64,000 nucleotides of DNA, from contig OZ242010.1 of the NCBI GenBank assembly GCA_965204745.1, positions 2,464,001 through 2,528,000 of the forward strand, read 5' to 3'. Position 1 is the first letter of the stretch. The number at the start of each line of letters is the position of its first letter. Position numbers and translations under genes: made by a program. Origin of the DNA: Candidatus Latescibacterota bacterium. Its GTDB lineage: Bacteria > Latescibacterota > UBA2968. The notes below the pieces were generated by a model. The model saw nothing but the letters and a program-made list of their open reading frames with translations, did no database searches and was not told where the DNA came from. Shown here piece by piece: positions 1 through 64,000 of the stretch.

Positions 1-1
1 T

Positions 2-307
2 AACGATATAGCAACTGATCGGGGTTTTGGTGTTCACAATAATTATCTTCTTTTTTGGGGAGAGGGTGGCATTATCCCGGTAACATTGTTCTTGTTGTTT
101 TTTATTTATTTATTGTTATTTTCGTTGACAATTCCTAACCCCGTTGTGAGAAACACCGTTTTCGGCTGGGTTTTAACAATTGCCATCTTTTGTTTAGCTC
201 ATCACACAATATTCCTAAAGAGAACAGTCGCCTTTCTCATCGGTTTGAGTTGTGCCTTAGTGGGCTTTGGCAACTATGTAGGGACTAAACAAGACAGTGA
301 ATCATGA
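2..307 (+). CDS. O-antigen polymerase/ligase family protein (Wzy_C-like), 5' partial
   Basis: Frame is open from base 2 and reads GVHNNYLLFWGEGGIIP (HN-YL-x-E-G motif of the Wzy/WaaL family) followed by hydrophobic helices; it overlaps the wzx start. Confidence 0.7.
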   Translation, partial: NDIATDRGFGVHNNYLLFWGEGGIIPVTLFLLFFIYLLLFSLTIPNPVVRNTVFGWVLTIAIFCLAHHTIFLKRTVAFLIGLSCALVGFGNYVGTKQDSES

Positions 308-1820
308 GAGCACGCAAAACCTGATCGCAAGGACGCAGACAGGACTGAAATGGTCTTCCTTGGCGACTGCTATCCAAGCAGTGCTGGCAGTGCTGATCCT
401 GTCGATCCTGTCGCGTCTGCTTTCGCCAACCGATTTCGGACTATACGGCATCGCGTTGATCATTGTGGGCTTTGCGGAAACGGCTATCAAGTGCAGCGTT
501 AGTCCCTCTGTCGTGCAACGGCTTGAACTGACGGATCAACACATTGAGGTCGCTTTCACAATTTCGATGGTGATCGGCACTGTCATAGCCGCGGGAACCT
601 GGTTGTTCGCACCGTTTTGTGGCACGCTCTTCAGCGAGCCGATAATTTCTGAAATACTTAGGATGCTGTCGGTCGTGTTGACAATTGTAGGCGTTGGGGC
701 CGTGCCGGAGTACTTGCTCAGTCGGCATCTTCAATTCAAAAATCTGATGACAGCCAATATCCTGTCGCAAGTGATTGGCAGTGGCCTCACGGCTATTGTT
801 CTGGCTCTCTTGGGATTTGGCGTGTGGTCTCTTGTCTGGGGCAAAGCCGTGCATCAAGCGGTATATACCGCGATGATTATCCGATGCAAGCCGCTGTCTC
901 TCCAACTCCGTTTGACCGTGCGAGAGACAATGGATCTCCTCGGCTACAGTACCGGGATTTTTCTCTCTTTGATCTTTTATTTTATTGCCCAGCAAGGCCC
1001 CTCCTTCATCATTGGACGCTGGTTGGGAGCCGCTTCGCTCGGTTACTACACGCGGGCTTGGTCGTTGATCGCATTGCCCATCCGATTCAACCACGCCTTG
1101 CTCCATGTCCTGTTCCCCGCCTTGTCAGCGCGGCAAAAACAGACGGCCCGCCTGCGCGTCGTCTATCTTCACGGTATCGAGATATTGCTCCTCGCGGCAG
1201 TACCCATAAGCATGATGTTGTTCATAAGCAACACTGAGCTCGTCGCCATCATCTTGGGTGGACAATGGCATGCCGTTGTTCCCATCATTCAGATTTTTGC
1301 GTTGGCAATCCTGTGCTTCACATGCGACGCCATAAATATTCCCCTCATGCGAGCACTAGGCGCGACATATGGCGAAGCTTGGCGGCAAGCGATATTCGCG
1401 TTGCTCGCCATCACCGGTGCTTGGCTCGGAAGTCACTGGGGCTTGGTGGGTGTTACCGTAGCCATCCTGGGGGCCTTGCTCACGGTTCATATACTCATGA
1501 CGCAGTTGGTATTGTCTCTTCTCGAACTGAACTGGCGTCATTTCCTCCGAGGTCATTTGCCGGCGTTTTGGGTTGCTACTTGGATTGCGCCAGTACTGTG
1601 GCTGACAGCACGACAAGCACGAGCGGTTTCGCTTCCGGCGTGGCTGTCGCTCGTTATCGAATGTTTAGCCTGCATCGCCGCCTTTGTTCTCGCGGTGTAC
1701 TTTTCCCCTCGGTTTGCTCGTCCTAGATCCATCGGCTGGATCCTGGCGAATGTTCATTTCGATGCCTTTGGCACGCCCGGCCACTTACTTCACAGCGCAC
1801 TCGCACGGATGGAACGCTAA
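297..1820 (+). CDS. wzx: Polysaccharide flippase (Wzx/PST family)
   Basis: 507 aa with many TM helices; LSRLLSPTDFGLYG, GFGVWSLVWG and IIGRWLGAASLGYY motifs. Confidence 0.85.
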   Translation: MNHESTQNLIARTQTGLKWSSLATAIQAVLAVLILSILSRLLSPTDFGLYGIALIIVGFAETAIKCSVSPSVVQRLELTDQHIEVAFTISMVIGTVIAAGTWLFAPFCGTLFSEPIISEILRMLSVVLTIVGVGAVPEYLLSRHLQFKNLMTANILSQVIGSGLTAIVLALLGFGVWSLVWGKAVHQAVYTAMIIRCKPLSLQLRLTVRETMDLLGYSTGIFLSLIFYFIAQQGPSFIIGRWLGAASLGYYTRAWSLIALPIRFNHALLHVLFPALSARQKQTARLRVVYLHGIEILLLAAVPISMMLFISNTELVAIILGGQWHAVVPIIQIFALAILCFTCDAINIPLMRALGATYGEAWRQAIFALLAITGAWLGSHWGLVGVTVAILGALLTVHILMTQLVLSLLELNWRHFLRGHLPAFWVATWIAPVLWLTARQARAVSLPAWLSLVIECLACIAAFVLAVYFSPRFARPRSIGWILANVHFDAFGTPGHLLHSALARMER

Positions 1821-1840
1821 CTCACAAAGGAGACGCAAAA

Positions 1841-2920
1841 ATGAAAATATTGATCGTCGTTTATGATTGTGGTGGCGGCATCGCGCGAGGGATTGCCAAC
1901 TTGAGGCCTGAGTGGGCAAAGTTGCACGACGTGACTATCGCGCTTTCATATGCGTCGCATTCGACTTTCCAACTTGAAGGGCGTACCGTCGAACTCAAGA
2001 CACCAGCGTCGGACAGCAGTAGATTGCGGAAAATCTATGGAGCTATGACGCGATCTGTGCGCCTGATGAAGCTGTTTCGAGACGAGTGTCCGAATCTCAT
2101 TATTTCATTTGGAGAGAACGCCAATTTTTCCGCCATTATCGCCGCGGCCTCAACGGGCTATCTGGATCGGCTCCGGGTGAGTATGCAGGGGCGGATTGAA
2201 GATTCCGCCTTTGCTTTTGTTTATCGCGCCCTGCTTCCATGGATGTACCGCTTCCCCTCTCGCGTTATTGCCGCCTCCAAAGGACTGGAAAGGATGCTAA
2301 TATCGAGGGGTGTTCCAGCCGGAAAGATATTGGTTTGCCCCAACGCCACCCCCATTTGCAAAACAGACGTTAGAGTCACCGAACGCGAATCGGTCTCACC
2401 GTTACCGAACCGCTACCTATTGGGAGCCGGGCGGCTCTCCCGGCAGAAGCGTTTTGAGCGGCTCTTGAAGGCATTTAGTGATCTCGATAGAGAAGATCTC
2501 CATCTAGCTATTATCGGCGAAGGTGAAAAGCGACAGTTGCTCATCGACTTGGCGCGAAAGTTAAATATAGGGGAACGCGTGCATTTCCCCGGATTCGTCG
2601 CCGATGTTGATACTTGGTACCGGCACGCGGAGTGTTTCGTGCTGAGTTCCGATAATGAAGGATGGCCGAACGTGCTGATGGAGGCCATGGCGAACGGATG
2701 TCCTGTCGTCAGCTTCGATTGCAAGTACGGACCTTCGGAGATCATCGAAGATGGTAAAAGTGGGCTACTGATCAAGGAAGGAGATGTCGCAGGACTGACC
2801 AGGGCGATTGCCCGGGTTCTCGATAGCGAAACCTTGCGGCGAAACCTCGCTATCGAAGGGATGAAGAGGGTAAAAATGTTCAACTTCGAGGAAATCGTAG
2901 CGCGTTGGTTGCGGGCATAG
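1841..2920 (+). CDS. GT4 glycosyltransferase
   Basis: GRLSRQKRF and SSDNEGWPNVLMEAMANGCPVV (EX7E) motifs; RBS AAGGAG upstream. Confidence 0.9.
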   Translation: MKILIVVYDCGGGIARGIANLRPEWAKLHDVTIALSYASHSTFQLEGRTVELKTPASDSSRLRKIYGAMTRSVRLMKLFRDECPNLIISFGENANFSAIIAAASTGYLDRLRVSMQGRIEDSAFAFVYRALLPWMYRFPSRVIAASKGLERMLISRGVPAGKILVCPNATPICKTDVRVTERESVSPLPNRYLLGAGRLSRQKRFERLLKAFSDLDREDLHLAIIGEGEKRQLLIDLARKLNIGERVHFPGFVADVDTWYRHAECFVLSSDNEGWPNVLMEAMANGCPVVSFDCKYGPSEIIEDGKSGLLIKEGDVAGLTRAIARVLDSETLRRNLAIEGMKRVKMFNFEEIVARWLRA

Positions 2921-2935
2921 GGAAAAATTATACAC

Positions 2936-4375
2936 ATGAATACATCTATAGTTACTCAACGCGGTATAAGGTATCCAAGTGGGAGTGAATTCTTTTCTCC
3001 TAGTGAGCGTTTTCCAGAGTATCCATTCGCCACCATATCGAAGATAGAAAATCCAGTGTATCGTCTCGTGAGACAAGTGCTGGTGGATGCAAACCTGGAT
3101 CGGAGTCACTTCGGTAGTTCTTCGTGGAATCCATTAGGGAGCTATATCGCACCCGATAGCCGTGTGTTTATTCTTTGCAACTTCGTCTATCATAGGCGAT
3201 CAAAGGAAACGCCACATAGCTTTCTGGCGAAGTGTATCCATGGATCAGTACTACGTGCATTGATTGATTACGTGTTAATCGCTACTGGACCGCAAGGGAA
3301 AATCGTGTTTGGAAATGCCCCATTGCAATCGTGCAGGTGGTCAAATGTGCTTGCAGATACAGGTGCTGATCGCGTGGCTGAATTTTATGTTGCGGAGGGA
3401 GCTTCTGTGCGAGCCGAGGATCTGCGCCTCTTTATCTCGGAAAAGAGTTTGCTCGGAAAAATAAAAAATAATTATAGCCGTGATGGAGAATCGTCTGCGA
3501 TTAGCTTTGATCTGGGCGAAAGTAGCCTTCTAGCAAAACGGAAGGGGTCTCCTTTCCGCGTCATGAATTACAATCCCGACAAGACTGACCGCTATCACTC
3601 TGGAAATTCCCACATATATGTAATCAACAGATCGGTACTCGATGCACAAACCGTAATTAGTTTGCCAAAGTTGAAAGTGCATGAGAAGGTCGGTCTAACG
3701 GGCGCGATGAAAGGATTTGTCGGCACCGTTGGCCACAAGGATTGTTTGGCACACCATCGTTTTGGATCGCCACTCCTTGGGGGTGATGAGTTTCCGGCAA
3801 AGCAGGCCTTCACAACCCCTCTTTCGAGTTTCCATGATTGGCTGAATCGCAGAGAGGCGGGAGCTCGCTTACAGGGATGTATGGAAATCTTGCACCACTT
3901 GTTGAGTAGTGCCCTACGGCGACTTGGTGTAATTCGCGGTGGGGCATGGCACGGTAATGATACAACTTGGCGAATGGTGCTTGATCTCGTTCAAATAATG
4001 CAGTACGGAGATAGTGCCGGGGCATTGCAGAGGAGCGTACAGCGACGGCACTTGGCACTAATCGACGGTATCGTTGGTGGTGAAGGCAATGGGCCGCTTG
4101 CACCGAGCCCGGTGGACTGCGGGACGCTGATATTCTCGGATGACCTAGTTCTCGCTGACCGGGTTGCATGGAGACTTATGGGTTATCGTCCGGAAGCTTT
4201 GCCGCTTCTGCAAGTATCGAACATGCAACCACGGCAACATAGCTTGGTGGACGGAGAACCGCGGCTGTCGTACAATGGCCTGCCTATAGTTGAGGAAAAG
4301 TTAAGCCCTGTTCTGTCGAGACCATTTGCGGTCCCTCGAGGATGGCACTCCTATTTGTCGAGATGGATTCTATGA
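2936..4375 (+). CDS. DUF362 domain protein
   Basis: ISLPKLKVHEKVGLTGAMKG and IDGIVGGEGNGP motifs typical of DUF362. Confidence 0.7.
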   Translation: MNTSIVTQRGIRYPSGSEFFSPSERFPEYPFATISKIENPVYRLVRQVLVDANLDRSHFGSSSWNPLGSYIAPDSRVFILCNFVYHRRSKETPHSFLAKCIHGSVLRALIDYVLIATGPQGKIVFGNAPLQSCRWSNVLADTGADRVAEFYVAEGASVRAEDLRLFISEKSLLGKIKNNYSRDGESSAISFDLGESSLLAKRKGSPFRVMNYNPDKTDRYHSGNSHIYVINRSVLDAQTVISLPKLKVHEKVGLTGAMKGFVGTVGHKDCLAHHRFGSPLLGGDEFPAKQAFTTPLSSFHDWLNRREAGARLQGCMEILHHLLSSALRRLGVIRGGAWHGNDTTWRMVLDLVQIMQYGDSAGALQRSVQRRHLALIDGIVGGEGNGPLAPSPVDCGTLIFSDDLVLADRVAWRLMGYRPEALPLLQVSNMQPRQHSLVDGEPRLSYNGLPIVEEKLSPVLSRPFAVPRGWHSYLSRWIL

Positions 4376-4481
4376 CGAGACTGCCAACTCGCGTCAGATG
4401 GCACCGAAGATCAGTGTTGGTCACAAAATGGAGAATACTGGTTGATAGTGGTCAATGTACGCGCAAAGAGAGGAGCTACAG

Positions 4482-5807
4482 ATGGCTTGGATTTCAAAAT
4501 CTCGACTAGCGGCTCTCGCTCTTGACCACCAGACGTGGTCACCATCTCAGGTAGCCGCCTACCAACTGAAACGAATAAACAATTTATGGGATGGAGCGAC
4601 TCGAAACATACCACACTATCGCAACTTGGTTAAGAGGCTTGGTTTACCTAAGTCCTTTGACTCTCTACAACAATACATAGCTCTGGTACCACCACTTACT
4701 AAGGATGTTTTCCAGAACCAAGATGTCCCTTACTGGCACCAAAAACCGCGGCCAAATCGCAAGCGAATAACTGGTGGAAGCACGGCAACGCCGATACAGA
4801 TTCCAACTTGGCGCAGGGAGTATGAAGCGAACAGATTGGATCCGTGGCTCGGTCGATCGTGGTATGGAATCGATCCATGCAATCGCCTGTTACTGTATTG
4901 GGGACACTCGCACTTGCTGGGGGAAGGATGGCGAGGGAAGGTTAACGGCTGGCTTAGGTCGATCAAGGATCTGGTACAGAACTATAAGAGGTGTTCCAGC
5001 TACGATATGTCTCAGACCGCACTGAGAAACGCCGGGCGGTACTTGTTGGAATCAAAAGCTCGTTTTGTACTTGGTTACTCATGCTATCTCGACCGATTGG
5101 CAAAGACAAACGCTCACTTGTCCTCAGCCTTTGCAGACTTAGGCTTAAAGGCAGTAATTGGCGCTGCCGAAGGGTTTCCCTTTGAGGATTCGGAACCGCG
5201 GATTGAGGAGGTTTTTCAGGCACCAATAGGTATGGAGTACGGCTCGGTGGAAACGGGTCTCATCGCACACACACATCCGGCCGGTGGCTATCGCGTATTT
5301 TGGAACAACTACTTACTCGAGTATTGCCCAGGGTCAGCGTTGCAGGAGGTTTTTGTAACATCCTTGTTTCGGCGCTGTACACCGCTGTTCCGCTATCAGT
5401 TGAACGACCGTTATGAATTCGCAGATGAGTCGCAACAGGTCGCAGGCTGTTCAACTCTTTCCTTTGGTCGTGTCGTCGGACGGAGCAACAGTTCCATCTC
5501 TTTGCCCAATGGTCAGATCTTACACTCGGAATCGGCAACTCATATCGTCCGCGGCATCTCTAAAATTACCGGTTATCAATTTGTGTCTTGGAAAGATCAA
5601 GTGACCCTGAATGTTACTGCGAATAAACCACTTGGGGATGAGGATCTCAAGCGTATCTACGGCATGGCGAGACGGATCGATTCTCAGTTTGGTAAGTTCC
5701 TGAGAATACAGGAGGTACCGGATTTGGACCGCACGGTAGCCGGGAAGACTCCGATGATTCTCAATAAAGACAGACCATATCGCGTCGGGGATAGCGAACA
5801 TCCATAG
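4482..5807 (+). CDS. Phenylacetate-CoA ligase-like / CapK-like AMP-binding protein
   Basis: TGGSTATP loop, EYGSVETG, FRYQLND, GRS and RTVAGK motifs; start chosen after AGGAG at 4471. Confidence 0.8.
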   Translation: MAWISKSRLAALALDHQTWSPSQVAAYQLKRINNLWDGATRNIPHYRNLVKRLGLPKSFDSLQQYIALVPPLTKDVFQNQDVPYWHQKPRPNRKRITGGSTATPIQIPTWRREYEANRLDPWLGRSWYGIDPCNRLLLYWGHSHLLGEGWRGKVNGWLRSIKDLVQNYKRCSSYDMSQTALRNAGRYLLESKARFVLGYSCYLDRLAKTNAHLSSAFADLGLKAVIGAAEGFPFEDSEPRIEEVFQAPIGMEYGSVETGLIAHTHPAGGYRVFWNNYLLEYCPGSALQEVFVTSLFRRCTPLFRYQLNDRYEFADESQQVAGCSTLSFGRVVGRSNSSISLPNGQILHSESATHIVRGISKITGYQFVSWKDQVTLNVTANKPLGDEDLKRIYGMARRIDSQFGKFLRIQEVPDLDRTVAGKTPMILNKDRPYRVGDSEHP

Positions 5808-7028
5808 GTGAGTACGGGGATCTTGAAGAGCGAAAGAGAGGACACATTGAAAGTTTTACACGTCATCGTCAGCCTGGCACCTGAACAAGGGGGGCCAGCG
5901 GTGTCTGTCCCAGGGCTGACGCAGGCTTTGGCTGAGGCGGGTATTCACTGCGAGATTTTTACGACTAACTGGAACGGCGTTGGTGATGACGCAATGTTGC
6001 CTTCCGTTGTTCCAATTCACCGATTCGAGGTGGGATTCGCGGCGCGCTTCTGGCCGGCTTATTCAAAAGGACTGGGCAAGGTGCTTGAAAAAAAAATGGG
6101 AAATGGGGCTTTTGATCTCGTTCACGTCCACGAGCCTTGGCATTACTTGGGATTCATCGCATTCCGCGTTGCTCGTAAAAACGCCCTTCCTTATGTTTTG
6201 AGTCCGAGAGGCGCGCTTAAAGAATGGTGTCTCCGGCAAAAGGCATTCAAAAAGCGGATATATCGAATGATGATCCAAGACCGCATTCTGAAATTCGCTG
6301 ATGCCATTCACGCGCTTACAAACGAGGAGATGACGAGCATCTCCAAACTCGGGTACAAAAGTTCCATCTTTGTCGCTCCCAACGGCATCGATCCATCTCC
6401 ATTCGAGTGCCCGCCTGATACATCGGCGTTCTTAGCGGCGTACCCAGAATTGGTGGGCAAGCGCGTGATTCTATACTTGGGGCGCTTGCATCCCAACAAG
6501 GGCTTGGATGTGCTTGCGCGAAGCTATGCAAACCTATCGCACAAGTTTAAGGATTCCGCGTTGCTGGTCGCCGGTCCGAATGAGAAAGGCACCCAAAAAA
6601 GAATGGAATCAATTTTGAAGACGTCGCCGGCTTCAGGCAGTACCGTATTCACCGGCCTGTTGACCGGCAAAGACAAGTTGGCGGCACTGGCGTGCGCGGG
6701 TCTGTTCGTTCTGCCCTCCCCCTCGGAGGGGTTCAGCATGGCAATACTCGAAGCACTGGCGGCTGGACTGCCCGTAGTCATCTCCAAACAATGCAATTTT
6801 CCCGAAGTGTCTGAACACGACGCGGGGCTCGTCATTGAACCCAATGATGCGGCTGTGACCGAGGCGATCAGCACATTGCTGTCAGACGATCAACTCCGCA
6901 CCCGCATGGGACAAAATGGCCGGAATCTGGTGAGGGAAAAGTACACTTGGGACGCAATCGCCGCGTCAATGGCTGGCCTTTATCAAAGGCTGGTCGCTCG
7001 GCGGTCTGCAAAGCGAAAGTTCGTCTGA
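5808..7028 (+). CDS. GT4 glycosyltransferase
   Basis: GGPAVSV N-terminus, GRLHPNKG, LPSPSEGFSMAILEALAAGLPVV. Confidence 0.9.
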   Translation: MSTGILKSEREDTLKVLHVIVSLAPEQGGPAVSVPGLTQALAEAGIHCEIFTTNWNGVGDDAMLPSVVPIHRFEVGFAARFWPAYSKGLGKVLEKKMGNGAFDLVHVHEPWHYLGFIAFRVARKNALPYVLSPRGALKEWCLRQKAFKKRIYRMMIQDRILKFADAIHALTNEEMTSISKLGYKSSIFVAPNGIDPSPFECPPDTSAFLAAYPELVGKRVILYLGRLHPNKGLDVLARSYANLSHKFKDSALLVAGPNEKGTQKRMESILKTSPASGSTVFTGLLTGKDKLAALACAGLFVLPSPSEGFSMAILEALAAGLPVVISKQCNFPEVSEHDAGLVIEPNDAAVTEAISTLLSDDQLRTRMGQNGRNLVREKYTWDAIAASMAGLYQRLVARRSAKRKFV

Positions 7029-7076
7029 TCCCTATATGTCCCGACGCAGGCAATTTTAAAAGAGGTCAACCGTATA

Positions 7077-8372
7077 ATGGGTATAGATATTCGAGATTTG
7101 TTTCTTACCTTTAAGGGGGTGAGGCTGGCACAATCTGTACTTAATAAGACGCAGTTCATGTCTTCAGCCGAGATTGCAGAATTTCAACTCAGTGCATTGA
7201 AACGCACACTCATCCAGGCCTACTGTCAGATACCTTACTATCAAAAACTGTTCTGGGAACACGATTTTGATCCTTATTCACTGAAATCACTCGACGCTTT
7301 ATCTCGGCTCCCGGTTCTTTCAAAGAAAGATGTGATTTCAGCCCCTAGCGATTTTTGTAGCTTTTTGACGGGTGAGCGCACCGTTGAGCTACATACTTCT
7401 GGAACAACCGGAAATCCGATGGCCACATTCACCTCTGAGCGACAATGGGTCGTTGAGCAGGCAGCAATCTGGCGTCAGTGGAAATGGGCAGGTTATAGGT
7501 TTCGGGACAAAATGGCGATTATCAGAAGCTATGCACCAAAAGCCGGAGAGCCTTTGACAAAGTTTGATCGGCTGAAGAACTGGCTCTACATTTCGCCATA
7601 TAACTTAGACGAAAAAAATGTGCTAGATCACCTGAGAGTATTGGAAAAATGGCAACCGAAATTTCTTCGTGGCTATCCTTCGTCGCTCTATCTTTTCGCT
7701 CGCGTTGCGCGAACACATAAAAAAACGCTACCAAGTTTGAAAGCTACGCTGACTGCCTCTGAAGTTCTTAGCGAAGAATATAGATGGGAAATTGAAGAGG
7801 CGTTCGGCATTCCGGTATTTGACCATTATGGACAGGCTGAAATATCAGCCATGTTGCATGAGTGCGAATACCACACTGGCTTGCACATTCTAGACGATTA
7901 CGCATATACAGAGCTATTAGACTCAGATACACCTGGGCAAAAACGACTCATTGCCACCAACTTGTTCAACGACGTAATGCCTTTGATTCGCTATAATACG
8001 GGGGATCTCGTGATTCCCAAGAAAGGAGAGTGCCCTTGTGGTCGAAGTTTCCGCTTGGTTTATCGCATTATAGGCCGGGCGGACCAAATGTTAGTTCATC
8101 GGGAAGGTTACTTCCTTCCACCTGTTAATTTTTATACGTATTTTTCAAAATTCAAAGATATTCTACGCTACCAGATCGTACAAGAGAGCGAAACCGAAGT
8201 AAAAGTGCTTGTACAATCGTCGAGGGGTGAAGACATATCCCGAACCATCAAAAACATAAAAAAAGAAATGGCTCTTAGGTTTGGAGGCCCAGTAGAAGTC
8301 ATTGAAACAGAAGCATTTGTATTGTCGGGAGAAGGAAAATGCAATATTATTGTGCAAAAAATAAGATGGTAA
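7077..8372 (+). CDS. Phenylacetate-CoA ligase-like / CapK-like protein
   Basis: TSGTTGNP, DHYGQAE, MPLIRYNTGD, CPCGR and SGEGK motifs. Confidence 0.85.
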   Translation: MGIDIRDLFLTFKGVRLAQSVLNKTQFMSSAEIAEFQLSALKRTLIQAYCQIPYYQKLFWEHDFDPYSLKSLDALSRLPVLSKKDVISAPSDFCSFLTGERTVELHTSGTTGNPMATFTSERQWVVEQAAIWRQWKWAGYRFRDKMAIIRSYAPKAGEPLTKFDRLKNWLYISPYNLDEKNVLDHLRVLEKWQPKFLRGYPSSLYLFARVARTHKKTLPSLKATLTASEVLSEEYRWEIEEAFGIPVFDHYGQAEISAMLHECEYHTGLHILDDYAYTELLDSDTPGQKRLIATNLFNDVMPLIRYNTGDLVIPKKGECPCGRSFRLVYRIIGRADQMLVHREGYFLPPVNFYTYFSKFKDILRYQIVQESETEVKVLVQSSRGEDISRTIKNIKKEMALRFGGPVEVIETEAFVLSGEGKCNIIVQKIRW

Positions 8373-9163
8373 TGGTTGCTGAACTTCACTGCCACACACG
8401 ACGTTCATTCGATGCGTTTACCACGGAGCGCGAACTGTTGAACGCGTGTTTGATCAAGGGAATTGATGTCGTAGCGATTACAGAACACGACCAAATTGCA
8501 AAGATTGACGATGCAATACTCCAAAAGAATGGAATACAAGTTATTCCCGGTTGTGAATTCACGACAGAAATGGGTGCACACATTATTGGGTTGTTCGTAG
8601 GGGAAGCACTCGCGAAAGGAACGAATGTTCAACGAATTTTGGATCATATCGTCTCGCATGATGGCCTCGTTTTAATACCTCATCCGTTTAAGCCCAAAAC
8701 GGGTGTTTGTGTAGTATATGACGATTATTCCTCAATTTTGGACAAAGCGCAGTTAATCGAGTTGTATAACGGAGGTCACGATCCAAAAGATGAGCGCGAG
8801 TTGCGAGTTATCGAAACTCTAGCAACGAAATTTCAACTTCGTCTCGTTGCGACTAGTGATGCCCACAAATCCCGTCAGATAGGATATTACGTAACAAAAA
8901 TAACAAATGTTTTCCAGTCGGATCTAAAGACTTCTCTGCTACACTCTCCGTTAGAGCATTATGTGGATGTATCGGCTAAAAAAAGACACCGCCGCTTGAA
9001 AGTCATCCAAAAAAATTCGATTTATCAAAATATGGTCTCCACGGTTCCGTCGTTTTTGAAACGCGGGATAAAAATGGTGTTCTATAGCCTCAGGATAAAG
9101 CGAAAAATAAAAAGGTCAACATACAAAAAAATTGGAACCCAATATGGCCGTGCGACCAAATAG
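8372..9163 (+). CDS. PHP-domain phosphoesterase
   Basis: ELHCHT, ITEHD, GCE, H, PHP and SDAH metal-binding motifs; TAATG overlap with the upstream stop (alternative start 8366). Confidence 0.8.
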   Translation: MVAELHCHTRRSFDAFTTERELLNACLIKGIDVVAITEHDQIAKIDDAILQKNGIQVIPGCEFTTEMGAHIIGLFVGEALAKGTNVQRILDHIVSHDGLVLIPHPFKPKTGVCVVYDDYSSILDKAQLIELYNGGHDPKDERELRVIETLATKFQLRLVATSDAHKSRQIGYYVTKITNVFQSDLKTSLLHSPLEHYVDVSAKKRHRRLKVIQKNSIYQNMVSTVPSFLKRGIKMVFYSLRIKRKIKRSTYKKIGTQYGRATK

Positions 9164-10256
9164 ATTTATAGAAAAACTCGATCCATACAAGATTACCACT
9201 CAAGAGCCGTGGAACGAAAAGGACCGGAAGGCAGTCCTTAAACTCGATTGGAATGAAGCGACATTTGTGCCTTCGTTTATTCGAGACTTTGCAATTCAAC
9301 TCCTGAAATCAGATGAGTATTTTAATTGGTACCCTGATTACAACGCGCACCAACTGCATAAAGCACTTGCTGAATCATTGGGAGTTTCCGTCATGGAAGT
9401 CCTTTCCTTTCCCGGCTCCGATGCCGCTCTTGAGGCTTTGTGCAGATGTTATCTAGCGCCTCGCTTCAAAGCTGTTGCAGTCACACCGAGTTACTCTAAT
9501 TTTTTTGTTTTTGCAAAATCTATCGGTGCATCAGTTAATTATGTGCCTATTCCCAAACCGTTCTGTTTTGATTTGGATATGGTCATCAACAAAACAAAGA
9601 AAGTAAGGGGACAACTTCTATATCTAGTAACTCCTAACAATCCTTGTGGGTACTTTATCGATCCCACCGATGTATCTAAAATATGCGATCTATTGCCGGA
9701 TGTTCTTATCGTATGTGATCAAGCTTATGTCGAATTCGCTACTTATGCCGATTGTGTCCACCTGATCAGCGATCATCCGAATCTGATAATCGTTCGTACT
9801 TTTTCCAAGGCTTACTCGCTCGCGGGGATGCGGGTGGGTTATGTAGTCGCCCAACACGAAATTCTAAAAAATCTAAGTAAAATTCGGAACGGGAAAAATC
9901 TTATTATGCTCGCGCAAAAACTTGCAATAGAATGTTTGAAGCACCCGACTTGGCTAGAGGACTGGGTAAAAGAGATTATACGAGAAAAAGAAAAACTTTA
10001 CAAAATTCTCGACCAATTTGAAATTCCTTACTACCATAGTCATGGCAATTTTGTGCTATTCGAACTGAGTTCGCCAAAGAAAGCAGTGGCAGAGTTCAAA
10101 AAAAGGCGAATTTTCATTCGGGATCAAAGTGAAGCCATCGAGGGCGGTGTACGCGTGACTATCGGACACAGTTCCGCAATGAAACGATTTGCGAACGTGC
10201 TTCAAGAAATTATTTCGGAAGATACTAGGGGGGTTACTCTTCGCGGTCTATCATAA
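9144..10256 (+). CDS. HisC/CobD-like PLP-dependent aminotransferase (class I/II)
   Basis: KLDWNEA, PNNPCG, DQAY and RTFSKAYSLAGMRVGY (PLP lysine). Confidence 0.85.
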   Translation: MAVRPNRFIEKLDPYKITTQEPWNEKDRKAVLKLDWNEATFVPSFIRDFAIQLLKSDEYFNWYPDYNAHQLHKALAESLGVSVMEVLSFPGSDAALEALCRCYLAPRFKAVAVTPSYSNFFVFAKSIGASVNYVPIPKPFCFDLDMVINKTKKVRGQLLYLVTPNNPCGYFIDPTDVSKICDLLPDVLIVCDQAYVEFATYADCVHLISDHPNLIIVRTFSKAYSLAGMRVGYVVAQHEILKNLSKIRNGKNLIMLAQKLAIECLKHPTWLEDWVKEIIREKEKLYKILDQFEIPYYHSHGNFVLFELSSPKKAVAEFKKRRIFIRDQSEAIEGGVRVTIGHSSAMKRFANVLQEIISEDTRGVTLRGLS

Positions 10257-10441
10257 GCCCGATGTTGATCTACTCTGTTGCTGTCAGCCAATCCATTTGC
10301 AAAAATCCCTGTCTGATTTGAATTACCTCGCAATTACGCAATTAACTGTTTTTCCCTTCTGAGTGTTGTCCTTACATCGGTGCGAGAGGTCAACTACGGA
10401 GTCGGGCTAAGTTGGGACCCAATAACGCAACTGGTTCCGTT

Positions 10442-12628
10442 ATGAAACAAATTCTCCAGTCCTATCGAACCGGTGAACTGTGGATGGCCGAAGTGCCGGT
10501 ACCCACATGTGGTCGCGGTGGTGTGCTGATCAGAACGCGATCTAGCGTGGTTTCAGCCGGTACGGAAAGGATCGCGCGGACGCTTGCCAAAAAGAGCCTA
10601 ATCGGCAAGGCGCGGGCGCGTCCCGATTTGGTCAGACAGGTGCTCAAGAAAGTGAAAACCGAAGGGATCAAGCCCGCAATGGAACAGGTCTTTGCCCGAC
10701 TCGACGAGCCGATCAGTCTCGGCTATTCCGCCGCAGGCGATGTCGTCGAGATTGGGTGCGAAGCTATCGGATTCCAACCCGGTGACCGCGTGGCAATGGC
10801 CGGCGCGGGTTACGCGGCACACGCCGAGTTCAACTTTGTTCCTCGGAACCTGTGCGCGAAAATTCCCGAAGGCGTCTCATACCCGGACGCTGCCTTTGCA
10901 ACCATTGGCGCAGTCGCCCTACAAGGTGTGCGTCAGGCCCAGCCCTTGATCGGGGAGCGGGTCGCAGTCATCGGCTTGGGGTTGCTCGGCTTATTGACCG
11001 TGCAAATCCTGAAAGCCAATGGTTGCGCCGTGCTGGGGTTTGATCTATGCGAAGAACGGGTGGCACTCGCCGGGAAGTTGGGGGCAGATGTTGCGGTAAG
11101 TGCCAATCCCGAAAAAGCCTGCGACGCATTCACCGGGGGGCGCGGTGCCGATGCCGTCATTATCACTGCGGCCACGCCCAGTAGCGAACCAGTCATACAT
11201 GCCGCCGAGATGTCTCGACACAAGGGCCGCGTGATCGCTGTCGGAACAGTGGGCATGAATGTGCCACGCGAGGCATTTTATCGCAAAGAACTCGACATGC
11301 GCTTGTCGATGTCCTACGGCCCGGGGCGATACGATCCCGCTTATGAAGAACGGGGGCACGACTACCCGTTCGCATATGTGCGCTTCACCGAGCAACGCAA
11401 CCTGGAGAGCTTTTTGTATTTGGTGCAACAGGGCAAGGTGACGCCCGCGGCATTGGTGACGCATCGCTTGGCTTTTGAAAACGCGCTCGACGCTTACGCG
11501 CTGATAGAGGGCAAGTTGCCCAAGGGCAACGCGCTCGATCCCAAGTACCTCGGTATTCTGTTGGAATACGCAAAAGACGCGCCATTGGAACGCACGGTAC
11601 ATCGCGGCGATGCAGTCGGTTCGGGTGGCAACGAGATCGGCGCAGGCTTCATCGGCGCAGGCAATTTCGCCAGGGGCGTCTTGCTACCGCACCTGACCAA
11701 ACTGCGCGGCGTCGAGTTGACGGGTGTTTGCACGAGCACCGGCAAAAGCGCGCAACAGACCGCACAGCAATTCAAGTTCGGCCTGGCGACAACTGATCCA
11801 GCGGCATTGCTCGAAGATGGCGATATCGACGCCGTGTTCATCGCCACGCGGCACGACAACCACGCATCTTTGGTCAGCGCGGCATTGCGCGCAGCCAAGC
11901 ATGTTTTCGTCGAAAAACCGCTTTGCATCCGCGAAGCCGAACTCGACGAAATCGAACAAGCACTCAAAGACGGCCGCGATGCCGGGCAACAGCCGTGTCT
12001 GATGGTCGGCTTCAACCGCCGCTTCTCGCCCCATGCGCGTGCATTGCAAGCCGCGTTCGAGAACCGCACCATTCCGATGGTGGTGAGCTACCGCGTCAAT
12101 GCCGGGCGCGTTCCTGCGGAGAGTTGGATTCGCGATCCCGCCGAAGGCGGCGGGCGCATCATCGGCGAATGTTGCCATTTTGTCGATTTTTGTACGGCAC
12201 TGATCGGTAGCGCGCCTGCGACCGTGACCGCCAACAGCATTTCCTCGGATCGTTGCGCCATCGCATCCTCAGACTCCGTCGTCATCACCATCCAATACGC
12301 CGATGGCTCGCTGGCGACCATTCAATACCTGGCCGAAGGCCACGAGGACATGCCGAAAGAGCGTTGCGAGGTATTCGCAGATGGCAAGAGCGCGGTCATG
12401 GACGACTTCCGCACGACCCAGTTCTATGGCGGGGGCAGAAACGTGCGCGGCAAGCAAGCCAAGGGCTTTGCCGAAGAATTGCGCGCTTTCCTCGATGTCT
12501 GCCGCAACGGCGGTGCTTGGCCCATCTCTTGGCAGAGTCTGGTCGGCACGCACCGCGTATGCTTCGGGGCCATGCGTAGTCTTGAAAATGGGCAGATTGT
12601 ACACATCGAATCCCGTTCCGTTCTTTAG
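10442..12628 (+). CDS. Bi-domain oxidoreductase (Zn-ADH-like + Gfo/Idh/MocA) of polysaccharide loci
   Basis: SAGTE, LGYSAAG, GLGLLG and SYGPGRYD in the N-half; GAGNFA, EKP and GFNRRF in the C-half. Confidence 0.85.
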   Translation: MKQILQSYRTGELWMAEVPVPTCGRGGVLIRTRSSVVSAGTERIARTLAKKSLIGKARARPDLVRQVLKKVKTEGIKPAMEQVFARLDEPISLGYSAAGDVVEIGCEAIGFQPGDRVAMAGAGYAAHAEFNFVPRNLCAKIPEGVSYPDAAFATIGAVALQGVRQAQPLIGERVAVIGLGLLGLLTVQILKANGCAVLGFDLCEERVALAGKLGADVAVSANPEKACDAFTGGRGADAVIITAATPSSEPVIHAAEMSRHKGRVIAVGTVGMNVPREAFYRKELDMRLSMSYGPGRYDPAYEERGHDYPFAYVRFTEQRNLESFLYLVQQGKVTPAALVTHRLAFENALDAYALIEGKLPKGNALDPKYLGILLEYAKDAPLERTVHRGDAVGSGGNEIGAGFIGAGNFARGVLLPHLTKLRGVELTGVCTSTGKSAQQTAQQFKFGLATTDPAALLEDGDIDAVFIATRHDNHASLVSAALRAAKHVFVEKPLCIREAELDEIEQALKDGRDAGQQPCLMVGFNRRFSPHARALQAAFENRTIPMVVSYRVNAGRVPAESWIRDPAEGGGRIIGECCHFVDFCTALIGSAPATVTANSISSDRCAIASSDSVVITIQYADGSLATIQYLAEGHEDMPKERCEVFADGKSAVMDDFRTTQFYGGGRNVRGKQAKGFAEELRAFLDVCRNGGAWPISWQSLVGTHRVCFGAMRSLENGQIVHIESRSVL

Positions 12629-12725
12629 ATTATACGACCAAGGTTCAACTGCTACCTTTAGCCATAAACCTACCGACTTTCCCACCCTCCCTTACTCAGT
12701 CTAATCCGTTTGCCAGAGTTCATTT

Positions 12726-14462
12726 ATGAGCATTATTTTGGGAATCAACGCATTCCACGCGGGCGCGGCTACCGCCTTGGTCATCAACGGCGAACCCGTA
12801 GTCGCCATTGCGGAAGAGCGGCTCAACAGGGTAAAGTACTATGCTGGCTTTCCCGCACTTTCCATTCAACGCTGTCTCGAGTACGCGGGCTTGACCTTTT
12901 CGGATATCGACGCGGTGGCTATAGGCCGCGACAAATCAGCCAATCGCGTTCAGAAATTGACCTATGTTGCACAACACCCCAGTAAACTCCTAAATTTCGC
13001 CAAGTTGCGGTCAGCGCGATCAGCACTCGACGACCTCAAGAGTCAGATAGTCGCCCACTGTGGCGCGAATCGGGACCAACTCCGCTTTGAACAGTACAAT
13101 GTCGAACATCACATAGCCCACGCGGCAAGTGCCTATTTCATCTCGCCCTGGGAGCGGGCGACGGGCCTGACAGTAGATGGTTCCGGTGATTTTGTCACTT
13201 GTTTGATGACAGAATGCGTGGGGGCCGAAATCCGAATCGAGCACCGCATCTACGTGCCCCAGTCACTCGGTTCTCTGTACACGATGGTATGCGAATTTAT
13301 TGGTTATGATCGCTACGGCGACGAGGGCAAGGTGATGGGCTTGGCCCCCTTGGGGGAGGACGCATATCGGGATGCGTTCGCGGATATGATCGAAACGACC
13401 TCCGTTGGCATGCGTTTGAACCTGAAATACTTCCTGCCATTCGGTTCCAATCAGGGCATCTCTATCGCCGACGATGGCACGATGAAACTGGATCGGCACT
13501 ATTCGGACGAGATGGTGAAGCGATTTGGCACGCCCCGGCAACGCGGTGCGGCAATCACGCAACGCGATCAGAATCTCGCCTGTGGCCTCCAAGCGCGTTT
13601 CGAGGAGGTCTATGTGCATCTGCTTCGCTTGGCCCATCAGAACGCGCCGAATGATCGCGTTTGCCTCGCGGGTGGTTGCACGCTTAACAGCGTGGCAAAT
13701 GGCAAGTTGTTTGACGAGACCCCATTTAGGGAGACGGTGATTCAGCCGGCCGCAGGCGACGATGGCCTCGCCCTTGGGGCAGCCCTCTACGTGAGCAATT
13801 CCTTAAAAAAAGAGGACAGGCGGTGGGTGATGTCCAACGCATTTCTGGGACCCGAGTATTCACACGAGACGATGAAGCGCGTATTGGAGAACAAAGGAAT
13901 AACCTATCGCAAGCTAAACCGCGATGAACTTCTCAACGAGACAGCCGAGGAGATCGAGCGCGGGTGTGTCGTGGGGTGGTTTCAGGGCCGTAGCGAATGG
14001 GGGCCGCGGGCATTGGGGAACCGTTCTATCCTCGCACATCCTGGCCTGCCCGATATGAAGGATGTCCTCAATGCGCGGATCAAGCATCGCGAGGCGTTCA
14101 GGCCGTTCGCGCCTTCGGTCCTCGCGGAAAGGCAATCCGAAATATTTGAACGGGATCACCCATCCCCATTCATGTTGCACGTCTATAAAATTCGCTCTCC
14201 GTGGCGGGAACGCCTGTGCGCGGTCAATCACGTAGATGACACGGGACGTCTCCAAAGCGTGTCACGCGAAGACAATCCTCTCTATTACGATCTCATTCGG
14301 ACATTTGAAGCGCGAACCGATATCCCTGTCATTCTCAACACGAGTTTCAACGAGAATGAGCCAATCGTCGAGCACCCGGCCGAGGCAGTTGATTGCTTCA
14401 TCCGCACGAAGATGGATGTGCTGGTGCTCGGCCCCTACTTCTGTCGCAAGGACGATTCATGA
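12726..14462 (+). CDS. Carbamoyltransferase (NodU/CmcH family)
   Basis: EEER, HHIAHA, DGSGD, EGKVMGLA, GPRALGNRSIL, REAFRPFAPSV, LNTSFN. Confidence 0.92.
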   Translation: MSIILGINAFHAGAATALVINGEPVVAIAEERLNRVKYYAGFPALSIQRCLEYAGLTFSDIDAVAIGRDKSANRVQKLTYVAQHPSKLLNFAKLRSARSALDDLKSQIVAHCGANRDQLRFEQYNVEHHIAHAASAYFISPWERATGLTVDGSGDFVTCLMTECVGAEIRIEHRIYVPQSLGSLYTMVCEFIGYDRYGDEGKVMGLAPLGEDAYRDAFADMIETTSVGMRLNLKYFLPFGSNQGISIADDGTMKLDRHYSDEMVKRFGTPRQRGAAITQRDQNLACGLQARFEEVYVHLLRLAHQNAPNDRVCLAGGCTLNSVANGKLFDETPFRETVIQPAAGDDGLALGAALYVSNSLKKEDRRWVMSNAFLGPEYSHETMKRVLENKGITYRKLNRDELLNETAEEIERGCVVGWFQGRSEWGPRALGNRSILAHPGLPDMKDVLNARIKHREAFRPFAPSVLAERQSEIFERDHPSPFMLHVYKIRSPWRERLCAVNHVDDTGRLQSVSREDNPLYYDLIRTFEARTDIPVILNTSFNENEPIVEHPAEAVDCFIRTKMDVLVLGPYFCRKDDS

Positions 14463-15526
14463 GTGGTGGGATCGAGTCGAATTTGTCATCTCTGTACCGC
14501 GTGCGGGAGGTGTCGTCTTTGCGCGGCTTTGCAATCGAATGGCTATCGCCCGAGCGCGTCCTGTTTTCAAAGCGAAATATCTTGTACGAGTCCGACGGGG
14601 TAGGTCACAGTTCGATGCGCCGCGTTGGCGCGATCTCTCAACCATTGTGGCGGGTGCTCGCTATTCGTTGGCGTCTGGTACAAAGGGCGTTGCGGCAGAT
14701 GTTCTACAATGTGTTGCCCTTGGCTGACGGTTCGATTTTTGTCACCTACGCCAAGGAAGTTGGGGTGTTTCGAGATGGCGCCTATCACCGGCTAAAGGGA
14801 CTCGTCCGACCTTGCCGGGTATTGCGCGGAGCAACCGCAGTCGCCGAAGACGGGCGGGTTTTCTTTGGAGAATATCTGGACAACGCCGAACGCGGGCCAG
14901 TGCGGATCTATCGGTACCTTCCGGGCGATGAAGACGTCAGCGTGGTGTACACCTTTCCGGCAGGGGCCATCCGCCATGTTCATGGGATCTATCGCGATCC
15001 GGTTGACCGTTGCCTGTGGTGTCTCACTGGTGATATGGGTCACGAGGCACGCATTCTGATTACGGATGATGGCTTTGAGACGCTGACGACAATCGGTTCG
15101 GGAGATGAAAGCTGGCGTGCGGTGAGCGTCCTGTTCACCCGCGATGCAATCTGGTACGCGATGGATGCGGAATTTACCTATAATAAGGTATTCCGCATCG
15201 ACCGGGCGACGCGACAGCGTTCGAACAAAGGTGCGATTGACGGCCCCGTCTATTATTCGGTCAAGTGGCGCGAAAACTTGTTCTTCGCCGTAACGGCGGA
15301 ACTTTGTCCGAGTCAGGACGGAAAATCGGCTACTCTCTGGACGGTCATGGATGATGCCTTAGAGCGGGTGGTGAGTTTTGACAAGGACCGATGGCCGGTG
15401 AAGTTGCTACCGGGTACACTACACTTCCCACTCGGGCCCGGCGTAGAGGACGGCCTTTACTTCCAAGGTGTGGCCCTCGAGAATGCCGATGCTCGATGCT
15501 TTTGCGTAGAACTTGTCACGGGATAA
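14459..15526 (+). CDS. Hypothetical beta-propeller-like protein of polysaccharide loci
   Basis: ATGA overlap with upstream gene; FGEY, IRHVHG and TGD motifs. Confidence 0.6.
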   Translation: MSGGIESNLSSLYRVREVSSLRGFAIEWLSPERVLFSKRNILYESDGVGHSSMRRVGAISQPLWRVLAIRWRLVQRALRQMFYNVLPLADGSIFVTYAKEVGVFRDGAYHRLKGLVRPCRVLRGATAVAEDGRVFFGEYLDNAERGPVRIYRYLPGDEDVSVVYTFPAGAIRHVHGIYRDPVDRCLWCLTGDMGHEARILITDDGFETLTTIGSGDESWRAVSVLFTRDAIWYAMDAEFTYNKVFRIDRATRQRSNKGAIDGPVYYSVKWRENLFFAVTAELCPSQDGKSATLWTVMDDALERVVSFDKDRWPVKLLPGTLHFPLGPGVEDGLYFQGVALENADARCFCVELVTG

Positions 15527-15712
15527 TATATACTGTTGCGATACCTCCGACGGGAGGGAACGGTGACGACAACCACCGGCCTAAACTTGGAGACTACATG
15601 GCACTCATATCCTGGCAGAGTCTGGCGGCACGCGTCGCGTATGTTTTGGGGCCATGCGTCGTCTCCTAGACCGGCGAGAGGGTCAACGTTTCGTTCCGCG
15701 TTCGCAAACGTG

Positions 15713-16462
15713 ATGGGAATTGAAATGTTCAGAATGAGCGAGGCTATAAATTGGCTGGACCAATGCCTCTACCCTGCATTTTCCGACCAGTGGGATAATA
15801 CGCTATTTCGACATGAGATACGCAAGTATCTCAATTCGTCGACAGTTTTGTTGGATCTGGGAGCCGGTGCTGGCATTCTCCCTCAAATGGATTTCAGGGA
15901 TCACTGCGGTTTGGCCTGCGGCGTGGATATCGAGCCATCAGTCCTCGACAACCCATTTCTTCATGAAGCCCGCGTCGGCAACATCGAGCAACTTCCTTGG
16001 GCGAAAAATACCTTCGACGTCGTCATCTCGAACAATGTCTTGGAGCACTTGTCGCAACCTGCAACGGCGTTCTCGGAAGTGTATAGGGTTCTGAAACCGG
16101 GGGGTATATTTTTCATCAAGACCCCAAATTGCCTGCACTATGTGGCATTGCTGGCGCGTTGCACCCCGCATCGTTTTCACGAATGGTTCAACCAAAAGCG
16201 AGGACGGGCGTCAAAAGACACTTTCCCTACATTTTACAAGGTTAATCGTTCTGGGCGTATCCGTCAATGCTGTCTCTCCGCCGGTCTTCTCGTGGAAGAC
16301 ATCCGCCATATAGAGGGGCGGCCCGAATATCTCCGCTTTTCAGTTCCAAGCTACTTGCTTGGAACTTGCTATGAGCGTTTGGTGAACAGCACGCGACTCC
16401 TGTCCTCTTTCCGTGCGGTTCTCATCGCGGTGATGCGAAAACCCATGCCCCCTAGAGAGTAG
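15713..16462 (+). CDS. Class I SAM-dependent methyltransferase
   Basis: LLDLGAGAG, FDVVISNNVLEH and RVLKPGG; start uncertain (15713/15725/15734). Confidence 0.85.
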   Translation: MGIEMFRMSEAINWLDQCLYPAFSDQWDNTLFRHEIRKYLNSSTVLLDLGAGAGILPQMDFRDHCGLACGVDIEPSVLDNPFLHEARVGNIEQLPWAKNTFDVVISNNVLEHLSQPATAFSEVYRVLKPGGIFFIKTPNCLHYVALLARCTPHRFHEWFNQKRGRASKDTFPTFYKVNRSGRIRQCCLSAGLLVEDIRHIEGRPEYLRFSVPSYLLGTCYERLVNSTRLLSSFRAVLIAVMRKPMPPRE

Positions 16463-16504
16463 GGTCTGGCGGCTTTGCCATCTGTCTAAGGAGAGTATCA
16501 TTTC

Positions 16505-18151
16505 TTGTCCTTCACGCGCTTCCTGAGAACGATTCGGCATCTGCAAACTCGCCAACTTGCATATCAGATCTTCTATCGGCTTCCGAGGAAACATCGCAGA
16601 TGTCCTGTCGGAGCAGAGCCGATGCCGAGACTGCGCTGGTCTCGAGAGGTGGACTTTCCCGTGCAAATGGGCGTCACCGCCAATGATCGGCAATCTATCC
16701 TGTCGGGTTCTCTTTCCTTCCTCAACCGGCGCGAGATGGTCGGTTTTCCCCCAGACTGGAAGCGTGCAGATTTGCCGCTGTTGTGGCTCTACAATCTGCA
16801 CTACCACGAGTTTTTGTGGCAATTGGATTTTGAGCAGGCGCGAGAGGTCGTTCAGGATTGGGTCGCAAACCACGGGCCAGGGACAGTGCAAATGGGTTGG
16901 GAAGCCTATCCGACCTCGCTACGGATCGCCAACTGGTGCATGGTCTTCTTTGGTCGCTACCGCGCACAGACGCTGAGGGATGAACAGTTTTGCGCTGTGC
17001 TGTGGGCGAGTATCTGCGATCAAGCGGAGCACTTGCGGCGAAACTTGGAGTGGCATTTATTGGGCAACCACTTGTTGGAGAACGCGGTGGCCCTCGCACT
17101 GGTGGGGAGTTGCTTCGCGCATCCGGTTGCCGAGGCGTGGTTCGAGAAAGGTTGCGCGATTCTGGATCGGGAATTGCCCGAGCAGATCCTCTCGGATGGC
17201 GGGCACATCGAACGCTCGCCGATGTACCAATGTCGGGTGCTCTACGCGCTTTTGCTTTTGAGCGCGACTGGAGATGGTATATTGAAAGAACGGGTGAGAC
17301 CGTATCTCAAGCCTCTGGCGAGGTCGCTCGCCGCCCTGACCCATCCCGATGGCGGCATCGCACTGCTCAACGACAGTGCGATTGGCATTTACCCGGCGCC
17401 GCGAGCATTGATGAAAAGAGCCGGCGTAAAATCGCCGCAACCCAGGTCCTTCGCGCTTGCCGAAAGCGGCTACTACGGTGCCCGGACCAGCGATGGGAAC
17501 TATATCATCTGCGACTCAGGGGCCATTGGCCCGGATTACCAGCCCGGGCATGGGCATGCCGATTTGTTCTCATTCGAGCTTTCGTTGCAAGGTGCGCGGG
17601 TGGTGGTCGATAGCGGCGTCTCCACATACCAGGCCGGCCCAATGCGCGACTACTGCCGCTCGACACGCGCCCACAACACAGTGGAGATAGAAGGGCGAGA
17701 TCAAGTGGAGTTATGGGTTGCATTTCGGGTGGGGCGGCGATGTTGCCCCCGCGATGTCAAGTGGAAGGATTTGGGAGATGGCTTTGCGTTGTCAGGACAA
17801 CACGACGGGTATCGGCATCGGCCGGGGCGCCCAATCCATGCACGCACCTTTCGCTGGCACCACCAAGGCCGGCTCGAGATCCGCGACCGAGTAGAATCAA
17901 AGCGTCCCCTGCGATCTGTTGCCAGACTCCATTTTCACCCGGATTGTCGCATCCACGCCCTCGACAGTGCGACTTGCACATTGTACTTTCCCGGTGGACG
18001 AGCGCGAATCGCGTGGTCGGGGTGGGAAAACGTTGCGGAGGCTGAATCTTTCTACTGCCCGGAGTTCGGCATCGAACTTTCCAACCCATGTCTGGCGTTC
18101 TCGAGTTTTGTTGCAAGCCTTGATGGGACGATTCAAATGGAGCTATTGTAG
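16505..18151 (+). CDS. Heparinase II/III-like (alginate lyase family) protein
   Basis: LWLYNLHY, GNHLLEN, DGGHIERSPMY, GHGHAD and RSTRAHNTV; TTG start with AAGGAG RBS. Confidence 0.88.
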   Translation: MSFTRFLRTIRHLQTRQLAYQIFYRLPRKHRRCPVGAEPMPRLRWSREVDFPVQMGVTANDRQSILSGSLSFLNRREMVGFPPDWKRADLPLLWLYNLHYHEFLWQLDFEQAREVVQDWVANHGPGTVQMGWEAYPTSLRIANWCMVFFGRYRAQTLRDEQFCAVLWASICDQAEHLRRNLEWHLLGNHLLENAVALALVGSCFAHPVAEAWFEKGCAILDRELPEQILSDGGHIERSPMYQCRVLYALLLLSATGDGILKERVRPYLKPLARSLAALTHPDGGIALLNDSAIGIYPAPRALMKRAGVKSPQPRSFALAESGYYGARTSDGNYIICDSGAIGPDYQPGHGHADLFSFELSLQGARVVVDSGVSTYQAGPMRDYCRSTRAHNTVEIEGRDQVELWVAFRVGRRCCPRDVKWKDLGDGFALSGQHDGYRHRPGRPIHARTFRWHHQGRLEIRDRVESKRPLRSVARLHFHPDCRIHALDSATCTLYFPGGRARIAWSGWENVAEAESFYCPEFGIELSNPCLAFSSFVASLDGTIQMELL

Positions 18152-18154
18152 CGC

Positions 18155-19432
18155 ATGCGTATCCTCTTTATCTCGCAGTATTTCCCCCCGGAAATGGGCG
18201 CGCCTGCCACGCGTACGTATGAATTGTGCAAAGCGTGGGTGCAAAGCGGGCACGATGTTACGGTTTTAACCGCATTCCCGCATCATCCCACGGGCATTGT
18301 GCCCCCGTATTATCGCCGAAAAATTTTTTTGCGCGAAAAGGTCAAAGGGATTAACTTAGTGAGAACTTATGTTTATGCGACTGCCAACAAAGGCTTTCTC
18401 AAAAGAACGCTGAGTTACATTTCCTTTATGCTATCCGCTGTATTTTTTTCCTCTTTTATCAAGTGCAATCCGCAAGTCGTCATCGCGACTTCGCCCCAAT
18501 TTTTTGTTGCCATAGCGGGCTATCTCCTCAGCAGGCTCAAACGGCGGCCCTTTGTCTTTGAAGTGCGCGATTTATGGCCCGAATCCATTGTGGCGGTTGG
18601 CGCGCTCAAAAACCCTTGGCTCATTGGGGTGTTGAACAAAATCAGCTATTTTCTTTACAAAAAAGCTTCTCTGATTGTTGCAGTGGCCGAGTCAACGCGG
18701 GAAATTTTGGCGGGACGAGGGATTCCACGCGATAAAATTGAGGTCGTCCCCAATGGCATTGATACGGATTTATTTGCGAGGCAACGCGATTCGGAATCCG
18801 TGCGGCGGCAATATGGATTGGACAAAAAATTCATTATTTCCTATATTGGCACGCACGGGATGGCCCATGCCCTACAAAGCGTCTTGACGGTCGCCGTGCT
18901 TTTAAGAAAGCGAGAGGATATACATTTTCTTTTTGTTGGCGAAGGCGCGGAAAAGGACAACCTATTGCGCCGCAGGGATGTGGAACGCTTGGAAAATGTG
19001 ACTTTCTCAGGACAACAGGATCACGAGATGGTGCCGCTATTTCTCAAGGCTTCGGATGTTTCGCTCGTCCCACTTCGGGACACGGCTCTGTTTTCCGCTG
19101 TTCTGCCATCAAAGATATTCGAAATTATGGCGGCATCCCGACCGATTATCCTCAGTGTGAGAGGCGAAGCAAAGGCTTTGGTTGAAAGGGCGCGAGCCGG
19201 TTTGTGCGTAGAACCGGAAAACCCCGAAATGATGAAAGATGCAATCCTAAAATTGTACGAAAATCGCCAACTGGGGAAAACACTGGGAAGCAATGGCAAG
19301 CGTTTTGTCGAAGCGCGTTATGATCGCACGGAACTGGCCGCTCGGTACGCGCAGATCTTATGTGGGGTCTTGAAAACCGCATCTCAGTCGTTGAAAAACG
19401 GGCATCACATTTCTGGAAGGGAAAAAGCATGA
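18155..19432 (+). CDS. GT4 glycosyltransferase (WbuB-like)
   Basis: SQYFPPEMGA, TSPQFF, EVRDLWPES and PSKIFEIMA. Confidence 0.9.
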   Translation: MRILFISQYFPPEMGAPATRTYELCKAWVQSGHDVTVLTAFPHHPTGIVPPYYRRKIFLREKVKGINLVRTYVYATANKGFLKRTLSYISFMLSAVFFSSFIKCNPQVVIATSPQFFVAIAGYLLSRLKRRPFVFEVRDLWPESIVAVGALKNPWLIGVLNKISYFLYKKASLIVAVAESTREILAGRGIPRDKIEVVPNGIDTDLFARQRDSESVRRQYGLDKKFIISYIGTHGMAHALQSVLTVAVLLRKREDIHFLFVGEGAEKDNLLRRRDVERLENVTFSGQQDHEMVPLFLKASDVSLVPLRDTALFSAVLPSKIFEIMAASRPIILSVRGEAKALVERARAGLCVEPENPEMMKDAILKLYENRQLGKTLGSNGKRFVEARYDRTELAARYAQILCGVLKTASQSLKNGHHISGREKA

Positions 19433-20970
19433 ATCAAGTGGATCAATCAGAGCGTCCTGAACGAGATGAAGTTTATCTGCGTAAGTTTTTAAGCGATGTG
19501 TGGGCGGCGCGAAAGGCGGCACTCTGTGCGGTGATCACCGTCACGGTAGTTTATCTGGGCTTTTTTGCCTTCAAGTTATTTTCTAATCCACCCATCTTTA
19601 CGTATAGCTTGGTTATTGACTTTGTCTTTGAAGAAGCGAAGAAGGACCAGTATCCCAATAAGTCGCCGTTCTCTATCTCTGACCTCATTGCCCCCAACTT
19701 TCTAGCGGAGATATATACACTCAACGGACTATCCAGACGAGAAATGCCCAGGCGAAAATTTATGCACAATTTTAGGATTGTGCCCTATACACCAGCTTAC
19801 AAATTGGTCGCCAAAAAGTATGATGAGCTTTTGTCAACGAGAAATCTCCGTATATTGGAGTTTGAAGAACTACTAATGCTAGAAGATGATATGAAAAAGG
19901 AAATTAACCGATTACAAACCCGAGCGGCATTACTGTCCTTTCGAGCAGAATGGGGGGCCATAAGCCAAGACGCCGCAAAAAATATTCTGCTGAGTGTGCC
20001 GCAATACTGGGCAAATAAGATGGTCAACGAGTATGGTGTTTTGGAACTCGATGTTCAAATGTACTCCCCAGTGCTGTTTGATACACACCAATACGAAGAT
20101 TTTGATTACTTGGTCGCCTTAGATAAGATACAGACAAATATCATGCTCGTTTCCTACAGCATCGCAGAGTTGCTGACATTTCCCAACAGCCAGCGCGTGA
20201 CAGACGAAAAAACCGGTTACACTCTGCTCGATCTCCAAAAATTGGTCCAAGATATTGTCACCTATGATCTCAACCGACTATCGAGTTTTATTCAAGAACT
20301 GGGCATATCTTCCCACAAAGAGGCTGTAATACTCTATTACGAACATCAAATCAATAAACTCGACCGCGACAAGGAGTACCAAATTGAGCAAGCCGACTTG
20401 ATCAACCAAGCCCTAAGAGACTATAGCCTGCAACTAGGCAACGCGGACGAAACGCGCGTCGTCCGTGAAAACACCGTTGACATGGTTCAAGCAAGTGGGG
20501 ATTTTTTAGATCGGATCACGGAACTCGTCAAACAAAGCGAAGACCTGGAGTACAGGCAAAACTTGTACAACCGGTACATTCAGTACAAACAGGAATCGGC
20601 GAGAATAGATTATGAGATCGCCCAAAAGCAGGCACTCCTCAAGGCTTTGGGCGACGAACAAACAAAGCGTAATACACTCTTCGGGCACAGATACGAAGAA
20701 TCACTGATGCAAGAGCGTTTTCCAGTCATCCTGTCCAAGATGAGCGAATACATGGATATACTCAATCGCCTCCACAGCAAACTTAGCAAGGAAAATTTTG
20801 GGCACGACACAAAACTCTACCGAGTCGCAAATGTGGATGCAGTGAAAACCACAGGGATCATAATAAGCTCTATGGACAAGATCATTTTCGGCTTCTTGAT
20901 CTTTGGGGTCGCGTTTGTCACCGTCGTTGTCAAGCTGCTGATGACCCGGTCAAAAGAAAAATCAGACTGA
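19429..20970 (+). CDS. Wzz-like polysaccharide co-polymerase / chain-length determinant
   Basis: N- and C-terminal TM helices flanking a long helical, coiled-coil-like periplasmic region; no kinase domain; ATGA overlap. Confidence 0.6.
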   Translation: MNQVDQSERPERDEVYLRKFLSDVWAARKAALCAVITVTVVYLGFFAFKLFSNPPIFTYSLVIDFVFEEAKKDQYPNKSPFSISDLIAPNFLAEIYTLNGLSRREMPRRKFMHNFRIVPYTPAYKLVAKKYDELLSTRNLRILEFEELLMLEDDMKKEINRLQTRAALLSFRAEWGAISQDAAKNILLSVPQYWANKMVNEYGVLELDVQMYSPVLFDTHQYEDFDYLVALDKIQTNIMLVSYSIAELLTFPNSQRVTDEKTGYTLLDLQKLVQDIVTYDLNRLSSFIQELGISSHKEAVILYYEHQINKLDRDKEYQIEQADLINQALRDYSLQLGNADETRVVRENTVDMVQASGDFLDRITELVKQSEDLEYRQNLYNRYIQYKQESARIDYEIAQKQALLKALGDEQTKRNTLFGHRYEESLMQERFPVILSKMSEYMDILNRLHSKLSKENFGHDTKLYRVANVDAVKTTGIIISSMDKIIFGFLIFGVAFVTVVVKLLMTRSKEKSD

Positions 20971-20977
20971 ATCGGCG

Positions 20978-21231
20978 TTTGGATCTAAACTCATTTTGGA
21001 TCTAAACTCATTTTGGATCTAAACTCATTTTGGATCTAAACTCATTTTGGATCTAAACTCATTTTGGATCTAAACTCATTTTGGATCTAAACTCATTTTG
21101 GATCTAAACTCATTTTGGATCTAAACTCATTTTGGATCTAAACTCATTTTGGATCTAAACTCATTTTGGATCTAAACTCATTTTGGATCTAAACTCATTT
21201 TGGATCTAAACTCATTTTGGATCTAAACTCA
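20978..21231. repeat. Perfect 17-bp tandem repeat (GGATCTAAACTCATTTT), about 15 copies
   Basis: Units start at 20981+17n up to 21219; the last unit is truncated at the ATG at 21232. Confidence 0.97.
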
Positions 21232-22683
21232 ATGAAAAATCACTTACTCTCCAAAGCTATTTTGGCAATGGGCGATATATTGATTTTGTTCGGGGGGTTC
21301 TTGCTCGCGTATTACTTGCGCTTCTCCCTGCCCATCTTTCCCCCGCGCCCGATCCCGCCTTTTGACCTCTATTTCAACTTCGCGTTCTTGGTCGCGCTCA
21401 TCGGTTTTTCCATGGTCTATCTTTCCGGCCTGTATCGCATCAAGCATCCCGTATTCAAAATGGAGGATTTTTTTCTTCTCTTGCGCGCTGTCTCCTTGAC
21501 CCTCTTAATCGTAATGGCGATGAGTTTTGCCTTGCGGGGTTACACCACGCGATACGACATCGAGATGTATTCCCGACTGATTATCGTCCTCGCTTGGGGA
21601 GTGGATTTGATCGTCTTGACCCTGTGGCGTTGGGGATTTTTGGCTTTTCAAAGGTATCGTTTGAGATGCGGGAAGGGGATGAAACGGATCGTTATCGTGG
21701 GTGTTGATGAGACCGCACGTAACTTTCATCGCGCTACAAAAAAGATGGATATGTTGGGGTACCAACCCCTTGGGTTTTTAGCCAATGGCGAGTCCAAGGC
21801 CGAACTCGATCACATCTGCAACACCTACCAAGATATTCAGATTTTAGGCAATACTGACGACCTGCCCTCTGTCTTAAAGACCGAGCACATAGATGAGGTC
21901 GTGCTGGCGAGCAAGCAGTTGGACAGCGAGACGATAATATCGACGATTCAGACATGTAAACGCGCAGACATTCAATTCAGCATCATCCCCAATTTTTTTG
22001 AAATTTTAATGCACCAAATGCGCGTTGAGGAAGTCGCTGATATTCCCATCTTTCAACTTGACGAAGGGATATTCCACCGTTCGGGGCGTTTTTTGAAGCG
22101 GGGGCTGGATATCGTCTGCTCCCTACTCGTTCTCACTCTTCTGGCACCGGTTTATCTCATACTCGGCATTTGTATTCGCTTGGATTCCAAGGGGCCCGTG
22201 CTATTTCGCCAGGCACGTATTGGCAAGGGCGAGCGGATATTCCACACGTACAAGTTCAGGTCGATGTGCGTGGATGCCGAGGAGAGACTCCCCCACATTC
22301 TCAAAAAACACGATGTTTCGAATGATGGGTTGTTGAGAATCGCCGATGACCCGCGCGTGACGCGCCTAGGCCGCTTTATGAGACGCTTCAGTCTAGATGA
22401 GTTGCCGCAACTGATCAATGTCTTAAAAGGGGAAATGAGTTGGATCGGGCCACGTCCGCATACGGTAGATGAAGTAAATGGATACGCGGACTGGCATTTT
22501 CGGAGATACGATGTTCTGCCCGGCATCACCGGCTTGACGCAAGTCAGCGGGCGAAAAGACCTATCACTGGACGAAATGGCCCGTCTGGATATTTACTACA
22601 TCGAAAATTGGTCCCCAGTACTGGACTTACAAATTTTGCTCCGAACAATCCCCACAGTGCTCAACGGCCGAGGAGCGTATTGA
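21232..22683 (+). CDS. Priming sugar transferase (undecaprenyl-phosphate sugar phosphotransferase, WcaJ/CpsE-like)
   Basis: 4 TM + CoA-binding-like domain + KRGLDI, YKFRSM, DPRVT, SLDELPQLINVLKGEMSWIGPRP, PGITGLTQV. Confidence 0.92.
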   Translation: MKNHLLSKAILAMGDILILFGGFLLAYYLRFSLPIFPPRPIPPFDLYFNFAFLVALIGFSMVYLSGLYRIKHPVFKMEDFFLLLRAVSLTLLIVMAMSFALRGYTTRYDIEMYSRLIIVLAWGVDLIVLTLWRWGFLAFQRYRLRCGKGMKRIVIVGVDETARNFHRATKKMDMLGYQPLGFLANGESKAELDHICNTYQDIQILGNTDDLPSVLKTEHIDEVVLASKQLDSETIISTIQTCKRADIQFSIIPNFFEILMHQMRVEEVADIPIFQLDEGIFHRSGRFLKRGLDIVCSLLVLTLLAPVYLILGICIRLDSKGPVLFRQARIGKGERIFHTYKFRSMCVDAEERLPHILKKHDVSNDGLLRIADDPRVTRLGRFMRRFSLDELPQLINVLKGEMSWIGPRPHTVDEVNGYADWHFRRYDVLPGITGLTQVSGRKDLSLDEMARLDIYYIENWSPVLDLQILLRTIPTVLNGRGAY

Positions 22684-22815
22684 AAGTGAAGAGGTCAGAG
22701 TGCAGGGGATACGTAGAGGCGATGCGGAGGCGAGGAGGGGAACTGGAGGCGGGGAGCTAATCGCTGAAAATTGATAGCTGAAGATGCAAGGGCGTTATGT
22801 CATAACGCTCTTTTT

Positions 22816-23895
22816 TTATGCCCAAAGCGCGGAGGGTTTGTAGTCGGGAAGAAATTCGGTCAATTTCTGGATGATGTCGTTGCGTTTGGTTTCTTCGGCC
22901 AGTTGTTCGAGTTCTGCAATCGCGGTTTCGAGCACAGCAATGTTGACTTGATCGGGTTGGGCGATAAAAATTTTCTTGTTTTTCGTCATGCAAATGCCTT
23001 CGGTTTGCGTGAGGAGCTCTTCGTGGAGTTTGTCGCCCGGGCGCAGGTCGATAAACTCGAGTTGTATATCCACCCCGGGTTCTTTGCCGGCCAAGCGTAT
23101 CATTTCGATAGCGAGGTCGATAATGGGCAGGGATTTGCCCATGTCGAGAATAAAAATTTCGCCGTTCTTGCCCATAGACCCGCTTTGAATCACCAGGCGG
23201 GCCGCCTCGGGGGTGGTCATAAAATACCGCGTGGCTTTGGGATGCACCGTCACCGGGCCTCCTTCGGCGATTTGCTTTTGGAACAGGGGCACAATTGACC
23301 CGCGCGCGCCGAGCACATTGCCAAAGCGCACCGTGACAAAGATCGCGTCAGACCGCCGAGAAAGCCCGCTGATCTGAAATTCTGAAAGCCGCTTGCCCGC
23401 GCCATAAACGCACACGGGCTTGACGGCTTTGTCCGTGGAGATCATCACAAATCGCCGAACCCCGTATTCGTGCGCGAGTTCCGAAACGATTTTGGTGCCG
23501 ATGATGTTGTTCTTGACGACTTCTTCCGGAAACGCTTCGATGAGTTCCACATGCTTGTGCGCCGCCGTGTGAAAAACAACCGCGGGCCGATGCGCTTCAT
23601 AAACTTGTCGCATGCGATTGGCGTCGCGGATGTCTGCGATGATGGGCAACACATTGACCTTTGGAAAATGCGTGCGGCATTCCAAATGAATGGTGTAAAT
23701 GCTCTGCTCCCCACGCCCGAGGAGCAAGAGGCATTTAGGCTCAAAACGACTGATCTGCCGGCAGAGTTCAGAACCGATAGACCCACCCGCACCGGTCACG
23801 AGAACGGTCTGATCATTCAGATAGGCCGCGATTTCCTTCAGGTCAATGTCGATTTCATCTCTGCCGAGCAGTTGATTCAAATGCAGTTCGGTCAT
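22816..23895 (-). CDS. CapD/PglF-like nucleoside-diphosphate sugar dehydratase (short form without N-terminal membrane part)
   Basis: VTGAGGSIGSEL, AAHKHV, ISTDKAV and VRFGNVLG. Confidence 0.88.
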   Translation of the reverse strand: MTELHLNQLLGRDEIDIDLKEIAAYLNDQTVLVTGAGGSIGSELCRQISRFEPKCLLLLGRGEQSIYTIHLECRTHFPKVNVLPIIADIRDANRMRQVYEAHRPAVVFHTAAHKHVELIEAFPEEVVKNNIIGTKIVSELAHEYGVRRFVMISTDKAVKPVCVYGAGKRLSEFQISGLSRRSDAIFVTVRFGNVLGARGSIVPLFQKQIAEGGPVTVHPKATRYFMTTPEAARLVIQSGSMGKNGEIFILDMGKSLPIIDLAIEMIRLAGKEPGVDIQLEFIDLRPGDKLHEELLTQTEGICMTKNKKIFIAQPDQVNIAVLETAIAELEQLAEETKRNDIIQKLTEFLPDYKPSALWA

Positions 23896-24090
23896 GTTTT
23901 CAGATAGGCCAAAAGTTGTGGAAATGTCGAAACGGGTAAAAAATAAAAAAAAGCCAGAAAAAGACAAGATACGAGAAGTAATACCAACCTGCGTCCCATC
24001 AAGGCATTGGGAATGCCCCACGCCCCACAATTCGCGTCGCGTGCTAAGTCCGCATACCGCACATTAGGACAACAACCATTCAAGTTGGTA

Positions 24091-25041
24091 TTACGCCTTC
24101 GCCTCGAGTTGATCCACCAAGCGGATGGAGTGGATGACGTCGCGCAGGTCGTTATGGGGCACTTGGTCGGTATTGATGCACTCGACAAAATGCCGGTGCA
24201 TGGTCAAGACGCCGTCGTAACTGGCGACATCTTCTTCATCCGCGCCGTCGATCTCCCATCCCCCCAAAGTACGCACTTGGTTGTTTTCGTGAATCTCGAT
24301 CTCCTGCGGGATTTTCATATAACACCCGATACCCACCCCGTGCAATTCAGCGCGCAACACGCGACCGCCGGAGGCGCGATTGCCAAAGATGGCGCCGGTG
24401 GCACCGTTCTCAAACCGGATGAGGGCCGTGTAATTGTTGTAGCTTTCGCTACCGAATTTGTCCTGATAGGCGGTGACGTCAACCGGTTCGCTCCCGGCCA
24501 TATAGCGCGTGAGATCGACGATATGGCAAACGTCGTTCCACAAGGTGGAGGTAAATTCCTTGCCGTCGCCGCCGAGCATCTGCTTGTTGAACGTGGTGAC
24601 GATAGATGAGACCGGGCCTTTTTCCGAGACGAGGCGCGTGGCTTCGCGCGTGACCGCTGTGTATCGGCGTTGAAAGCCGACCATCGCAAAGACATTGTTG
24701 CCCACGGCCGCTTCGAGCAACTGCTCGGTTTCTTCCAGATTCGCGCCTGGGGGCTTCTCGATGAAAATGTGTTTCCCCGCGTTCATGCAGTCGAGGGCGG
24801 TTTGCAAGATCCATTTCTCGTTCATCACGCAATAGATGACGTCGAGGTCCGCTTTGTCGAGCATCTGGCGGTGGTCCGCGTAGGTCTGCGGAAATTCGTA
24901 CTTTTTCGCCACTTGATTCAGGCGTTCCTCGTCGAGTTCGCAAACCGCGCTCATTTCGACCTCGCGCTCCAAGCGATGCACGCTCGGATAATGCGCCCCC
25001 TGACTGCGATGCCCCGCGCCGATAAAGCCTGCTTTTAACAT
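24091..25041 (-). CDS. Gfo/Idh/MocA family oxidoreductase
   Basis: GFIGAG, EKP and GFQRRY; RBS GGAGGAG upstream of the ATG at 25041. Confidence 0.88.
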   Translation of the reverse strand: MLKAGFIGAGHRSQGAHYPSVHRLEREVEMSAVCELDEERLNQVAKKYEFPQTYADHRQMLDKADLDVIYCVMNEKWILQTALDCMNAGKHIFIEKPPGANLEETEQLLEAAVGNNVFAMVGFQRRYTAVTREATRLVSEKGPVSSIVTTFNKQMLGGDGKEFTSTLWNDVCHIVDLTRYMAGSEPVDVTAYQDKFGSESYNNYTALIRFENGATGAIFGNRASGGRVLRAELHGVGIGCYMKIPQEIEIHENNQVRTLGGWEIDGADEEDVASYDGVLTMHRHFVECINTDQVPHNDLRDVIHSIRLVDQLEAKA

Positions 25042-25236
25042 GGGAACTCCTCCAAAGATGTAATAAAAAACGGACGACTGACCGCTATTCATACTTGCTA
25101 CAAACCGCAATGTCAAGTTGATTGTTGCGCGGGTGCAAAATTATTTTGTTCTAGTGCTCCGTTGGCGTTATCATTCCCACTGACAGCATGACAAACTCGG
25201 CGCGTTGTACAACGCATTCACAACAGGAGGTACACC

Positions 25237-26328
25237 ATGAAAGCCGCTGTTTTGCACGCAGCCCATCAGCCGATCCGCGTGGAAGAGGTCGAGATTGCGG
25301 CCCCCATCGGGCGCGAGGTCTTGGTTCGCACGGTTGCGGCGGGGGTTTGCCACAGCGATGTCCACTTTAGGGAAGGGCTTCACACCTGCGCCATGCCCGC
25401 GGTGATGGGCCACGAGTCCGCAGGGATTGTAGAGGCCGTTGGCGCGGACGTGACATACGCAAAACCCGGCGACCATGTGATTACGTGCTTGTCGGTTTTT
25501 TGCGGGCATTGCCGGTACTGCACCACCGGGCGTCCCAATCTGTGCGAAGACCGGGAATCCACGCAGCGCAAAGAGATGGACAGGCCGCGCTTGTCCCAAG
25601 ACGGTCGGGAATTGTTTCAGTTTGCAAACCTCGCCTCGTACGCAGAACAGTTGCTGGTGCATGAGAACGCGGTCTGCAAAGTGCGCGAGGACATGCCGCT
25701 GGACAAGGCCGCGCTGATCGGATGCGGCGTGACCACCGGGATGGGCGCCGCGCTCAACACGGCAAAGGTCGAGCCGGGCAGTACAGTGGCGGTCGTCGGA
25801 TGCGGCGGCATTGGCTTGAGCGCGGTTCAAGGCGCGCGCATCGGGGGCGCGGGGCGCATCATCGCCGTGGATGCAGTGTCTTCCAAATTGCAACTGGCCA
25901 AGGAATTAGGCGCGACCGATCTCGTCAATGCGAATGACGGGGATGCGGTCGAGCAAATTATGGATCTGACCGGCGGCAATGGGGTGGCGTATTCGTTCGA
26001 GGCGGTGGGCTTGAAGCGAACCGCAGAGCAGTGCTTTGAGATGCTCGAAAGGGGCGGCACGGCCACGGTAATCGGCATGATTCCCGAGGGCGTTAAAATC
26101 GAACTGACCGGGCACGACTTGCTGGGCGAGCGCAAAATTCAGGGGTCGAGCATGGGATCCAATCGCTTTCGCGTGGATATGCCCCGGTACGTGGACATGT
26201 ATTTGATGGGCAATCTCAAGTTGGATGAGATGATTTCCCACGCGATAGCCTTAGACGATATCGACGATGCGTTCAATGCCTTGCTCGAGGGCGAAGTCGC
26301 GCGGCAGGTCATTCACTTCGACGTGTGA
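25237..26328 (+). CDS. Zn-dependent alcohol dehydrogenase (class III-like)
   Basis: GVCHSD, GHESAG, CGHCRYC..C and GCGGIG; RBS AGGAGG. Confidence 0.92.
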   Translation: MKAAVLHAAHQPIRVEEVEIAAPIGREVLVRTVAAGVCHSDVHFREGLHTCAMPAVMGHESAGIVEAVGADVTYAKPGDHVITCLSVFCGHCRYCTTGRPNLCEDRESTQRKEMDRPRLSQDGRELFQFANLASYAEQLLVHENAVCKVREDMPLDKAALIGCGVTTGMGAALNTAKVEPGSTVAVVGCGGIGLSAVQGARIGGAGRIIAVDAVSSKLQLAKELGATDLVNANDGDAVEQIMDLTGGNGVAYSFEAVGLKRTAEQCFEMLERGGTATVIGMIPEGVKIELTGHDLLGERKIQGSSMGSNRFRVDMPRYVDMYLMGNLKLDEMISHAIALDDIDDAFNALLEGEVARQVIHFDV

Positions 26329-26340
26329 AAGGAAGAGAAC

Positions 26341-27228
26341 ATGGCGCGTGTTGGGCTGATCGGCGTGGGGGATATGGGCAGTGGCATGGCGGCGAATATT
26401 TTGAAAAACGGACACGATCTCGTCCTCTGCGATTTGCGGCCCGAACAACTGGCCCCGTTTGTCGCACGAGGCGCGCGGGCCGCAGAAACCCCGGCCCAAG
26501 TGGGCGACCAGGCGGACTTTGTGTTCGTCATGGTCATGAATGGCGCGCAGATCGCGGCGATCTTGAAGGGCGGTTTGTTGGACAGCTTGAAACCGGGATC
26601 GACGTTTATCTGCACATCGACCATCCTGCGCTCCGAACTCATCGAAGTCGCGCAGTGGCTAGAGGACAAGGGCATCAACGTCGTCGATGCACCCGTCAGC
26701 GGTGGCGCGCCCGGTGCTACGGCCGGCACCTTGACGATGATGGTGGCCGCACAGCGAGAGGTCTTTGACCGCACCAAAGAAGTGCTCCAATCGGTCGGCG
26801 AACACATTTACCACGTCGGCGAAGAAATCGGCACCGGGCAAACCGTGAAAGCGTGTCTGGCCGTTTTGACCGGGGTGACGTACGCGGGCATCTTCGAGAC
26901 CCTGGCCCTCGGCGTCAAAGCGGGCGTGAAACCCGAAACCCTGTGCGAGGTGATCGATACGAGTGTGGTGGGCAGCTTTTTGTTTCGAGACACCGCGCAA
27001 AATATTCTGGAACGGAAGTTTGTGGGCCAAAGCCGCATCGGCACGATGTACAAAGACTTGGGCATCGCCAAGGCACTGGGCCGCGAGTGCGGCGTCCCCC
27101 TGTTCACCCTGTCCTCGGCTGCGGAATGGTTCCAAGCCGGCATCAGCGTCAATCCCGACGAATCGAACTGGGCGATCATCAAAATTTTCGAAGATATGCT
27201 CGGGATTGAGGTGAAGGGAAAGACGTAA
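26341..27228 (+). CDS. NAD(P)-dependent beta-hydroxyacid dehydrogenase (3-hydroxyisobutyrate/L-threonate dehydrogenase family)
   Basis: GVGDMGSGMA, DAPVSGG, catalytic K in GQTVK, KDLG. Confidence 0.88.
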   Translation: MARVGLIGVGDMGSGMAANILKNGHDLVLCDLRPEQLAPFVARGARAAETPAQVGDQADFVFVMVMNGAQIAAILKGGLLDSLKPGSTFICTSTILRSELIEVAQWLEDKGINVVDAPVSGGAPGATAGTLTMMVAAQREVFDRTKEVLQSVGEHIYHVGEEIGTGQTVKACLAVLTGVTYAGIFETLALGVKAGVKPETLCEVIDTSVVGSFLFRDTAQNILERKFVGQSRIGTMYKDLGIAKALGRECGVPLFTLSSAAEWFQAGISVNPDESNWAIIKIFEDMLGIEVKGKT

Positions 27229-27312
27229 GACGGGAGGCGGGAGGCGGGAGACGGGAGACGTAAGACGGGAGACGTGAGACGTAAGACGTGAGACGTGAGA
27301 CGTAAGATGGGA
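27222..27312. repeat. Degenerate heptamer tandem array (GACGTAA/GACGTGA/GACGGGA/GGCGGGA), 13 units
   Basis: Read directly; a short reverse-complement array lies at 27505-27532. Confidence 0.9.
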
Positions 27313-27321
27313 TTTTAGCCA

Positions 27322-27355
27322 CGAGCGGGGTACAACTGGCGATAGCCCGTTCAAA
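27322..27355 (+). repeat. Short dispersed hairpin element, copy 1 (CGAGCGGGGTAC-hairpin-CAAA)
   Basis: Also present at 42063-42097 (+) and 42456-42487 (-). Confidence 0.8.
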
Positions 27356-27392
27356 GGCACAAAAGGGGTACACTCAAAGGCGAGCGATATGT

Positions 27393-27468
27393 GTAGGGGC
27401 GATGCCTCCGTGCTCGCTCAAAGATACAAGACGAAGAGGGATTGGGCGGAAAGGGGGCCTGTCCCTAC
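27393..27468. repeat. GTAG-type REP-like doublet (GTAGGGGCG ... GTCCCTAC)
   Basis: Inverted GTAGGG/CCCTAC ends; the left half recurs at 47002-47034. Confidence 0.65.
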
Positions 27469-27557
27469 GATTCATCCCTCGCATTTTGGGGTAGTCGGGT
27501 GGCCCTCTCACCTCTCCCGTCTTACTTCTTACCCCCGGGCCGGGCGGCTGGGTGGAG

Positions 27558-27580
27558 ACTGACAACTGACAACTGACAAC
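27558..27580. repeat. (ACTGACA)n heptamer array, left part
   Basis: 3 units + AC; continues right of the IS. Confidence 0.9.
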
Positions 27581-28765
27581 GGCGTTGTTGCATAAATAGC
27601 AATTTCCTGCAAGTTGGGATTGCAAAAAGACAGGCTCCTTCGTAGATTGGGCATATAGATCACCAAAACAACTCACCCTTTCTCACCAGGAACCTGTCAT
27701 GCCCAAGATAACCGCTTCCAAACCCGCCGTCAAGTCCCCGCGTCGCCCGCGTCGCCCGCGCTGTGCGCCTGTCTATCGGGTTAGGAACTGGGCGGCCTAC
27801 GAGGCCGGTCTCAAGCAGCGGGGCAGTCTGACGTTTTGGATCACGCCGCAAGCCCTTCGGAACTGGTACCATCAAGGGCCAACGCAACGGGGGCGGCAAA
27901 ACACCTTTTCAGATTTGGCTATTCAAACGGCATTGATGGTGCGCTTGGTCTATGCCTTGCCCCTGCGTCAAACCGAGGGGTTTCTCAAGTCCATCCTGGC
28001 ATTGATGGGGGTGGATTTGCGTGTGCCCGATCACACGACCCTCTGCCGGCGACAGGGCGATTTGAACGTGGATTTACCTGTCCAATCCCGTCACGAGCCG
28101 ATCCACTTGGTGGTGGATTCTACCGGCCTGAAAGTGTATGGCGAAGGCGAATGGAAGGTGCGTCAACACGGCTTTTGCAAGCGCCGGACTTGGCGCAAAT
28201 TGCACATCGGCGTCGATGAGGCCACCGGGGAGATTGTCGCACAGACCCTGACCTCGGCAAGCGTTGATGACGCTTCGCAGGTCAACCCCTTGCTCGATCA
28301 AGTCCCGGCCCCTGTCCATACGCTGGGCGCCGATGGCGGCTATGACAAACGCAAGGTCTTCAACACATGCGCCGCCCCCAAACAAGGAGCCCCCATCCGA
28401 CCTCTGATTCCCCCGCGCCATGATGCCAAAATTGAACAACACGGAAACAGGAAGGCACCCCCCCTCGCCCGCGATGAAATCATCCGAGCCATCCGGCGTC
28501 AAGGCCGCCGACAGTGGAAACGCACCAGTGGCTATCATCGTCGCTCGGTCGTTGAAACCCACATAGGCCGCTACAAACAACTCATTGGGCGGCAGTTGCG
28601 CGCACGAAAAAAGAAGAACCAAGAAACGGAAGCACGGTTGGGATGTGCGGTGCTCAATCGCATGATGAGGATCGCGAAACCCGTGTCCTATCCCATAGAA
28701 AGAAGGGCTTAAATTTCGCGGGAAAGGGACGAACTTAGCCACGACAACATTTATGCAACAACGCC
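27581..28765 (+). mobile_element. IS5-family (IS903 group) insertion sequence, 1185 bp
   Basis: Perfect 17-bp TIRs GGCGTTGTTGCATAAAT (27581-27597; reverse complement 28749-28765) and 9-bp TSD ACTGACAAC (27572-27580 and 28766-28774). Confidence 0.95.
27699..28712 (+). CDS. IS5-family DDE transposase
   Basis: NWAAYEAGLKQRGSLTFW, LRQTEGF, VDSTGLKVYGEGEW, RRTWRKLH, ADGGYD and SGYHRRSVVET. Confidence 0.95.
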   Translation: MPKITASKPAVKSPRRPRRPRCAPVYRVRNWAAYEAGLKQRGSLTFWITPQALRNWYHQGPTQRGRQNTFSDLAIQTALMVRLVYALPLRQTEGFLKSILALMGVDLRVPDHTTLCRRQGDLNVDLPVQSRHEPIHLVVDSTGLKVYGEGEWKVRQHGFCKRRTWRKLHIGVDEATGEIVAQTLTSASVDDASQVNPLLDQVPAPVHTLGADGGYDKRKVFNTCAAPKQGAPIRPLIPPRHDAKIEQHGNRKAPPLARDEIIRAIRRQGRRQWKRTSGYHRRSVVETHIGRYKQLIGRQLRARKKKNQETEARLGCAVLNRMMRIAKPVSYPIERRA

Positions 28766-28818
28766 ACTGACAACTGACAACTGACAACTGACAACTGACA
28801 ACTGACAACTGACAACTG
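28766..28818. repeat. (ACTGACA)n heptamer array, right part
   Basis: 7 perfect units + ACTG, ending 4 bp before the next start codon. Confidence 0.92.
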
Positions 28819-28822
28819 CCTT

Positions 28823-29686
28823 ATGAAACTCGGCGTAATCACAGATGGCATCAGCAGGGATTTGGAACGCGCATTGGACGTCATGGCGGAATGCGGGTTG
28901 CGATATCCCGAACTCCAATTCGTTTGGGATCGCGAGGTGGGCGATCACGACGCCGCGCAGGTCGCGCGCATGAAGGCGTTGGTGGATCAGCGCGATATGG
29001 CGGTCTCCTGCATCTCGCGGCACAATTTCGCCGGCCTGCCCGTGTTGCAAACCGACGTGGAAGACGCGGCGTTTGAAGACCACGTGGCCGGCTTGCGGCG
29101 GTGCATTGGCCTCGCCAAAACCCTGGGCGTGGATCTGGTCAGGATTATGAGTTGCAGGAAGGAGATGATCCTGTTTGGATATAACGGCGCCGAGGAGTGG
29201 ATTGTGACGTCCGGCGCGTGGGACAAGCTGGTGCGGCTGATGGCCGTGCCCGTGCAAATCGCCGAGGAGGAAGGCGTGACCCTGGTCCTTGAAACCGGGA
29301 ACAACGCCATGATCACGTCGGGGTTTCTCGGCCGCGAGTTGATCGACGAATTGGGCAGCGACCATCTCAAGTTGCTGTGGGATTTTCCCAATGCGATGTA
29401 TTGTGCGGATGTGCCGTTCCCGGATGCGTACGATGAGATTCGGGATTGCATCGGCCATATCCACGTCAAAGATGCAAAGATTCAGATCGCCCGTGCGACC
29501 GTCGGGTTCTGCCCCTTGGGCGAGGGCGATGTCGCGCCGTATTTGGAGCCGATAGCAAACGCGCTGCGCCGCGATGGGTACGCCGGGGCCATTTCCTACG
29601 AGAGCGTGTACCGGCCCACGGGCGGCACGTACGAAGATGGGTTTTGGGCGAGTGTGGCGACATTCAAAGCCATTTTTGGCGACTAG
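28823..29686 (+). CDS. Sugar phosphate isomerase/epimerase (xylose-isomerase-like TIM barrel)
   Basis: LVLET, WDFPN, HIHVKD, GEGDV and ISYE motifs. Confidence 0.85.
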   Translation: MKLGVITDGISRDLERALDVMAECGLRYPELQFVWDREVGDHDAAQVARMKALVDQRDMAVSCISRHNFAGLPVLQTDVEDAAFEDHVAGLRRCIGLAKTLGVDLVRIMSCRKEMILFGYNGAEEWIVTSGAWDKLVRLMAVPVQIAEEEGVTLVLETGNNAMITSGFLGRELIDELGSDHLKLLWDFPNAMYCADVPFPDAYDEIRDCIGHIHVKDAKIQIARATVGFCPLGEGDVAPYLEPIANALRRDGYAGAISYESVYRPTGGTYEDGFWASVATFKAIFGD

Positions 29687-29691
29687 GAGCG

Positions 29692-32166
29692 ATGGGTATG
29701 ATCGGATTTTGGCTTGTGATTTTTACCGTTGCAGGGCTTTGCGCGCAGGCGATGGGCCAAGGCGTGGTCAAAGAAATTGCGGGCGATCTGGCCTATGTGG
29801 CGGGGTTGAACGGCGATGCGACTTTGGGCAGTCAGTTGCAGGTGGATGAGGACGGCGCGACGCTTCAGGTGATCAAAAAGCTCGACGATGTGCTCGTGGC
29901 CCGCGTGGTCATGGAAAATGGGGCGCCCGTGAAAGTGTCCGACCGGATTCGCATCCTCGCCACGCCGGCTTCTGATGGCGCGCCGCGCACGGTGTACGCG
30001 GTTCGCGTGGACCAAGGCCCCAAATTAGATGGGCACTTGGACGACGCGGCGTGGCGACAGGCCAAGCCCATCGAGGGCTTTGTGCAACGCGATCCGGGGT
30101 ATTGGGTGCCGAGCACGGAGCGCACCATTGCCCGCATTCTCTACGACCATGAGAAAATCTATTTCGGGTTTGCGTGTTACGATTCCGAGCCGCAAAAGAT
30201 CGTGGCGAACAACATGCGCCGGGATTCGGAGGTGTGGGGCGACGACAACGTGCAAATCCTGTTGGATACGTACAACGACCGGCAGACCGGAGCCTTCTTT
30301 TTCGTCAATGCTCTGGGCGCGAAACGCGATCTCATCCTGTCCCAAGAGGGGCGCACGTATAACGATGACTGGGATTGTATCTGGGAGGCCAAAGGCCGCC
30401 GGCACGACGAGGGCTGGTCCGTGGAGGTGGCGATTCCATTTGCCCAACTGCGGTTTAAGGACAAAGCAGACGCAGCGTGGGGCATCAACTTGGCGCGGTT
30501 CATCGCCCGCAAAACCGAGTCCGCGGCCCTGATGGTGGGGCGGCGATCCACATCCCCAACGCAGCGTTATCGCACGTCTGATCTCGCGGAACTGCGCGGC
30601 CTGACCGCGTTGAAGACCAAGCGCGTGTTGCAGGTCAAACCCTATTTGTTGCCCGGCCTGCTAAGGGATTTGAAGGCGGACGACCCGGCCGCGCAGGGGG
30701 CCTTTGAAGCGGGTGTGGATGCGCGCTATGGGATCACGCCCAATATGATGCTGGACTTGTCCTACAACACGGATTTTGCCCAAGTGGAAGGCGATCAAGA
30801 GCAGGTGAACTTGACGCAGTTCTCACAATTTTTCCCGGAGAAGCGCGAGTTTTTCCTCGAAGGCGCCAGTCTGTTCGACTTTGGCGAGGCCGCCACGCGC
30901 CGCGGCGGAGACAGCCGCCCGCCCACGATTTTGTTTTACAGCCGGCGCATCGGTCTGGAAAACAAGCAACCGGTGCCGATTCTCTTGGGTAGCAAGTTGG
31001 CGGGCAAAGCTGGCAAGACGAGCATCGGCGCGTTGAATGTGCTGACCGATGCCGCGCTGTTGCCAGATAGCACGCGGGTCGAGCGTAGCAATTTTTCCGC
31101 GTTGCGCGTGAAGCGCGATGTGTTGGCGCGATCCAATGTCGGCGCGATTTTTGTGAACAAGCAAACCCGCATCCCCAACTCGGGATGGGACGACTACAAT
31201 CGCGCGGCCGGGGTGGATTTCAGTTTTTCCCCGTCCAACGCCCTCAATTTTCAGGGGTTTTACGCGCGCACCTGGGAGGTGAAAGACGCGGATGAGACCG
31301 GGGATGCAGTTGAGACCGGGGACGCGATGTTTTTCCAGAGCACTTATACGGGTAGCGTGTATTCGGCTTCGGCAAAGGTGATCGATATCGAAGCGGCATT
31401 TCAGCCCAGGGCCGGGTTTGTCAATCGCCGCACGGGCCTGCCGGGCCTGCGTCGCTACGAGTCGTCTTTCAGGGCGCGGATTCCCTCTGCGTGGAAGCAC
31501 ATCCGCTACATTTCCACCGGGCCGCGCCTGCGCCTCATCACGGACAGGCAGAACGCGGTCAAGTTTTGGGATGTGCAGTGGGCGACTTATACGCGCTTCA
31601 ACACCGGCGATTGGTACCGCGTTGAGGTGACGCAAACGCACGATGTGGTCGAGCGCACGTTCAAGCCATCCAAAAAGCGACCCGACGTGATTATCCCGCA
31701 CGGCACGTACACATTCACGAAATTCAGGACCGGGCCTTTTCCGAGCCGCTCGCGGAAAATCCGCCCGGAGTTCGATTTTCAGTTTGGCTCTTATTACACG
31801 GGCAAGCGATACAAGTTTGCACTCGAAAACAGCTATCGGCCCTCGGGCCGCCTGTCTATCGAAACCGATTACGAAATCAATTGGGTGCGCCTGCCCGAGG
31901 GCAATTTCAATATCCAAGTGTTGAGTAACCGGCTGATTTACTCGTTTTCCACGGATTTTTACGTGAAGCTGTTCGCGCAGTGGAATAACGACAGCGAGCA
32001 GGCCAATGTGAATGTGTTGATGAATTACCGGTTCCGCCCCGGCAGCGATCTCTACCTCGTATTCGATCAAGGCTATGCCCGCGATCCAGACCTCGACCCC
32101 AGCGGCGCATGGGCCGAAAGAAATCGCGCCGTGCTCGTCAAGGTGTCGTACATGCTGGGGATGTGA
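29692..32166 (+). CDS. DUF5916 / CBM9-like domain secreted or outer-membrane protein
   Basis: Signal peptide, PKLDGHLDDAAW, NTDFAQVEGD, FFPEKREFFLEG, FYSRRIG and C-terminal VKVSY; RBS AGGAG. Confidence 0.82.
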   Translation: MGMIGFWLVIFTVAGLCAQAMGQGVVKEIAGDLAYVAGLNGDATLGSQLQVDEDGATLQVIKKLDDVLVARVVMENGAPVKVSDRIRILATPASDGAPRTVYAVRVDQGPKLDGHLDDAAWRQAKPIEGFVQRDPGYWVPSTERTIARILYDHEKIYFGFACYDSEPQKIVANNMRRDSEVWGDDNVQILLDTYNDRQTGAFFFVNALGAKRDLILSQEGRTYNDDWDCIWEAKGRRHDEGWSVEVAIPFAQLRFKDKADAAWGINLARFIARKTESAALMVGRRSTSPTQRYRTSDLAELRGLTALKTKRVLQVKPYLLPGLLRDLKADDPAAQGAFEAGVDARYGITPNMMLDLSYNTDFAQVEGDQEQVNLTQFSQFFPEKREFFLEGASLFDFGEAATRRGGDSRPPTILFYSRRIGLENKQPVPILLGSKLAGKAGKTSIGALNVLTDAALLPDSTRVERSNFSALRVKRDVLARSNVGAIFVNKQTRIPNSGWDDYNRAAGVDFSFSPSNALNFQGFYARTWEVKDADETGDAVETGDAMFFQSTYTGSVYSASAKVIDIEAAFQPRAGFVNRRTGLPGLRRYESSFRARIPSAWKHIRYISTGPRLRLITDRQNAVKFWDVQWATYTRFNTGDWYRVEVTQTHDVVERTFKPSKKRPDVIIPHGTYTFTKFRTGPFPSRSRKIRPEFDFQFGSYYTGKRYKFALENSYRPSGRLSIETDYEINWVRLPEGNFNIQVLSNRLIYSFSTDFYVKLFAQWNNDSEQANVNVLMNYRFRPGSDLYLVFDQGYARDPDLDPSGAWAERNRAVLVKVSYMLGM

Positions 32167-32180
32167 GGAAATGAAGGGGG

Positions 32181-32256
32181 TAGGTAGTGTTGACATTTTA
32201 TTTTTTTCCTTTATGCACAAATTGGCAAATGTGTTGCTTGCTCATTTAAGGCGTTT
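32181..32256 (+). repeat. About 76-bp dispersed repeat, copy 1
   Basis: Matches the reverse complement of 42561-42637. Confidence 0.85.
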
Positions 32257-32911
32257 CCTTTGATGGCTTCTCGCTCTGGTTGCTCCGATGGCGTTGACCG
32301 AGAGGGACCTATCCCCCGGCCCCTTTCCTACGAGGAAAGGGGAGCAAAGCCCTTTGATGGCTTTTCGCTCTGGTTGCTCTGATGGCGTTGACCGAGGGGA
32401 CCTATCCCCCGGCCCCTTTCCTACGAGGAAAGGGGAGTAAAGCCCTTTGGTGGCTTCTGGCTCTGGTTGCTCTGATGGCGTTGACCGAGAGGGACCTATC
32501 CCCCGGCCCCTTTCCTACGAGGAAAGGGGAGTAAAGCCCTTTGATGGCTTCTGGCTCTGGTTGCTCCGATGGCGTTGACCGAGGGCATAAAGCGACTAAA
32601 AAACCCCCTCATCAATCCCCTCGCAAAATCGCTCACCGTTTTCCCCTTCCTCATAGGAAAAAGGGAGTAAAGCCCTTTGATGGCTTCTGGCTCTGGTTGC
32701 TCCGATGGCGTTGACCGAGAGGGACCTATCCCCCGGCCCCTTTCCTATGAGGAAAGGGGAGTAAAGCCCTTTGATGGCTTCTGGCTCTGGTTGCTCCGAT
32801 GGCGTTGACCGAGGGCATAAAGCGATTAAAAAACCCCCTCATCAATCCCCTCGCAAAACCGCTCACCGTTCCCCCCTTCCTCATAGGAAGGGGGGCTAGG
32901 GGGGTAGGTCC
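32257..32911. repeat. BIME-like mosaic of REP-like palindromes and identical linkers
   Basis: Six ~46-bp linkers (32257, 32351, 32444, 32538, 32674, 32768) alternate with CCCCTTTCCTAnGAGGAAAGGGG palindromes; terminal copy inverted. Confidence 0.9.
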
Positions 32912-32935
32912 CAACAAAACGAAAGGAAAGCGACG

Positions 32936-34567
32936 ATGAACGACACAGGCAATCCTCTGCACCATGAAAATTACAGGAGACTCTTTGGTTTAGAGATTTA
33001 TCTGACACCCGTGTTCATTTTTTCTAGCCTCGCCATTGTCGGTCTCGTCGCCGGTGCCCTCGTGTTTGAGGAAGGCGCGACGCGCGTGTTTGGCGATGTC
33101 CGCGTGTGGATCATGACGAATTTCGATTGGCTGTTCATGATCACCGCCAACTTCGTCCTGCTCTTTTGCGCGTTTGTGGCTGTCTCGCCACTCGGCAAGG
33201 TGCGCCTCGGCGGGGAAGATGCAAAGCCCGATTATTCCTACGCGACATGGCTTGCCATGCTCTTTGCCGCAGGCGTGGGGATCGGGCTTTTGTTTTTTGG
33301 CGTGCTCGAGCCGGTGACCTACTTTCAAAACCCGCCGCTCGGCCTCGAGCATCTCGATCAAGTCTATGACACAGAAACGCGCTACACAGCCGAGAATACG
33401 CCCGACATCGATGACGCAGCGGTTCGGGCCGCGAGTGCCTTGGGAATCGCCGCGACGACCTTTCACTGGGGATTGCACGGGTGGGCAATTTACGGCGTCG
33501 TCGGCTTAACCCTCGCGTTTTTTGCGTACAACAGGGGGTTTCCCCTCACCATCCGCTCGGGGTTCTACGTGCTGTTCGGCGAGCGCGTATGGGGCTGGCC
33601 CGGGCACCTCGTGGATACGTTTGCCATCTTGGCGGGCCTGTTCGGCCTCGCGACCTCCCTGGGCCTGGGCGTGCAACAAGTGACCTCGGGCCTCAACTAT
33701 TTGTTTGGGGTGCCCGATAGCCACGCCACAATGGTGCTACTGATCGTGGGGATTACGGCCATCGCGCTGATATCGGTGCTGTCCGGCCTCGATGTGGGGA
33801 TCAAGCGTCTCAGCCAACTCAACATCGTCCTCGCGCTGGTGTTGCTGTTGGCGATGATCCTGCTCGGCCCCACGCGCTACATTTTTGATAGCATGGTCGC
33901 TGGGTTAGGCGAATACGTCACAAAACTCGTGCCCCTAAGCAACTGGATCGGCCGGACAGACACGGCCTTTTTGCACGGATGGACGACGTTTTATTGGGCG
34001 TGGTGGATTGCATGGGCGCCGTTTGTCGGCACGTTTATCGCCCGCATTTCCAAGGGGCGCACGGTGCGCGAGTTTATCTCCTGTGTGCTCATGTTCCCAA
34101 CCCTGTTGTGCTTGGTGTGGTTTGGCACGTTTGGCGGTATGTCCATTCACCAGTTCCTCACCGAGGGCTACACCGGCGTCACCGAGGCGGTCGAGGCGTC
34201 TCAACTCGCCCTCGTGCTGTTCAAAATGTTCGATGGCCTGCCGCTATCGGGCCTGTTGTACGGCCTGCCGCTGGCGGGCCTCCTGTCCTGCTTTGGCATG
34301 CTTTTGACCATCATCTTTTTCATCACCTCGTCGGACTCTGGCTCGCTGATCATCGACACCATAGCCGCCGGCGGGCGCACAGACGCGCCCGTGTCGCAAC
34401 GGGTGTTCTGGTGTACGGCCGAGGGCGCGGTTGCCATTGCCCTCCTGCTCGGCGGCGGCCTCAAGTCCATGCAGGCGGCCACCCTGGCCACGGGCCTCCC
34501 CTTCGCTTTTGTGCTCATCGGGATGTGCGCCTGCACCTGTCTCGGCCTCCGCAGGGCATCGCGGTGA
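32936..34567 (+). CDS. BCCT family (betaine/choline/carnitine) transporter
   Basis: WLAMLFAAGVGIGL, FHWGLHGW, WTTFYWAWWIAWAPFVG and TSSDSG. Confidence 0.93.
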   Translation: MNDTGNPLHHENYRRLFGLEIYLTPVFIFSSLAIVGLVAGALVFEEGATRVFGDVRVWIMTNFDWLFMITANFVLLFCAFVAVSPLGKVRLGGEDAKPDYSYATWLAMLFAAGVGIGLLFFGVLEPVTYFQNPPLGLEHLDQVYDTETRYTAENTPDIDDAAVRAASALGIAATTFHWGLHGWAIYGVVGLTLAFFAYNRGFPLTIRSGFYVLFGERVWGWPGHLVDTFAILAGLFGLATSLGLGVQQVTSGLNYLFGVPDSHATMVLLIVGITAIALISVLSGLDVGIKRLSQLNIVLALVLLLAMILLGPTRYIFDSMVAGLGEYVTKLVPLSNWIGRTDTAFLHGWTTFYWAWWIAWAPFVGTFIARISKGRTVREFISCVLMFPTLLCLVWFGTFGGMSIHQFLTEGYTGVTEAVEASQLALVLFKMFDGLPLSGLLYGLPLAGLLSCFGMLLTIIFFITSSDSGSLIIDTIAAGGRTDAPVSQRVFWCTAEGAVAIALLLGGGLKSMQAATLATGLPFAFVLIGMCACTCLGLRRASR

Positions 34568-34703
34568 TACTGGTACGATAGGGCTAAGAGCTGTTGCACT
34601 GCAAGTTAGATCACCGTAGTTTATTTGGGATTACATCTTGGGGCAACCACCCATTTCTTGAGCACCTCGTATTGACCCGCCATACCCATACAGCGAGGAA
34701 AAA

Positions 34704-35048
34704 GTGCGTTTTTGGGAGGAACAGGACAGAATCAACCAAGAGCTAATTCCTCGGGTCATTCGTCAGAACGAACTGCTAAGCCAGCACATAGCCGAGCACG
34801 ACAACCTGCAACAAATACTCAGCGATACCATCCAAAAGGCTCTCACCGAGCAGGCCCAACAGTACGAATCAGCCTTAAATGCCGCCCAAAAACAGCTCGA
34901 TGAAACCCATGACGAGATCACCCAAAAGACTATGACCAAAGCGTTGGAGACCCTGAATCAAGAGGCACGTCAGACTCGAAACCGCCTTGCTGTAATCACC
35001 GTTGTCAGTATCGCCATCGCCGCACTAATGTTCGCCGTTCTCACATAG
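34704..35048 (+). CDS. Small coiled-coil protein with C-terminal TM anchor (possibly 5'-degraded)
   Basis: Q/E-rich helical sequence ending in one hydrophobic helix; 12 bp from the next gene with AGGAGG. Confidence 0.55.
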   Translation: MRFWEEQDRINQELIPRVIRQNELLSQHIAEHDNLQQILSDTIQKALTEQAQQYESALNAAQKQLDETHDEITQKTMTKALETLNQEARQTRNRLAVITVVSIAIAALMFAVLT

Positions 35049-35060
35049 GAGGCAACCGCT

Positions 35061-36179
35061 ATGACCATGCAGTCGCTAAACCTGTTACCGGAACTGCGAA
35101 AACTCCCCGGGCCGGAATCCGATCAACGCAAATCCTTTCGGGATATGATCGCTGAGCTGCGAGGCATGGAGCGAGGGCTTATGGCAGTCGAAACCGTGTC
35201 TGCGACCTCGTTCGCGATGTGGGGTATTTTCGATACTATCAATGTGGACGATACCCTAGAAAAAGCTCACGAAATGGCCTTCGGCAACTACGAGGGTTCA
35301 TTGCACGACCACTGGCAAGAAATGTTACGAGGCGATGAGGATGCCTCCGCTGGATTCATCAGTGCCCTCAAAGGCAAAGTAGCCGAATTTAACGCCGCCG
35401 AAATGCTAGAACAAAACGGCTATACGAACGTAGAAATCGCCGCGAATCCCATCCAGCCAGAATGGGACATCAGCGCTATTTCTGCGGAAGGAGAGGAAGT
35501 CCTGTTCCAAGTTAAAACCGGAGTGGAGGGGTACGCTAGCGACGTGAGGGAAAGAATGGAAAATACCCAGGATATCGAATACTTGATCAGTACCGAACTA
35601 TACGACAAAATCGCCGAGCGAAGCCCTGAACTCATTGATCAGATGGCCGAGATAGGCTCCGATTACGAACTAGTGGAAGGAATAAAGGACGGTCTCAATA
35701 CCCTCAGCGACAATATGGACCTTGACCTACCCGATAGCATCGGAGAGATAGTCCCCTACGCCGGCGCAATTATGATGGGTGCTCGTCTGATATACAACGT
35801 CATCAAAACCGAGAAAGAGTTCAGCACTGCTGACCGCACCACTAAGAACAAGATGCAAGTCGTCCAAGCCCTTACCGTAATGTCCCGATTTGGCATCTCA
35901 ACCGGCCTTTCGATGGTCGGTGGACTGGGCGGGGGTACTATAGGCTCATTCATACCGGGCATTGGCAACCTGATCGGCGGCATCGCCGGCACAGTATTTG
36001 GGGCCGGCATGGGAATGTACCTGAACAAGCACCTCCAACCCCATATGTTGAACCTAGCCCTGAGCATCACTGGACTCACCCACGCAGACCTCTTCTACTA
36101 CAAGAACAAGCCCCATATTGATAGGGTAGCCTTGTCTTTCCGGCAAGACGCTAACATGCTAGCCGCTGTCCCTAGTTAA
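35061..36179 (+). CDS. Hypothetical protein: PD-(D/E)xK-like core + C-terminal glycine-zipper helices
   Basis: KGKVAE ... PEWD ... FQVKTG followed by GGLGGGTIGSFIPGIGNLIGGIAGTVFGAGMG. Confidence 0.6.
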   Translation: MTMQSLNLLPELRKLPGPESDQRKSFRDMIAELRGMERGLMAVETVSATSFAMWGIFDTINVDDTLEKAHEMAFGNYEGSLHDHWQEMLRGDEDASAGFISALKGKVAEFNAAEMLEQNGYTNVEIAANPIQPEWDISAISAEGEEVLFQVKTGVEGYASDVRERMENTQDIEYLISTELYDKIAERSPELIDQMAEIGSDYELVEGIKDGLNTLSDNMDLDLPDSIGEIVPYAGAIMMGARLIYNVIKTEKEFSTADRTTKNKMQVVQALTVMSRFGISTGLSMVGGLGGGTIGSFIPGIGNLIGGIAGTVFGAGMGMYLNKHLQPHMLNLALSITGLTHADLFYYKNKPHIDRVALSFRQDANMLAAVPS

Positions 36180-36220
36180 ACGGGATAGAGTCCCACTTGT
36201 GCAAGGCGAGCACTGCTGGC

Positions 36221-36249
36221 TTGACGAGGAACAGGCGTGATTATATAGT
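36221..36249 (+). promoter_or_regulatory. Sigma70-type promoter upstream of the cas remnant
   Basis: TTGACG-17 bp-TATAGT; RBS CAGGAGG before the ATG at 36320. Confidence 0.65.
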
Positions 36250-36319
36250 GGGGACAGGCAGAATACTTGGATGGAGATAGAAAGGACAACACACTCTGAT
36301 GTGACAGGAGGCCCTGAGT

Positions 36320-36712
36320 ATGGCCGAACGAGATGCTTTGATTTTGGGTGCGCTGTTGCACGATATTGGGAAGTTTGAATTTCGCGCCAATCGCACGTTT
36401 ACGCCGCATACAAATTACGGTGGCTACTTTGTTCAGGAGTACCTCAATCGGTTTCGCTGTCTGGACGATATTCGCGAGGATATTCGCAGAAAAGTAGCGT
36501 GGCATCACGAGGCCGAATTGGCCGTTACAGCAGAAGGCGCGGATCGGTTTATGACCTTGTCGCTCTACGCGCCTCGAGAGTCGGAAATGGCTACGGTGCG
36601 TTCGGATGGGGCGTGGTACAATTTGACCGTGCGAAAAGGCAAAGTGGGCGGGCCGGATTACGCGGGTGAGACCTTAAATGATGCGATGGGTTTGCAGAAA
36701 GGAGAAGAGGAT
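36320..36712 (+). pseudogene. Fused remnants of cas10/csm1 (HD N-terminus) and a csm4-like C-terminal segment, in frame with the downstream CARF gene
   Basis: aa 1-66 GALLHDIGKF..H..G..HH (Cas10 HD start); aa 67-116 RFMTLSLYAP..YNLTVRKG (Csm4-like). Confidence 0.65.
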
Positions 36713-37987
36713 ATGAACTCGGCGATGCTGGTGACAGTGGGGGTGGGGAACACGGTTTCGGATGCGATTGCATTTGCCATTCGGGGCATACGCCCGGATT
36801 TTGTGGTGTTTCTGACGACGGAACAAAGTGAAAAACAGACGATGTCCGCTGTTGTGGAAAAGCTCGCTTTGTCTCCTAAAAATTATACATGTCGCCGCGT
36901 GGCTGACGAGGATGATGTTGAAAACTGCACCTTGAATTTCATCGCTGCGATCCAAGATTTGAAAACGCGGGGATTTGACGTAAAAGACATCGTGGCGGAT
37001 TTCACAACGGGCACCAAGGCGATGTCTGCGGCACTTGTGGCGGCTGGCATTGGGGAGCCCATTGGCAAGTTGTCTTATATCATTGGGGAACGCGGTGAAG
37101 GCGGGATCGTTATTTCGGGCACGGAACGCGCCTTGTCGCTCGAACCAAACCGATTGACCATCCGCCGCATGACGGAACAGGCCATCGCGCAATTCAACGC
37201 CACGCGCTTTGACACATGTCTGGAAATGCTCGATCAGATTGTGGGTTTTACTCGCCTGCCGCAAGTCACTCAAGCGATGGCTACCTTGCAAACGCTTGCA
37301 AAGGGATATCGGGCTTGGGATCAATTCGACTACAAATCGGCCATGCCGCATCTGAATTGCTTGAAGGGAAACGAACTGTTGCCCAAGTGGGGATTGAAAA
37401 GCAAGTTGGAGCAACACAAGGCTTTTTTGCACCGCGTGAGTAAGTCCGAGTACGGCGTCGAGCGCGCCCTGGATTTGTGGAACAGCGCAGAAAAACGCAA
37501 GGCAGAAGGACGGTTCGACGATGCCATCGCGCGTCTGTATCGGTTGATGGAATACATTGCACAAGTGCAACTCTTCAACAATCACAAGGGCCTGAAAACC
37601 AGCGACCTCGATGTGCAGTTGCTACCCGAACCCCTGCGACCACAGTATCTAAAAAAAGTCGGACGATCCGACAAAATCACCCTGCCGCTGTATGAAAGCT
37701 ATGAGTTGTTGAAGCATTTGGGCGATAGCTTGGGATGTTTGTTCGCAGACGAGTATGACGGAACGGGTGAGCTAAAAAAAGTGCTAGGGCTGAGAAATCA
37801 GTCCATTCTCGCGCATGGCTTTGGGCCGGTCTCTCAAAAGGGATGTGAAACAGCACGGGATTATGTCCGGAAGTTTATGGTGCAGGCATTTCCAGACTGG
37901 GCGGAGAAAGCCAAAGAGGCGGTATTTCCGGCTCTGAATCCCGCGCCAGTGATTGAGAGTTTGGGATTAGCAGGTCAATCAGGCTGA
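36713..37987 (+). CDS. CRISPR-associated CARF-HEPN protein (TIGR02710/Csm6-like)
   Basis: Own RBS (AGGAG) and ATG; VTVG, FLTTEQS and DFTTGTKAMSAAL (CARF); RFDDAIARLYRLME and RNQSILAHG (HEPN RX4-6H). Confidence 0.85.
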   Translation: MNSAMLVTVGVGNTVSDAIAFAIRGIRPDFVVFLTTEQSEKQTMSAVVEKLALSPKNYTCRRVADEDDVENCTLNFIAAIQDLKTRGFDVKDIVADFTTGTKAMSAALVAAGIGEPIGKLSYIIGERGEGGIVISGTERALSLEPNRLTIRRMTEQAIAQFNATRFDTCLEMLDQIVGFTRLPQVTQAMATLQTLAKGYRAWDQFDYKSAMPHLNCLKGNELLPKWGLKSKLEQHKAFLHRVSKSEYGVERALDLWNSAEKRKAEGRFDDAIARLYRLMEYIAQVQLFNNHKGLKTSDLDVQLLPEPLRPQYLKKVGRSDKITLPLYESYELLKHLGDSLGCLFADEYDGTGELKKVLGLRNQSILAHGFGPVSQKGCETARDYVRKFMVQAFPDWAEKAKEAVFPALNPAPVIESLGLAGQSG

Positions 37988-38021
37988 TTGGGCTGGTTCT
38001 GACGCGATAAGGCCGGTTGCG

Positions 38022-38324
38022 GTGCCGATCCCATCGCACAAAAAGGACGGTCTCTCCGATGTGGCACACCACCGTCCGCGAGGCTGGCAGAATTTCGTCA
38101 CTCGCCTTTGTGAGATCGATTGCGTAAGCCGGGTTTCTTATGACGAGGCCGCTTATGGCGGTGAAAAAGTTAAGATACTCAACGGTGACAACGGCACCAT
38201 CGCGGTGCGATATGGCCCAACGGGCGAGGAGTTGCCCTTGCGCGTTGAGACCTCTGCTCGCGGGGAGGTCCAAACGAAACTGGTTGAGGAATACATTGCA
38301 AAAAACCTTATTCGGAGGAATTGA
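38022..38324 (+). CDS. Small hypothetical protein, DUF2103-like, probably the 3' remnant of a longer gene
   Basis: HH..F..RL..V.RV..G.I.V..L.VET.ARG..QT pattern; the frame is open back to a stop at 37968 and has no clear RBS. Confidence 0.45.
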   Translation: MPIPSHKKDGLSDVAHHRPRGWQNFVTRLCEIDCVSRVSYDEAAYGGEKVKILNGDNGTIAVRYGPTGEELPLRVETSARGEVQTKLVEEYIAKNLIRRN

Positions 38325-38364
38325 TTTGTAAATCCTTGGGTTGAATGATTCGTTCAAAAAAAGC

Positions 38365-38394
38365 AAAAGCCAGACGCATTGTCTGGCTTTTTTT
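38365..38394. terminator. Bidirectional intrinsic terminator
   Basis: AAAAGCCAGAC-GCATT-GTCTGGCTTTTTTT between convergent genes. Confidence 0.8.
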
Positions 38395-38466
38395 GTGCAA
38401 CAGTTCAGCTAAAAGTCTCTTTCAGGTGCTGGCATGGTTTAAGTCAGTAAAACCGCTACCCTTTTC

Positions 38467-38661
38467 TCACTCCTCTTTTTTTTCGTCTCTCTCCTCATTT
38501 CTATTCCATTCCTGCAAGGAAATAAACAACGCGCCCAAGAGAAATAAGATAAGGGAAAAACCCCACCCATCTCCATCATAGACGCCGCCACGCGACTCTG
38601 CAACCCAAAACGGCAACACGCAACCTATGAATACCAATCCCAATCCCGATATAATGAACAT
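38467..38661 (-). CDS. Small two-TM membrane protein
   Basis: 64 aa, two hydrophobic helices and a charged tail; GGAGGA RBS. Confidence 0.55.
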   Translation of the reverse strand: MFIISGLGLVFIGCVLPFWVAESRGGVYDGDGWGFSLILFLLGALFISLQEWNRNEERDEKKEE

Positions 38662-38746
38662 GACAATTCCTCCAATGGTGGTTTAGTTTAAGCGGACGGT
38701 GATTATGCCATCAACAGAGATGGCGACCTATACCGCTGACTGTCTT

Positions 38747-39035
38747 TCACCGAACGATTGATGACATACCGCGAGAACGCGGTGAGTTTCCGAGTTTGAA
38801 CATGATCAGCGTGCCGAGGGTCAACAAGGTCGTGATCTGGATTTCCAATAATCCAACACAAAGCCGTAAAAAGTCGGCTGTTGATTTCTCGAAAGCCGCT
38901 GTCGATGCGTGTCGACAATTCGCGCTGACCTCGTGCTAGATTGGTCAACCGATGGCCGATCTGTTCAATGACGCCTTCGTGCCTGCTCGTGCGGGCGTCC
39001 AATTCAGCACATCTGCTCCCTGTGGGCGGCAACAT
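38747..39035 (-). pseudogene. Frameshifted small coiled-coil + C-terminal TM protein (DUF1640-like)
   Basis: RBS AAGGAG; removing one base at ~38843 gives WIIGIQITTLLTLGTLIMFKLG. Confidence 0.5.
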
Positions 39036-39325
39036 TTGTTCTTCTCCTTGTGGTGAATGGTGAGTTAAAACGGCACGTCTTGCCGAGGTCATGACAAACA
39101 TACTCAATTATCTCAAAATTTTCAAGTACTGATAACTCGTTTTGCCGACCACTGATAGCTGCTCTCGCCCGATTTGAAACATTGCTTTGCGTGCCGAATC
39201 CGTTATATTTGATAGCGCATAAGCGGGCAAAACGCAAGCATGCATTGTCGTCGAGTTGTTGCGCTGGGCAGAGGCGATAACATCTATTTGGATCGGTGGA
39301 TCGAATTTGGCATAGGGTTTGAAAT

Positions 39326-40681
39326 ATGGATGCTTACGATGCGTGGTTTCAGTGTTTTCGCGGGTGTGCGGGTCGCTATCCGTTGACCGAGGTGATTTAC
39401 ACCTGCCCGACGTGTGGGGGGTTGCTCGAGGTGGCGCATGATATGGCGGTGCTCAAGCGCGAATCGGGTGCGTATTGGCGGGCCTTGTTCGACAGGCGGT
39501 ATATGCGAACCGAGTGGCCTTATGGCAGTTCGGTGTGGGGGAAGAAGGAATTGGTCTGCCCGGTGGTTCACGAAAACAATGTGGTGTCGATGTACGAAGG
39601 GGGCAGCAATTTGTTTTGGGCCGAGCGTCTGGGCCGGGAAATTGGGGTCGATGATTTGTGGGTCAAGCAATGCGGCAACAGCCATACCGGGTCGTTCAAG
39701 GATTTGGGCATGACCGTGTTGGTGTCGATGGTGAAGCAGATGCAGTTCGAGGGCGTGCATATCCCGGCGGTTGCGTGTGCATCCACCGGGGACACGTCTG
39801 CGGCACTGGCTGCGTATTGCGCGGCAGCGGGGATCCAAGCGGTGGTGTTTTTGCCGAGGGACAAAATCTCGACCGCGCAACTCTTGCAACCCTTGGCCAA
39901 TGGCGCGCTGGTGCTGAGTTTGGAAACGGACTTTGACGGGTGCATGAAACTCGTGCAGGAGATTTGCCATGAGGAACACATCTATCTCGCCAACTCGATC
40001 AATTCCCTGCGCGTGGAGGGGCAAAAGACGATCAGCATTGAATTGGTGCAACAATTCGATTGGGAAGTGCCGGATTGGATCGTGATCCCGGGCGGGAACT
40101 TGGGCAATGTGAGCGCGCTCGGCAAAGGGTTTCTCGAAATGCAGGCACTGGGGATCATCGACCGGTTGCCGCGCATCGCTGTGGCCCAAGCCCACAGGGC
40201 CAACCCGCTCTATCGCAGTTTTGAAAAGAACTTTGACGATTTTGAACCCATTCGCGCCCAGCCCACCTTGGCCAGCGCGATCCAAATCGGCAACCCGGTC
40301 AGCAGGGAAAAGGCGACGCAAACGCTCAAATTATTCGGCGGGGTCGTCGAGGAAGCCAGCGAGCAGGAATTGGCGGATGCAGCGGCGCGCGCGGATCGCA
40401 CGGGGTTGTTTGCGTGCCCACACACGGGCGTCGCGTTTGCGGCATTGTTCAAGTTGATCGACAAGGGCGTCATTCAAAAGGATGACCGGGTGATCGCGAT
40501 TTCGACCGCGCACGGCTTGAAATTCAACGAATTCAAACTCGGGTACCACCGCGATGAGTTGCAGAACTGGCGCGTCAACCCGCGCTATGACAATGCGCCG
40601 GTCGCGTTGCCGCCCGACGCGGATGCGGTCAAACGGGCGATTTTAGAGCGGGTGGAAGCCGACGAAAAGTTGACAGGATAA
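39326..40681 (+). CDS. thrC: Threonine synthase
   Basis: [40 protein letters not shown] and STAHGLKF. Confidence 0.95.
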
Positions 40682-40713
40682 GGGGTTTTGGTTACATTGT
40701 GAACGCAACAAAA

Positions 40714-40764
40714 TGGTGGTGATTTGCGGCATATTGCAGCCACTTTAAACAAGTCGCTAAAAAG
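40714..40764 (+). ncRNA. SAM-II (SAM-alpha) riboswitch
   Basis: GTGGTGATTTG..TTGCAGCCAC..TAAACAAGTCGCTAAA matches the SAM-II H-type pseudoknot consensus; upstream of a methionine biosynthesis gene. Confidence 0.85.
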
Positions 40765-40776
40765 TCAATCCAAATT

Positions 40777-40839
40777 CCGGGCTTTTTGGCCCGGTTTTTT
40801 TGCGTACAGCGCGGGGCTTTTTGTGGCTCCGCTTTTTTT
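40777..40839 (+). terminator. Two terminator-like hairpins between the riboswitch and metB
   Basis: CCGGGC-loop-GCCCGG-T7 (40777-40801) and GCGGGGC-loop-GCTCCGC-T7 (40811-40839). Confidence 0.65.
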
Positions 40840-40850
40840 GGAGATGGCGC

Positions 40851-42044
40851 ATGGTGGAAAAGCGCGACAGGTATGCGCCCTGTTCGGGCACGCGGGCCGT
40901 TCACGCAGGGGAAGACTGCGACCACTGGGGACAGGCGTTGACCGTGCCCATCGCCCAAACATCGACCTATGTTTTTCGGGACTCAGGGGCCGTAAAGGCG
41001 TTTGTGGCCGGCGAGAACCGGCAGATCGACTACGGGCGTTACGGCAACCCCACGCAACATGTAGCGGAATGCAAACTCGCGGAATTGGAAGGCGCCGAGG
41101 CCGGGATCTTGTTTGCATCGGGCATGAGCGCGGTGACGACCACCTTGTTGGGCATGTTGTCGAGCGGGCAACATGCGGTGATCATGGACGACTGCTATCG
41201 CAAGACCGCGCAGTTCTGCGAGATGGTGTTGCGAAAATTTCGCATTGAAACGACATTTGTTCACGCGGGGGATTGCGCTGCAGTGGAAGGGGCCATTCGG
41301 AAGGAAACGCGGGTGATCATTTCCGAATCGCCGACCAACCCGCACCTCAATGTGATCGATTTGGAAAAGCTGGTGCAAATCGCAAAAAACCATCGGGTCA
41401 AGACGATCATCGACAGCACCTTTGCCACGCCGTTCAACCAGCGTCCGCTCGAATTTGGCGTGGACTTGGTCATCCATTCGGCGACCAAATACTTGGGCGG
41501 GCACAATGATTTGATGGCCGGCATCGTGCTCGGCAGCGCGCCATTGGTCGGTGCGATAAGGGATTATCGAGGCATTTTGGGCGGGGTGATCGACCCGCAT
41601 TGCGCGTATTTGCTGATCCGAGGGATCAAGACCTTTCCGCTGCGGATGGGCAGGCAAAACGAGACCGCGTTGCGGTTGGCGCGGTTTTTGGAACGACACG
41701 CACGGGTCAAGCGCGTGTATTATCCCGGCTTGGAGAGCCACCCGCACTACGATGTGGCCCAAGCGCAGATGCGCGGGTTTGGCGGGTTGGTGAGTTTTGA
41801 TTTGGACGCGGATGAGGCCGGCACGTTATCTTTTATCGACCGCTTGCAAATCCCGCGGATCGGCGCGAGCCTCGGCGGCGTGGAGAGCTTGGTGTCGCAT
41901 CCGGCGTCGATTTCGTATTACGAGTTGGCACGCGAAGACCGATTGGCGATTGGCATTGCGGACGAGTTGGTGCGCTATGCGGTGGGGATTGAAGATGCCG
42001 AGGATATTATACGCGATGTGGGGCAGGCACTCGACGCGGTTTGA
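40851..42044 (+). CDS. metB: Cystathionine gamma-synthase (Cys/Met PLP enzyme)
   Basis: YGRYGNPT, FASGMSA, ESPTNP, DSTFATP, HSATKYLGGHND and SLGGVESL. Confidence 0.85.
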   Translation: MVEKRDRYAPCSGTRAVHAGEDCDHWGQALTVPIAQTSTYVFRDSGAVKAFVAGENRQIDYGRYGNPTQHVAECKLAELEGAEAGILFASGMSAVTTTLLGMLSSGQHAVIMDDCYRKTAQFCEMVLRKFRIETTFVHAGDCAAVEGAIRKETRVIISESPTNPHLNVIDLEKLVQIAKNHRVKTIIDSTFATPFNQRPLEFGVDLVIHSATKYLGGHNDLMAGIVLGSAPLVGAIRDYRGILGGVIDPHCAYLLIRGIKTFPLRMGRQNETALRLARFLERHARVKRVYYPGLESHPHYDVAQAQMRGFGGLVSFDLDADEAGTLSFIDRLQIPRIGASLGGVESLVSHPASISYYELAREDRLAIGIADELVRYAVGIEDAEDIIRDVGQALDAV

Positions 42045-42062
42045 TGATAGCCACAAAAGGCA

Positions 42063-42097
42063 CGAGCGGGGTACAACTGGGCGACAGCCAGTTCAAA
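42063..42097 (+). repeat. Short dispersed hairpin element, copy 2
   Basis: CGAGCGGGGTAC AACTGG-GCGACAG-CCAGTT CAAA. Confidence 0.8.
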
Positions 42098-42135
42098 GGC
42101 ACAAAAGGCAAATTGGATGTGCTTCTAATTTTTCA

Positions 42136-42194
42136 AATCCGTTTCTCGGTACTGGGCTCCGGCGTTGGTTACGCTTGCGCGTGCGGCGGGGTAA
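42136..42194 (+). repeat. 59-bp direct repeat, copy 1
   Basis: 54/59 identical to 42637-42695. Confidence 0.85.
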
Positions 42195-42455
42195 TACCAA
42201 ATTGAATTGCTATTGTCCTGATGTGATGCGATCTGCTACTGGTCCCTGATCCTCTTGAGGTTACACAGTCATTTAGAGAAGCCATGGCAACCATGCCATC
42301 GCAAACGACCATCAGCTAAAGCCATCACGCACAGCGCGCAAGTCCGTCTCGCAACCAACATCCATGATGCAACCCACTTTACAGGCTGGCGCATATTGTG
42401 CTGTTACAAAAGCGCTTTGCGCTGTGCAAGCCCCTCGGCGTTTGAGAGCGGCATT

Positions 42456-42487
42456 TTTGAACTGCTAGGGCAGTTGTACCCCGCTCG
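42456..42487 (-). repeat. Short dispersed hairpin element, copy 3
   Basis: Reverse complement reads CGAGCGGGGTAC AACTGC-CCTA-GCAGTT CAAA. Confidence 0.8.
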
Positions 42488-42560
42488 CTTACTTTTTTTT
42501 GCTGTTGAAAAAAAGTAAGTCGCCGAAGGCATCGGAGGCAACCAACGAGGTTGTAGGACT

Positions 42561-42637
42561 AAACGCCTTAAATGAGCAAGCAACACATTTGCTAATCTGT
42601 GCCTAACGTCAAAAAAATAAAATGTCAACACGACCTA
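42561..42637 (-). repeat. About 76-bp dispersed repeat, copy 2
   Basis: Reverse complement of 32181-32256. Confidence 0.85.
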
Positions 42638-42695
42638 ATCCGTTTCTCGATCCTGGACTCCGGCGTTGGTTACGCTTGTGCGTGCGGCGGAGTAA
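42637..42695 (+). repeat. 59-bp direct repeat, copy 2
   Basis: See 42136-42194. Confidence 0.85.
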
Positions 42696-42717
42696 GCAAG
42701 TTTTTTGAAAGGCCACT

Positions 42718-43440
42718 ATGTTTGGCATTCTTTTGATTCACGCGATTCGCAACCTGTTTCAGACGCCGCGCTGGTGGTGGGCGATGATTCCCGGGGGTGC
42801 GTTGAATATGTTGTTCGCGCAGGTCTTAATGCTGATTTTTGATGAGGAAATTGAACTTGAGGCATGGGCCGTGTTGTTCTTGGGAAGCCTTGGATTGTCG
42901 GTCATCGCTTGGGGGTATGTGTATCGGATTTTTGTCGACGCGCTCAACGGGGCAGAGTCGCTGGTCTTGCCCTCGTGGCGCGATTGGTGGACGTATTGGC
43001 TGGCGGGATTCTATTTGCTCCCCATTGCGATGGGCTACTCGGTGATCGTCATCGCTTGGCTTTCGATGATGATTTCGATATTGGGCTTGAAGATGGCGGT
43101 GATTCCGCTGCTGCTCACGCTGATCTTTTACAATGGGTTTCTCCCTATCGCGTTTGCGCGATTTGCCGCAAAGGGGCGCGTGTGGATGGCGTTTGAGCCG
43201 GGGCCGATTTGGCAGGACATCCGCAGAATTGTGCGCGGCGACTACGTGCAGACGTGTTTTGGACTGTTTGGCTTTTCGATCCTCGGCAATATGATATTGA
43301 GCTATTTGCCGTGGGGAGGCTTGGCATTGGCCTCGACGTATAATTTTGTGCTCATGGTGATTTTTGCGCGGATTTTCGGCTCGCTGATTCGCAACGCGCT
43401 CAGAGAGGACGCGCCGCGTTCAATCGACAGGTGGCAATAA
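42718..43440 (+). CDS. DUF4013-like membrane protein
   Basis: Multi-TM; WGYVYRI..LPSWRDW and PIAFARFA..AF patterns. Confidence 0.65.
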   Translation: MFGILLIHAIRNLFQTPRWWWAMIPGGALNMLFAQVLMLIFDEEIELEAWAVLFLGSLGLSVIAWGYVYRIFVDALNGAESLVLPSWRDWWTYWLAGFYLLPIAMGYSVIVIAWLSMMISILGLKMAVIPLLLTLIFYNGFLPIAFARFAAKGRVWMAFEPGPIWQDIRRIVRGDYVQTCFGLFGFSILGNMILSYLPWGGLALASTYNFVLMVIFARIFGSLIRNALREDAPRSIDRWQ

Positions 43441-43473
43441 AAAAGCCGGACATTCCCATGGGGAACGCCCGGC
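43438..43473 (-). terminator. Intrinsic terminator between convergent genes
   Basis: GCCGG..TTCCC-AT-GGGAA..CCGGC stem with an A-run on + (U-tail on -). Confidence 0.55.
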
Positions 43474-43494
43474 GGTTGGCTGTGCGAGATGCGG

Positions 43495-44409
43495 TTAGAC
43501 CTGCGCCCAGGCCAGATCGAGCACGCGCTTGGCATTGGCGATAATGACTTCTGGCGATTCCCCCTCCATTGGGGAAACCTCGAAACTCAAGATGGGGCGT
43601 TTATCGGGGTCGAGATAGCCGATGTTGTGCAACTCGCGGAGAAATTCCACGACTTCGGGCACGTCATTTTCCCCGTCTTTGCAGCCAAAGCGCGGGTGAT
43701 TGTCGCCATAAGCCGGGTGATCGGGGTTGGACATCACGCAGTTGCCGACGTGCATGTGGACGATGTGATCGCGCGCGAGGTTGAGGGCGTAAACCGCGTC
43801 TTCGCCCTGCAAGGGGAAATGGCTCAAATCGAGCATCAGCCCGAAATTGGGATATTGCCGCCGGAGGCACTGCGAGACTTCGACCGCGAGGGCGTTGGGG
43901 CCAATGATGCAATTTTTGCCATAAGGCACGCGGTCAAATGTTTCGAGGACGATATCCATCCCCTTTTCGCCTGCGTAATCGCAGAGTTGGCTCAAAGAAT
44001 CGATCAGCAACTCGAGGCCTTCTTCGCGGGCCTCGTCCCCGGGGTCGGCGCCGGACAGCAGGGCGCATCCGGGCGCGCCGAGTTCTTCGGCTTGGTCGAT
44101 ACCCGCTTTGACCGCGTCGACCGCGCTTTGGCGATGTGCCGCAGCCGGCGAGTTGATGTTGAGTTGGTTGACCAGCAAAATGGGTTGCGCGCCAAATGCC
44201 ACGTCCATGTGGGCCGCGGCGAGCAGATCGCGTGCCTGCGCCCGCACTTGCGGATCTTTCATGTGCGTGACTTCCACGACTTGGAAATAGGGATCGGTGG
44301 CGATTTTTTCCAGGGTTTCGACAATGGGGCCTTCGCCGCCAATACAGGCTTTGTAGGCCATGAAGTGAACGATGCCAATGCGCGCGTAGTGTTGAATGGG
44401 GTCGGTCAT
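43495..44409 (-). CDS. Sugar phosphate isomerase/epimerase (TIM barrel)
   Basis: VLETFD, MLDLSHFP, HMHVGN, GDNHPRFG and SFEV; RBS AAGGAG. Confidence 0.8.
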   Translation of the reverse strand: MTDPIQHYARIGIVHFMAYKACIGGEGPIVETLEKIATDPYFQVVEVTHMKDPQVRAQARDLLAAAHMDVAFGAQPILLVNQLNINSPAAAHRQSAVDAVKAGIDQAEELGAPGCALLSGADPGDEAREEGLELLIDSLSQLCDYAGEKGMDIVLETFDRVPYGKNCIIGPNALAVEVSQCLRRQYPNFGLMLDLSHFPLQGEDAVYALNLARDHIVHMHVGNCVMSNPDHPAYGDNHPRFGCKDGENDVPEVVEFLRELHNIGYLDPDKRPILSFEVSPMEGESPEVIIANAKRVLDLAWAQV

Positions 44410-44465
44410 TGCGGCGGGTGCTCCTTTCGTATCGGAGGGATGGGAACTGCGAAAATTGGACTCGG

Positions 44466-44494
44466 AAAATAGCAAAGGCGGGCGGGTTTGTCAA
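44466..44494 (-). promoter_or_regulatory. Sigma70-type promoter for the isomerase
   Basis: Minus strand TTGACA-17 bp-TATTTT with TGn extension. Confidence 0.6.
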
Positions 44495-44514
44495 GGTATT
44501 GCGCGATTTTGGCC

Positions 44515-44543
44515 TTGACTATCTGTATCCCTTCTGGTATTTT
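44515..44543 (+). promoter_or_regulatory. Sigma70-type promoter for tRNA-Tyr
   Basis: TTGACT-17 bp-TATTTT with TGn extension. Confidence 0.6.
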
Positions 44544-44559
44544 TTACGCCCGATAGGTT

Positions 44560-44645
44560 GGGGGGTTACCAAAGCGGTCAACTGGGGCAGACTGTAAATC
44601 TGTTGGCTCATGCCTTCGGTGGTTCGAATCCGCCACCCCCCACCA
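44560..44645 (+). tRNA. tRNA-Tyr(GTA)
   Basis: GGGGGGT/ACCCCCC acceptor stem, CTGTAAA loop, long variable arm, GGTTCGAATCC, CCA. Confidence 0.96.
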
Positions 44646-44689
44646 TCACTTTCCACAAGGGGCGGCGCGTCCTGCGTTGCAAAATTCTC

Positions 44690-44718
44690 TTGACCTTAGA
44701 CCACCTTTTTCCTATCTT
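44690..44718 (+). promoter_or_regulatory. Second sigma70-type promoter before tRNA-Gly
   Basis: TTGACC-17 bp-TATCTT. Confidence 0.5.
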
Positions 44719-44796
44719 CCCAATTCTCAAAAATTCCCTTTGGGCAAAACAGACCCCTTTTTCAGAAAAAGGGTTGTTTTTTATGTAATTAGTCGA

Positions 44797-44873
44797 GCGG
44801 GAATAGCTCAGTTGGCCAGAGCGTCAGCCTTCCAAGCTGAGGGTCGCGGGTTCGAGTCCCGTTTCCCGCTCCA
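44797..44873 (+). tRNA. tRNA-Gly(TCC)
   Basis: GCGGGAA..CTTCCAA..GGTTCGAGTCC..TTCCCGCTCCA. Confidence 0.96.
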
Positions 44874-44895
44874 ACCATCCCGCGAGGAGTTCAAC

Positions 44896-44971
<76 letters not shown>

Positions 44972-44981
44972 TTTTTTGGGT

Positions 44982-45057
44982 AGGCTAGTAGCTCAACTGG
45001 TAGAGCGTCGGTCTCCAAAACCGGTGGTTGCGGGTTCAAGTCCTGCCTAGCCTGCCA
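44982..45057 (+). tRNA. tRNA-Trp(CCA)
   Basis: AGGCTAG..CTCCAAA..GGTTCAAGTCC..CTAGCCTGCCA. Confidence 0.96.
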
Positions 45058-45070
45058 TTTTTATGCGATT

Positions 45071-45256
45071 ATGTTCAGCAAAATCAGTCAATTTATCGGC
45101 GACGTGCGCGTTGAGATGGGCAAGGTCACTTGGCCGACGCGCGAAGAACTCAAAACATCGACCGCCATTGTACTCGCGCTGTCGTTAGCACTGGCTGTGT
45201 TCATTTATATCGTCGACACTTTCTTGGCCGGCATCATGGAGTTCATCCTGATTTAG
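45071..45256 (+). CDS. secE: Preprotein translocase subunit SecE
   Basis: EMGKVTWPTREE + TM helix; synteny. Confidence 0.95.
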   Translation: MFSKISQFIGDVRVEMGKVTWPTREELKTSTAIVLALSLALAVFIYIVDTFLAGIMEFILI

Positions 45257-45284
45257 CGGGATTTTTTGCGGAGATCGTTACCCG

Positions 45285-45821
45285 ATGAAATGGTATGTGG
45301 TCCACACCTATTCTGGGCACGAGAACAAGGTCAAGAGCTATATTGAGGCCGCCAAGGAAAACGTCGATGTCGGCGACAAAATCGGTCGGGTGATCGTGCC
45401 GACCGAGGAAGTGGTCGAGATGAAGGACGGGCGGAAAACGACCTCGCTCAAGAAGTTCTTGCCCAGCTATCTTTTGGTCGAACTCGATATGGACAAAGAG
45501 TCCCTCTATTTTGTGACCAGTGTGCCGGGGGTGACGAGCTTTGTGGGCCCGGGCCGCAGGCCACAGCCTTTGCGCGAAGAGGAAGTGAACCGCATTTTGG
45601 GGCAAATTGAGCGGCGCCCGGTCGAGGAAACCTCGGATGTGCCCTACCAAGTGGGCGACAGGGTCAAGGTGATCGACGGGCCGTTCAGCGATTTTATCGG
45701 GCTAGTCGATGATATCAATCCGGAAAAGAGCAAGATCAAGGTGATGGTGAGCATCTTCGGGCGCAATACGCCGGTGGAATTGGATGTGTTGCAAGTCGAA
45801 GAAGCGGTTGAAGCGCGATAA
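45285..45821 (+). CDS. nusG: Transcription termination/antitermination factor NusG
   Basis: KWYVVHTYSGHENKV; KOW motif VIDGPF..VSIFGR. Confidence 0.97.
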   Translation: MKWYVVHTYSGHENKVKSYIEAAKENVDVGDKIGRVIVPTEEVVEMKDGRKTTSLKKFLPSYLLVELDMDKESLYFVTSVPGVTSFVGPGRRPQPLREEEVNRILGQIERRPVEETSDVPYQVGDRVKVIDGPFSDFIGLVDDINPEKSKIKVMVSIFGRNTPVELDVLQVEEAVEAR

Positions 45822-45833
45822 CGAGAGGCGGCA

Positions 45834-46259
45834 ATGGCGAGAAAAATTCTCACGACAATCAAGTTGCAAATTCCCGCAGGACATGCCACGCCGACGCCCC
45901 CGGTCGGTCCGGCTTTGGGGCAGCACGGCGTGAATATCATGGAGTTTTGCAAGGCGTTTAACGCCCAAACGCAGGACAAACAGGGGTTGATCATTCCCGC
46001 GATTATTACGGTATATGCGGATCGGAGCTTTTCCTTTGAACTCAAAAGCCCGCCCGCGGCCGTGTTGCTCAAACGCGCGGCCGGGATCGCCAAAGGGTCG
46101 GCGGAGTCCAACCGCGACAAAGTCGGGTCCGTGACAGATGACCAACTTCGGGAAATTGCAGAGATGAAAGTTCAAGACCTCAACGCGGCCAGTGTAGATG
46201 CCGCCAAGCGCATGATTGCGGGCACGGCGCGCAGCATGGGCCTCACTGTTGAAAATTGA
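45834..46259 (+). CDS. rplK: 50S ribosomal protein L11
   Basis: [26 protein letters not shown]. Confidence 0.98.
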
Positions 46260-46270
46260 CCGGAGGGAGT

Positions 46271-46972
46271 ATGGCACGGAAGCAATCCAAACGCTACAAA
46301 CAAGCGGCCGAGCTTTTCGACCGGCAAACGCATTACAACTTGGCCGAAGCGGTTGATATATTGAAGCAAATGCCCACGCGGAAATTCGACGAAACCGTCG
46401 AACTCGCGTTTCGCCTCGGCGTCGATCCCCGGCAGGCGGACCAACTCGTGCGCGGCACGGTCGTCTTGCCCCACGGCTTGGGAAAATCCGTGCGCGTTGC
46501 GGTTTTTGCCAAGGGCGAGGCCGCTACCGAGGCCGAAGCTGTGGGCGCGGATTTCGTGGGCGCGGAAGACCTCGTGGAGAGGATCAATGGCGGGTGGACG
46601 GATTTTGACGTGGCGATAGCCACGCCCGATATGATGGGGCAGGTCGGGCGGTTGGGGCGCATCCTCGGCCCGCGCGGGCTGATGCCCAATCCCAAGAGCG
46701 GCACGATGACGCCCGATGCCGCACGGGCGGTGCGCGAGGCCAAAGCGGGGCGCGTGGAGTATCGGGTCGATAGGACGGCCAATGTGCATACGCCGGTGGG
46801 CAAGGCGTCTTTCGACGCGCGACGTCTGCGGGAAAATGCACAGGCGTTGATCGATGCGATTGTGCGGGCGCGGCCATCTGCGGCAAAAGGGCAATACATG
46901 CGCTCGGTCACGCTATCGACCACGATGGGGCCGGGCATTCGCCTAGACCGCACGGCACTATCGGTCAATTGA
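46271..46972 (+). CDS. rplA: 50S ribosomal protein L1
   Basis: [29 protein letters not shown]. Confidence 0.98.
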
Positions 46973-47047
46973 CGAGAGATGGACATTTAGGCGAACAGCG
47001 CGTAGGGGCGATGCCCCGTGCTCGCCAAAAATACGAGAGGTGCGGAG

Positions 47048-47581
47048 ATGCCAACTGCTGAAAAAGAGGCTGTTGTCGCGGAGTTGACAGATGTCTTAAA
47101 ACGGGCCAACGGGGTGTATTTGACCGATTTCACCGGGTTGGACGTGCCCGCGTTTACCCTGTTGCGGAAGCAACTCCGCGAAGAGTCGATTTCCTACCGG
47201 GTGATCAAAAATCGGTTGGGCAAATTGGCGATTCAACGCGCGGGGCTCGAGGGGCTCGACGAGGCGTTGCGCGGGCCTACGGGCTTGGTTTGCGCGGATG
47301 AAGACCCGGTCGCGCCGGCGCGCGTGTTGTCCAAATTCGCCGAAGAAGGCGATGGCAAGCCCGCGATTAAAGCCGGGTATGTCGATGGCGATATTTTTGT
47401 CGATGACCAAATCGAAAGGCTGGCCCAAATCCCGCCGCGCGATGTTCTGCTAGGGCAGATGGTTTCGGCCATGCAAAGTCCGATCAGTGGCCTCGCGTTC
47501 ACGCTGAATGGCATTTTGCAAAAACTCGTGGGCACATTGCAGGCCGTCGCAGAAAAGAAACAGGAAGGGGGCGGCGAATAG
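47048..47581 (+). CDS. rplJ: 50S ribosomal protein L10
   Basis: DFTGL, VIKNRL and GPT motifs; synteny. Confidence 0.95.
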
Positions 47582-47624
47582 GCCGCTCGCAACAATCCCA
47601 ATTCATTGCTGGATGGAGGCGTTC

Positions 47625-47999
47625 ATGGCTGTTGATTCCATTATTGCGGAAATTGAAAAGCTCTCGGTGCTCGAGTTGGCCGAATTGGTCAAAGCACTCG
47701 AGGAGAAGTTTGGCGTGACAGCACAGGCCGCGGTCGTTGCCGCGCCCGGTGGTGGCGGGGGTGAAGCCGCGCCCGAAGTTGAAGAGCAGACCGAATTTGA
47801 CGTGATTTTGTCGTCTCCCGGCGACAAGAAAATCCAAGTGATCAAGGTCGTCCGCAGCATCACCTCGTTGGGCCTCAGAGAGGCCAAGGCCCTGGTGGAT
47901 GGGGCGCCCAATCCCGTCAAAGAAGGCGTGGAGAAGGACGAAGCCGAACAGATCAAGGCAGAACTGGAAGAAGCCGGTGCGGTGGTGGAACTCAAGTAG
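47625..47999 (+). CDS. rplL: 50S ribosomal protein L7/L12
   Basis: [33 protein letters not shown]. Confidence 0.97.
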
Positions 48000-48060
48000 G
48001 GTGTTTTGCAGCACGAATCCGTAACTGACCCTTAGCCTTCCAGCACAGGAGCGTGATCAC

Positions 48061-51000
48061 TTGGCAGATCGAGGATTTATCAACCGGAAATCGTACGGAA
48101 CACTCACGTCTGCAATCGAAATGCCCAATCTGTTGGATATCCAACTGGATTCCTACGACTGGTTTTTGCAGAAGAATACACCGCCTGGCGCGCGCGAGAA
48201 ACAGGGCCTCCAGGCGGTCTTCCATAGTATCTTTCCGATTTCGGACGCGCACAATCTCTATTCGCTGGAGTTTGTCGATTATTCCGTTGGCACGCCCAAA
48301 TACGACGTGCAAGAATGTCTCGAACGCGGGACCACTTATGCCGTGCCCCTGCGTTCAACGCTGCGTTTGATTTCCCGGGAAAAGCAGGGAAATGGCGAGG
48401 TTCGCGTGAAAGACATCGTGGAGCAAGCCGTGTTCTTGGGCGAGTTGCCCCTCATGACCGCTGAAGGCACATTTGTCATCAATGGTTCAGAGCGCGTGAT
48501 CGTCAGCCAGTTGCACCGGTCGCCCGGGGTGTTTTTCGACGATACCATTCACCCCAATGGCAAGCGTTTGTTTTCCGCGCGCATCATCCCGGACAATGGG
48601 GCGTGGATCGAATTTAGCCTCGATATCAACGACATTATGTACGTGCATATCGACCGCAAGCGCAAATTGCCGGTGACGACCTTGTTGCGCGCACTGGGCT
48701 TTGACAAGTCCGAGGAAATTTTGGGGATTTTCCACGGCGATGTCGCGGTCAAAGTCAGCGAAGAACTCATCGGTCGCATCGCCACCGAAGATGTCATCGA
48801 CAAAAAAACCGGCGAGGTGATCGTCGAAGCCTATACCACGTTAGAGGAAGAACATCTCGTAGCCCTTCGGGAACGTCAAATCCGCAACATCGCCGCGATG
48901 GATATCGATCCGGAGAACGACGGCGGGATTATTGCCAATACTTTGGCAAAAGACCCGTGCGACAGCGAAGAGGAGGCACTCTCGCGGATTTACAGCTTGT
49001 TGCGGCCTGGGGACCCGCCCAATATCGAAACCGCGCGGGGGTTGCTCGAGCGGCACTTTTTCAGCCCTAGGCGGTATCAACTCGGCGCGGTCGGGCGCTA
49101 CCGCATCAATCAGCGTCTCGATATGATCGATCACATTCCCCTCGATTTTACCATGCTCTGCATCGATGACTTTATCAAGGTTATCGAATACCTGATCGAG
49201 TTGGCTATGGGAGAAGGATTTACCGACGATATCGATCACTTGGGCAATCGCAGGGTGCGCTCGGTGGGCGAGTTGCTCTCGAAGCAATTCAGCATTGGTT
49301 TGGCGCGCATGGCGCGCACGATTAGAGAGCGCATGAGTTTGCGCGATTCCGAGCAGTTGACCCCCCACGACTTGGTCAATGCGCGCACGGTTTCCACGGT
49401 GATTCAGGCGTTTTTTGGCAGCAGCCAGTTGTCGCAGTTTTTGCAGCAGATCAACCCCTTGGACGAACTGACGCACAAGCGCCGGTTGTCCGCGCTAGGG
49501 CCAGGGGGCTTGACGCGCGACCGCGCCGGGTTTGAGGTGCGCGATGTCCACCACACGCACTACGGGCGCATCTGCCCCATCGAAACGCCCGAGGGGCCGA
49601 ATATCGGCCTGATCGTGTCTGTGGCGACTTATGCCAAAGTCAATCCCTTTGGGTTTCTCGAAACGCCTTACCGGGTGGTCGAAAATGGCAAAGTAACCGA
49701 GGAAATTGCGTATTTGCCCGCCGATGAAGAAGACCGCCACACCATCGCGCAGGCCAATCTGATGCTCGAGGAGGATGGCGCGTTTGAAAACAATGTGGTA
49801 CAGGCGCGGCGACGGGGCGATTTTCCCGTGGTCGATCCCGAAGCACTCGACTACATGGACGTTTCGCCTTTCCAACTCGTCAGCGCGGCGGCCGGGCTGA
49901 TTCCGTTTCTCGAGCACGACGAGGCCAACCGCGCGTTGATGGGGTCGAATATGCAGCGGCAAGGCGTGCCCCTCCTCATCACGGACGCGCCGCGCGTGGG
50001 GACGGGCCTCGAGCGCAAGGTCGCCACGGATTCAAAGGCGGTGGTCGTTGCGAAAAACGCCGGCGCGGTGACGTATGTCAGCGCGAGCAAAATCGTCGTC
50101 AAGCGCAAAAAGAGCCGCAGCATTGAAATGCTTTCCCTGTCCGATGAGGACGTGTACGAACTGACCAAGTTCAAGCGGTCCAATCAGGATTTTTGCATTA
50201 ACCAGCACCCGGTCGTGCAGGTCGGCGACAAGGTCGAGGAAGGGCATTTGTTGGCCGATGGATGCGCCACGGACAAGGGCGATCTCGCACTCGGCGCGAA
50301 TGTGCTCGTGGCATTTATGTCGTGGCACGGGTACAATTTTGAGGATGCGATTATCGTTTCTGAACGCCTGATCAAGAAGGATATTTTCACGTCGGTGAGC
50401 ATCGAGGAATTCGAGCTTCAGGTGCGCGATACCAAGCGCGGCACCGAGGAAATCACGCGCGAGATTCCCAATGTGAGCGAGCAGGCGGTTCGCAATCTGG
50501 ACGAGCACGGCATTATTCGCATCGGCGCGGAAGTGAACCAGGGCGATATTCTCGTGGGCAAAGTGACCCCAAAGGGCGAGACCGAGTTGTCGCCCGAAGA
50601 GCGGTTGTTGCGCGCGATTTTCGGCGAGAAAGCCGGCGATGTGCGCGACGCCTCGCTCAAAGCCCCGCCGGGCATGGATGGCGTGGTGATGGATCGCAAG
50701 GTTTTTTCCCGCAAGGAGCGCGACGAAAAGACGAAAAAAGAAGACCGCGAAAGGACCCGAGCCGCGAGAAAGCACGCTGCGGAAAAGATCGCGTCCTTGA
50801 AGGAGAGGCGGGATCAGCGGGTTTTGGAGTTGCTCAAAAACCGCGCGGTCAATACGCTTCGCAGCATCGAAGACGATTCGGTGATCGTGCAGGGCGGAGG
50901 CGCGTTGACCGCAAAAACGCTGGAAAAATTCGACTTGCGCGACCTCCGCCCGGATGACAAGTGGTGCGACAGCCCCGCGACGAGCCAAAAGGTGGATCGC

Positions 51001-51837
51001 CTGATCGAAATGACCGATCACTTGGTGAATCAGGCCGAAGAGGAACTCGAGCGCGAACTCGAGAAAATCGCACGCGGAGACGAACTCCCGCCGGGCATCG
51101 TGCAATTGGTCAAGGTGTACGTGGCGCGCAAGCGAAAGCTGATGGTGGGGGATAAAATGGCCGGCAGGCACGGCAACAAGGGCGTGATTTCGATTATCGT
51201 TCCGGAAGAAGACATGCCCTATTTGCCGGACGGCACGCCCATCGATCTGATTTTGAACCCGCTCGGCGTGCCTTCGCGCATGAACCTCGGGCAAATTCTC
51301 GAAACGCATCTGGGCTGGGCGGCCCACGAGTTGGATCTCCATTTTGCGACCCCGGTGTTTGACGGCGCGAGCATGGAAGATATCCAAGAGAGGTTGCGAG
51401 AAGCCGGGTTGCCCGAAAATGGCAAAACGCGCCTCTACGATGGCAAAACCGGGCAGCCTTTTGACAAAGAAGTGATGGTGGGCATCATTTACATCTTGAA
51501 ACTGTCGCACCTGGTCAGCGACAAAATTCACGCGCGGTCCATCGGCCCCTACTCGCTGGTCACGCAACAGCCCTTGGGCGGCAAGGCGCAATTTGGCGGA
51601 CAACGCTTTGGGGAAATGGAAGTTTGGGCGCTCGAAGCTTATGGCGCGGCACACATGTTGCAAGAGATGTTCACGGTCAAATCCGACGATGTGGCGGGCA
51701 GGTCGAAAATTTACGAGACCATCGTGAAGGGGGAAAACCCACCCGAACCCGGCGTGCCAGAGTCGTTTAATGTGTTGGTCAAAGAGTTGCAAAGCCTGTG
51801 TTTGGACGTGGTGCTCGAAAACGCGCAGATCGACTGA
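48061..51837 (+). CDS. rpoB: RNA polymerase beta subunit
   Basis: [47 protein letters not shown]; TTG start. Confidence 0.99.
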
Positions 51838-51867
51838 CGACCTTAAGATTTGAAAAGGGGGTTCTCC

Positions 51868-54800
51868 GTGGCCAATACCCATTTTGTCAATCGAACCTTT
51901 GATTTTAATTCCATCCGCATTCAACTGGCTTCGCCAGATACCATTCGCGGGTGGTCGCAGGGCGAAGTGACCAAGCCCGAAACCATCAATTACCGGTCTT
52001 TTAAGCCCGAGCGAGACGGGTTGTTTTGCGAGTGCATTTTCGGGCCTGTGAAGGATTGGGAATGCCATTGCGGCAAGTACAAGCGCATTCGGTACCGAGG
52101 CGTGGTTTGCGACCGGTGCGGGGTTGAAGTGACGCAGTCGAAGGTCAGACGCGAGCGGTTGGGGCACATCGAACTGGCGGTTCCGGTGACGCACATCTGG
52201 TTTTTTAAGTCGCTGCCGTCCCGCATGGGCTATTTGCTCAATCTGTCGGTTCGCAACCTCGAGCGGATCATCTACTACGAATCGTATGTGGTGCTCGATC
52301 CTGGGGACGCGCCCATCGAGTTCAAGGACTTGCTCACGGAAGACGAGGTGCTTGAACTCGAAGAACAGGGGCATTCGTTTGAGGTGGAGATGGGGGCCGG
52401 CGCGATCAAAAAGTTGCTGGAGGATATCGATGTCGAGGACCTGTCTGCGGAGTTGCGGACGCAAGCGCGGTTCGAGACATCGGTGCAGCGCAAGCAAGAG
52501 GCACTCAAACGCCTCAAGGTCGTGGAGGCGTTTCGCCAATCGGACAACCAGCCCGAGTGGATGATCCTCGACGTCATCCCGGTCATCCCGCCGGACTTGC
52601 GCCCGCTCGTGCCCTTAGAGGGCGGCAGGTTTGCCACGTCTGATCTCAACGACCTGTATCGCCGGGTGATCAACAGAAATAACCGCCTGAAAAAGCTGAT
52701 CGACATCAAGGCGCCCGAAGTCATTTTACGCAATGAAAAGCGCATGCTTCAAGAGGCCGTGGACGCCCTGTTTGACAATGGGCGGCGGTCGCGTGCGGTT
52801 CGCGGCGATGGCAACCGGTCCCTCAAATCGCTTTCGGATCTGCTCAAGGGCAAGCAGGGGCGGTTCCGCCAGAATCTCTTGGGCAAGCGGGTGGATTATT
52901 CCGGGCGGTCCGTGATCGTGGTCGATCCCCATTTGAGATTGTACCAATGCGGCTTGCCCAAGCACATGGCCTTGGAATTGTTCAAGCCCTTCATCATCCG
53001 GCGGCTGGAGGAAAAGGGGCTCGTGCAAACGGTGAAGAGTGCGAAAAAGCTGGTGGAACGCGAGCGCGTCGAGGTGTGGGATATTCTGGAAGAGATCATT
53101 CAGGATCACTGCGTTTTGCTCAATCGCGCGCCCACCTTGCACCGCTTGGGCATTCAGGCGTTTTTGCCGGTGCTCGTGGAGGGCAAGGCCATTCGCATTC
53201 ATCCGCTGGTCTGCGCGGCGTTCAATGCGGATTTTGACGGCGACCAGATGGCCGTGCATTTGCCCCTGTCGTTCGAGGCGCAAATTGAGGCGCGGGTGTT
53301 GATGCTGTCGTCGAATAATTTGCTCAAGCCCGCGGACGGGTCGCCCGTGGTGGTCGATAGCCCCAAGGAAATTGCGATGGGGCTGTACTATTTGACGAAA
53401 ATGATCCACGGCGATCAAAAGAATCTCAAGACCTTCAGCAGCGCGGAAGAAGCGCGCATGGCGCATGAATACAAGCGCGTTAGGTTGCACGAAGCCATGC
53501 GCGTTCGCATCGGCGACGAACTTTTGACCACCACTGTCGGGCGCGTGATTTTCAATGGGATTACGCCCGATTCCATGCCCTTTATCAATGAATTGATCGA
53601 CGATAAGGGGATTCGCAAGATCGCGGCTGAAGTCCATAGCCAATATGGCAACCGCACTACGACTAATTTTCTCGACGACGTGAAGCAGTTGGGCTACGAT
53701 TATGCCACCTGGTCGGGCATTTCAATTGCGGTGAGCGACGTGGCCGTGCCCGGGGAAAAGGACGAACTGATCACCAGCGCGATGGACGAGGTCGAAAAAA
53801 TCCTCCAGCAACACGCGATTGGCGCGATTACCGAGGGCGAGCGCTACAACAAAGTGATCGACGTGTGGCAGCATACGACCAATCGCATTGCCCAGGCGAT
53901 GATCGGTACCTTTGAGCAGGCCGAAGATGGCTTTAACTCGATCTGGATCATGAAGGATTCCGGAGCGCGGGGGAACGACGATCAGATCAAACAACTCGGG
54001 GGCATGCGCGGTCTGATGAACAAACCCCAAAAGAAATTGACCGGGGCCATTGGCGAGATCATCGAAACGCCGATCATTTCCTCGCTCAAAGAGGGGTTGT
54101 CCGTGCTCGAGTACTTCATTTCTACGCACGGCAGCCGCAAGGGGTTGGCCGATACGGCATTGAAGACCGCCGAGGCGGGTTATTTGACGCGCCGCATGGT
54201 GGATGTGTCGCAAGATGTGATCATTTCCGAGAAGGATTGCGGGACGATCTTGGGCATCGATATGGAGGCCCTGAAAGAAGGCGAAGAAGTGGTCGAGCCG
54301 CTGTCTGACCGCATCGTGGGCCGCACGGTGCTCGAGGATGTCGATGATCCCATTACGGGAGAACAGATCGTCGAAGCCGGCGTTTTGTTGGATGAAAAAT
54401 TGGCCGACAAAATTGCCGATGCGGGGATTGAAAACGTGCCCGTGCGTTCCGTGTTGACGTGCGAATCCCGCAAGGGGGTGTGCATCGCTTGTTATGGGCG
54501 CAATCCCGCGACCGGGCAACCCGTGGATATCGGCGAGGCCGTGGGGGTTATTGCCGCGCAGAGCGTTGGCGAACCCGGCACGCAACTCACCTTGCGTACG
54601 TTCCACATCGGGGGCACGTCCAGCCGCATTGCGGAGCAAGCCGTGATCGGCGCGAAGCGCGCGGGCAAGGTCTTCTTCAAGCATCTCGAATTTGTCCCGC
54701 GCACAGAGGATTCGTGGGTCGTGGTGGGGCGCAATGGCGAACTCGAAGTGCAGGACGATCAGGGCCGGGTGCGGGGCGGGCACTACCACGTGCCACACGG

Positions 54801-55956
54801 CGCGGTGTTGCGCGTGCAAGCAGGGCAAGATGTGGAAGAGGATCAGGCACTCTACGAATGGGACCCGTACAACAACGTGATCATCTCGCCCAACGCGGGC
54901 ACAGTTCGGTTTGTCGATCTCGTGGAAGGCGTGACGTACCGCGAAGAGATCGACGAGAACACCAGCATTGCCGGGCTAGTCGTGATCGAGCACCGCGACC
55001 GCACCTTGTCGCCGCACATCCTGGTCGTGGACGACGATGGCAAAGAGTTGGGCAATTACATCATTCCGTTGGGCGCACGCTTGGTGGTGCGCGATGGAGA
55101 TCGCGTGGCCGCGGGCGACACGCTAGCGAAAATTTCGCGGGAGCGCAGCAAAACGCGGGATATTACGGGTGGTTTGCCGCGCGTGGCCGAGCTCTTTGAA
55201 GCACGGCGTCCCAAAGAGGCTTCTGTGGTGACGGAGATCGACGGCGTGGTGAGCTTCGGCGGGTTGGTGCGGGGATCGCGCACGGTTTTAGTCACGGCGG
55301 ATGAGGGCGATGAGAGGAAGTACACGATTCCCTACGGACGACATTTGCGCGTGCAAGCAGGGGATCGCGTGGTCGCAGGGGATCGCCTGTCCGAGGGGTC
55401 GATCAACCCACACGATATTCTGGCGATCTTGGGGGATCGGAGGGTGCAGGAATACCTCGTGGATGAAATTCAGCAGGTGTATCGCCTCCAGGGCGTGAAA
55501 ATCAACGACAAGCACATTGAAACCATCGTCCGCCAGATGTTGCAAAAAGTGCAGGTGACGGACCCTGGGGATACCAATTTCCTCGAAGACGAGCTCGCGG
55601 ATCGGTTCCGCTTCTTGGATGAAAACGACAAGGTGATTGCCGAAGGCGGGGATCCCGCAACGCACAATCCGGTCTTGTTGGGGATTACGCGCGCCGCGCT
55701 TTTGACCGAGAGTTTTATTTCTGCGGCGTCTTTCCAAGAAACCACGCGCGTGCTGACCGAAGCCTCGGTACAGGGCAAGGTCGATACGCTGTTGGGGTTG
55801 AAGGAAAACGTGATCATCGGGCATCTCATTCCCGCGGGTACGGGCGCTGTGAAATACCGCGGAGTGGATCCAGAGATCGTGGAAGACTCGCAGGTTTTTG
55901 AAACGCTCGCAGAGAAGCGCACGGAGAGCATTGGTTTGCCGCCAATTAATGCTTGA
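51868..55956 (+). CDS. rpoC: RNA polymerase beta' subunit
   Basis: Zn finger, [28 protein letters not shown]; GTG start. Confidence 0.99.
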
Positions 55957-55981
55957 CAATTACCAACGCGCTTGATATATT
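55953..55981 (+). promoter_or_regulatory. str operon promoter overlapping the rpoC stop
   Basis: TTGACA-17 bp-TATATT. Confidence 0.7.
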
Positions 55982-56018
55982 GCCAGTCTCCCATACGCAA
56001 ACGTTCATGGAGGTTGCG

Positions 56019-56390
56019 TTGCCCACAATTAATCAATTGGTTCGGAAGGGCCGAAAAGCCAAGCGCAAACGTTCTTCTGCACCCGCCCTGAGAGGGTGTC
56101 CTCAAAAGCGCGGTGTTTGCACTCGCGTTTATACCACCACGCCCAAAAAACCCAATTCAGCCCTGCGTAAAGTCGCGCGCGTCAGGTTGACCAATGGCCT
56201 TGAAGTCACGGCCTATATTCCGGGCGAAGGGCACAATCTCATGGAGCACTCTGTGGTACTCATCCGAGGGGGGCGCGTCAAAGATTTGCCCTCGGTGCGT
56301 TATCACATTCTTCGGGGCGTGCTCGACACCACGGGCGTGAATGACCGCAAACAGGGCCGTTCCAAATACGGCACCAAAAGGGCGGGTTAA
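56019..56390 (+). CDS. rpsL: 30S ribosomal protein S12
   Basis: [21 protein letters not shown]; TTG start after GGAGG. Confidence 0.98.
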
Positions 56391-56472
56391 TCGCGTATCT
56401 ATTATTGAAAAACATGGGGGATACCACTGCGGTGGCATATCCCCCTTAGTGTAAAAAAAGGTCGTTCCCAAG

Positions 56473-56940
56473 ATGCGAAAACGACGAGCGGAAAAACGGC
56501 ATTTGGCCCCAGACCCCAAGTACAGAAATTTGTTGGTGACGCGCTTTGTCAACTGCTTGTTTCGCAAGGGCAAAAAGAGCGTGGGCGAGCGGATTTTCTA
56601 CGATGCCCTCGATCTGATCGAGGCGCGCGGCAACAATTCCGGTTTAGAGGTTTTTGAAAAAGCACTCGACAATGTCAAGCCGGTCATCAAGGTGCGGTCG
56701 CGCCGGGTCGGTGGCGCGACGTATCAAGTGCCCGAAGAAGTCCGACCCGACGAGCGGCTCGCGCTGTCCATTCGCTGGTTGATTCTGTTTGCCAAAGAAC
56801 GCGGCGAAAAGACGATGGCGCAGCGGTTGGCCGGCGAATTTATGGACGCGGCAAACGGGCAAGGACGCGCGATGCAGCGGCGCGAGGAAACGCACCGCAT
56901 GGCAGAGGCCAATCGCGCATTTGCACATTATCGCTGGTAA
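56473..56940 (+). CDS. rpsG: 30S ribosomal protein S7
   Basis: [27 protein letters not shown]. Confidence 0.98.
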
Positions 56941-56950
56941 AGAGAACGAG

Positions 56951-59044
56951 ATGGCGAAACGATACGACTTGAAACGCACCCGAAACATCGGGATTATGGC
57001 GCATATCGACGCGGGCAAAACGACCACGACCGAGCGCATGCTCTACTACACGGGCATTTTGCACAGAATGGGCGAGGTTCACGATGGCGCGGCCACGATG
57101 GATTGGATGGCGCAAGAGCGCGAGCGCGGCATTACCATTACGTCTGCGGCGACGACGTGTTTTTGGGATGACCACCGCATCAATATCATCGACACGCCAG
57201 GGCACGTGGATTTTACCGCCGAGGTCGAGCGGTCATTGCGGGTTTTGGATGGCGCCGTGGGCTTGTTTTGCGCGGTCGGGGGCGTCGAGCCCCAGTCCGA
57301 AACGGTTTGGCGTCAGGCCGATAAATACGCCGTGCCGCGGATCGCATTTGTCAACAAGATGGATCGCACGGGTGCCGATTTTGATCGCGTGGTCAACATG
57401 ATGCGCGAGAGGTTGGCGTCCAACTTCGTTCCGGTTCAGTTGCCGGTCGGGTCTGGCGAGATGTTCACGGGGCTGATCGATTTGATCAAGATGAAATTCG
57501 TGACCTACGAAGACGATTCTCTGGGCACCATGTTCGCGGAAGGCAGTATTCCCAAGGATCTGGAAGAACGCGCTTACGAAGGCCGCGAGCAGTTGTTGGA
57601 GGCGGTTTCCGATTTTGACGATACGTTGATGGAAAAATTTCTCGAAGGCGAAGCGATCAGCGAACGCGAGATCAAAGCGGCATTGCGCCAAGCCGTGATC
57701 AACAGTGTTGCGGTGCCTGTGCTTTGCGGGTCCGCGTTCAAAAACAAGGGCGTGCAACGGTTGTTAGACGCCATTGTCTCATTTTTGCCCTCGCCGCTCG
57801 ACGTGCCCGAAATCGTGGGCTACGATCCCAAAAATGTCGATGTTCGCATCGGCCGCCCGGTTTCCGATGAGGTGCCTTTTTCAGCATTGGCGTTTAAGGT
57901 GATGACGGATCCTTATGTCGGGCGCTTGACGTATTTCCGCGTGTATTCCGGGCGATTAACCACGGGTTCTTACGTGCTCAATGCCAACAAGGGCAAGCGC
58001 GAACGCATTGGCCGCGTGTTGCAGATGCACGCGAATAAGCGGGAACAGATCGATGCGGTGGTCGCAGGCGATATCGCCGCGGTTGTCGGGCTGAAAGACA
58101 CGGCGACGGGCGAGACCCTGTGCGATGAAAAAGATCCGGTGATATTGGAGTCGATGGAATTTGCCAAGCCGGTGATTTCCGTGGCGATTGAACCCAAGAC
58201 CAAGGTCGATCAGGATCAACTCGGCGTGGCACTAGGCAAGTTGGCCGAGGAAGACCCGACGTTTCACATGGCCGTCGATCCAGATACCGGGCAGACCATT
58301 ATCTCGGGAATGGGCGAATTGCACTTGGAGATCATCGTGGATCGCCTCAAACGCGAATTTCGGGTCGAGGCCAATGTGGGCAGGCCGCAGGTGACGTACA
58401 AAGAGGCCATCCGCAACGCGGTGCAAAGCGTCCACGGGCGTTTTGTGCGGCAAAGCGGAGGGCGCGGTCAATACGGGCATGTGGTCATCAACGTGGAACC
58501 CGGCGCGCCTGGATCGGGACTGGTTTTCGAGAACAAAATTACCGGCGGCGCGATTCCCACCGAATATATTCCCGCGGTGCGGGCGGGCATTCAGGAGGCC
58601 ATGAGCGGTGGGATTTTGGCCGGGTATCCCATAGACGACGTCAAAGTCGCGTTGTTCGACGGGTCTTATCACGAGGTCGATTCTTCTGAAATCGCTTTCA
58701 AAATTGCGGGGTCTATGGCTTTTCAAGAGGCTGTCAGACGGGCGAAAGCGTACTTGATGGAACCGATTTTTGACGTGGAGGTCGTCGTGCCCGAAGACTA
58801 TATGGGCGATGTCATCGGCGATCTGAATGCGCGTCGCGGCAATATCGTGGGCATGGTCAACCGCCCGGACGCACAGGTCATTACGGCGACTGTGCCGCTG
58901 AGTGAAATGTTTGGTTATGCCACCAAGTTGCGGTCGCTCACGCAGGGCCGCGCGATTTATTCGATGGAATTTTCCAAATTTGAGGAAATGCCAAAGCACA
59001 TCGCCGAAGAAATTTTGTCTTCGGTCAATGTATTTGCAGCTTAA
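56951..59044 (+). CDS. fusA: Elongation factor G
   Basis: [28 protein letters not shown]. Confidence 0.99.
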
Positions 59045-59086
59045 AGCGAACGCTTCATTCCGTTCGGTCTTTCTTAGGAGGAGAAC

Positions 59087-60280
59087 ATGGCGAAGGAGAA
59101 GTTTGAACGGGACAAACCCCACATCAATATCGGCACCATCGGGCATGTGGATCACGGCAAAACCACGCTGACTGCGGCCATTACCAAAACGCTGGCAGCC
59201 AAGGGCCTCGCCGATTACATGCCCTTTGACGACATTGACAAAGCGCCCGAGGAAAAAGAGCGCGGGATCACCATCAACACGGCGCATGTGGAGTACCAGA
59301 CGGACAATCGCCACTACGCCCATGTGGATTGTCCCGGGCACGCGGACTATGTGAAAAACATGATCACGGGGGCAGCGCAGATGGATGGCGCGATTCTCGT
59401 CGTGAGTGCCGCAGACGGCCCCATGATCCAGACCCGCGAGCACATCCTGCTTTCGCGTCAGGTCAATGTGCCTTCTATCGTGGTGTTTATGAACAAGGTC
59501 GATATGGTCGATGACGAGGAATTGCTCGAACTGGTCGATCTGGAAGTCCGCGAGTTGTTGGATCAATACGATTTCCCCGGCGATGATGTGCCCGTGATTC
59601 AGGGGTCAGCCCTCAAGGCGTTGGAATCCGCCGATCCGGATTCTGCAGATTGCGCCTGTATTTGGGAGTTGCTAGAGGCGGTGGATGAGAATATCCCGGA
59701 GCCCGTCCGCGAGATCGATAAAGATTTTTTGATGCCGGTTGAGGATGTCTTCACGATCACCGGGCGCGGCACAGTGGGCACGGGGCGCATTGAACGCGGC
59801 CTGATCAAGGTCGGCGAGGAAGTCGAAATCGTGGGCATCCGCGAGAGCCGCAAGACCACGGTGACCGGCGTGGAAATGTTCCGCAAGTTGCTCGACGAGG
59901 GCCAGGCTGGCGACAATGTCGGGTTGTTGTTGCGCGGCGTGGATAAAAACGAAATCGAGCGCGGCATGGTGATTGCCAAGCCGGGGTCTGTGACGCCCCA
60001 CAAGAAATTTGTCGGCGAAGTTTATGTGTTGACAGAGAAAGAGGGCGGGCGCAGCAAACCCTTCTTTACCGGCTATCAACCGCAGTTCTATTTTCGCACC
60101 ACCGATGTGACTGGCAAAGTGCAGTTGCCCGAAGGCGTGGAAATGGTGATGCCCGGCGACAATGTGACCATGAATGTGGAGTTGCTGACGCCCATTGCAA
60201 TGGAAACCGAGTTGCGATTTGCCGTGCGGGAAGGCGGCCGCACCATTGGCTCGGGCGTGATTACTGAAATCGTTGAGTGA
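59087..60280 (+). CDS. tuf: Elongation factor Tu
   Basis: [28 protein letters not shown]. Confidence 0.99.
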
Positions 60281-60300
60281 GAACCGCGAAGGGATGTCTC

Positions 60301-60609
60301 GTGCCTGCACAGAAAATCAGAATTAGGCTGAAAGCATACGATCACCACGCATTGGATCGCTCTGCTGAGGAAATCGTTCGCACGGCAAAACGGACTGGGG
60401 CGCTGATTTCCGGCCCCATTCCATTGCCGACGAGGCGCTCGCTCTACACGGTGTTGCGCTCGCCGCATATCGATAAAAAGTCGCGAGAGCAGTTTGAGAT
60501 GCGCGTCCACAAACGCCTGATCGACATTCACAACTCAACGCCCCAAACGGTGGATGCCCTGATGAAGTTGGATCTGCCCGCGGGTATCGACATTGAAATT
60601 AAGGTGTAA
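60301..60609 (+). CDS. rpsJ: 30S ribosomal protein S10
   Basis: [24 protein letters not shown]. Confidence 0.98.
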
Positions 60610-60611
60610 TC

Positions 60612-61235
60612 GTGCTCGGATTGATCGGAAAAAAAATCGGTATGACGCAGGCATTTGACGAAGCGGAATTGCTGACGCCCGTCACGGTGCTCGAAGTGGT
60701 TCCGTGTCCCATCGCGCAGGTCAAAGACCGGGACTCGGATGGCTATACGGCATTGCGGGTCGCGTACCACAAGACGCGGGCGAATCGGCTCAACCGCGCA
60801 GAGCAAGGCGTTTTCAAAAAGGCCGGCATCGCCCCGCATCGGGGCCTTGCGGAATTTCGCGTGGATGATGTTTCCGAATACGCGACGGGCGAGGTGCTCG
60901 ACGTGGGCATGTTTGCCGTGGGCGAGATCGTGGATGTGACGGGCCGGTCCAAAGGACGCGGGTTCCAAGGCGGTGTCAAACGGCATGGATTCAGGGGTGG
61001 TCCCAAAACGCACGGGCAATCGGACCGGCATCGCGCGCCCGGGTCCATAGGCCAAAGTTCCACGCCTTCGCGCGTGTTTAAGGGCATGCGGATGGCCGGG
61101 CACATGGGGGATCGGCGGGTCACGGTGCGCGGGTTGCAGGTGGTGCGCGTGGATACCACGCAAAATTTGCTGGTCGTAAAAGGCGCTGTGCCGGGCAGCA
61201 AGGGGGCGCTCGTGGTTATTGAGAAGCGCGATTGA
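60612..61235 (+). CDS. rplC: 50S ribosomal protein L3
   Basis: GKKIGMTQ, SKGRGFQG, RAPGSIG. Confidence 0.98.
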   Translation: MLGLIGKKIGMTQAFDEAELLTPVTVLEVVPCPIAQVKDRDSDGYTALRVAYHKTRANRLNRAEQGVFKKAGIAPHRGLAEFRVDDVSEYATGEVLDVGMFAVGEIVDVTGRSKGRGFQGGVKRHGFRGGPKTHGQSDRHRAPGSIGQSSTPSRVFKGMRMAGHMGDRRVTVRGLQVVRVDTTQNLLVVKGAVPGSKGALVVIEKRD

Positions 61236-61251
61236 TTGAAGGAACGCGATT

Positions 61252-61884
61252 ATGGCATCTCTTGGGATTTGCAACCTCGAAGGCGAAGAAGTCGGATCGA
61301 TTGACTTGCCCGAAACCGTTTTTGGCATCGCGCCATCTGCGGACGCGATTTACTACGCGGTCAAAGCGTATTTGACCAATCAGCGGCAGGGCAATGCCTC
61401 GACGAAAACCCGTGCGGAAGTCAATCGGACGAAGCGCAAAATGTATCGCCAGAAGGGGACCGGGCGCGCCCGCAAGGGCACGGCAGGATCGCCCATTTTG
61501 ATCGGTGGCGGGGTGGCGCACGGGCCGAGGCCAAAAAATTTTCGGGAGCGCGTGCCCAAGAAAGTCAAAAGGCTGGCGATGCGCTCGGCATTTTCGCAAA
61601 AGGCTATCGACAATGCCATCTCGGTTTTGGAAGATTTTGAACTCGAAACCCCGAAGACAAAGCAAATGGCAGACATGGCGCGCAGGCTCGACATTCAAGG
61701 CCAAAAGGCATTGCTCTTGACGGACGGCATCTCTGAAAACACGGTCAAATCCTGTCGCAATATCCCCAAACTTTCCGTGTTGCCCGTCGCGCAAGTTTCG
61801 ACTTATGACCTGATCCACGCAGACGCGCTCGTTCTCACGCGCAGCGCGGTTTCTCGCATTCGATCCCTGTGGGGTGCCTCGTGA
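61252..61884 (+). CDS. rplD: 50S ribosomal protein L4
   Basis: RQGNASTKTR, QKGTGRAR, GGGVAHGP. Confidence 0.98.
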   Translation: MASLGICNLEGEEVGSIDLPETVFGIAPSADAIYYAVKAYLTNQRQGNASTKTRAEVNRTKRKMYRQKGTGRARKGTAGSPILIGGGVAHGPRPKNFRERVPKKVKRLAMRSAFSQKAIDNAISVLEDFELETPKTKQMADMARRLDIQGQKALLLTDGISENTVKSCRNIPKLSVLPVAQVSTYDLIHADALVLTRSAVSRIRSLWGAS

Positions 61885-62168
61885 AAAATTCGATGCAGAT
61901 TATTCGGCGTCCCGTGATTACAGAGCGGGCTTCCAATTTGCAGGAAACGCACAACAAGTACGTGTTTGAAGTTCATGCCCGCGCCAACAAGGTCGATATT
62001 CAGCGTGCGGTCGAGGCCCTGTTCGACGTCGATGTCGTCAAGATCAATACGAGCACCGTACACGGCAAGGTCAAGCGGCTCGGCCGGTTTCAGGGTAAGC
62101 GTTCCAACTGGAAGAAGGCCGTCGTCACCCTTGCCGATGGACACAGCATCGACTTCTTTGAAGGATGA
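61881..62168 (+). CDS. rplW: 50S ribosomal protein L23
   Basis: [20 protein letters not shown]. Confidence 0.97.
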
Positions 62169-62172
62169 TCCC

Positions 62173-62997
62173 ATGCCCGTAAAAAAATTTCGCCCACTCA
62201 CGCCTTCGCTGCGATTTAAGACCGTCTCTTCGTTTGACGAGATCACAAAAACTTCGCCCGAAAAATCCCTGATTGAACCCAACAAAAAATCCGGGGGGCG
62301 CAACAATCGGGGGCGCATTACGATTCGGCGGCGCGGCGGCGGGCATCGGCGCAATTATCGGCGCATCGATTTCAAACGCGACAAAGTGGGCGTGCCCGCG
62401 ATTGTCCACAGCATCGAATACGATCCCAACCGGTCGGCGCGCATCGCGCTCTTGCATTATGTCGATGGCGAAAAACGCTATATTCTCGCGCCGATTGGGC
62501 TGGCTGTCGGCGATGAGGTCACATCTGGCACCGATGCAGAGATTCGACCGGGCAACGCGCTTCCCTTGTCGAATATTCCCTTGGGTAGCAATGTACACAA
62601 TGTCGAACTCAAACCCGGAAAGGGCGGGCAACTGGGCCGGTCCGCGGGCGCGGAAATTCAAGTGATGGCGAAAGAGGGCAATTTTGCGACCCTTCGGTTG
62701 CCTTCTGGCGAGCGTCGATTGGTTTTGGTATCGTGTTATGCGACCATTGGGCAGGTTGGAAATTTGGAGCACGAAAATGTCGTCGTTGGGAAGGCCGGGC
62801 GGAGTCGCTGGTTGGGCAAGCGCCCGAAAGTGCGCGGCGTTGCGATGAACCCCGTCGATCACCCCCACGGCGGCGGCGAAGGCAGGGCCTCGGGCGGCGG
62901 GCATCCGGTAACGCCGTGGGGACAACCCACCAAGGGGTACAAAACGCGGAAAAAGAAAAACAAGTCCGACCAAATGATCATTCAGAGACGCAAGTAA
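62173..62997 (+). CDS. rplB: 50S ribosomal protein L2
   Basis: [30 protein letters not shown]. Confidence 0.99.
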
Positions 62998-63011
62998 CAG
63001 GAGTATTATCT

Positions 63012-63299
63012 ATGGCACGGTCAATCAAAAAAGGGCCTTTTATCGAGCCGAGTCTCTTAAAGAAGATCGATCTGATGAATAAGACCGGCAACAAGCGCGT
63101 GATTCAGACCTGGGCGCGGCGTTCGACAATCGCGCCGGAGTTTGTGGGTCACACGCTGGCTGTACACAATGGCAACAAATTCATCCCGGTTTATATCACC
63201 GAGAACATGGTCGGGCACAAACTCGGCGAATTTGCCCCCACGCGCACGCATCGCGGCAACAGGGGCAGATCGACCGAACGCGCCACTTCACTGAAGTAA
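63012..63299 (+). CDS. rpsS: 30S ribosomal protein S19
   Basis: [21 protein letters not shown]. Confidence 0.98.
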
Positions 63300-63317
63300 T
63301 TGAGATTGGAATTGCAA

Positions 63318-63659
63318 ATGGAAACTCGGGCCGTATTGCGCTATTCGAGAATTTCGCCGCGTAAGGCGAGGCAGGTGGTCGATCTCGTGCGGGGGAAAGA
63401 CGTGGAGGAGGCGTTCCACATCTTGCGATTTACCCCCAAAAAGGCCGCGCGCATCGTAGAACGCACCTTGCAATCCGCTGTTGCAAATGCGGTCAACCGC
63501 GAGGAAACAGATGTCGTAGAAGAGGAGCTCTTTGTGAAAGAGGCGTATGTCGATGGCGGCATCGCGTTGAAGCGGTTGCGTCCGCAGCCTCGCGGGGCAG
63601 CCGGATTGATTCGCAAGCGGTACAGCCACATCACGCTGGTCGTTTCAGACGAGGCATAG
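63318..63659 (+). CDS. rplV: 50S ribosomal protein L22
   Basis: RISPRKAR, SAVANA, SHITLVV. Confidence 0.97.
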   Translation: METRAVLRYSRISPRKARQVVDLVRGKDVEEAFHILRFTPKKAARIVERTLQSAVANAVNREETDVVEEELFVKEAYVDGGIALKRLRPQPRGAAGLIRKRYSHITLVVSDEA

Positions 63660-63668
63660 GAGACTACT

Positions 63669-64000
63669 GTGGGCCAAAAAACGCATCCTATCGGAGTGAG
63701 GTTGGGCATCGTCAAGGACTGGCACTCTCGCTGGTTTGCCAATCGCGATTTCGCCACCCTTCTAGAAGAAGACCTCATGCTTAGGCGGTACATCAACAGC
63801 CGGTTGCAACGGGCGAGCGTGGCGCAAATAGATATCGAGCGCGCGCCCAAGCGGGTGACCATTTCGATTCACACCGCGCGTCCGGGCATTGTCATTGGGC
63901 GAAAAGGCGCGGAGGTCGATAAATTGCGAGACGAGTTGAAGCACCTGACCGGGAAGGAAATTTACATCAATATCAACGAGATCAAGCGTCCTGAACTCAA
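63669..64000 (+). CDS. rpsC: 30S ribosomal protein S3, 3' partial
   Basis: GTG start, GQKTHPIGVRLG, ARPGIVIGRKG; runs off the window end. Confidence 0.96.
   Translation, partial: MGQKTHPIGVRLGIVKDWHSRWFANRDFATLLEEDLMLRRYINSRLQRASVAQIDIERAPKRVTISIHTARPGIVIGRKGAEVDKLRDELKHLTGKEIYININEIKRPEL

Follow-up and report, generated by a model that had tools for sequence, protein, structure and literature searches.

A single open reading frame in the genome of a Candidatus Latescibacterota bacterium begins like a type III-A Cas10 and ends as a complete Csm6-like effector, which raises the question of what it encodes: a new HD-CARF-HEPN chimera, an effector maintained after the loss of its partners, or the remains of a collapsed CRISPR-Cas operon. 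The stretch of DNA analyzed here, referred to as the window, comprises 64,000 nucleotides (nt) of contig OZ242010.1, and the fused frame and the parts mapped in and around it lie on its + strand. The 555-aa frame claimed by a first-pass annotation was present at 36320..37987 (stop codon included), and a protein of the public collection (P0121) is exactly this 555-aa sequence. That annotation had left an orphan effector, a chimera, and recent decay side by side. We consider recent strain-level decay of a type III-A operon the probable answer, and hold it with good confidence; it would have left behind a Csm6-type RNase that is latent and orphaned, and the fusion would be incidental.

The identity of the N-terminal pieces with Cas10 and Csm4 was decisively settled by BLASTP against the intact locus of a genome of the same genus (G018). 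Residues 1-68 correspond to residues 1-68 of the G018 Cas10 (63/68 identical, 93%; E 8e-43), and window positions 36318-36524 are 92.3% identical to its cas10 gene by blastn. This cas10/csm1 5′ remnant (36320..36524, codons 1-68) holds no more than the beginning of the HD domain and is what is left of a 793-aa Cas10. Pfam HD matched residues 3-67 (E 7.6e-7) over profile positions 23-90 of 116, and TIGR02578 (Cas10/Csm1) matched residues 5-77 over positions 2-75 of 753 (E 2.4e-6); at 26.5 bits versus a TIGR02578 cut-off of 170, the frame falls short of a full-length Cas10 with HD, Palm1, and Palm2 GGDD. The second piece, an internal csm4 remnant (36509..36655), remains in the native csm4 frame, as verified by a frame check, and aligns residues 64-112 with residues 210-258 of the 320-aa G018 Csm4 (39/49 identical, 80%; E 1e-24), its DNA being 87% identical to G018 and 91% to a second same-genus genome, G016 (blastn). 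Pfam Csm4_C on residues 74-128 scored 21.3 bits, under its cut-off of 25.9, the cas5_csm4 profile matched residues 71-110 over positions 216-253 of 304 (E 0.026), and at 13.9 bits versus a TIGR01903 cut-off of 55 the frame does not encode a full Csm4 RAMP protein. Profile searches on the N-terminal pieces and the effector, as the first-pass annotation had advised, thus returned Cas10 HD, a sub-cut-off Csm4, and TIGR02710. Its proposals that residues 1-66 look like the start of Cas10/Csm1 and that residues 67-116 resemble the Csm4 C-terminal region were both borne out, the former by profile match and BLASTP, the latter by BLASTP.

Residues ~111-131 were also considered as Csm4 or Csm5 protein, which was ruled out: they are the out-of-frame csm5 3′ end followed by the 5′ leader of the effector. 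The csm5 remnant (36649..36677) consists of the last 26 nt of the gene and its TAA stop (36675-36677). Since this 3′ end is read in a frame other than that of csm5 (in the 555-aa frame, 36675 falls on codon phase 1), the csm5 stop is bypassed. In the predicted structure, residues 1-42, 45-48, and 58-131 had pLDDT values under 50, which is weak evidence of disorder because only the query covers residues 1-131 in the alignment, leaving it without depth there.

The three pieces of the window are three separate genes in both G018 and G016, where the operon is intact (cas10-csm2-csm3-csm4-csm5-CARF/HEPN) and followed by an array in which a 37-nt repeat occurs at least 50 times. NCBIfam scores for the intact operon were all over the curated cut-offs (Cas10, 542 bits; Csm2, 79.6; Csm3, 242; Csm4, 163; Csm5, 92; TIGR02710, 210). 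These loci (L015 in G018; L016/L024 in G016) share with the window the order of the cas10 5′ part, csm4 middle, csm5 3′ end, and effector, at 83-92% DNA identity. Unlike the window, they keep PrimPol, cas1, full cas10, csm2, csm3, csm4, csm5, and the array, and they occupy other genomic sites.

Alignment to the intact loci, another check that had been proposed, resolved both breakpoints, at each of which the parental homologies overlap. Junction 1 (36509..36524) is a 16-nt imperfect microhomology shared with two genes of the relatives, cas10 and csm4, and the position first assigned to it, ~36515, falls inside this interval. Junction 2, initially placed at ~36667, was relocated to 36649..36655, where csm4 and the csm5 3′ end share a short imperfect microhomology of 7 nt. 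Measured on G018, the first deletion amounts to 4764 nt, which is divisible by 3, and the second to 1990 nt; on G016 the corresponding lengths are 4058 and 1999 nt. Two deletions being mapped and the frame being open across both, the idea that at least two frame-keeping deletions removed the cyclic oligoadenylate (cOA) synthase and the interference complex was upheld.

Downstream of the remnants lies an intact TIGR02710/Csm6-like CARF-6H-HEPN gene of 424 aa (36713..37987, residues 132-555 of the fused frame). The inner ribosome-binding site and ATG noted at 36713 proved to be the native effector start, with the Shine-Dalgarno sequence AAGGAG (36699-36704) and ATG (36713-36715) both kept (36699..36715). 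Positions 36690-36708 are identical in G018 and one base off in G016, and three sequences (P0122, P0131, and the G018 ortholog) start with MNSAM or MNLAM. TIGR02710 scored 193.6 bits (cut-off 83.9) on residues 150-520, spanning profile positions 3-381 of 384, and the PADLOC CARF_HEPN and Csx1 models matched the effector down to E 2e-86. Pfam Csm6_6H (residues 286-368; 44.6 bits, cut-off 27.6) and the Cas_Cas02710 HEPN domain (residues 384-520; 98.3 bits, cut-off 27) were detected as well, and CARF_Card1 gave 17.9 bits, under its cut-off of 24.6. A 42-sequence alignment has 30 invariant columns, and the window effector keeps the residue in every one of them, which, along with the TIGR02710 score, agrees with its earlier description as intact. 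The DFTTGTKAMS motif, correctly assigned to CARF, holds the invariant D227, T229, G231, T232, K233, M235, and S236, and the RNQSILAH motif of HEPN holds R492, N493, S495, and H499; by homology, all of these except M235 and S236 are predicted catalytic or ligand-site residues. Pairwise dN/dS of the effector was 0.31-0.38, a test that could hardly detect a recent change and in which evolution before and after the deletions is inseparable. No relaxation is visible, because the value for the window lineage is no higher than that between two intact-locus genomes.

Since a single-sequence search of the Protein Data Bank gave 0 matches, a profile search was required, and the window-family profile matched Thermus thermophilus Csm6 with an E value of 1.8e-16. 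An AF2 model was confident over residues 132-552 (pLDDT mostly >90), with the same protein as best Foldseek match (E 3e-16) and EiCsm6 also among the top fold matches. T. thermophilus Csm6 (TTHB152; PDB 5FSH, 8JBB, and 8JH1 with cA4) belongs to the TIGR02710/Cas_Cas02710 family, has the same CARF-6H-HEPN architecture, and shares with the window effector the HEPN R...H and CARF GTK motifs. The window effector differs from it by an identity of only ~22%, the loss of its Cas10 partner, and the 131-codon upstream extension.

The genome containing the window is one contig and was searched in its entirety. Queried by tblastn with eight G018 Cas proteins, it returned only Cas10 1-68, Csm4 210-258, the full CARF protein, and a 32%-identical cas1; the latter is the genome's only cas1 match, lies ~1.03 Mb from the fused frame, and belongs to a separate type I-C system. 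Genome-wide, TIGR02578 found only the remnant (28 bits) and a 13-bit chance match, TIGR02577 (Cmr2) reached a best E of 0.012, the Cas10 palm domain (PF22335) and Csm3 (TIGR02582) had 0 matches each, and the PADLOC Cas10 search gave N-terminal HD-region stretches only. Adjacency to a type III Cas10 complex, present in G018 and G016, is absent from this genome, with no Cas10 palm, Csm3, or Cmr2 detected. The 37-nt CRISPR repeat of G018 was not found in it at up to 8 mismatches, the sole find of a tandem-repeat scan of 31500-39500 was a 94-nt repeat at 32257-32889, and a genome-wide repeat scan gave no array-sized cluster within the range of the window. The observation that the window has no array or cas1/2 was accordingly confirmed for the array and cas1. 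A suggested search for another cas10, a CD-NTase, or an array found no second Cas10 in the genome and no array in the window, but did reveal two CBASS-type cyclase+E2 pairs in the genome.

The fused form is found inside one 90%-identity cluster of 22 proteins only, in which 3 of the 15 members listed have 555 aa and 7 have the 424-aa form. Of the 385 homologues with E ≤ 0.001, none of the best 120 aligns over more than 79% of the 555-aa query, and the fused architecture appears in none of the homologues listed outside this cluster, so that an already described conserved family, raised at first as a reason to dismiss the finding, was not encountered. Among the matches listed from the JGI metagenome source, no homologue is closer than 40% identity. 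The three 555-aa proteins show 0 differences in residues 1-131 and 3 and 12 differences in residues 132-555; the two further members reside on other contigs, of 5536 nt (12 differences downstream) and 6280 nt (3 differences).

Alleles of the locus were also read from sponge-metagenome contigs. In the contigs of X4 and X11, two of the four runs compared and from different studies, position 36214 is joined to 36649 via 366 other letters; this is a second collapsed allele, not derivable from that of the window. Small pieces from X4 run on past 36524 in cas10 and past 36515 and 36655 in csm4 into sequence unlike the window, as expected if a minor strain carried uninterrupted cas10 and csm4. Because the fused form is restricted to one 90% cluster and stands beside other alleles of the locus, recent decay, one of the options of the first-pass annotation, is favored over an orphan effector and a chimera. 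A 30-letter loose end before 36649 in X9 matches, by eye, the csm5 3′ end (26/30 in G016, 24/30 in G018).

According to the favored reading of recent decay, an ancestral cas10-csm2-csm3-csm4-csm5-CARF/HEPN cassette would have lost two stretches in one lineage of the species, probably by illegitimate recombination at short microhomologies, as the junctions suggest. The first deletion would have joined cas10 codon ~64-69 to csm4 codon ~210-215, keeping both native frames, and the second would have joined csm4 codon ~258 to a point 26 nt upstream of the csm5 stop, leaving the csm5 frame. With that stop out of frame, ribosomes starting at the cas10 ATG would cross 131 leftover codons into the effector start, and the 555-aa product, the 424-aa product, or both may be made; the fused N-terminus is probably a by-product with no functional HD domain. 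The effector has a CARF sensor and, beyond a 6H linker, a HEPN RNase with R-x6-H, and it retains a Shine-Dalgarno sequence and start codon of its own; by homology, it is predicted to act as a dimer whose RNase is activated by cyclic oligoadenylate (cA4 or cA6). It is most likely latent because the genome encodes no Cas10 cyclase or Csm backbone, and it would be tolerated because it is inactive without signal and intact because there has been too little time for decay. Decay of the effector gene does occur in the genus, since the G015 ortholog has an in-frame TAG and G016 also carries other, truncated copies. Counted against recent decay were the dN/dS of the window lineage, which is not raised; the sparing of the effector frame in both independently collapsed alleles, which could reflect selection; the persistence of the fused allele, behind a promoter-like site and a Shine-Dalgarno sequence that is still intact, in three or more strains or assemblies that differ slightly; the CBASS pairs as other sources of cyclic oligonucleotides; and a second junction bridged by no contig compared.

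Selection might instead have kept the effector, as a stand-alone sensor-RNase for cOA from another source (CBASS, a mobile element, or co-resident strains) or as a CARF cOA sink or ring nuclease, an explanation that we regard as unlikely. It draws on the effector frame being whole in two different collapsed alleles, on the presence of every invariant residue and the dN/dS values, and on the two CBASS-type pairs. Stand-alone CARF genes outside CRISPR loci are reportedly known and common, as a 2020 CARF census by Makarova and colleagues is said to have established. However, an intact effector frame needs no selection because the allele is young, the genome has no cyclase known for cA4 or cA6, its Cas10 palm searches were blank, and the effector gene decays elsewhere in the genus. 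CD-NTases make cyclic di- and trinucleotides and are not known to produce cA4 or cA6. In one sponge-associated species, the Cas10-Csm complex was deleted at least twice independently with the effector spared each time; that this pattern reflects selection and not just recency, and so amounts to effector-only signaling immunity or a cOA sink, seems doubtful. Were this true, the effector would answer cOA from a non-Cas10 source and immunity would outlive its CRISPR part.

We consider it very improbable that the fused protein works as a new HD-CARF-HEPN chimera, with an activity or regulatory role contributed by the Cas10 HD fragment. An open frame does begin at the cas10 ATG (36320), 8 nt downstream of a good Shine-Dalgarno sequence, AGGAGG (36306..36311), and three 555-aa proteins have the same N-terminus; an excerpt of the literature (PMC4012209) also describes CARF fused to HD phosphoesterase domains. 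The fragment nonetheless covers only part of the HD profile, the next 44 residues are internal Csm4, followed by out-of-frame csm5 and leader, the N-terminal pLDDT is low (in an alignment lacking depth there), and the architecture is absent outside the 90% cluster. Since the frame would stay open after two random deletions with an estimated chance of ~1 in 9 (1/3 × 1/3), its being open speaks only weakly for selection of a chimera.

Regarding the assembly itself, a contig of X2 (record 10), a sample possibly not independent of the source sample, spans 36235-36651 with 0 differences and bridges junction 1 with 274 and 127 letters on either side. None of the contigs compared bridges junction 2, the X2 piece stopping at 36651 and the next starting from 36784, and X9 being without cover over 36211-36612, where uncovered stretches count neither for nor against; support for junction 2 beyond the window comes from the identical 131-aa N-terminus of the two other 555-aa proteins. 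It is hardly credible that misassembly of a mixed population created the junctions and that the true genome has an intact operon: the several alleles in related samples are a setting prone to chimeric assemblies and junction 2 is unbridged, but X2 bridges junction 1, the 5536- and 6280-nt contigs are separate assemblies of both junctions, and a 7-nt overlap is probably too short to mislead an assembler.

The preferred reading of recent decay places the window among stand-alone CARF effectors and degraded CRISPR-Cas loci, which likewise have an ancillary effector without a signal-producing Cas10 complex. It differs from degraded loci generally in that it allows its parental operon, its two breakpoints, and the alleles beside it to be read directly, and in that remnants and effector form one open frame; among the papers listed in literature searches, none describes an in-frame cas10-csm4-csm6 remnant in its title or abstract opening. 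The locus is a clean, base-resolved example of type III CRISPR collapse readable from public data, with at least three alleles that appear to coexist (uninterrupted genes, the double deletion, and a different collapse), and this natural allelic series makes it convenient for testing effector persistence. The wider question is whether cOA effectors that outlive Cas10 persist simply because decay has yet to reach them or because something maintains them. For annotation, the 555-aa "HD/CARF" protein should be read as a probable pseudo-fusion, the native product being the 424-aa effector.

The frame had also been described as standing behind a good promoter and ribosome-binding site. Both the promoter motif and AGGAGG are present; the sigma-70-like candidate TTGACG-17-TATAGT (36221..36249) agrees at 10/12 positions, and promoter-like sites in 34500-38700 number 2, versus 3.8 ± 2.1 in shuffles, which is not above chance. 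The candidate lies left of 36306, where homology to the relatives (the G016 cas10 locus) begins by blastn; right of 38009, blastn aligned nothing to the loci of G018 or G016. A 100-aa frame downstream of the effector (38022..38324) had no NCBIfam or Pfam match, and the frames at 34704-35048, 35061-36179, 38022-38324, and 38703-39107 gave no informative family match. The 100-aa frame and the remnant lie in an island (36175..38357) whose flanks are nearly contiguous at an empty site in G016: G016 2015143-2016627 corresponds to window 34697-36174 (89%) and G016 2016665-2016728 to window 38358-38420 (88%), the gap between the two G016 stretches being 37 nt.

The 555-aa ORF (window positions 36320 to 37987, plus strand) had been described in the first-pass annotation as Cas10 and Csm4 fragments fused in frame to a CARF-HEPN effector, and profile searches matched each of the three parts, the first two partially. 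Pfam placed an HD piece at residues 3 to 67 (E = 7.6e-7), a sub-threshold Csm4_C piece at residues 74 to 128 (21.3 bits versus a cut-off of 25.9), Csm6_6H at residues 286 to 368, and the Csm6 HEPN domain at residues 384 to 520; NCBIfam TIGR02710 covered residues 150 to 520 (193.6 bits versus a cut-off of 83.9). The NCBIfam matches of the N-terminal parts were weak and partial, residues 5 to 77 resembling positions 2 to 75 of the 753-position Cas10/Csm1 model and residues 71 to 110 resembling positions 216 to 253 of the Csm4 model. Consistent with this piecewise assignment, PADLOC Cas10 models were confined to residues 1 to 69, and PADLOC CARF_HEPN/Csx1 models matched the ORF with E values down to 2e-86. 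As for the proposed expression signals, a ribosome-binding site was read from the sequence (AGGAGG, 8 nt 5′ of the ATG at 36320). The promoter-like TTGACG-17-TATAGT (36221 to 36249, plus strand; 10 of 12 positions matching) is present, but such sites did not exceed chance (2 in 34500 to 38700 versus 3.8 expected from shuffles). A second Shine-Dalgarno sequence (AAGGAG, 36699 to 36704, plus strand) lies 8 nt ahead of the in-frame ATG at 36713, as had been noted for the start of the CARF-HEPN protein.

To identify the parental genes, we searched 61 genomes (the window's own, G000, and 60 relatives) and found matches to the ORF in 12. Two of these, G018 and G016, belong to the same genus, and in them the ORF parts match three separate genes located a few kb apart. 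The G018 locus reads PrimPol, cas1, cas10/csm1 (793 aa; 542 bits), csm2, csm3, csm4 (320 aa), csm5 (608 aa), and the TIGR02710 gene, all above curated cut-offs, followed by an array with 50 or more 37-nt repeats; gene order is the same in G016. By blastn, window positions 36318 to 36524 align with the 5′ end of G018 cas10 (92.3% identity), 36509 to 36655 with internal csm4 (87% in G018 and 91% in G016), and 36649 to 38009 with G016 from 29 nt before the csm5 end to 22 nt beyond the effector stop (83%). At the protein level, residues 1 to 68 correspond to Cas10 residues 1 to 68 of G018 (63/68 identical) and residues 64 to 112 to Csm4 residues 210 to 258 (39/49 identical by BLASTP), in agreement with the Cas10 start (residues 1 to 66) and Csm4-like segment (67 to 116) called initially. 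This mapping onto intact operons upholds the initial observation and its main inference, and the feature is best read as a recently collapsed type III-A operon.

Both breakpoints could be mapped by these alignments. At junction 1, the parental homologies overlap imperfectly over 16 nt (36509 to 36524), which includes the initial estimate of about 36515; junction 2, initially put near 36667, actually lies at 36649 to 36655, a 7-nt overlap matching 6/7 in G018 and 7/7 in G016. The missing DNA amounts to 4764 and 1990 nt at junctions 1 and 2, respectively, in G018 coordinates, and to 4058 and 1999 nt in those of G016. The csm4 piece is translated in its native frame. Past junction 2, the frame differs from that of csm5, and the csm5 stop (TAA, 36675 to 36677, plus strand) is therefore bypassed; translation would then run via the effector leader into the native effector ATG, in line with the proposal at the outset of at least two frame-preserving deletions. 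Out-of-frame csm5 and leader sequence also explain why residues ~111 to 131 lack homology to any protein. By our estimate, two random deletions would preserve an open frame like this with a chance of about one in nine, and the G016 effector frame is likewise open upstream (473 aa). The 131-codon N-terminal extension is thus a scar of Cas10 1 to 68, Csm4 210 to 258, out-of-frame csm5, and leader.

The fused form was then sought in the protein collection. The 120 homologues listed, effectors of ~400 to 450 aa, each cover at most 79% of the ORF product. At 90% identity, the exact protein clusters in a group of 22; among the 15 members listed, three are 555 aa long (the window's own and those encoded on a 5536-nt and a 6280-nt contig), seven 424 aa, two 332 aa, and one each 433, 381, and 199 aa. 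The three 555-aa proteins show no differences in residues 1 to 131, and the two others support both junctions independently of the window assembly. They differ at 12 and 3 positions in residues 132 to 555, suggesting that the deletion allele arose once and recently, with effector differences perhaps reflecting older polymorphism shuffled by recombination.

Contigs from four public sequencing runs (X2, X4, X9, and X11) were also aligned to window positions 34000 to 40000. One X2 contig spans 36235 to 36651 without a difference and bridges junction 1. X4 and X11 are sponge metagenomes of separate studies; a contig in each passes from 36214 to 36649 via 366 other letters (X4 flanks differ from the window at 20/1518 and 19/1651 letters) and lacks the cas10 and csm4 pieces kept in the window. 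Homology restarts precisely at the start of the csm5-derived sequence, and an X9 contig carries 311 letters ahead of 36649, the last 30 of which resemble the csm5 3′ end by eye (26/30 in G016 and 24/30 in G018). The X4/X11 allele thus probably keeps csm5 sequence missing from the window; neither collapsed allele could then be derived from the other, and the operon would have collapsed at least twice. One of two small lower-depth X4 pieces tracks cas10 past position 36524 and the other csm4 past 36515 as well as 36655, and both continue into sequence unlike the window, as would be expected of uninterrupted genes in a minor strain. Separately, contigs of X2 (between 38814 and 38913) and of X4 and X11 (between 38808 and 38907) skip 98 nt, which looks like a strain-level indel in or near a minus-strand ORF (38703 to 39107).

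The effector itself (residues 132 to 555, 424 aa) is intact, as first proposed. It keeps 30/30 columns that are invariant across 42 aligned family members, including D227, T229, G231, T232, and K233 in CARF and R492, N493, S495, and H499 in HEPN. An AlphaFold2 model was confident over residues 132 to 552 (pLDDT mostly >90); residues 1 to 131 scored <50, which says little since no alignment row covers them. The best fold matches were Thermus thermophilus Csm6 structures, including the cA4 complex 8JH1 (E about 1e-16), followed by Enterococcus italicus Csm6, and the family profile also matches T. thermophilus Csm6 by sequence (E = 1.8e-16). Pairwise effector dN/dS was 0.31 (window-G018), 0.38 (window-G016), and 0.38 (G018-G016), and 0.19 to 0.46 for the remnant pieces on 43 to 63 codons; this shows no relaxation in the window lineage, in a test blind to a recent event.

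To see whether other parts of the system lie elsewhere, we examined the rest of G000 (one contig, 5.48 Mb, completeness 97.65). Apart from the three remnants, the only tblastn match to eight G018 Cas proteins was a cas1 at 32% identity. Family searches of this genome found no Cas10 or Csm3: TIGR02578 matched the remnant alone, the best TIGR02577 match had E = 0.012, nothing matched the Cas10 palm domain PF22335, and hits of the PADLOC Cas10 model were limited to stretches of the HD region. The genome does hold two CBASS-type pairs of an oligonucleotide cyclase and an E2-like protein, outside the window (G000:C1:3009256-3012750 and 3328235-3331609); the latter adjoins a type III methyltransferase-like ORF. 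The Csm6-type effector is thus orphaned and most likely a latent RNase without an activator; a preserved stand-alone function is a less likely, unsupported alternative. CRISPR systems are well known to lose components, and CARF genes that stand alone are likewise familiar. Among the titles and abstract openings searched, there was no account of such an in-frame remnant.

This cas1 is part of a type I-C system (cas3, cas5c, cas8c, cas7, cas4, cas1, and cas2; G000:C1:1458780-1480000, outside the window) adjoining a ~13.9-kb array. With a ~73-nt period, this array would hold roughly 190 repeats of 37 nt, GTTTCAATCCGCTCCCCTCACGGATGTAAGGGGAGAT, the reverse complement of which ends in ATTGAAAC, an ending shared with the repeat linked to type III-A in G018 and G016. 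The window island has no array of its own for Csm, and the lost complex may have borrowed crRNAs from the type I-C array.

In G016, matches to window positions 34697 to 36174 and 38358 to 38420 lie 37 nt apart, so that 36175 to 38357 forms an island when compared with G016. The intact G018 and G016 loci occupy other genomic sites, and the BCCT-transporter-like and threonine-synthase-like neighbour genes are not linked to them. G016 carries two extra partial copies: one (L025, about 4.99 Mb; 96% identical to its main locus) holds the last 19 csm5 codons and two-thirds of the effector, and the other (L026, about 1.44 Mb) the effector 3′ half and, after it, a second array, with repeats of the same family. 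Together with an in-frame TAG in the effector ortholog of a relative, G015, these copies indicate recurrent rearrangement and decay near the effector gene in the genus. Elsewhere in the window, the BCCT-type transporter ORF (32936 to 34567) is closely preceded by a 94-nt tandem repeat (32257 to 32889; 3.5 and 1.8 copies, or a 230-nt period twice; 93 to 96% matches). A SAM_alpha (SAM-II) riboswitch (RF00521; 40706 to 40780, plus strand; 46.8 bits versus a gathering score of 36), of a family described as alphaproteobacterial and here in a Latescibacteria host, directly precedes a 414-aa ORF (40800 to 42044) that by eye resembles cystathionine gamma-synthase-type proteins.
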